This document shows positions 1 to 32,000 of a stretch of DNA of 32,000 nt, one piece after another. A program made the translations under genes and the position numbers. The stretch is from Xylella taiwanensis (GTDB taxonomy: Bacteria > Pseudomonadota > Gammaproteobacteria > Xanthomonadales > Xanthomonadaceae): the NCBI RefSeq assembly GCF_013177435.1, contig NZ_CP053627.1, positions 2,790,001 to 2,822,000 on the forward strand, written 5' to 3'. Position 1 is the stretch's first letter; the number at the start of each line of letters is the position of its first letter. The notes below the pieces were generated by a model. That model saw only the letters and a program-made list of their open reading frames with translations. It did not search any database and was not told the DNA's origin.

Positions 1-4
1 AGTC

Positions 5-1075
<1,071 letters not shown>

Positions 1076-1094
1076 TTATCGCATACTCTCTAGA

Positions 1095-1134
1095 CTCTAA
1101 AACGCAACGTGGGAAGGACTCATGCCCTTCCCCA
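1095..1134 (-). terminator. Hairpin between rplT and pheS; possible terminator or attenuator
   Basis: GGGAAGG (1111-1117) pairs with CCTTCCC (1126-1132). On the minus-strand transcript the stem is followed by ACGUUGCGUUUUAG. The U-run is short and displaced, so this is weak. Confidence 0.3.
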
Positions 1135-1271
1135 CATGTCTGCACTATATAAGCGCTGCTCTTTAAGTAAAAGATCCGACTACAGATACGATGCTGTCCA
1201 TATAAGGTATTCGCAACTGCTGAGAATACGGACACTCAAATGCTTGTTCCGCAAAGCCCTGCGCTGATGCT

Positions 1272-1631
1272 TTATGCCACAAGCATTTGCTTCGCCTTCT
1301 CAGCAAGGGCAGTAAAACCAGCGGCATCATGCACAGCGATGTCAGCCAACACTTTACGGTCCAAGGTAATACCACACTTCAAGAGACCATTCATGAAACG
1401 ACTGTAGCTCAGCCCATTGATACGAGCCGCCGCATTGATACGGACGATCCATAGAGAACGGAAATGACGCTTTTTCTGTTTACGGCCTATATAGGCGTAC
1501 TGCTGCGCTTTGATGACCGCCTGCTTGGCGACGCGAAAAACCTTACGGCGGGCGTTGTAGTATCCCTTTGCCTGACTCAATATTTTCTTATGACGGCGGC
1601 GCGCCTGCACGCCACGCTTGACTCGTGCCAT
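1272..1631 (-). CDS. rplT: 50S ribosomal protein L20
   Basis: 119-aa [21 protein letters not shown]...[26 protein letters not shown], the typical L20 sequence. It lies 10 nt downstream of rpmI. Confidence 0.97.
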
Positions 1632-1641
1632 GATTTAATCC

Positions 1642-1839
1642 TCAAAGGTAGGGCAACATGCGGTCTAAACGGCCAGCATCCTCAGCACGAGCATGGTTTT
1701 TTTGCCGAAGGTTGCGTTTCCGCTTAGTCGCTTTCTTAGTAAGGATATGGCTGCGATTGGCGTGTCCAGCCTTGTATTTTCCAGAGGCAGTCTTGCGGAA
1801 ACGCTTGGCCGCCGCCCGGTTGGTCTTTATCTTGGGCAT
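1642..1839 (-). CDS. rpmI: 50S ribosomal protein L35
   Basis: ORF 1642..1956 (-) contains [36 protein letters not shown]... from the ATG at 1837-1839. That gives 65 aa, the canonical L35 length. The 39-aa upstream extension is an ORF-caller artefact. Confidence 0.95.
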
Positions 1840-2051
1840 TACGAATGTCCTTGTAAGGATGTTTATCACTGCCCAGGGCGGCAGTAATGCGTACCGCACT
1901 TTTCCTAAAATCCCTTTAGCCCTAGGCTGCTTGTAAATCCTTGACTTGTAAGCCAAGGACGGGTCCCAACTTCACACAGAGAAACCAGCTCCAAAAAGCT
2001 GGGCTCTTAGTATCCCAGAAGCCCAAACGTTTTGTAAATGGGGCGCTTCGG

Positions 2052-2082
2052 TACCAAAATAAGGCGTAAACGGAGACGCCTT
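2052..2082 (-). terminator. Rho-independent terminator or attenuator directly after infC
   Basis: AAGGCGT (2061-2067) pairs with ACGCCTT (2076-2082) around an 8-nt loop, overlapping the infC stop codon. On the minus transcript the stem is followed by UUAUUUUGG. Confidence 0.5.
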
Positions 2083-2608
2083 AGCTTTTCTTCTTCGGCG
2101 CGACCATCATCACCATCTGCCGACCTTCCAAGCGCGGACGGGATTCAATGATGACCTCATCCCCAAGATCCATTTCAATACGTGTCGCCATCTGTCGGCC
2201 TAATTCCTGATGACTCATTTCACGGCCACGGAAGCGGATGTTAATCTTAACTTTATCTCCATCCTCCAGAAAACGACGCATGTTACGCAGTTTGATCTGA
2301 TAGTCGCCCTCGTCCGTAACCGGACGGAACTTAAGCTCTTTGATCTCGACCTGTTTAGTCTTCTTTTTAGCTTCGTTCGCCTTCTTTTGTAGCTCGAACT
2401 TGAACTTACCATAGTTCATGACCTTACAAACCGGCGGATCAGCCTGAGGCTGGATCTCGACCAGATCCAGACCTTCTTTTTCGGCCATGGAAAGCGCTTC
2501 GTCACGCGACAATACGCCAACCATTTCTCCGTTACTACCAATCACGCGGACACGCGGTACCCGGATTTCATGGTTCTTACGGTTCTGTTTGTTGTCAGAA
2601 GTACTGAT
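2081..2608 (-). CDS. infC: Translation initiation factor IF-3, with a non-canonical ATC start
   Basis: The track ORF begins at GTG 2545. The frame stays open upstream to a stop at 2648-2650 and reads (I)[31 protein letters not shown]..., which looks like an IF3 N-terminus. That stretch has no ATG, GTG or TTG. An in-frame ATC at 2606-2608 lies 7 nt downstream of GGAGA (2616-2620). Confidence 0.85.
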
Positions 2609-2675
2609 ATTACAATCTCCAAAGAAATCAAATCGGCACCATCTAGATCATATCTCTAGACTGGCAATGGTTGGC

Positions 2676-4583
2676 TCACACCACTTGTTCTGCCTGCAAA
2701 CGCTCAATGAAGGCGGAAACCGACATCGCCCCCAAATCCTCTCTTGAACACGTGCTTACAGCAACAGTGCCATTCTCCTTTTCGCGGTCACCAACCACCA
2801 ACAGGTAAGGGACGCGTTGCAGTGTATGCTCGCGAATCTTATAGCCGATTTTCTCATTCCGCAAATCGGCGTTGACCCGGAAACCTTGATTTAAAAGGGC
2901 TTTGTGGACCTGCTCTACGTATTCATACTGAGCATCGGTGATATTAGCGATGACTGCTTGGACAGGCGCCAGCCAAGTAGGCCAAACCCCAGCGTAGTGT
3001 TCAATCAGGATACCAATGAAGCGCTCCATCGAACCCACAATTGCTCGGTGCAGCATGACGGGATGGCGACGCTGACTACGCTCATCTACGTACTCGGCAC
3101 CAAGGCGACCAGGCATCATAAAATCAACCTGCATCGTGCCCAACTGCCAAGTGCGCCCAATCGCATCTTTCAGATGATATTCAATCTTCGGACCGTAGAA
3201 CGCTCCCTCACCAGGTAGCTCCTGCCACTCCACTCCACACGCATTCAAGGCAGCACGCAACGCAGCCTCTGCTTTGTCCCAATTCAGGGAATCTCCTAGG
3301 CGCTTGTCTGGACGCAACGCAATTTTGATCTGGATGTCCTCGAAACCAAAGTCGGCATAGACCTTCAACGCTTGGCGATGAAACGCAGTGACCTCAGCTT
3401 CGATCTGTGCCTCGGTACAGAATATGTGGCCATCATCTTGGGTGAAGCCACGCACACGTAAAAGGCCATGCAAGGCACCAGACGGTTCATTGCGATGGCA
3501 AGCGCCGAACTCACCATAGCGGATCGGTAGGTCACGATAGCTATGTAAGCCCTGATTGAAAACTTGAATATGGCCAGGACAATTCATCGGTTTAACCGCG
3601 TAAGTACGCTTCTCCGAATCAGTAAAAAACATGTTCTCCTTGTAATTGTCCCAGTGACCAGACTTTTGCCACAACGACACATCCAAGATTTGCGGGCAAC
3701 GTACCTCACCATAGCCGTTGTTACGATAGACATGACGCATGTACTTCTCGATCGTCTGCCAGATCACCCAACCTTTCGGATGCCAAAATACCAAGCCTGG
3801 CCCTTCTTCCTGGAGGTGGAATAAATCTTGCGTTTTACCAATCTTGCGGTGATCTCGCTTTTCAGCATCCTGTAAACGTTGAATATGAGCACCAAGCTGC
3901 TTCTTGTCGCCCCAGGCAGTGCCATAGATGCGCTGCAACTGCTCGTTCTTAGTGTCACCACGCCAGTAAGCACCAGAAATACGTGTTAGCTTGAAAGCTT
4001 TCAAGAAACGAGTATTCGGCACGTGCGGGCCACGGCACATATCCACATATTCTTGGTGATAGTACAGAGCCATCACAGTGACCTCCGTACCCATCTCTTC
4101 GATGAGGCGCAGCTTGTAGTGCTCACCACGCTCCTTGAACAAGCGCACGACATCATCACGTGGAGTGATGCACTTGACTACATCGTAGTCCTGGGCGATT
4201 AATTCAACCATGCGCTGCTCAATCGCAGCCAAATCTTCAAGCGTGAACGGACGCTCGGAGTAAATATCATAGTAAAAGCCCTCAGCAATCACTGGACCGA
4301 TGACCATCTTGGCCTCTGGATACAACTGCTTAACCGCATGGCCAACCAGGTGAGCACAAGAGTGACGGATGATTTCCAGAGCTTCCTGATCTTCAGGAGT
4401 GATGATACGCAGGGTAGCGTCATGCTCAATGAGATCGCTAGCATCCACTAAACGATCCCCATCAATCTGCCCGGCAATGGTGGCCTTGGCCAAACCTGCG
4501 CCGATCGAATGGGCAATCTGTATGACGCTAACGGGACCTTCAAATTCGCGGAGACTTCCATCGGGGAGCGTAATCGTGATCAT
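2676..4583 (-). CDS. thrS: Threonine--tRNA ligase
   Basis: ORF 2676..4637 (-). I chose the start at [10 protein letters not shown] (ATG at 4583), giving 635 aa. It has a TGS-domain N-terminus, class II core motifs ([28 protein letters not shown]) and an anticodon-binding C-terminus. Confidence 0.95.
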
Positions 4584-5750
4584 GAGTGTAAAAGCGTGTA
4601 CGCAGTTGATATTTTGAGTATTGATGCGCCCTGCCAAGCAGGGTCAAGCACCGATGGTAATGGCAACGCATCAAGGCAAACATCCAGCGGTGCAATCTTG
4701 AGTTTTCTACTACTTGACGAAAAAAGCGCCGCAATGACGCCTTGCTCATTCACCAAGACCTCAGTCAAGACTTAGGGGATTGGTAATGGCAGCACTCATA
4801 ACTACATGCACCAGGGTGGCAGCCTTCGTAGATTAATAAAACCCCCAGCATGTTAAATCAAATCCAGGCAGATTGCGCAGCCGAAGTCTGAGACCTCGAA
4901 ATTTCTAAAATCACCATTTCATCCCCTGAAGCATCCTTCAAAGCTAGTGGTACTAATGGTATTAAGAGGCAGTGCATAACGAAAAATATTGAAAATTTTT
5001 AGGCTGTCGGCACAATGTGCTTAAAGTATCTCTGCCATTCTCGGCACGCTCATTCAGCAATCTATTTTGATTGAGGACTAGCACCAGATCGGCCTAAGCC
5101 ATCAGTACAGTAGAAATCCTTATGGACTAGTCTCAATTTAGCCAAAACAATAACAATTAAGTGGCAGCTCTCAAGTGAATAAGCATTAGCAAAGAATCGC
5201 AAGCAACTTTACTGACTACGCTTGGATAATGACACGATACTGAACAATCATTTAAGTTTGGGCATCATAACCATCAATGAAGCACTCGGGATAGATTTAC
5301 AGCTGGTGATCCCAGTGTGATAGCCAACATCACTACTTTATGACAAGCAACAAATTACCGCGCGATGACACAACCTAATCGTTATTCAGCTGAGCCCGTA
5401 AACAAGACCAACACGCACACCTCTTCCGTAGTGCTAACCCCGGACTGTTACTGATCGAAGCCCTAGGTAATCCACTTCTTTTGAACAGATGCGCCACTAA
5501 CATATCCCCCCTCGGAAACAAGACATATGATAGACAGGGATGACGTACTCTCGTTTTAGTCAAGTCGGAATCAGTTGTAAGGGCGGCAGCGTAAGCAACC
5601 AAAGGAACCTCATAGAAGTAAGATGACAGAGGACCATACCCTCAGAAAGTGAGGTGATGCTATATACCAACCCTTATTAACCTTTTCTTCACTCATCTAC
5701 ATGAGATGGCCACCATACTAGCCTCGATTCAGAGGTAACCTATATCCCCT

Positions 5751-6035
5751 ATGCGTGCACCCGTCTTCCTGCAATCTAACCATTTCCGGTACCTGTTTGA
5801 ACCACGCAAACCCCGCCATCCGCTAGCGCGACTGGCCGCAAGCACAGCAGGTCTTACAATCCTGATAGCTTTGGTGTTCTTCGGTGTGTTCGTTGGCGTG
5901 GCGATGCTTCTTGGGGGAATCACCTGGAAGCTGTTGGTAGGTCGGCGTCGGCGTACTCAGGCTGCAGTTGGCACAAATCCCGTCGAAGGGAAGTATTGCG
6001 TAATCCGCAAGCCTGATGTGCCCCTGTCACGTTAA
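5751..6035 (+). CDS. Hypothetical small membrane protein (94 aa); uncertain
   Basis: This is the only clean ORF in the gene-poor stretch. It has one strong hydrophobic helix (GLTILIALVFFGVFVGVAMLLGGITW) followed by a basic patch (RRRR). There is no convincing RBS and I recognise no homology. Confidence 0.3.
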   Translation: MRAPVFLQSNHFRYLFEPRKPRHPLARLAASTAGLTILIALVFFGVFVGVAMLLGGITWKLLVGRRRRTQAAVGTNPVEGKYCVIRKPDVPLSR

Positions 6036-6920
6036 CCTTCCACTTTTACCCAACGCTGTTCTCGGAGTCAGTTGGAACAATGTGTGATTTTTCATCATTG
6101 ATTTGGTCTTCAGGCCGATGTTTAGTCAGAGTTCAACGTGGGCAGGAGCAGTTATTTTGCATCTAGGGTCTTTAGTTATAGCGCCCATGCTATTAAACCT
6201 TTTGTGATGCCCACGTATAAAATCAAGGCGAGATTTCTCCTTCAGCCATCGTACACGTTCTAGTAACCAATTTCGGCTTTGCAAGCCCCTGTATCTAACC
6301 TATGGGCTGCAACTTCATCCCACTTCGCCATGAGGTGGTTGATTGTAAGCCAACCTAAACAAGAATCAGCATAACCAACCAATAGTTTTTTATGAAACTC
6401 GCTGTAATCACAATGGTCGAATGAAGCAATAACATTGGCTCCAACACCTATTAGCTTTACCACGTGATCCAACCAGCATGGATATGCTCCGATCACGCCA
6501 CAAACGGTGTAGCAGTCATGAGCTTTAAGCCCGCTCCGAGCTAGTAGATGAGAATGACCATACGTCGCGCTGTCTCCGAAAGACGTATCCGATTAAAGAA
6601 TGAGTAGATACAGAAACGCACTTATCCCAAGAAAAGTGATGCTAAACGCATTGCGTTGGATGACAAGCCATTACTGCTCACCAACACTCCACTATGGAAA
6701 ACTGTCTTTTATCATCTGCAACGTTGGCTATCGGGACGCTTGTCAAAATTACACGCTCGATCCTACGCACTCCACCTTTAGATTGATGAACCACCTCAGG
6801 AGATCTAGCCCAACGCGACCAGTGACTACCCAACACCTTGGTAAGCATTGATTTCGTCCTCTTCTCATTCCTGATCTCAGCAACGCAGAAACTTCCCTCA
6901 ATACATTCGTAAGACACTGT

Positions 6921-7655
6921 AAGCCCTGCTCGCACGATTACAAGCCATTCGCGCAAATACATGACATCGAACTCTTCGTATTTGAAGCAGATGCGACAAT
7001 AGCCCTTGAACCTGTGAAACAGGCATTCGACCTCATTGTGGCGCTTGTACATTTTGCGGTCATATGCTCAAGGCTCACTAGGTATGCGCAGCGGTGGCAT
7101 GACGGGGATGAAACCCAACTCAAGGCGTTAATGAACGGGCCTGGGTAACCTTCGTCGACATGGTCCATGAGCACGTGCAACGAGTGATCTGGTGAACCGA
7201 GCCGCTCGAGCAACAGCCACTCGCGCAAACTTGCGGCACATCGTGCGCTTGTACAGACTATTGTCCGTTACGGGAAAGTAGTTCTTGATGTTCCACGCAC
7301 CAAGAAATTTGCCGATAATCAACGGACCGTTTTTTGAGGTGCACTAGTGCCATCCGGATGCACCTTCACACTAACTGCGCTCCAGCAACACAGTCTGAAA
7401 CTTGATTTGTACGACCGATGCTTGCTGGAGTGACTCGAAGACTCGATCCAACGCACCAGACTTCGCCCATTAGTTCATGCATGTGCAGATCGTATACCAG
7501 TGGCAGAAGCCTTTGGACAAGCCACGCCATTTGTAGCTGTACTCAACGAGATACCGTATGACGTTGAGCACTTGCAGATTTGTCGAACTTACGTTGCCGT
7601 GTTGCTTCGGCAAACAGTATTCGACCTGCTCGAATGAGGCTGCTGCGATCTCCAT
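6921..7655 (-). pseudogene. IS5-family (IS427-like, DDE) transposase remnant, broken by frameshifts and stops
   Basis: Transposase-like pieces are spread over three frames on the minus strand.
- N-terminal: FEQVEYCLPK..LQVLNVIRYLVEYSYKWRGLSKGFCHWYTICTCMN*W (compare W..IEPLLP...VLNAILYVLRTGCQWR.LP..FGPW.TVY..F.RW).
- Middle: VKVHPDGTSA..K.GP.IIGK (compare V.VHPDGTGA.KKNGPQ.IGKSRGG).
- C-terminal: YKRHNEVECLFHRFKGYCRICFKYEEFDVMYL (compare YKRRN.VERLF.RLKG.RRI.TR..KLDVMFL).
At least three in-frame stops or frame changes are present. Confidence 0.6.
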
Positions 7656-8324
7656 CGCTCACCGCAGCAGGGAAAGCGTCTCAGAACCATTCGTGTTCAC
7701 AGACCCCAATTAGCGGCCGACTCTTAGATCCATAAAAAAATGATGTCAAACTGAAATGACAGCAAGCAGCTAGCACGATCCTATCCTACTTGCATTTAGG
7801 GATGTGCAACCTGTCACTCATACAAATCGTCACCTTCAGCAAGGCGATTTCAAGCACTGACATGCATACCCCTTAACAGATAGTCTTCACAGCGAAGATT
7901 TTCGGGTAGTTCTGTGCCGCTTCAGAAGCAGTTAAGAACACTGGGGCAGATCTCAAACCATCACCATAGTTAATCACCTCAAACAACAGATGTTACTTAA
8001 TAATGTGATATACACGCCTCCCCATAGATACGTTCATGCTTTCAATGCCCTTGGCAAGACACAACACTGGCACAGGGTCTTTATTCCTGAACCTCAATTG
8101 CAATGGATTGATATCAAAACATACTCTATATATCGCTTACTTGCCTGTGGAGCGCGGCATTATATAATTCCAAAAAAATCCGTCGATTTATCTAAAAATA
8201 TTATTAAAAATCAAAAAGATGGAAACAATCTCCTGTACCCATCACCCGTTGTACTTTTCCACGCATCCAGGCTCGGTAGGGTGTTTTGCATTCACGCCAT
8301 GCAAGATGCATTCGGTGCAACACG

Positions 8325-9206
8325 ATGAAGCTGGCCATTCTCTCCCGAAACAGCAAGCTTTATTCCACTCGACGTTTAGTCGAAGCGGCACGTATGCGTG
8401 GTCATACTGTTCGTATTCTTGATCCGTTGCGATGCTACATGCGGATCGTCGTTGGAGACTTCCGCATGCACTACAAGGGAAAGCCAATAGACGGCTATCA
8501 CGCAGTAATTCCACGTATTGGTGTATCGGCCACACGCTACGCTACTGCGGTACTACGTCAATTCGAACTGATGGGCACCTACACTCCCAATCCCTCGGAC
8601 GCAATTCTGCGCTCACGAGACAAGCTACGCGCACATCAGCTGTTAGCCGCCCAGGGCATCGACATGCCGATTACTGTGTTCGGCGACAATCCAGACGACA
8701 CCCAAGACCTACTCTCAATGCTCGGTCCGCCCCCCCATGTGGTAAAGCTTAACGAGGGTACACAGGGTACAGGGGTGATCCTATCCGAAAAGACCAATAC
8801 CTCACGCGGTTTGGTAGAGGCACTACGTGGGCTATATGCCAATTTTCTGGTGCAAGAGTTTATCGGCGAGGCTGACAGTACAGACCTACGCTGTTTCGTA
8901 GTCGGCAACCAAGTCGTAGCAGCGATGCGCCGGCAAGCGGCGGAGGGTGACTTTCGTTCTAACCTGCATCTAGGCGGGATTGCAACTGCTGCCACTGCCA
9001 ATGATGAAGAACAAGAGGTGGCAGTACGTTCAGCACGCGCGCTTGGACTAACCGTGGCTGGGGTAGATCTCATCCGTTCACGACGTGGACCGCTGGTGCT
9101 TGAGGTCAATCCCACACCCGGGTTAGAAGGCATCGAAGCGACTTCCGGTGCCAACGTTGCCACACAGATCGTACGCCATGTTGAGGATATGCTGGCTAAT
9201 ATCTGA
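8325..9206 (+). CDS. rimK: ATP-grasp ribosomal protein S6 glutamate ligase (RimK family)
   Basis: ORF 8286..9206 (+). I chose the start at [18 protein letters not shown] (ATG at 8325), giving 293 aa. ATP-grasp signatures are present ([48 protein letters not shown]). Confidence 0.9.
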
Positions 9207-9859
9207 GCAGTGATTCTTGTCAAATCTCATGGATTATTTAGGGTCCGCCTACGGTTTATGGATCACAGTACTTGCGCAATTGATGATGACATCAAAGTTT
9301 ATTTCTTGGGTTCAAGCAGTTTTGCTTAGGTTTTTTTGTGTCAGACACCCCTTGATGGAAAGGCATAAAGCGCACTACAGTCCCATCAGTATGATTGAGC
9401 ATTATTCTCCACTCCGAAGTAGAAGATCACAGAGGGATTTACCATCTTTACCAATCGCGCACCACTGACTTGGGCACCCATCTCCAACTGGCTGCCTCTC
9501 TGTGGAAGGCAACGAGTGAGAGGCAGGTTCGACAACCCTTACATAAGACTCCATGTATTCAGCCAATGCCTTTACCGCCATCCTTCGGCACACACTGGCC
9601 CGGATGTAACTGATTCATCAGCTTTAAACCTATTCGAAGACAATGTCGGTTATATGGCCAATCTCAACCTTAGCAACGTAGGAACTGATCCACACCATTC
9701 TGGTCTACAAGCATAGCCATGCAATAACTTATCGCCTGCCACCGCTTCCAATGGCCCATTACGCAACATCCACTTTGCTTATCCAGCAAGATGGGAGCAA
9801 TACTCCCACGATCAGGGTACAGCGTTACACCCATCTTCCTCCGAACAATTGAGGCTCAA

Positions 9860-10537
9860 GTGCGCATTTTGGTCATCGAAGACAACAGCGATATCGCCGC
9901 CAATCTGGGCGATTACCTTGAAGACCGCGGCCACGCCGTGGATTTCGCCGCCGATGGTGTGACCGGCTTGCATTTGGCCGTAGTCCACGAATTCGACGCC
10001 ATCGTGCTCGACCTGAATCTGCCTGGCATGGATGGTATTGAAATCTGCCGCAAGTTGCGCAACGAAGCACGCAAACAGACCCCAGTGCTAATGTTGACAG
10101 CACGCGACTCACTGGATAACAAGCTGGCGGGCTTCGACTCGGGTGCTGACGACTACTTGATCAAACCATTCGCTTTGCAAGAAGTTGAAGTTCGCTTGAA
10201 CGCACTATCGCGCCGTGGCAAAGGCCTGCAGACCCGGGTACTGGAGACAGGCGATCTGGAGTACAACCTCGACACACTGGAGGTGCGCCGCCGCGGTAAG
10301 CTGCTGCAGCTCAACCCAACCGCGTTGAAGATACTGCAAGCACTGATGGAAGCCACTCCAGCCGTGGTGACCCGCCAGGAGCTAGAGACTCGTGTGTGGG
10401 GTGAGGAACTACCGGACTCGGACTCGCTGCGCGTGCATATCCACGGGTTACGCGCAGTCGTTGACAAGCCTTTCGACGTACCATTGATACAAACTCGTCA
10501 TGGGATCGGATACCGCATCGCCACACCCGATGCCTGA
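9860..10537 (+). CDS. OmpR/PhoB-family response regulator (REC plus winged-helix)
   Basis: ORF 9791..10537 (+). The likely start is GTG at 9860 (VRILVIEDN...), 5 nt after GAGG (9851-9854), giving 225 aa. The REC domain is clear (DAIVLDLNLPGMDG, KPF). The C-terminal winged helix reads LTPTALKILQALM...VWG...SLRVHIHGLRAVVD...IQTRHGIGYRI. It resembles the ColR-type regulators of xanthomonads, but that is recall only. Confidence 0.85.
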   Translation: MRILVIEDNSDIAANLGDYLEDRGHAVDFAADGVTGLHLAVVHEFDAIVLDLNLPGMDGIEICRKLRNEARKQTPVLMLTARDSLDNKLAGFDSGADDYLIKPFALQEVEVRLNALSRRGKGLQTRVLETGDLEYNLDTLEVRRRGKLLQLNPTALKILQALMEATPAVVTRQELETRVWGEELPDSDSLRVHIHGLRAVVDKPFDVPLIQTRHGIGYRIATPDA

Positions 10538-11867
10538 ATCTGAGACACACCCACGTTCGACAGGGCGGCACGCGCGCTACCGGCGCCGGTTGAGAAGCCG
10601 AATCATTTTGTCCTTCTTATTGCTTGGCTTTGCACTGACTTCACTGTTTGCATTTGCCACAAATTGGGCGCGCGCGCGCGTAGAAAACCAGCTCGTTGAA
10701 GAATTGATGAATCGCAACATCGACGAGTATGCCAAACGCTACTACATCGACCCATCGCATAGCCCAGATCTGCCAGTACAGCAGATGAAAGCCTTCTACT
10801 ATCCACGTGATAAATTTGACCGCGTCAGGTTAGAACGCCCTGATTGGGCAGCACTTCCCAATGGCAATCACAATGTGATCGGCCTAGACAATACCGGAAA
10901 ACTATTTGCGTATTATAAACTCGCGGTACGCAAAGCTGATGATGCTTGGTTTTTTTTGGCCTACGACATGACGGAGGCTATACGTGGTGAGCGACAGCTC
11001 AAACGTGCCTTATACATTTCTGTGTTGGTATTCAGTGGGCTGTCCCTGCTTATCGGATGGTGGTCGGCCTCGAAAGTGATGAAACCGGTTTCAGACTTAG
11101 CGACGCTGCTACGTACTTATCGTGGTCAAACCACTAATCCAAAACCCCTCGCCCCCCACTTTCCAGATGATGAAGTCGGTGAGCTTGCCCGCGCATTGGA
11201 CGATTATTCGAGTCGGCTCACTGAGGTAGTACAAAGAGATCGTGAATTCAACGCAGACGTCAGTCACGAATTGCGTACACCACTGGCTGTCATCCGGGGT
11301 GCAACTGAACTGTTACTCACCAAACCCGAACTGGATCCGAAGATCCAACAACGTATCCAACGTATCCAACGCGCTGAACAGCAATGCAGCGACCTGATCG
11401 GCGCGTTGTTGTTGCTTTCGCGCAACGAACGCGGTCATGGAAGCAGCAATGTCGCCAAGGTTGCTGAACAGTTACTGGATTCGCATCGCGCCCAGCTCGG
11501 CGGCAAACGAATCGAACTCATTTTGGAGGGTAAACGTGATCTAACGGTGAATGTACCGGAATCCGCACTGTCAGTGGCATTGGGAAATCTGATTGGCAAC
11601 GCAGTCAAGTACACCCTTGAAGGACGAGTCATGGTGCGAGTGCTTGAAGAAGCGGTTGAAATACAGGATACGGGGCCTGGCCTCAGCGAACAGGACGCCG
11701 CCAAACTGTTCCAACGTGGGTATCGCGGTACCCACGCAGGACACTCGCAAGGTGGTGGTATTGGGCTATCGATAGTAAGCCGATTATGTGACTTGTACGG
11801 TTGGAAAGTCAGCGTGCGGCCAGGAGACACGTGTGGAGTCATTGCTATGTTACGTTTCTTTAAATAA
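10530..11867 (+). CDS. Membrane sensor histidine kinase, partner of the preceding regulator
   Basis: ATG at 10530 overlaps the regulator's TGA (ATGCCTGA). There are two TM segments (IILSFLLLGFALTSLFAFA; LYISVLVFSGLSLLIGWW) flanking a roughly 120-aa periplasmic loop. The kinase boxes are H (VSHELRTPLAVIRG), N (LGNLIGNAVKY), G1 (IQDTGPGL) and G2 (GGIGLSIV). Confidence 0.88.
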   Translation: MPESETHPRSTGRHARYRRRLRSRIILSFLLLGFALTSLFAFATNWARARVENQLVEELMNRNIDEYAKRYYIDPSHSPDLPVQQMKAFYYPRDKFDRVRLERPDWAALPNGNHNVIGLDNTGKLFAYYKLAVRKADDAWFFLAYDMTEAIRGERQLKRALYISVLVFSGLSLLIGWWSASKVMKPVSDLATLLRTYRGQTTNPKPLAPHFPDDEVGELARALDDYSSRLTEVVQRDREFNADVSHELRTPLAVIRGATELLLTKPELDPKIQQRIQRIQRAEQQCSDLIGALLLLSRNERGHGSSNVAKVAEQLLDSHRAQLGGKRIELILEGKRDLTVNVPESALSVALGNLIGNAVKYTLEGRVMVRVLEEAVEIQDTGPGLSEQDAAKLFQRGYRGTHAGHSQGGGIGLSIVSRLCDLYGWKVSVRPGDTCGVIAMLRFFK

Positions 11868-12165
11868 CCCAATATCAAACTCACCCACTTTACTGACCAA
11901 CAGTTAAAAACATTTAGAGTAAGCAAGAACTATTAACGCTATCCATCAGTGGATCGAATCTACCCATACATTCATAGATTCGTATAACACTCTATTTTCC
12001 ACATCGGACCGGTAATTTGTGCATCTCCAATCTGGGGTTCATGCGTTCAGTACTCTATGTGACGGATAACAACCACACATCACATCCACTACCAAAACCT
12101 TTTAACAAGTGACACACAATTTATATTTGATCATCCCAATGATGAGTTGATGCCTCTCGGTAATG

Positions 12166-12801
12166 CTAACAACCTATCTGATCAACACTCGGAAAAGCAG
12201 AAGCAAGAACGCGATAGCGCGCATCCAATTTGGATACCTGCCCGCCTAAATGGGCGGGATCTCCATCGTTAACCACAACATCATCAGCTATAGCTAAGCG
12301 CGCTCTGCGTCCAGTCTGAGCCGCAATCATCAAGGACGCCAACTCAGAGTCAATCCCATCACGCTGCATCAGCCGTGCATGTTGTACTTCCGGTATGACA
12401 TCTACAACCAGAATACGCTGCAACCAAGGGTATCCGATGCGGCCACCAGCCTCGGCCAAGAGTGGAATGACAACAAGCACATATGGACCTGTTGCTGCCA
12501 CAGCAGCCTGTCTCAACCGCGCCCGGACCACCGGATGGACAATAGATTCCAACGCGCTGCGCTCAGCCGCATCGGCGAACACACGCTGGCGCAAACAACG
12601 ACGATCAAGCCGACCATCAACCTGCAGGATCTGACTGCCAAACCTGGCAACGATGCAATCGAGCAGTGGACCAGGCTCAACCACTTGGCGCGCAATTGTA
12701 TCTGCATCAACAACAGTCGTGCTCAACGCTTCGAACATCTGCGCGAGTGTGCTTTTGCCGCAAGCAATACCTCCAGTGAGACCAACCGCATAGGCACTCA
12801 T
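12166..12801 (-). CDS. coaE: Dephospho-CoA kinase
   Basis: ORF 12166..13020 (-). The start is at MSAYAVGLTGGIACGKST (ATG at 12799-12801), giving 211 aa with a P-loop at the extreme N-terminus, as in CoaE. It begins 11 nt after the pilD stop, the classic pilD-coaE linkage. Confidence 0.9.
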   Translation of the reverse strand: MSAYAVGLTGGIACGKSTLAQMFEALSTTVVDADTIARQVVEPGPLLDCIVARFGSQILQVDGRLDRRCLRQRVFADAAERSALESIVHPVVRARLRQAAVAATGPYVLVVIPLLAEAGGRIGYPWLQRILVVDVIPEVQHARLMQRDGIDSELASLMIAAQTGRRARLAIADDVVVNDGDPAHLGGQVSKLDARYRVLASAFPSVDQIGC

Positions 12802-12812
12802 CAAGTCCAACC

Positions 12813-13676
12813 TCACCGGATACTGAATAACTCCAGATAGGTATTGATGATCTGATCGCCGAAAAAGAACACGATCCACCCACCGATTGCCAGATATGGT
12901 CCAAATGGGATCATCGTCGTGCGATTGTGGCCACGCCCAACAAGCCACATTGAACCCAACACCACCCCAGCCAGTGACGAAATCAAAATGATCGAGAGAA
13001 TACCCTTCAACCCACACCATGCGCCAAGCGCGGCTAGCATCTTGAAGTCACCGTTGCCCATACCCTCCTTGTTACAGATCAGTTTGAACAACGCAGCCAC
13101 AGTCCACAGGGATAAATAACCGACTGCCGCCCCTAACAACGCAGGTTTGGCTGGCATAAATAGGTGATCCATCGATCCGATCAAACCCAGCCACATGAGC
13201 GTCAACGTTAATTGGTCAGGCAACAGCCGAGTACGCAAATCGATCCCAGCCAACACGACCAGGAAACAACTGAACACAATTGCCCCAAAACCTTGCCAAC
13301 CGAATCCAAAACGCCAAACGCTGGCCAGCACCAGCACGCAAGTCAGCAATTCGACCAACGGATACTGCAATGAGAGCGGATTGCCACTGTAACGAGAGCG
13401 TCCACGTAGCAACAGCCAACTAAGCACTGGGATGTTTTCCCACCACTTCAGCCGATCACCAGTCACTGGATCGTGGGAAGGCTCGACCACAATTCCCGGT
13501 GGCGGCGGATCATAAATGTCTGGAATCTCCAGGATTTCGCGCGCGTCCCGCTTCCATTGCCATTCCAAACGCCGGGGCAAACGTAAGATCACCACATTGA
13601 GAAAACTACCAAACAACAATCCCAGACCGGCCGCGACGGGATAGCCAAGACCGGGATGCTGGTCGAGAAATGCCAT
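12813..13676 (-). CDS. pilD: Type IV prepilin peptidase / N-methyltransferase (A24 family)
   Basis: 287-aa polytopic membrane ORF with the two catalytic Asp contexts (AGIDLRTRLLPD and GMGNGDFKMLAALG). It sits between pilC and coaE. Confidence 0.93.
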   Translation of the reverse strand: MAFLDQHPGLGYPVAAGLGLLFGSFLNVVILRLPRRLEWQWKRDAREILEIPDIYDPPPPGIVVEPSHDPVTGDRLKWWENIPVLSWLLLRGRSRYSGNPLSLQYPLVELLTCVLVLASVWRFGFGWQGFGAIVFSCFLVVLAGIDLRTRLLPDQLTLTLMWLGLIGSMDHLFMPAKPALLGAAVGYLSLWTVAALFKLICNKEGMGNGDFKMLAALGAWCGLKGILSIILISSLAGVVLGSMWLVGRGHNRTTMIPFGPYLAIGGWIVFFFGDQIINTYLELFSIR

Positions 13677-13682
13677 AACGTT

Positions 13683-14945
13683 TTATCCAACTACAGAAGC
13701 AAGCTTGAAGATCGGCAAATACATAGCAATGACCATGCCGCCGACGATAACACCAATAAAAACCATGATCAGCGGTTCCAACAAGCTGCTGAGCCCGTCC
13801 ACCGCGTTACCGACTTCCTGTTCGTAGTATTCGGCAACTTTAAATAGCATTGCATCCAGAGCGCCTGCTTCCTCACCAATGGCAGTCATCTGCACCACCA
13901 TATGGGGGAATAAACCAACTTGCCTCATTGCCATATTTATCGCATAGCCAACAGAGACATCATCACGCATCCGTAGCACGGCATCCGCGTAGACCTTATT
14001 GCCGGTTGCACCAGCAACAATACCCAATGCCTCTACCAGTGGCACACCTGCACGGAAAGTAACGGCTGTCGTTCGCGAGAAACGAGCAAGTGCGCTGTTA
14101 TGCATGATCCTCCCGATTATTGGGAACCGCAACACCAACCTATCTAGCATGTGCTGCATGTACACCGAGCGCTTGTAAGTAAAGATGGCACCACCGATAA
14201 CAACAATCAGCAACACCAGCATGACCCACCACCACTGCTGCATGAATTTGGAAATATTGACGATCATCTGAGTGAATGCGGGCAACTCCGCTCCGAATCC
14301 TTTGAACACATCCTCAAACTGCGGCACCACATATACCAACAAGACCGAACTGACAATGAGAGCAACCGAGACGACAGCAGCAGGATAGAACAACGCCTTA
14401 CGGATTTTACTCTTCAGAGCCTCGATGTTCTCCTTATAACTGGCAATCGTATCGAGCACCGTCTCCAGCACACCCGCACGCTCACCCGCCCTGACCAGAT
14501 TGCGATACAGCTCATCGAAATGCACCGGATGCTTGCTGATTGCCTCGTACAGTGAGGAACCACCTTCAATATCATTTTTAATTTGGTTGACCATCGTACG
14601 CATACGCGGATTCTTCTGGCCGTTCACCAGGATATCCAACGCTCCGACAATAGGGACCCCAGCTTTCATCATCGTTGCCATCTGGCGACTAAAAAAGGCA
14701 ATGTCCTTTGCAGTAATCCGCCTGCCTGCTTGACCAAACAGCGGCTTGGGCTTGGGTCTGACCACATGAGGGGTGATGCCTTGGCGACGTAGCTCAGCAC
14801 GCAACAGACTCGCCGTACGTGCCGTCTGTTCTCCCTTGATCTTGATACCACGCTTGTCAGTTCCTTCCCAAAGGAAGGAGGTCAACGGCGTGCTGGGACT
14901 CCCAGCACGCGAGGCATTTACAGCAGTACGTGTTGCAAAGATCAA
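13683..14945 (-). CDS. pilC: Type IV pilus inner-membrane platform protein (GspF/PilC family)
   Basis: The maximal ORF is 13683..15011 (442 aa). The sequence is PilC-like (FLWEGTDKRGIKIKGE..., two GspF repeats, C-terminal LPIFKL). The ATG at 15011 lacks an RBS. The TTG at 14943-14945 follows GGGAGA by 6 nt and gives a 420-aa product, so I prefer it; the start is uncertain. Confidence 0.9.
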   Translation of the reverse strand: MIFATRTAVNASRAGSPSTPLTSFLWEGTDKRGIKIKGEQTARTASLLRAELRRQGITPHVVRPKPKPLFGQAGRRITAKDIAFFSRQMATMMKAGVPIVGALDILVNGQKNPRMRTMVNQIKNDIEGGSSLYEAISKHPVHFDELYRNLVRAGERAGVLETVLDTIASYKENIEALKSKIRKALFYPAAVVSVALIVSSVLLVYVVPQFEDVFKGFGAELPAFTQMIVNISKFMQQWWWVMLVLLIVVIGGAIFTYKRSVYMQHMLDRLVLRFPIIGRIMHNSALARFSRTTAVTFRAGVPLVEALGIVAGATGNKVYADAVLRMRDDVSVGYAINMAMRQVGLFPHMVVQMTAIGEEAGALDAMLFKVAEYYEQEVGNAVDGLSSLLEPLIMVFIGVIVGGMVIAMYLPIFKLASVVG

Positions 14946-15325
14946 CTCTGTTCTCCCATCCACCGTCCCCAAGCGGACCGATGACGCATGGTAGCTGGTT
15001 CTTGAAAACATGGCAGCAAAATCTGGAAACTCCTGATCAATAGCTCCATTTACGTTCTTAATTAAAATGCCCAGCTTTTAGGAAGTGACGCTAAATGACA
15101 CATATTGACCATTTACGTCCCCTCGAATAACGGATCGCAATTCTTAAAAAAATGCCTGCCAAAATTTATTCATTCAGGCATCATCCTTTCGGAATGAAGT
15201 GTATTGTTTTATCGGAATCTAGTTCGTATTTCCAGTTTAAATAACAGCGCCGCAATAAACGGCTGCCTATGAGTTTTCTTCATCCATACGCTTAATCAGT
15301 AACCGAACTTATTAAAGGTATACAC

Positions 15326-15781
15326 ATGAAAAAGCAACAAGGTTTTAACTTGATCGAACTGATGATCGTGATTGCGATCATTGCCATCCTGGCGGCCATT
15401 GCTCTGCCCATGTACCAGAATTATGTCGCCAGGGCTCAAGTCACGGCGGCACTGGCCGAGATTACGCCAGGCAGAGCACAAGCCGAAGTCCGTATTACTG
15501 ATGGAGTAGCTGCAACCAATCTTCCGAACGATATCGGTCTGCGCAACACCACCTCTCGTTGCGGCATTACCGTCACTATCGATCCCGCTAAAACAAGTAC
15601 AATCGTATGCACGATTATTGGCAATGCTCAGGTCAACGGTCAAACCATCACGTTGACTCGTACCCCCGATACAGCTGGAGGCAATGCTACTGGGGGTGTG
15701 TGGACTTGCACCACTAGCGTTGCTGCCGCGTTGAGACCAGCAGGCTGTACTGCTCCTGCTACTACTAGTACTGGTACTTAA
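15326..15781 (+). CDS. pilA: Type IVa pilin, pilC-proximal paralog (151 aa)
   Basis: Class III signal MKKQQG|[29 protein letters not shown] with Gly-1, Phe+1 and Glu+5. It has four Cys (two predicted disulfides) and a Ser/Thr-rich tail, [11 protein letters not shown]. The RBS is AAAGG and the gene is divergent from pilC. Confidence 0.93.
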
Positions 15782-15801
15782 CGTGGGCAGTAAGGCGATC
15801 A

Positions 15802-15866
15802 ATGGCTAATATCCGCGTTCTCCTAACGTGATCAAATCAATGAGAAGCCCGCCTTCATGGCGGGCC
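15802..15866 (+). repeat. Conserved pilin 3' module, copy 1 (small hairpin plus terminator stem)
   Basis: About 65 bp, closely similar to 19724-19790. Both copies contain GTTCTCCTAACGTGATC and GATGAGAAGCCCGCC..GGCGGGC. Confidence 0.75.
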
Positions 15867-15870
15867 TTCC
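15847..15870 (+). terminator. Terminator hairpin after the first pilA
   Basis: GCCCGCC (15847-15853) pairs with GGCGGGC (15859-15865) around the loop TTCAT, followed by CTTCC. The U-tract is poor. Confidence 0.55.
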
Positions 15871-17497
15871 AGTAGTAACCCTATAAGGTATCAGCGTTAT
15901 ACTAAGCTAACACTTTAAAACGGAATACTACTTTTAAAGGCACCTGAAGCTTTTTTATTCTGAATTATATTAATACATGATAGATGGGATCTAACGAAGC
16001 ATTCCTTTAAATTTAGATAAGTATTATTTTTGTGACTTTTTTCACACTCTTATCCAAAAAGAATCGCAAAAATATTTAGAATAAACTCTCTTTTTGTTCG
16101 CAATACCAATACTCATTCGATCCGAAAAAAGCAGTCACCCATCAATGAGCGTATCCGAAAGCATACAAGCCATTGAGGAGGGGCTATATCGGTGCTATTA
16201 AACATCAGCACACCACGCCATGTGGACGCTTAACAAATATAAATGAACCCCACCCTTCCATTAAGATTCCAAGAACAATAAGTAATCAGCTGAAACACTC
16301 CATTTTGGTTCACGCGACATCCTAAAATTTATCCTTCTGCACCCTCATCCTCTATTCAGCATGGTGAAACACTTACCATCTCCCCTCCAGGATGATTAGG
16401 AACGGGAGAAGTGGGATTTTCTCCCCACTTGAACGGATAAAAAGTCCATCGACACCTCCCATGTCACTCCCAATCAGATCATCACCACACTCCAACAGGT
16501 CGAAAACCACGCACAGGTGACAACAACGATAGCGTCAGCAAACTCTCAGTTCAGCCACGTTCTACACCCCGCGCACCCCACCCAAGCAACATAGCTACTC
16601 GACCGAAGAAGTGGAATCGGTAACTTGAAAGATGTCGCCCAGATCCGACTCAACGCCCGCCTGCCTGATGAAAGAGACGATGGCAAAAAATGGCGATGCC
16701 TACTCAACCTCGGAAAACAATCAAATGTGCCATTGACAACAATCAATCGCACCCGTTACAGCGTCGAGATCAATTAAAAACTGGTATCGCCATCAGGAAA
16801 AAATCAGCAAGCAAAATGACCAGAGTGCCAATGGATGAATACTCTTGACCACGGCTCACCAAATTGAAAATTGGAGCCATGTTGACTGCACCTTTATAAC
16901 GTGAAGGAGAGAAGCCAGACATCACCGCGTCAAATGTATCTGCTCTACCTAAAGGTGAAGTTTGACACGCAGATCGAACCTAAAATACGGATGATTTAGA
17001 AGAAATCCAGAACAGTGGGCAGCGCCTGAGACGCTGCGTCTAACATTGCGGATCGACTTCATGCACCTCCAGCTCGGCAACGCATGCTGCTTCCAGCGGT
17101 TCAACGTACTAGAAGACCGCAATCGCGAAAGCCTGGCAATCGGGTCACTATCCTCGGCCTGTACCACACATCTCCTGGGACAAATCATCCACTGATGCGG
17201 ACATCGGGCCCCCGGCAGTCAAAGATAATCCGCCGAGAAAACGCCACGGAATACCTCTGAATGCTGGACATCTGAAAGCAACACAACGTCATCAAGCGCG
17301 ACAAGCCCACCGTTACCGACAGTCGAAATTGGCCAGCACCTGTTTTACATCCATCGAACAAGAGTAAGACACCACACCCTGCTACCTCTGGAGATACCGC
17401 CATCTGCACTCAGCCTCATCGCCTGCCCACGTAGCAGTCGACGTTAATCACCTCATGCCACGATTGGAGCGACCGCTAAAAATCGGAAATGACACCA

Positions 17498-17516
17498 CCC
17501 TGACCCCATCCCACCC
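17498..17516 (-). other. Canonical G-quadruplex motif on the minus strand
   Basis: The plus strand reads CCC TGA CCCC AT CCC A CCC, so the minus strand reads GGGTGGGATGGGGTCAGGG. That is four G-tracts of at least 3 with loops of 1-3 nt. I found no other four-tract motif when scanning the window by eye. Confidence 0.6.
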
Positions 17517-18403
17517 ATTGCATTCACATTTTGCTCCACCGATGCAGCCAGCGTTGCCAAAGCTCTTTCAATACAACCGTCTCAGGCTATCACTCCTCCA
17601 GAATTCCTCTAGAAAACAGCGCTCTAACCTGCAAGAACATGCCCTCCAGGCACTGATAAATGTCCCCTGTGATCCCAAAGCATTGCAGTGACCTCAAAGT
17701 ACACATCCTAGACGCAGCGATGCCCCATATGCCGCTTCGTTGGAACACAACAACAGCACGCGTGATCGCCGCGCAACCTTCAGAGAAGCAAAGACAAGCA
17801 ACCCCTTTTCGGGATCGAACCGCAGCTTGGGTTCAATACGCCCCCGGAAGCGAACATGTTACTGGCACTACATGCGATCAGCACTCGAAAACGAACACAC
17901 CGCAGTTGCCACGATTGGCAACATTGCGAGCCTGACCCAAACCTTTCATTGACCGCATCGTTGACAACAACAATAGGTTACCAAGGCCCCAAACACGGCG
18001 GTGGATCAACGCTGCACCCTCACCATACAGATAGGCATTGAGACTTCCCCTGAAGTGACCCTGTACGCCAGTGCCCATGACCAAGTGCGTTCCATCGTTT
18101 CCCTGCACGTGCAGCACGCTGCACAAACAGGCAACTCAATCAAACGAAGGCAAGCGATTGTTATCAATGCTAACATAACCCCTTGAGAGGCGATATGCTC
18201 TGCCAAGCCGCCGTTTGATGGGGCCGTCCTCGAGATCCGTTGCCATCCCAGCAGCGGCATTATTTGGAACAATTCTCATTTATTCCGTGACATGTGGAAA
18301 AATAACAGTAGATACTCACCTAATACAGCATTTTGCAAACACTCTCTCCCAAGAAACAATAGGAGTCACACATCAAATTAATTATTGACTTTTATCTGAT
18401 ATT

Positions 18404-18420
18404 TGGCATGCCTCCTGCTT
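18404..18420 (+). promoter_or_regulatory. Sigma-54 (-24/-12) promoter of the second pilin
   Basis: TGGCAT-GCCTC-CTGCT against the consensus TGGCAC-N5-TTGCW. GG and GC have the correct spacing, and the site lies about 60 nt upstream of the ATG at 18481. The sigma-54 activator PilR is encoded in this window. Confidence 0.7.
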
Positions 18421-18480
18421 AACCCATCTTTTCAATACTGGACAAAATGTTCATTAACGCTAACAAAGGAAGGATTCATC

Positions 18481-19023
18481 ATGAAACAGCAGGAAGGTTT
18501 TACTTTGATCGAACTGATGATCGTGATGGCGATCATTGCCATCCTGGCCACCATCGCTCTGCCCATGTACCAACATTACGTCGCCAAATCTCAAGTCACG
18601 GCGGCACTGGCCGACATCACACCAGGCAAGACACAAACCGAGGCACGTATTGCCAATGGAATGCCGCGCACCATGCTTCCCAATGATCTTGATCTGCGTG
18701 CCACCACGACTCATTGCCATCACATTGATGTCATTGTCGATTCAACGAACACCTGGTTCAGAACCTGGGATTCGTTAAACCCTCGTCATTCCAGTTCCAG
18801 AATCACTTGTACGATTCATGGCAATGCTCAGGTCAACAATAAAATCATCGAATGGATGCGTCTCCCCGAAGTTCCGGACTTCTCTATTGAGGGCGGCCTC
18901 TTTGATGACAATGACAATAATTTGAATGGGCAATGGTTCTGCCTCACCAACGTTGACAAAGCATTGAGACCCCCAGGCTGTGAGGACTCTTTACCCAGGA
19001 TCTGGACGCCCCAGGGCTCGTGA
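18481..19023 (+). CDS. Type IVa pilin, divergent and longer paralog (180 aa)
   Basis: ORF 18403..19023. The true start is ATG at 18481 after AAGGAAGGA. The leader reads MKQQEG|[29 protein letters not shown]. It has four Cys and extra segments relative to the other paralogs ([19 protein letters not shown]; [23 protein letters not shown]). Confidence 0.88.
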
Positions 19024-19138
19024 TAGATGTCGCATAACGGCAAATACTGACCCAATACGGCACTTTGAAAACACTCACTCCCCCCAAAAATAATGTGCGA
19101 CCAGCATCAATCTCTTTTTTTGATATTAATCACATAAT

Positions 19139-19155
19139 TGGCACGCCTCCTGCTT
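19139..19155 (+). promoter_or_regulatory. Sigma-54 (-24/-12) promoter of the third pilin
   Basis: TGGCAC-GCCTC-CTGCT, with a perfect -24 element. It lies about 70 nt upstream of the ATG at 19227. Confidence 0.75.
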
Positions 19156-19226
19156 AAGTCATCTTGCCAGTACTGGACAACACGTCCAGCAACGCTGGAT
19201 TTCTCACCAACGCTTAAGGATTCATC

Positions 19227-19703
19227 ATGAAAAAGCAGGAAGGTTTTACTTTGATCGAGCTGATGATCGTGATTGCGATCATTGCCATCCTGGCCGCTAT
19301 CGCTCTGCCCATGTACCAGAATTATGTCGCCAGATCTCAAGTCGCGACGGCACTGGCCGACATCACACCAGGCAAGGTCCAAGCAGAGATTCTTTTTACT
19401 GACGCAAGGGGAACATCAGCCATCACTACTCCGGAAACTATCGGTCTGCGTACCTCTAGTACTCGTTGCAGTACCATTGGTGTCAATATCACGCCAAGCA
19501 CTGGCATTGGCGAAATAGCATGTACGATTATTGGCAATGCTCAGGTCAACGGTCAAACTATTAGATGGAATCGTAGCGCCGATAACGCCTCAGGCCAAGG
19601 TGGCACTAATAATGGTGGCTTGTGGAGCTGCACCACAAACGTTGCCGCAACGTTGAGCCCAACAACCTGCACTGTTACTGCCGCTGCTGCTGGTTCTAAG
19701 TAA
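19227..19703 (+). CDS. pilA: Type IVa pilin, pilB-proximal intact paralog (158 aa)
   Basis: MKKQEG|[29 protein letters not shown]. It has four Cys and the RBS AAGGA. A GC-rich terminator hairpin follows. Confidence 0.93.
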
Positions 19704-19723
19704 TGCCGGCAGCAACATGATCC

Positions 19724-19790
19724 ATGGTTAATGTCCACGTTCTCCTAACGTGATCGATGTCGATGAGAAGCCCGCCTTGATGGCGGGCTT
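19724..19790 (+). repeat. Conserved pilin 3' module, copy 2
   Basis: Closely similar to 15802-15866. It contains the hairpin CACGTT-CTCCT-AACGTG (19736-19752) and the terminator stem. Confidence 0.75.
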
Positions 19791-19795
19791 CTTGG
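19768..19795 (+). terminator. Rho-independent terminator after the third pilin
   Basis: AAGCCCGCC (19768-19776) pairs with GGCGGGCTT (19782-19790) around the loop TTGAT, followed by CTTGG. Confidence 0.6.
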
Positions 19796-20075
19796 TGAAT
19801 ACGGTAAGACGTTACCGATATAGCGTGCTTGTCTTTGCAAGACAAACGTATCCGCCCAAACAATTCCTCAGCGGGTCACCGTGTTGGACGCTCCCCCGAA
19901 AACGCGTGCCTGTGAAGACATGGCAATCCATCCACTCTTTCAATCTGAATTTTTGCTCATCCGGGCTGTCAGTTGCTGACAGCAAGGCCACATTAAGAGA
20001 CTAAATAAAATTATTATAAATCAATATTTTATGAATTATCCTAAGCAGCAGAAACGACTTTCGACATCTTTGTAG

Positions 20076-20450
20076 ATGCCGTCGATGTATAACCTGCACG
20101 GTCTCTCTTTCACCGGGGAAAGCATCAAAAAATCCGCTGGATTCAACTTGATCGCACCGCTGATTGTCATGGCGAACATGGCTCTCCTGACGGTTATCGG
20201 GTGCAGCCCTTATCAAACGTATATTGCCAAGATTCATATGGATGTCGCCCTGGCCAGCCTCCAAGCTGGAGAAACCACCACCGAGACTCTCATCCAGAAA
20301 CAGCAGCATGCCACCCCGATCGACGCGACGCATCCAGGTCCCCACACCACCCATTACGGCTCGTACGTTCAAGCACGCTTTGACAACACCGGTGCCGGTG
20401 CGATCATCTGCACACCCCCGGTAAACCGTTTTATCGATAATCTGACATGA
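20076..20450 (+). pseudogene. Decayed or atypical pilin-like ORF (124 aa)
   Basis: ...SIKKSAGFNLIAPLIVMANMALLTVIGCSPYQTYIAKIHMDVALASLQ aligns with the pilin N-termini ([46 protein letters not shown]). The ATG before KK is missing, Glu+5 is Ala, and the next Leu is Pro. The C-terminal disulfide pair is absent. The frame is kept open only by an ATG 21 codons upstream. Confidence 0.55.
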
Positions 20451-20565
20451 GCGCTACTGGAGATGCGACGGAAGCACCTTCGATCAACGTATCCGTTCCA
20501 ATGATTGCTCATTGGGAAAGCCGGGTGACACCATACTTTAAAGCCGTGTAACCAGAGAATTTTTT

Positions 20566-22299
20566 ATGAACGCAGCCCACTCCGCCAATCTTGTCGGCAT
20601 TACCGGTATCGCCCGTCGCCTGGTCCAGGATGGCAGCATTGAAGAAGCCACCGCACGCATCGCTCAAGATCAAGCAACGGCCGCCAAGGTACCTTTACCA
20701 CAGTGGTTGATCGATAAAAAACTGGTCAGTGCAGCAAAGTTGGCCGCCGCCAATGCACTTGAGTTCGGGATGCCGCTGCTGGATGTCTCTGCGTTCGACC
20801 CTAATCACAGTGCAATGAGTTTGATCAACGAAGATCTGCTGCTGAAGCATCAGGTGTTACCGTTATTTAAACGCGGCAATCGACTGTTCGTCGGAATCAG
20901 CAACCCAACCCAGACCCAGGCTCTGGACGACATCAAGTTCCACACCAATTTGGTCGTAGAGCCGATTCTGGTTGACGAAGACCAGATACGGCGTACGCTC
21001 GAACAATGGCAGTCCAGGAGCGGTGCGCTCAGCGCTGGATTGGCGGAGGATGACACCGGCATCGAAGGCTTGGACATCGCCGGCGGAGATGACGATGGGA
21101 TGAGCGGCGATGCCGGCGTCGATGCTAAGAGCGATGACACGCCGGTCGTCAAATTCGTCAACAAGGTGCTGATCGATGCCATCCGGCGCGGCGCATCGGA
21201 CATCCATTTTGAACCATACGAAGAGGATTACCGGGTCCGATTCCGGATCGATGGTCTGCTGAAGAGTGTGGCAAAGGCACCAAACAAGTTGAACCAGCGT
21301 ATCGCCGCACGTTTGAAAGTCATGTCGCAACTGGATATCGCGGAAAAGCGGGTCCCGCAAGACGGGCGTATCAAGCTCAATCTATCGAAAACCAAGCAGG
21401 TCGATTTCCGCGTCAGTACACTGCCAACGCTGTTCGGCGAGAAAGTCGTACTGCGTATCCTGGATGGCAGTGCGGCAAAGCTGGGTATCGACAAGCTCGG
21501 TTACGAGCCTGACCAACAGGCCCTCTTTCTGGAAGCGATCCACAGACCCTACGGAATGGTCTTGGTCACTGGTCCGACCGGTTCGGGTAAGACGGTATCG
21601 CTTTACACCGCACTAGGCATCCTCAACGACGAAACACGCAATATCTCCACAGCCGAGGATCCTGTAGAAATCCGGCTGCCTGGGGTCAATCAGGTACAAC
21701 AAAACAACAAGCGCGGCATGACGTTCGCTGCAGCGTTACGTTCGTTTCTGCGTCAGGATCCAGATGTCATCATGGTCGGCGAAATCCGGGATCTTGAAAC
21801 CGCTGAAATCGCCATCAAAGCCGCGCAAACCGGTCACATGGTGCTCTCCACATTGCATACCAATGATGCGCCGCAAACCATCGCGCGTCTCATGAACATG
21901 GGGATTGCGCCGTACAACATCACCTCGTCAGTGACATTGGTGATCGCACAGCGGTTGGCACGGCGGCTGTGCAATCAATGTAAGCGGCCGGTTCAATTGC
22001 CGGCGAATGCATTGCTGGCCGAAGGGTTCACGCAGGCGCAGATCGATGCAGGGCTCGAACTGTACGAACCCGTCGGTTGCGACGAATGCACCGAAGGCTA
22101 CAAAGGCCGCACAGGTATTTATCAAGTGATGCCAATTACGGACGGGATTGCTTCGATTGTTTTAACCGGCGGTAATGCGTTGCAAATCGCCGAGGAGGCG
22201 CGCCGCATCGGCATCCACGACCTGCGCCAGTCGGCACTGCTCAAAGTCGCTCAGGGCGTGACGGGATTGGCCGAAATCAACCGGGTCACCAAAGATTAG
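20566..22299 (+). CDS. pilB: Type IV pilus assembly (extension) ATPase
   Basis: 577 aa in the GspE/PilB family. It has Walker A (GPTGSGKT), an Asp box, Walker B (DPDVIMVGEIRD), a His box (GHMVLSTLHTND) and a tetracysteine motif (CNQC...CDEC). Confidence 0.95.
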   Translation: MNAAHSANLVGITGIARRLVQDGSIEEATARIAQDQATAAKVPLPQWLIDKKLVSAAKLAAANALEFGMPLLDVSAFDPNHSAMSLINEDLLLKHQVLPLFKRGNRLFVGISNPTQTQALDDIKFHTNLVVEPILVDEDQIRRTLEQWQSRSGALSAGLAEDDTGIEGLDIAGGDDDGMSGDAGVDAKSDDTPVVKFVNKVLIDAIRRGASDIHFEPYEEDYRVRFRIDGLLKSVAKAPNKLNQRIAARLKVMSQLDIAEKRVPQDGRIKLNLSKTKQVDFRVSTLPTLFGEKVVLRILDGSAAKLGIDKLGYEPDQQALFLEAIHRPYGMVLVTGPTGSGKTVSLYTALGILNDETRNISTAEDPVEIRLPGVNQVQQNNKRGMTFAAALRSFLRQDPDVIMVGEIRDLETAEIAIKAAQTGHMVLSTLHTNDAPQTIARLMNMGIAPYNITSSVTLVIAQRLARRLCNQCKRPVQLPANALLAEGFTQAQIDAGLELYEPVGCDECTEGYKGRTGIYQVMPITDGIASIVLTGGNALQIAEEARRIGIHDLRQSALLKVAQGVTGLAEINRVTKD

Positions 22300-22305
22300 G
22301 CATCA

Positions 22306-22329
22306 GGCTCAGCCGTTGATGGCTGAGCC
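22306..22329. terminator. Perfect 9-bp hairpin between convergent pilB and pilR
   Basis: GGCTCAGCC (22306-22314), loop GTTGAT, GGCTGAGCC (22321-22329). Neither strand has a U-tract, so terminator function is uncertain. Confidence 0.35.
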
Positions 22330-22390
22330 AATGCACCAATCATCCGCGATGCATGAGGAAGAGAGGTGAGCTGTTGCCTGTCTCTTCTCG

Positions 22391-23803
22391 TCACTCCATC
22401 CCCAGCTTCTTTAGTTTGTAACGCAACGCACGGAAGGTGATGCCGAGTTGAGCGGCTGTCTTTGTCTTATTCCAGCGATTCTCTTCCAGAGCTTTCTGAA
22501 TGGCAGCACGTTCTAACTGCTCCATGTACGACGGCAGGGCAGCGGGTGTGTTCTCATCCTCCGCCGGTACTGATGGGTCTACAGACACAATTGGGGAAGC
22601 TGTGTGCACTACTGGAAGCGGCGATCCCTGTCCATGGAGACCGCCTTGGGGCAGGTGCAGATCCGCAGCACCGATATCATCGTCTTCGGTCAGCGCCAGA
22701 GCACGCTCCAGAATGTTCTCCAATTCACGCACGTTACCCGGGAACGGATAATGATCTAAGACCTCTAAGGCGGAGGGTGAGAGCAACGGGATCGACCGCC
22801 CATTGGTGTGCGCCAAGCGAGCCACAATGGCTGCGGCCAGATGTGGCAAATCACCAGTGCGCTCCCGCAGCGGCGGGACACGTATTTCGATCACATTGAT
22901 GCGGTAGTACAAGTCGTGGCGGAAGCGGCCATCGGCAATCAGGTCACTGAGATCTTTGTGGGTCGCCGACAAAATACGCACATCTACTGGCACTTCGGCG
23001 GCTGCCCCGATGGGGCGTATCGATTTCTCCTGAATCGCACGCAGTAGTTTGACCTGCATGTGCAACGGTAATTCGGCAATTTCGTCCAGGAATAAAGTAC
23101 CTCCGCCAGCACTTTGAAATAAACCGGGTTTATCAGTATGAGCACCGGTGAAACTCCCTTTCTTGTGGCCGAAAAATTCGCTTTCCATGAGATCCGCAGG
23201 GATCGCACCACAATTGACCGGGACGAACGGTCCAGCCGCACGCACGCTCTGTTCGTGGATGGTGCGTGCAACCAGTTCTTTGCCAACTCCGGATTCACCA
23301 AGGATATAAACCGGGGCTTGGCTACGCGCCACTTTAGCGATGGTGGCCCGAAGCTGGGCCATGGGTGCGGATTCGCCAAGGAGACGTCGGTCAGGACCTT
23401 GTGGCTGAGTTGACACGACAGTGCGGTCGCGATTGTTCAGTTCCAAGGCATGGCGGACGATGCCACGCAGCACGTTTAAATCGACTGGTTTGCTGACGAA
23501 GTCAAAAGCACCTGCTTTGAGCGCTTCTACAGCCAGTTCCATATTGCCGAAAGCAGTAATCATCGCCACCGGGGTACGCGGGTAGTGGCGCACGATCTTG
23601 TTCACCAAGTCGATGCCACTACCGTCAGGTAAACGCATATCAGTGATGCAAAGGTTGAACGAATCAGATTCAAGTAATGCGTGCGCTTCTGCCAGATTAG
23701 CAGCCGTGCTGATGCGAAGCCCCATACGACCTAGCGTAAGGATTAAAAGTTCACGGATGTCACGCTCGTCATCGACGATGAGAGCACTGCGGGATTCGTT
23801 CAT
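22391..23803 (-). CDS. pilR: Sigma-54-dependent response regulator (NtrC family), pilin transcription activator
   Basis: ORF 22391..23869. The start is at MNESRSALIVDDE (ATG at 23801-23803), giving 470 aa. It has a REC domain (ITDMRLPDGSG), an AAA+ sigma-54 interaction domain (GESGVGKE, GSFTGA, ESEFFGH) and a C-terminal Fis-type HTH. It lies immediately downstream of pilS. Confidence 0.92.
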   Translation of the reverse strand: MNESRSALIVDDERDIRELLILTLGRMGLRISTAANLAEAHALLESDSFNLCITDMRLPDGSGIDLVNKIVRHYPRTPVAMITAFGNMELAVEALKAGAFDFVSKPVDLNVLRGIVRHALELNNRDRTVVSTQPQGPDRRLLGESAPMAQLRATIAKVARSQAPVYILGESGVGKELVARTIHEQSVRAAGPFVPVNCGAIPADLMESEFFGHKKGSFTGAHTDKPGLFQSAGGGTLFLDEIAELPLHMQVKLLRAIQEKSIRPIGAAAEVPVDVRILSATHKDLSDLIADGRFRHDLYYRINVIEIRVPPLRERTGDLPHLAAAIVARLAHTNGRSIPLLSPSALEVLDHYPFPGNVRELENILERALALTEDDDIGAADLHLPQGGLHGQGSPLPVVHTASPIVSVDPSVPAEDENTPAALPSYMEQLERAAIQKALEENRWNKTKTAAQLGITFRALRYKLKKLGME

Positions 23804-23971
23804 GAAGGCCAAGATAACGCAGCGTACTAAAGATCGACAATTCCCGTCGTTTTTCGCCGCATAGCGCACATGGGAGATGTTGATCGCACATTAAGGTTGC
23901 AATATGAAATGGTGGTGCTAACACACCACAGTAAGCACGTCCTCCGCAAAATCCACAGGGATACTGGAAAC

Positions 23972-25615
23972 TCACTCTGGCATCAGTGCATAAGGACCCG
24001 GCAAGGTGATCCGAAAGCAGGCACCACCGCTCGGAATGGCCACGTACTCAAGATTAGATTGATTCGCGTTGCACAGTTCACGAGCAATGTATAGACCAAG
24101 ACCCGTGCCGTGTTCGGAAGTAGTGAAAAAAGGCTGAAAAAGCTGTGAAACAACTGTATCAGGAATGCCGGGACCTTGATCGACAACATCAATCATGACA
24201 CTGCGTCCGGCATCTACCAACTGAATACGTACCTGTGCCGGGATATCTGGCAGGCGTCCATAACGTAACGCGTTGTGGGTAAGGACGGCGAGGATCTGGT
24301 ACAGGTGGCGTGGATCCACAAGTGCCTGCATGGTAGTACGCAGGGTTTGTATCTCCAGGTTGTCATATTCGGCTGACAATGTCTGGCGGTATTCATCGAC
24401 AAAGCGGGTCACGAACCCGACTAAATCCAAATTTTCTGGGTTAGCGCGTTCGCGTCGTGCCAGGCCAAGCACGCTCTCGACGATCCCATTGGTACGCTGG
24501 CACTGCCGTAGGATGATCTGCAACAGACGCTGATCGGCTTCGTCAAGATTGGAAGATTCTTCCAGGAGCTGCGATGCATGTTTGATTGCGGCCAGAGGAT
24601 TGCGAATCTCATGCGCCAAACTGGCTGAAAATCGTCCAAGCGCCAACAAGGTCAATGACTCAGCACGGCGTGAAACTACGCTGGCATCATCAAGGAAGAT
24701 TAATGTCAATCCGTTGTCGGCAAGCAGGCTCACAAAGCGAGGCTGTACTTCGGGTTGATCCGGCGCTAATCGCAACGGGGTATCTTCGTAGTGTCGGCCG
24801 ATGCGCCAAGACTGGAGCCGCCTTGCCAATTCCGGGGCAACCGTAGTTAGTTCGTAACCACTCTCGGCCAATTGTCTGTCGTATCCCAGCAACGCAGCAG
24901 CGGTTTCGTTACTCAGGCTGATTCGATTGGTGGTATCCACCACCAACACCCCGTTACGCATACGTCGAATAATCAGCTCGTTGATCTCTGACAAGTTGAC
25001 TATCTGAGCACGACGCTTTTCAGCCAGAGTCTGACTGGATCTGGCCCGCTGCGCGGCTTGATGACAGATGTACGCAACTGCAGTATAGCTAGTGACAAAC
25101 ATGGCCAGTTCGGCCAGTGGACGTGAGGATCCACCTTCGCTCAGTGCAGTCCAGATGTATTCCACAAGCGTCGCAACCCCAGCAATCACAGCCAGGATCA
25201 TGCTCAGGCGCAACCGCAATAAGATGGCGGCAGCAGCGACATTGAACAACAACATCATCGCAATGCCAGCACTCGCTTTAGGCATGGCGTGGATAGTCAG
25301 GGTAGCGGCCAAGATATCGGCAACAGCACTTCCGAAGACTATCGGGGTCAACCAGCGCTCACTGCGACCCCAGACCAACAAGATAGTAGCCAACAGCAAG
25401 TAGCCGATTGCGACAGCCACTCCCAAATGTGGATCACTCTCCGGACTTACCAACGTCGATACCGGACTGAATACCAAGGCGGCGATCAATCCGGCCTCCA
25501 ACACCCGATACAACGCGAAGAAATACAGTTCACGTTGCGGAGCAAATTCAATCCGATGAATCAGCGAAGCGCTGAACAACACGTGGGGTAGCTCTATAGG
25601 GAGAAAAGGGATCAC
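23972..25615 (-). CDS. pilS: Sensor histidine kinase PilS
   Basis: 547 aa with a GTG start. It has an N-terminal multi-TM domain, an H box (SLAHEIRNPLAAIKHA), an N box (LTHNALRYG) and G boxes (DQGPGI; GTGLGLYIARELC). The C-terminus GGACFRITLP is like PilS of pseudomonads. Confidence 0.9.
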   Translation of the reverse strand: MIPFLPIELPHVLFSASLIHRIEFAPQRELYFFALYRVLEAGLIAALVFSPVSTLVSPESDPHLGVAVAIGYLLLATILLVWGRSERWLTPIVFGSAVADILAATLTIHAMPKASAGIAMMLLFNVAAAAILLRLRLSMILAVIAGVATLVEYIWTALSEGGSSRPLAELAMFVTSYTAVAYICHQAAQRARSSQTLAEKRRAQIVNLSEINELIIRRMRNGVLVVDTTNRISLSNETAAALLGYDRQLAESGYELTTVAPELARRLQSWRIGRHYEDTPLRLAPDQPEVQPRFVSLLADNGLTLIFLDDASVVSRRAESLTLLALGRFSASLAHEIRNPLAAIKHASQLLEESSNLDEADQRLLQIILRQCQRTNGIVESVLGLARRERANPENLDLVGFVTRFVDEYRQTLSAEYDNLEIQTLRTTMQALVDPRHLYQILAVLTHNALRYGRLPDIPAQVRIQLVDAGRSVMIDVVDQGPGIPDTVVSQLFQPFFTTSEHGTGLGLYIARELCNANQSNLEYVAIPSGGACFRITLPGPYALMPE

Positions 25616-25837
25616 CGAGTATAGGCAGGACCGTCAGCAATGTGCCGAATTAATACCGACTAACGTGCCAACATTGCGAGGAATACCATCGGGACCAATG
25701 CAATAACCACATAATTAATTTTGCGCTGCCTACTATAGTGGGCGACAATGGGCAGCCCGCTTGCGCCCACTACGGTGTCTGCCATCGGTAGATATCCTAC
25801 CTTGCATAGCGATCGCTTCCATTTTCCACGGTGACGC

Positions 25838-27001
25838 ATGAATTTCCACGAATACCAGGCGAAACAACTGTTTGCCGAATACGGCATCCCTGTTCCGGCC
25901 GGACGCATCGCGTCTTCGGTCGATGAAGCGGTTAAGGCCGCCAAATCTTTAGGCGACGGCCCATGGATGGTCAAGGCTCAGATTCATACGGGCGGCCGTG
26001 CTAAGTCCGGCGGCGTGAAATTTTGCAAGACAACCGACGAGGTGAAACAGGCCGCCGCAGCAATGCTCGGTACCAAGATGGCGACTTACCAGTCAGCAGG
26101 TGTTGCTCTTCCGGTGAATCTGGTCTTGGTGACCGAAGCTGGTGAAATCGCTAAAGAACTCTATCTGTCGGTGTTAGTAGATCGTGGTACACGTTCGATC
26201 ACCTACATCGCATCATCCGAGGGCGGTGTGGATATTGAGCAGGTCGCCGCTGAAACTCCTGAAAAAATTCAAACGCTCAATGTCGACTTCGTGGAAGGCC
26301 TGCAGCCATACCAAGGGCGCGAAATTGGCTTCAACCTTGGCCTGGAGGCCAAACAAGTCAATCAGCTATCCAAAATCATGGTTGGCCTATATCAATTGTT
26401 CAACGACAGAGATTTGTCTTTGATCGAATTGAATCCATTAGCAATCCTGGGCAATGGCAACTTGTACGCACTGGATGGCAAAATCAACTCCGACGACAAC
26501 GCGACGTTCCGCCATAAAGAATTGGCCGCGATGCGCGACAAAACCCAGGAGGACGAAACCGAGGTTCTGGCTTCGGAGAGCGATCTGAACTACGTCACTA
26601 TGGATGGCAACATCGGCTGCATGGTCAACGGTGCCGGACTGGCCATGGCCACCATGGATGTGATCAAGCTCAATGGCGGCGAACCGGCAAATTTCCTTGA
26701 TGTAGGCGGCGGCGCTACCAAAGAGCGTGTGACCACCGCATTCAAACTGATCCTTTCCTCAAACAAGGTCAAAGCCATCTTTGTGAATATATTCGGTGGC
26801 ATTGTCCGCTGCGACATGATTGCCGAAGGCATCATCGCTGCAATCAAAGAAGTGGGTGTCAAGGTGCCTGTTATCGTACGCTTAGAAGGCACTAATGTGG
26901 ACGCTGGCAAACAACTGCTGGCCACATCCGGCCTAGCCATTATCCCAGCCGACGACATCAACGACGGCGCGAGGAAGGCCGTCGCCGCTGTTACCATCTG
27001 A
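25838..27001 (+). CDS. sucC: Succinate--CoA ligase (ADP-forming) beta subunit
   Basis: 387 aa, [20 protein letters not shown]...[12 protein letters not shown]...[18 protein letters not shown]. Confidence 0.97.
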
Positions 27002-27029
27002 ACCCACCGAGAACCTTTAGGAATTCAAC

Positions 27030-27902
27030 ATGTCTGTACTAGTTAATAAAAATACGAAGGTGATCGTGCAGGGCTTTACCGGTCAACAAGGGACCTTCCA
27101 TGCCACTCAGATGGTGGAATACGGCACTCAAGTCGTCGGTGGTGTCACCCCTGGCAAGGGAGGCAATACCCATATCGGTCTGCCGGTATTCAACACTGTG
27201 CGTGAAGCCGTCGAGAACACAGGTGCTGACGCCTCGGTTATCTACGTACCACCACCGTTTGCAGCCGATGCGATTTTGGAAGCAGCTTCGGCAGGCATCA
27301 AAGTCATCGTGGCTATTACAGAAGGTATTCCGGTACTGGACATGCTGCGAGTTAAAAATGTACTTAAAGCGTATCCTGAAACCACATTGATCGGACCAAA
27401 CTGCCCAGGTGTTATTACCCCAGGCGAATGTAAGATCGGGATCATGCCGGGCCATATCCACAAGCCAGGTCATATAGGTATTGTGTCGCGCTCTGGTACG
27501 TTGACTTACGAAGCTGTGAAACAAACTACTGACGTCGGCCTAGGTCAGTCAACCTGCATTGGTATCGGTGGCGATCCAATCAACGGTCTGAACTTCATTG
27601 ATGCGCTAAAGCTGTTCAACAACGATCCACAGACCAGGGGTATCATCATGGTGGGGGAGATCGGCGGGGATGCCGAAGAAGCCGGCGCTGAGTACATCCA
27701 ACAACATGTGAGCAAGCCAGTAGTTGGGTTTATCGCTGGTGCATCCGCACCGAAAGGCAAACGCATGGGCCATGCCGGTGCCATCGCTTCGGGGGGATCA
27801 GGGACAGCGGAAGGCAAGTTTACTGCGATGGAAAAAGCCGGCGTTAAGACTGTACGTTCACCAGGGGATTTGGGCGCGGCGATTGCTTTGTTGGTAAAGT
27901 AA
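27030..27902 (+). CDS. sucD: Succinate--CoA ligase alpha subunit
   Basis: 290 aa, [12 protein letters not shown]...[10 protein letters not shown]...[10 protein letters not shown]...MGHAGAI (active-site His). It starts 28 nt after sucC and has an AGGA RBS. Confidence 0.97.
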
Positions 27903-28161
27903 ACCACTCTGGAAAATTGCTTTCTCAAAGTTTTTCAAAAACATCCCAGTAGGTACAGCTTAAAACGGTTTAAGGTAAACGACGAGATCTCCGGAAACTC
28001 GGAGACCTAGTTGCTCTTGTCATATGCTGGCATTTAAGCATCTTCGATTTCCATCCCATCATCCAGGCACTACTTATCAGTGTAAAGTACACACGGAATA
28101 ATTACCGCACTTATACTCACCTATGCATTTATTATTAATAATGATCTCGATAGAATCCGAT

Positions 28162-29514
28162 TCACTTGCCAATACAGAAACTGGAAAAAATCCGCCCAAG
28201 TAGTTCATCAGGACTCATGCGCCCATTGATTTCACCCAGTGCGTGATAAGCCAAACGAAGTTCTTCTGCGGTCAATTCTAAATGTTCGTATGCGAACTGT
28301 GCATTGGCATCCACTACATGCGCAGCCGCACGTTGCAAAGCCTGCACATGGCGCAACCGTGCCGAAAATTCACCTTCGACCACTTCGGTCGCCTCGCCAA
28401 GCGCCAACGCACGCAGGCGTGCCTGCAATGTTTCCAGGCCAGCACCCGTCATTGCAGACACTGCGATCACATCTGACCCTAATGCAGGCGGCTCCGCAAG
28501 CAAGTCAAGTTTGTTATGGATCCAAAGTACACGCGGCACTGAAGTAAGAGCATCTATCACCGTAGCACGGCCAATCTGCGGATTGCAGGCATCCAACACC
28601 ACCAGTGCCAAGTCAGCACGCTGCAATTCGCTGAGGGTACGACGCATACCTTCGCGCTCAATTGCATCGCCCCCGTCACGTAACCCAGCAGTGTCAACCA
28701 AAACAAACTCCAAGCCATCGAAATGCACACTCTCACGCAATGTGTCACGAGTCGTACCGGCAACATCGGTTACGATCGCACGCTCACTACCAATCAAAGC
28801 ATTGAGTAGTGAACTTTTACCAACATTCGGAGGACCAACCAAAACGGTATATAGTCCATCGCAAAGACGCCTCCCATGCTCAGCCTCTCGAAGTAACTGT
28901 GTCAGTTCAACACACAAGGTCTGTAATGCAGTACGTATCTGGACACCATCAAATGTATCCAGCGATTCATCGGCAAAGTCGATTGCTGCTTCAACGTGAA
29001 TACGCAGCCTGACTAACTGTTCGGCTAATGCCTCGCAGCGCCGCGAAAAGACTCCATCCAGCGATCTGCGAGCAGCACGAGCAGCACGCAAGTCACCAGC
29101 ACCGATCAGATCGGCGATTGCCTCGGCTTGTATCAGATCAAATTTACCGTTGAGAAAGGCACGTTCACTAAATTCGCCGGGGCGGGCTTGCCGCGCTCCT
29201 AGCCTCACACATCGCATCAATAGCTGGCGTAGCAACAGCGGGCTGCCGTGCCCTTGCAACTCCAATACATCTTCGCCAGTGAAGCTATGTGGGGCAGGAA
29301 ACCATAGCGCCAACCCATCATCAATGGCTTCATCATCGATATCGAGAAAACGTGTGTAATGTGCATGTCGTGGCCGTAACGTGGCAATACCTAGACCACT
29401 TGCAATATTTTTTATCAATGGACCAGAAACGCGCACTATCCCTATTCCAGCACTACCGGACGCGGTGGCAATCGCAGCGATGGTGTCGTTCAAATAGGCT
29501 GGGCACTGGCTCAT
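28162..29514 (-). CDS. mnmE: tRNA uridine-5-carboxymethylaminomethyl modification GTPase
   Basis: 450 aa. The N-terminus reads [23 protein letters not shown]. The G-domain has [12 protein letters not shown] and DTAGLR. The C-terminus ends in the hallmark FCIGK. Confidence 0.95.
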
Positions 29515-31946
29515 AATTTCGTCAGCTTCATACGCACCTGTTTCGCACCAGAACCTTGTGGTTGAAGATCCAAGTAAATCGTATAAGCTTTTCGCGCTTT
29601 ATCTTTATTGTTTAATCGCAAATAGACATCACCAAGATTTAGCTGTGCGACCGCACGTGAGGGATCTATTTTGAGCGTGTTCTCCAACCACCGTACAGCT
29701 TGTGCGTATTGTCCCTGACGAAAATACACAAAACCAAGATTATTAGCCGCCAGTGCAAAGTTTGGACGCAACTCCAGCGCCTCGGAAAATTTATCAGCAG
29801 CTTCCATATAACGCTTCTCTTTGTATAACTGCAACCCCAGATCATTTGCACGCTGAGCTAGCTGCCTTTTACTAAGCTTCCCAGTAGGAAGCAATGACAA
29901 AGTGGCCTCGCTAGCTTGTAGATTTTTGACTGTGGCTGATCTAAGCACAGTCGCATTTTGACGTACCTGTTTAGCACCGAGTGTAGAGTTTGTGGACCCA
30001 ACACGACGGTTCAAAGTAATCTTATCGACTAGTAACTGTGCTGTCTGACTCGTCAGAACTCCCTCACGCCTGGGTATCTCGAACACAAATTCCCCCCCCT
30101 GTGAACCAGCCAAGTTACCGAATGTTGGGGTTTGTGCTGATACTGCCGACACCGCTGGCACCACGTATGCCGCCAATTCAGTACCAGTGATCAATCCGTC
30201 ATCATTAAAGTCAGCACGGCCAGACAACGCTTGCAATAACACCCAAGTGAAGACAGAATGGCCGTTGGGGCCTCTATCAGTGACTGGCTGGTCAGCCGCA
30301 CCAGCAGTGAGCATTTGACGACTCATTCGGTTATTACTCGTACGCCAGCGAGCACCAGTCTCTGTTTCCCCATGCGTGAAATCCAAACCGCTATAGCAAG
30401 CATCTATGACGAAGAGTACATTTTTAGCCTCAAAGTTCTTAGCGATGTTCTGTATTTCGGTCATTGAGATTGCATCATCTGCAAAATTCGCTGGATTCGA
30501 ATCAGCAGGAATGATATAATTCAAGTTTGGCCCGAAGGAGGGCCGACGTGTAGCGCCATGACCAGCAAAGAAGACAAACAGACGATCATTTTTTTGTATA
30601 CGACCATTAGCCAACTGACCGTTAAACGCAGCCAGAATTTTATCGCGAGTGGCCTCACGGTTCTTCAGTAAAATTACTTGTGAAGATGGAAAGCCAAGCG
30701 ATTCAATCAGCGTGTTGGCAATCGCATCAGCGTCGTTAGCTGCGTATTTCAATTTTGGCCACTTGATATAGTCATCGACACCAATCACTGTTGCCCAAGA
30801 ATGTATGGCGGTAGTTCCTCTCCCTGTATCATCGGTGTCGACCTTTATAGCTTGACTATGATTAACACTAAAGCCATGGCCATCCCAACCAGCAAATTGG
30901 TAGCCATCAGCGATAAGTTGATCCAGGATCTGTGGTAGTGCTTTAACTGCACGGTCATGAATATCGTGAAACAAAATGATGCCACGTTGTTTTTTAGCCA
31001 CCTGCGCGAGTACACGCCGCACGACTGAATTTGGAACTGGATCGGCCCAGTCAAGCGAATCGATATTCCATCCCACTGATTTAAGGCCGATTTCAGCTAG
31101 CAACCGCAGCCCCTCAGCATTACGCGCACCATACGGGAAGCGGAATAGTGGTGCGCGCCTTTCATCCACTGCACGCAACATTGTATCGGCATCCATCACC
31201 TCTCTACGAAGCGCTGTGCCACTAAGCTTAGACAACAGGTCATGGGTCATACTATGGTTACCAACGGCATAGCCTTGTTCCATTAGCTCGTGGCTAATTT
31301 TAGATAAGGGGCCTAGTCGCGGTTTTCCAGCCCTATCCAATCTGCCAAGATTGCGTCCAACCTCAAAGAACACCGCTGGTACAGCGTAGCGTTGTAAGAT
31401 TGCCTTGATTTCATTGGTATAGACTCGGTGTGGGCCATCATCGAAAGTAAGTACTAGCGTTTTAAACGGTAATTCATTACCAAACACTTCAAGTTCGCTT
31501 CCTTCGATTGATATCGGATCAGCTTCGATGACTGCATAATCACGCAAAATCATTTTACGTGTGTAAGAACGACGCAAATACGCCATGTAGTCATCCCACT
31601 TTTCACGCTTAAGAACAATTCCTCGATTGTGATCAAAAGAATTAGATATCCGAGTAATTTCCTGGTTGTAGGTATGTTCAATCTGAGTTAGTGCATCCAG
31701 ATCTTCATGAATACGTTGACGCAATTTTATTGCCGGAAGCGCCGAATCATGGCTAATACGAGCGTCAAGATCGTTTAGCGTTTCACGAAACGCTAAACGA
31801 TCAGCATCATAGAGCTCAGGTGCGGATTCAATATAATCGAGCATTATTGTCAAAGTATCAAAACGGTTAACCGCACCAGAAGTAAGCAATGTATCAATTC
31901 GTTTAGAAAACGCGGCGCGTTGATTCAATCCTTCATTAAATAACAT
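29511..31946 (-). CDS. Multidomain protein: NodB/CE4 polysaccharide deacetylase, caspase-like (peptidase C14) and TPR repeats
   Basis: At least 811 aa.
- **Deacetylase:** residues ~163-352 carry all five NodB motifs (TFDDG, HSMTH, RFPYG, DSLDWAD, ILFHD).
- **Protease:** residues ~384-625 carry a caspase-type His/Cys dyad (FFAGHG; VIDACYSG) and the [17 protein letters not shown] tail common in bacterial caspase homologs.
- **TPR:** residues ~695-800 form three TPR repeats.
The frame stays open upstream of the first ATG all the way to position 32000, so the true start may lie outside the window. The stop overlaps the mnmE start (ATGA). Confidence 0.85.
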
Positions 31947-32000
31947 CTGCCCAACTTGAGTCGAAGTAACACGCTCCCGAGACGTATGTACATCATCATC

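Follow-up and report, generated by a model that had tools for sequence, protein, structure and literature searches.

The window analysed here, a 32,000-nucleotide stretch of the Xylella taiwanensis genome, carries on its minus strand a single uninterrupted reading frame in which a helical N-terminal domain, a CE4 (NodB-homology) deacetylase, a peptidase C14 protease and three TPR repeats are joined. Judged by its sequence, the gene is the local ortholog of the "Xanthomonas-type metacaspase", and the architecture was thus already known. The product is read here, with a probability of roughly 0.55, as an exported, periplasmic bifunctional enzyme of envelope maintenance that most plausibly acts on peptidoglycan; on the best reading it is neither a defence sensor nor a cytoplasmic caspase. 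The original prediction, which had suggested a sensor-effector or self-processing envelope enzyme, was partly supported.

Reading frame and domain organization

The features are summarized in Table 1, and residues are numbered along the 829 aa encoded in the window. The fusion of CE4, C14 and TPR modules in one frame was borne out by Pfam and by the frame itself, which has no stop up to base 32000. The first in-window ATG gives a protein of 811 aa, ending at 31946, and this numbering was used in the original prediction. However, the corresponding "M" is aligned to I, Q or L of homologs that reach approximately 75–90 residues further toward the N-terminus. Because the homologs extend in this way, 31946 is not the true start, and the gene is 5'-truncated by the window. 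By this alignment, about 75–90 N-terminal residues, including the export signal, are beyond base 32000. The earlier remark that the protein has no signal peptide in the window was therefore correct, solely because the N-terminus lies outside it.

At the other end, the gene's stop codon and the ATG of mnmE share a 4-nt overlap (ATGA), as they also do in the relative L019. This overlap indicates that mnmE is the downstream gene of a shared transcription unit. Rfam gave no matches over the whole window.

Table 1. Features of the CE4-C14-TPR gene and its neighbor in the window
Feature	Position	Residues	Strand	Basis or remark
CE4-C14-TPR ORF	29511..32000 (extends >32000)		minus	829 codons + stop at 29511-29513
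Helical domain, unknown family	31491..32000	1-170	minus	AF2 helices 7-155; alignment columns
CE4/NodB-homology deacetylase domain	30861..31487	172-380	minus	Pfam PF01522; SpPgdA 2c1g alignment; Foldseek
CE4 MT1 TFDDG	31434-31448		minus	
CE4 MT2 HSMTH	31242-31256		minus	
CE4 MT3 RFPYG	31128-31142		minus	
CE4 MT4 DSLDW	31047-31061		minus	
CE4 MT5 LFHD	30963-30974		minus	
Peptidase C14 domain (metacaspase/orthocaspase-like)	30066..30809	398-645	minus	PF00656; Yca1 4f6o alignment; Foldseek
Catalytic His481 in AGHG	30555-30566		minus	
Catalytic Cys535 in DACYSG	30387-30404		minus	
Low-confidence linker, one predicted helix	29877..30065	646-708	minus	pLDDT 28-51
Three TPR repeats + capping helix	29514..29876	709-829	minus	Pfam TPR_1/TPR_2; AF2; CTPR structures match
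mnmE/trmE, tRNA modification GTPase	28162..29514		minus	Pfam TrmE_N, MnmE_helical, MMR_HSR1

The Pfam scores of all three domain types were well over the curated cut-offs. Polysacc_deac_1 (PF01522) matched residues 176–308 (E 2e-23) in the same uninterrupted frame as Peptidase_C14 (PF00656), which matched residues 401–597 (E 1e-19), and TPR_1/TPR_2 matched three stretches at residues ~720–816 (E 1e-15 to 1e-16). All motifs quoted in the original prediction, which are those listed in Table 1, were present. In its 811-aa numbering, D169/D170 and H463 were given correctly, whereas the catalytic Cys is C517 and not C516.

In CE4 enzymes, MT1 provides the catalytic and the metal-binding Asp, MT2, H(S/T)xxH, two metal-binding His, and MT5, LxH, the catalytic His, and the consensus motifs of MT3 and MT4 are RxPY and DxxDW. 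All five motifs matched those of Streptococcus pneumoniae PgdA (2c1g) column for column, the counterparts in PgdA being D275/D276, H326/H330, R364, D391/W392 and L415/H417. The CE4 residues D187, D188, H249, H253, R287, P289, Y290, D314, W318, L343 and H345 were invariant in an alignment of 54 sequences from at least five phyla or classes, as was the C14 dyad. H481 and C535 aligned with the dyad of the yeast metacaspase Yca1 (4f6o). Both catalytic sets are intact, as had been proposed.

Metacaspases owe their Arg/Lys specificity to an acidic S1 pocket, in which one Asp follows strand 1 and a second is located two positions ahead of the catalytic Cys. Here, D423 ("AAND") was aligned to "CIND" of Yca1 and D533 ("DAC") to "DSC", and both aspartates were invariant in the same multi-phylum alignment. 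A P1 preference for Arg/Lys rather than DEVD is thus predicted for the C14 domain. A p10-like segment comes right behind the catalytic region, and an Arg-rich loop of low model confidence (residues 541–558) directly follows the catalytic Cys. At the position of the linker, the distant homologs L013 and P0315 have coiled-coil-like sequence.

Structure models and the N-terminal helical domain

The full-length AF2 model reached a pTM of 0.44 with linkers below pLDDT 50, so that its inter-domain geometry is unreliable. In AF2, residues 170–380 were mostly above pLDDT 90 and formed a distorted (beta/alpha) barrel; in Foldseek, this part matched several CE4 structures, including PgdA, Bc1960, PdaC and Bd3279, with target TM scores of 0.75–0.84 and an rmsd of ~2 Å. 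Those peptidoglycan deacetylases are the nearest solved CE4 structures, with acetylxylan esterases scoring equally. The C14 part matched AtMC9, MALT1 and GSU0716 with probability 1.00, and the C-terminal TPR region consisted of seven helices above pLDDT 90.

The helical N-terminus of approximately 160–170 residues, which could not be assigned in the original prediction, proved to be real in the AF2 model. Pfam gave no match to it at E values up to 10, a 20-sequence profile found chance-level matches alone in the PDB (E ≥ 0.1), and Foldseek of the helical+CE4 sub-model returned matches through the CE4 part alone. Its invariant residues include E58, D65, D67, F71, D100, Y111, E114, R126, R132, E133, W135 and Y138, and among the families sampled it is always paired with CE4. 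According to the sub-model (pTM 0.79), the helical domain is predicted to pack on the CE4 domain.

Export signals, family distribution and gene context

Of the 53 homologs sampled, 50 bear an N-terminal export feature (lipobox, signal peptide or membrane anchor), and the other three are apparently truncated there; it follows that the family protein is exported. The envelope compartment that had been proposed was thereby supported. A lipobox pattern was found in 13 of the 53, and a hydrophobic signal or anchor in nearly all others. In the closest relative (P0001, 74% identical), the lipobox LVAC is followed by K, and the Xanthomonadaceae form is read as a lipoprotein. For the X. taiwanensis copy, whose N-terminus lies outside the window, we infer a periplasmic site from these homologs.

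The 74% identical protein was the closest in a set of 5.8 billion sequences. Xanthomonas and Stenotrophomonas proteins showed 62–66% identity at 100% coverage, and a GTDB scan with query peptides found relatives at 65% identity or less. The family extends over Beta- and Gammaproteobacteria, Acidobacteria, Myxococcota and Methylomirabilis, with members in other classes or phyla retaining ~40–55% identity over the full length (~900 aa). Its spread is much broader than described in 2012. The gene is also retained in the small, closely related, AT-shifted genome of L019, where GC content is 43% across the 10.9-kb locus.

The modules also occur apart, as stand-alone signal + helical + CE4 genes and as stand-alone signal + C14 + coiled coil + TPR proteins. 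In addition, one protein has the reverse-order fusion C14-DUF4384-helical-CE4. The occurrence of two independent fusion orders supports a real functional link between the C14 protease and the helical-CE4 module. It was considered whether a protease always adjoins the helical-CE4 module, and this was rejected: a Trypsin_2 neighbor was present in just one of six stand-alone contexts (L021). A further stand-alone homolog (L028) lies near MurQ/NagB-like genes, and the other four stand-alone contexts were uninformative.

The surrounding gene order is rpmH-rnpA-yidC-[gene]-mnmE, the operon with trmE/mnmE having been described in PMC3501461, and the closest relative has the order rnpA-yidC-gene-mnmE. 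In Xanthomonadales, this is a fixed site beside oriC-proximal housekeeping genes. The synteny with yidC upstream and mnmE downstream is limited to this order; outside it, no conserved neighbors were found, and betaproteobacterial and other contexts share nothing, with the qualification that the neighborhood ORF calls are crude and include antisense artefacts in high-GC loci. No conserved neighbor pointed to peptidoglycan in the contexts examined.

Proposed function and alternative explanations

In the preferred reading, the protein would be periplasmic and constitutively expressed. Its CE4 module would de-N-acetylate (or de-O-acetylate) an envelope glycan, most plausibly GlcNAc/MurNAc of peptidoglycan, and the tethered C14 protease would cleave a peptide or protein associated with the substrate of CE4; alternatively, the enzyme might undergo self-processing at the Arg-rich loop that follows its catalytic Cys. 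The three TPRs may position the enzyme by docking on a partner, with the helical domain packed on CE4 and a flexible linker between C14 and the TPRs. The substrate and the cooperation of the two activities are inferences; CE4 sequence and fold do not discriminate between peptidoglycan, chitooligosaccharide, PNAG and acetylxylan, and acetylxylan esterases score like PgdA. A cell-wall theme fits with the occurrence, reported in PMC3501461, of bacterial metacaspases that are joined to domains for peptidoglycan binding or to MurNAc-L-Ala amidase domains. A more specific and tentative proposal, drawn by analogy and with the odds clearly against it, is that the metacaspase-like protease and CE4 might act jointly on one peptidoglycan unit, as in peptide trimming coupled to GlcNAc/MurNAc de-N-acetylation. 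The protein would then be a Gram-negative analogue of CwlD/PdaA, with the helical domain as a substrate gate and the TPRs for docking.

Exported CE4 enzymes such as PgaB, PelA and IcaB deacetylate secreted polymers. These precedents allow a rather unlikely alternative, in which the enzyme belongs to the exopolysaccharide or biofilm matrix: CE4 would deacetylate a PNAG-, Pel- or xanthan-like polymer during export, a matrix protein would be the target of the protease, and docking on the secretion machinery, of the kind known from PgaA/PelB/BcsC-type systems, would fall to the TPRs. Consistent with it, the TPR modules weakly match PEP-CTERM PrsT, Tgl and PilW-type lipoproteins, and weak N-terminal matches to PgaB models were obtained (E 2e-5). 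However, the PgaB model TIGR03938 reached 23 bits, far below its cut-off of 322, and covered only 43 residues, and neither a linked polysaccharide synthase or export gene nor pga-like neighbors were found in approximately 25 contexts. Moreover, the identity of ~40–55% is kept across phyla whose exopolysaccharides are unrelated, and the gene persists in the small genome of L019.

The product of GI 88792532, a protein of this architecture from X. campestris pv. glycines, has been described as a "Xanthomonas caspase". In that view it acts inside the cell like caspase-3, executes programmed cell death induced by nutrients, has an inherent PARP-like activity and is activated by proteolytic processing from ~100 kDa to ~55 kDa. 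PMC3501461 reports that it showed cross-reaction with antibodies to human caspase-3 and PARP (Gautam & Sharma 2002; Raju et al. 2007) and that DEVD-cleaving activity goes up in cell death; the model has been retained in later papers, and the Arg-rich loop is a candidate autoprocessing site. Nevertheless, the support summarized there consists of antibody cross-reaction and peptide-substrate assays, the family-wide export signals place the protein outside the cytoplasm, and the deacetylase part unambiguously has the CE4 fold and gave no match to PARP. In addition, the invariant S1 aspartates are those of Arg/Lys-specific metacaspases, the opposite of the Asp-specific caspase-3. Because of the export signals and this type of S1 pocket, the published caspase-3-like and PARP-like claims appear inconsistent with the sequence, and we regard the intracellular executioner as improbable; an autolytic role exerted from the periplasm is conceivable. 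The analogy to conflict systems drawn in the original prediction was not supported. In such a sensor-effector, as in TPR-CHAT or other caspase-based immune proteases, signal perception by the TPRs would set off the caspase-like domain. TPR repeats with a clan-CD protease are a recurrent immune architecture, and the PADLOC caspase model matched the C14 domain (E 9e-24), but this match reflects a generic caspase fold only. Pfam found no CHAT domain, the protease being C14, and NCBIfam caspase_w_EACC1 scored 76 bits against a cut-off of 140. The protein is exported, its neighbors yidC and mnmE are housekeeping genes at a fixed locus with apparently vertical conservation in Xanthomonadales, no neighbor is conserved outside that order, and no defence-island neighbors were seen in the contexts examined. 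A defence role is thus very improbable and largely refuted.

If the more specific proposal of joint action on one peptidoglycan unit is true, the long-cited Xanthomonas "bacterial caspase-3-like / PARP-like" protein would be a misassigned envelope enzyme, with autolysis behind any link to cell death. The family is among the most conserved bacterial metacaspase families; resolving its function would clarify the role of an exported bacterial metacaspase and tidy a much-cited example of "bacterial apoptosis". Peptidoglycan deacetylation would also bear on escape from plant PGN perception and lysozyme-type defences.

Comparison with known systems

The B. subtilis pair CwlD and PdaA, which makes muramic delta-lactam, offers no more than a conceptual parallel: a hydrolase first removes the peptide, and a CE4 deacetylase then acts on the same muramic acid. 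CwlD is an amidase and not a C14 protease, the two are separate proteins, and muramic lactam in these Gram-negative lineages is speculative. PdaA and PdaB were among the best NCBIfam matches of the protein, all below cut-off. In TPR-CHAT (Csx29) and other immune proteases of this kind, as in the present protein, one polypeptide holds a clan-CD cysteine protease together with TPR repeats; the present protein differs in that the protease is C14, the TPR region is short (three repeats) and C-terminal, and the protein is exported and lacks a CRISPR or defence context.

With Yca1 (4f6o), Arabidopsis MC9 (9n3e), Geobacter GSU0716 (3bij) and the MALT1 paracaspase, the protease shares the caspase-hemoglobinase fold and the His-Cys dyad, and with the Arg/Lys-specific metacaspases also Asp at both S1 positions and a p10-like segment. 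It differs from the solved metacaspases in its very low sequence similarity (E 0.008 to Yca1), its export and the fused carbohydrate esterase. In the case of the peptidoglycan deacetylases PgdA (2c1g), Bc1960 (4l1g), PdaC (6h8l) and Bd3279 (5jp6), the NodB fold, the five motifs, the Asp-His-His metal triad, the catalytic Asp and His and the extracytoplasmic location are shared, at 25–33% identity and an rmsd of ~2 Å across ~200 residues. However, protease and TPR modules are absent from these enzymes, whose accessory domains show no relationship to the helical domain; the N-terminal region of Bd3279 does not superpose on it, with a whole-chain rmsd of 14–15 Å.

Contrary to the statement that no characterised member was known, the architecture was described and named by Asplund-Samuelsson, Bergman & Larsson in 2012 (PLoS One, PMC3501461). 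That paper lists Xanthomonas, Xylella, Stenotrophomonas and two Acidobacteria as carriers, remarks on the downstream trmE/mnmE gene and operon, and gives GI 88792532 as an example, a member with published, if weak, biochemistry. The protein of the GI 88792532 type is probably XCC4239, called a CE4 enzyme by a 2026 paper. In the searchable literature, no knockout of this gene was found; the papers on cell death from the Sharma lab and a single mention of XCC4239 in connection with CAZy were all that turned up. Routine annotations read "polysaccharide deacetylase family protein" or, at JGI, [quoted passage not shown]. The 2012 description is without the export signals, the N-terminal helical domain, the S1-pocket prediction and the members in Betaproteobacteria, Myxococcota and Methylomirabilis. 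The X. taiwanensis protein has the features that mark the Xanthomonas-type metacaspase, namely PF01522 before C14, one to three C-terminal TPRs, the Cys-His dyad, and full-length orthology with the trmE operon. Both have the same domain order, dyad and trmE/mnmE neighbor and belong to the same ~97–100 kDa class, with no architectural difference between them.

Domain architecture and catalytic residues

The fusion of a CE4/NodB deacetylase, a caspase-like protease and TPR repeats in one ORF, proposed in the original prediction, was confirmed by Pfam, alignments and AF2 modeling, and all of the quoted motifs were found in the sequence. The table summarizes the corresponding features; the Pfam scores for all three domains were far over the curated cut-offs. 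Residue numbers follow an 829-aa scheme, and subtracting 18 gives the earlier 811-aa numbering, in which D169/D170 and H463 were correct, while the catalytic Cys is C517 rather than C516.

Features of the CE4-C14-TPR gene and its downstream neighbor
Feature	Position	Strand	E-value	Source or remark
CE4-C14-TPR ORF	stop codon 29511-29513; first in-window ATG at 31946 (811 aa)	minus		ORF reading
mnmE/trmE	28162-29514	minus		directly downstream; its ATG overlaps the CE4-C14-TPR stop codon (ATGA)
Polysacc_deac_1	residues 176-308		2e-23	Pfam
Peptidase_C14	residues 401-597		1e-19	Pfam
TPR_1/TPR_2, 3 stretches	residues ~720-816		1e-15 to 1e-16	Pfam

In the alignments, all five CE4 motifs (TFDDG, HSxxH, RxPYG, DSLDW and LxHDIH) matched S. 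pneumoniae PgdA (2c1g) one-to-one, and AGHG and DACYSG corresponded to SGHG and DSCHSG of the yeast metacaspase Yca1 (4f6o). Moreover, in a 54-sequence alignment of the family covering several phyla, D187, D188, H249, H253, R287, P289, Y290, D314, W318, L343 and H345 of CE4 and H481 and C535 of C14 were invariant. As every catalytic residue was invariant, a pseudoenzyme is unlikely. The CE4, C14 and TPR domains were confidently modeled by AF2, with the TPR region forming seven helices, namely, three repeats and a cap.

The N-terminal helical region noted earlier was recovered as AF2 helices at residues 7-155. This domain had no Pfam match and no PDB sequence relative, and it carried its own invariant residues in the family alignment. 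In a sub-model of the helical and CE4 domains (pLDDT 84.5, pTM 0.79), the helical domain packed on CE4, and no complete protein with the helical domain but without CE4 was found among the matches examined.

Truncation, export and predicted specificity

The frame was open to base 32000, with 829 codons without a stop up to the last window base. The homologs, of 860-960 aa, reached approximately 75-90 residues further N-terminal than the in-window M, and the residue opposite this M was I, Q or L. Thus, the gene is cut by the window edge, a truncation that the original prediction had not recognized, and judging from the alignment, the true start and any export signal lie past base 32000.

Among 53 homologs, the Xanthomonadaceae and Myxococcota members carried lipoboxes (LLAGC, VAGC, LVAC, VVAC), and the majority of the rest began with a type-I signal peptide or with a hydrophobic anchor at the N-terminus; those few that lacked an export signal appeared N-terminally truncated. 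These signals suggest that the protein is extracytoplasmic.

In Arg/Lys-specific metacaspases, the S1 pocket is lined by two aspartates. The corresponding residues, D423 ('AAND') and D533 ('DAC'), aligned with those of Yca1 and were invariant in all 54 sequences. Accordingly, specificity for a basic P1 residue is predicted, not a caspase-3-like DEVD specificity.

Distribution, modularity and closest relative

Full-length members, all with the same three Pfam domains and approximately 860-960 aa long, were found in Xanthomonas, Stenotrophomonas and Pseudoxanthomonas (58-66% identity), in Gallionella, Rhodocyclaceae, Inhella, Burkholderiaceae, Uliginosibacterium and Acidiferrobacterales (45-55% identity), and in Acidobacteria, Methylomirabilis and Myxococcus/Pyxidicoccus. 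In an exhaustive search of 50%-identity representatives, approximately 25 of the best 150 matches listed were near-full-length.

The modules also occurred separately. Complete stand-alone genes for signal, helical and CE4 segments (approximately 420-460 aa) were represented by the homologs P0303, P0300, P0330, P0269, P0280 and P0318, and proteins with signal, C14, coiled coil and TPR by, e.g., P0315. The reverse order, Peptidase_C14 - DUF4384 - helical - Polysacc_deac_1, was found in P0292, an N-terminally truncated metagenomic protein of 1031 aa. Since two independent fusion orders exist, the protease and the helical-CE4 module probably work together, an argument of the Rosetta-stone type. 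In locus L021, a gene for a 624-aa Trypsin_2 protease (3059-4933) immediately preceded a stand-alone helical-CE4 gene (5001-6386), and in L028 (7475-11234) such a gene lay near a cluster of MurQ-like SIS, NagB, YdjC and GlcNAc-kinase-like genes. These contexts hint at protease pairing and amino-sugar/peptidoglycan recycling, respectively; each was one of six contexts and is not general.

The closest homolog, P0001 (GCA_050353435.1, contig JBNVQL010000023.1, 6001-8712), was 74% identical in protein, with 82% nucleotide identity over window 28166-32000. The GC content was 43% over its 10.9-kb locus versus 50% for the whole window. P0001 keeps CE4 and C14, and its TPR region (cf. window 29514-29876) had many disruptive substitutions, and the precomputed Pfam matches no longer included a TPR hit there. 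From these sequences, selection on the TPR module of this AT-shifted relative looks relaxed.

Genomic context

The P0001 locus showed the order dnaA / rpmH-rnpA-yidC-gene-mnmE with the identical 4-nt overlap. Outside Xanthomonadales, gene-neighborhood comparison yielded no conserved neighbor of the gene. Stand-alone helical-CE4 forms also lay beside housekeeping genes, one directly after valS. This setting is more in keeping with constitutive maintenance than with an accessory island.

In the window, sucCD is convergent with mnmE (sucD ends at 27902, mnmE at 28162), and the pilS-pilR-pilB pilus cluster directly precedes these genes (25838-29514). In this genome, the yidC-gene-mnmE block near oriC thus borders directly on the sucCD/pil region. 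The P0001 contig ends shortly after mnmE, short of any such junction. Between pilC (13683-15011, minus) and pilB (20566-22299, plus) are four plus-strand ORFs (15326-15781, ~18478-19023, 19227-19703 and 20076-20450), comprising three intact type IVa pilin paralogs with the canonical prepilin N-terminus M-K-K-Q-x-G-F-(T/N)-L-I-E-L-M-I-V and a fourth, degenerate pilin-like ORF; the ~2.6 kb separating the first and second pilins (15.8-18.4 kb) held no ORF of at least 100 aa. The 3.6-kb thrS-rimK interval (4640-8285), whose longest ORF is at most 124 aa, looks like decayed or mobile-element-derived DNA; by inspection, the product of its ORF 6678-7052 (minus) looks similar to the C-terminus of an IS5-type transposase.

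Proposed function and alternatives

The best-supported reading of the sequence evidence is an exported envelope enzyme, probably a lipoprotein in the Xanthomonadaceae lineage. The CE4 module would deacetylate an envelope glycan, the tethered metacaspase-like protease would cut an associated peptide or protein or process the enzyme itself, and the TPRs would dock the enzyme to a partner. The substrate is most plausibly peptidoglycan, because the nearest solved CE4 enzymes in structure comparison (Bd3279, PgdA, Bc1960 and PdaC) are peptidoglycan deacetylases, because no linked exopolysaccharide genes were found in any of roughly 25 contexts examined, and because domains for peptidoglycan binding and amidase domains are recurrent companions of bacterial metacaspases (PMC3501461). 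As acetylxylan esterases and chitin deacetylases scored nearly as well, we infer this substrate rather than assign it. A candidate site of autoprocessing is the Arg-rich, low-confidence loop after the catalytic Cys (541-561), in which R558 and R561 are invariant. Speculatively, cleavage there could reconcile the 55-kDa species reported for the Xanthomonas caspase with its ~100-kDa precursor (PMC3501461).

The export signals contradict a cytoplasmic executioner of the caspase-3/PARP type, and so do the S1 pocket and the CE4 fold; a role in autolysis from the periplasm is possible. Modification of exopolysaccharide is unlikely, as synthase or export genes were not linked in the contexts examined and the PgaB model scored far under its cut-off. 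A defense sensor-effector, for which TPR-CHAT proteases had served as the analogy, is highly improbable, since domain family, localization and gene context all disagree. The envelope enzyme and the meaningful fusion of the original interpretation stood, while its conflict-system and novelty parts did not.

Comparison with known metacaspases

The architecture, for which no characterized member had been known to the original prediction, was described in 2012 by Asplund-Samuelsson et al. as the 'Xanthomonas-type metacaspase' (PMC3501461), and both domains are already named in public annotations. It was reported from Xanthomonas, Xylella, Stenotrophomonas and two Acidobacteria (Koribacter and Solibacter), with Cys-His dyads intact in 17/17 examples and a conserved operon with trmE, to which the predicted Xylella operon adds rnpA and yidC (PMC3501461). 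By sequence comparison, the Xylella taiwanensis copy is an ortholog of this known architecture.

The same architecture was tied to the 'Xanthomonas caspase' of X. campestris pv. glycines (GI 88792532) (PMC3501461). In the model of nutrient-induced cell death put forward by Gautam & Sharma, antibodies to human caspase-3 and PARP reportedly cross-reacted with this protein (Raju et al. 2007, via PMC3501461). In later papers of this line it is still called no more than a 'caspase-3-like protein', and no knockout or enzymology of the gene was found in the searchable literature. The function of this very conserved exported metacaspase fusion remains of interest, and the sequence features of the family seem at odds with the published cell-death narrative.
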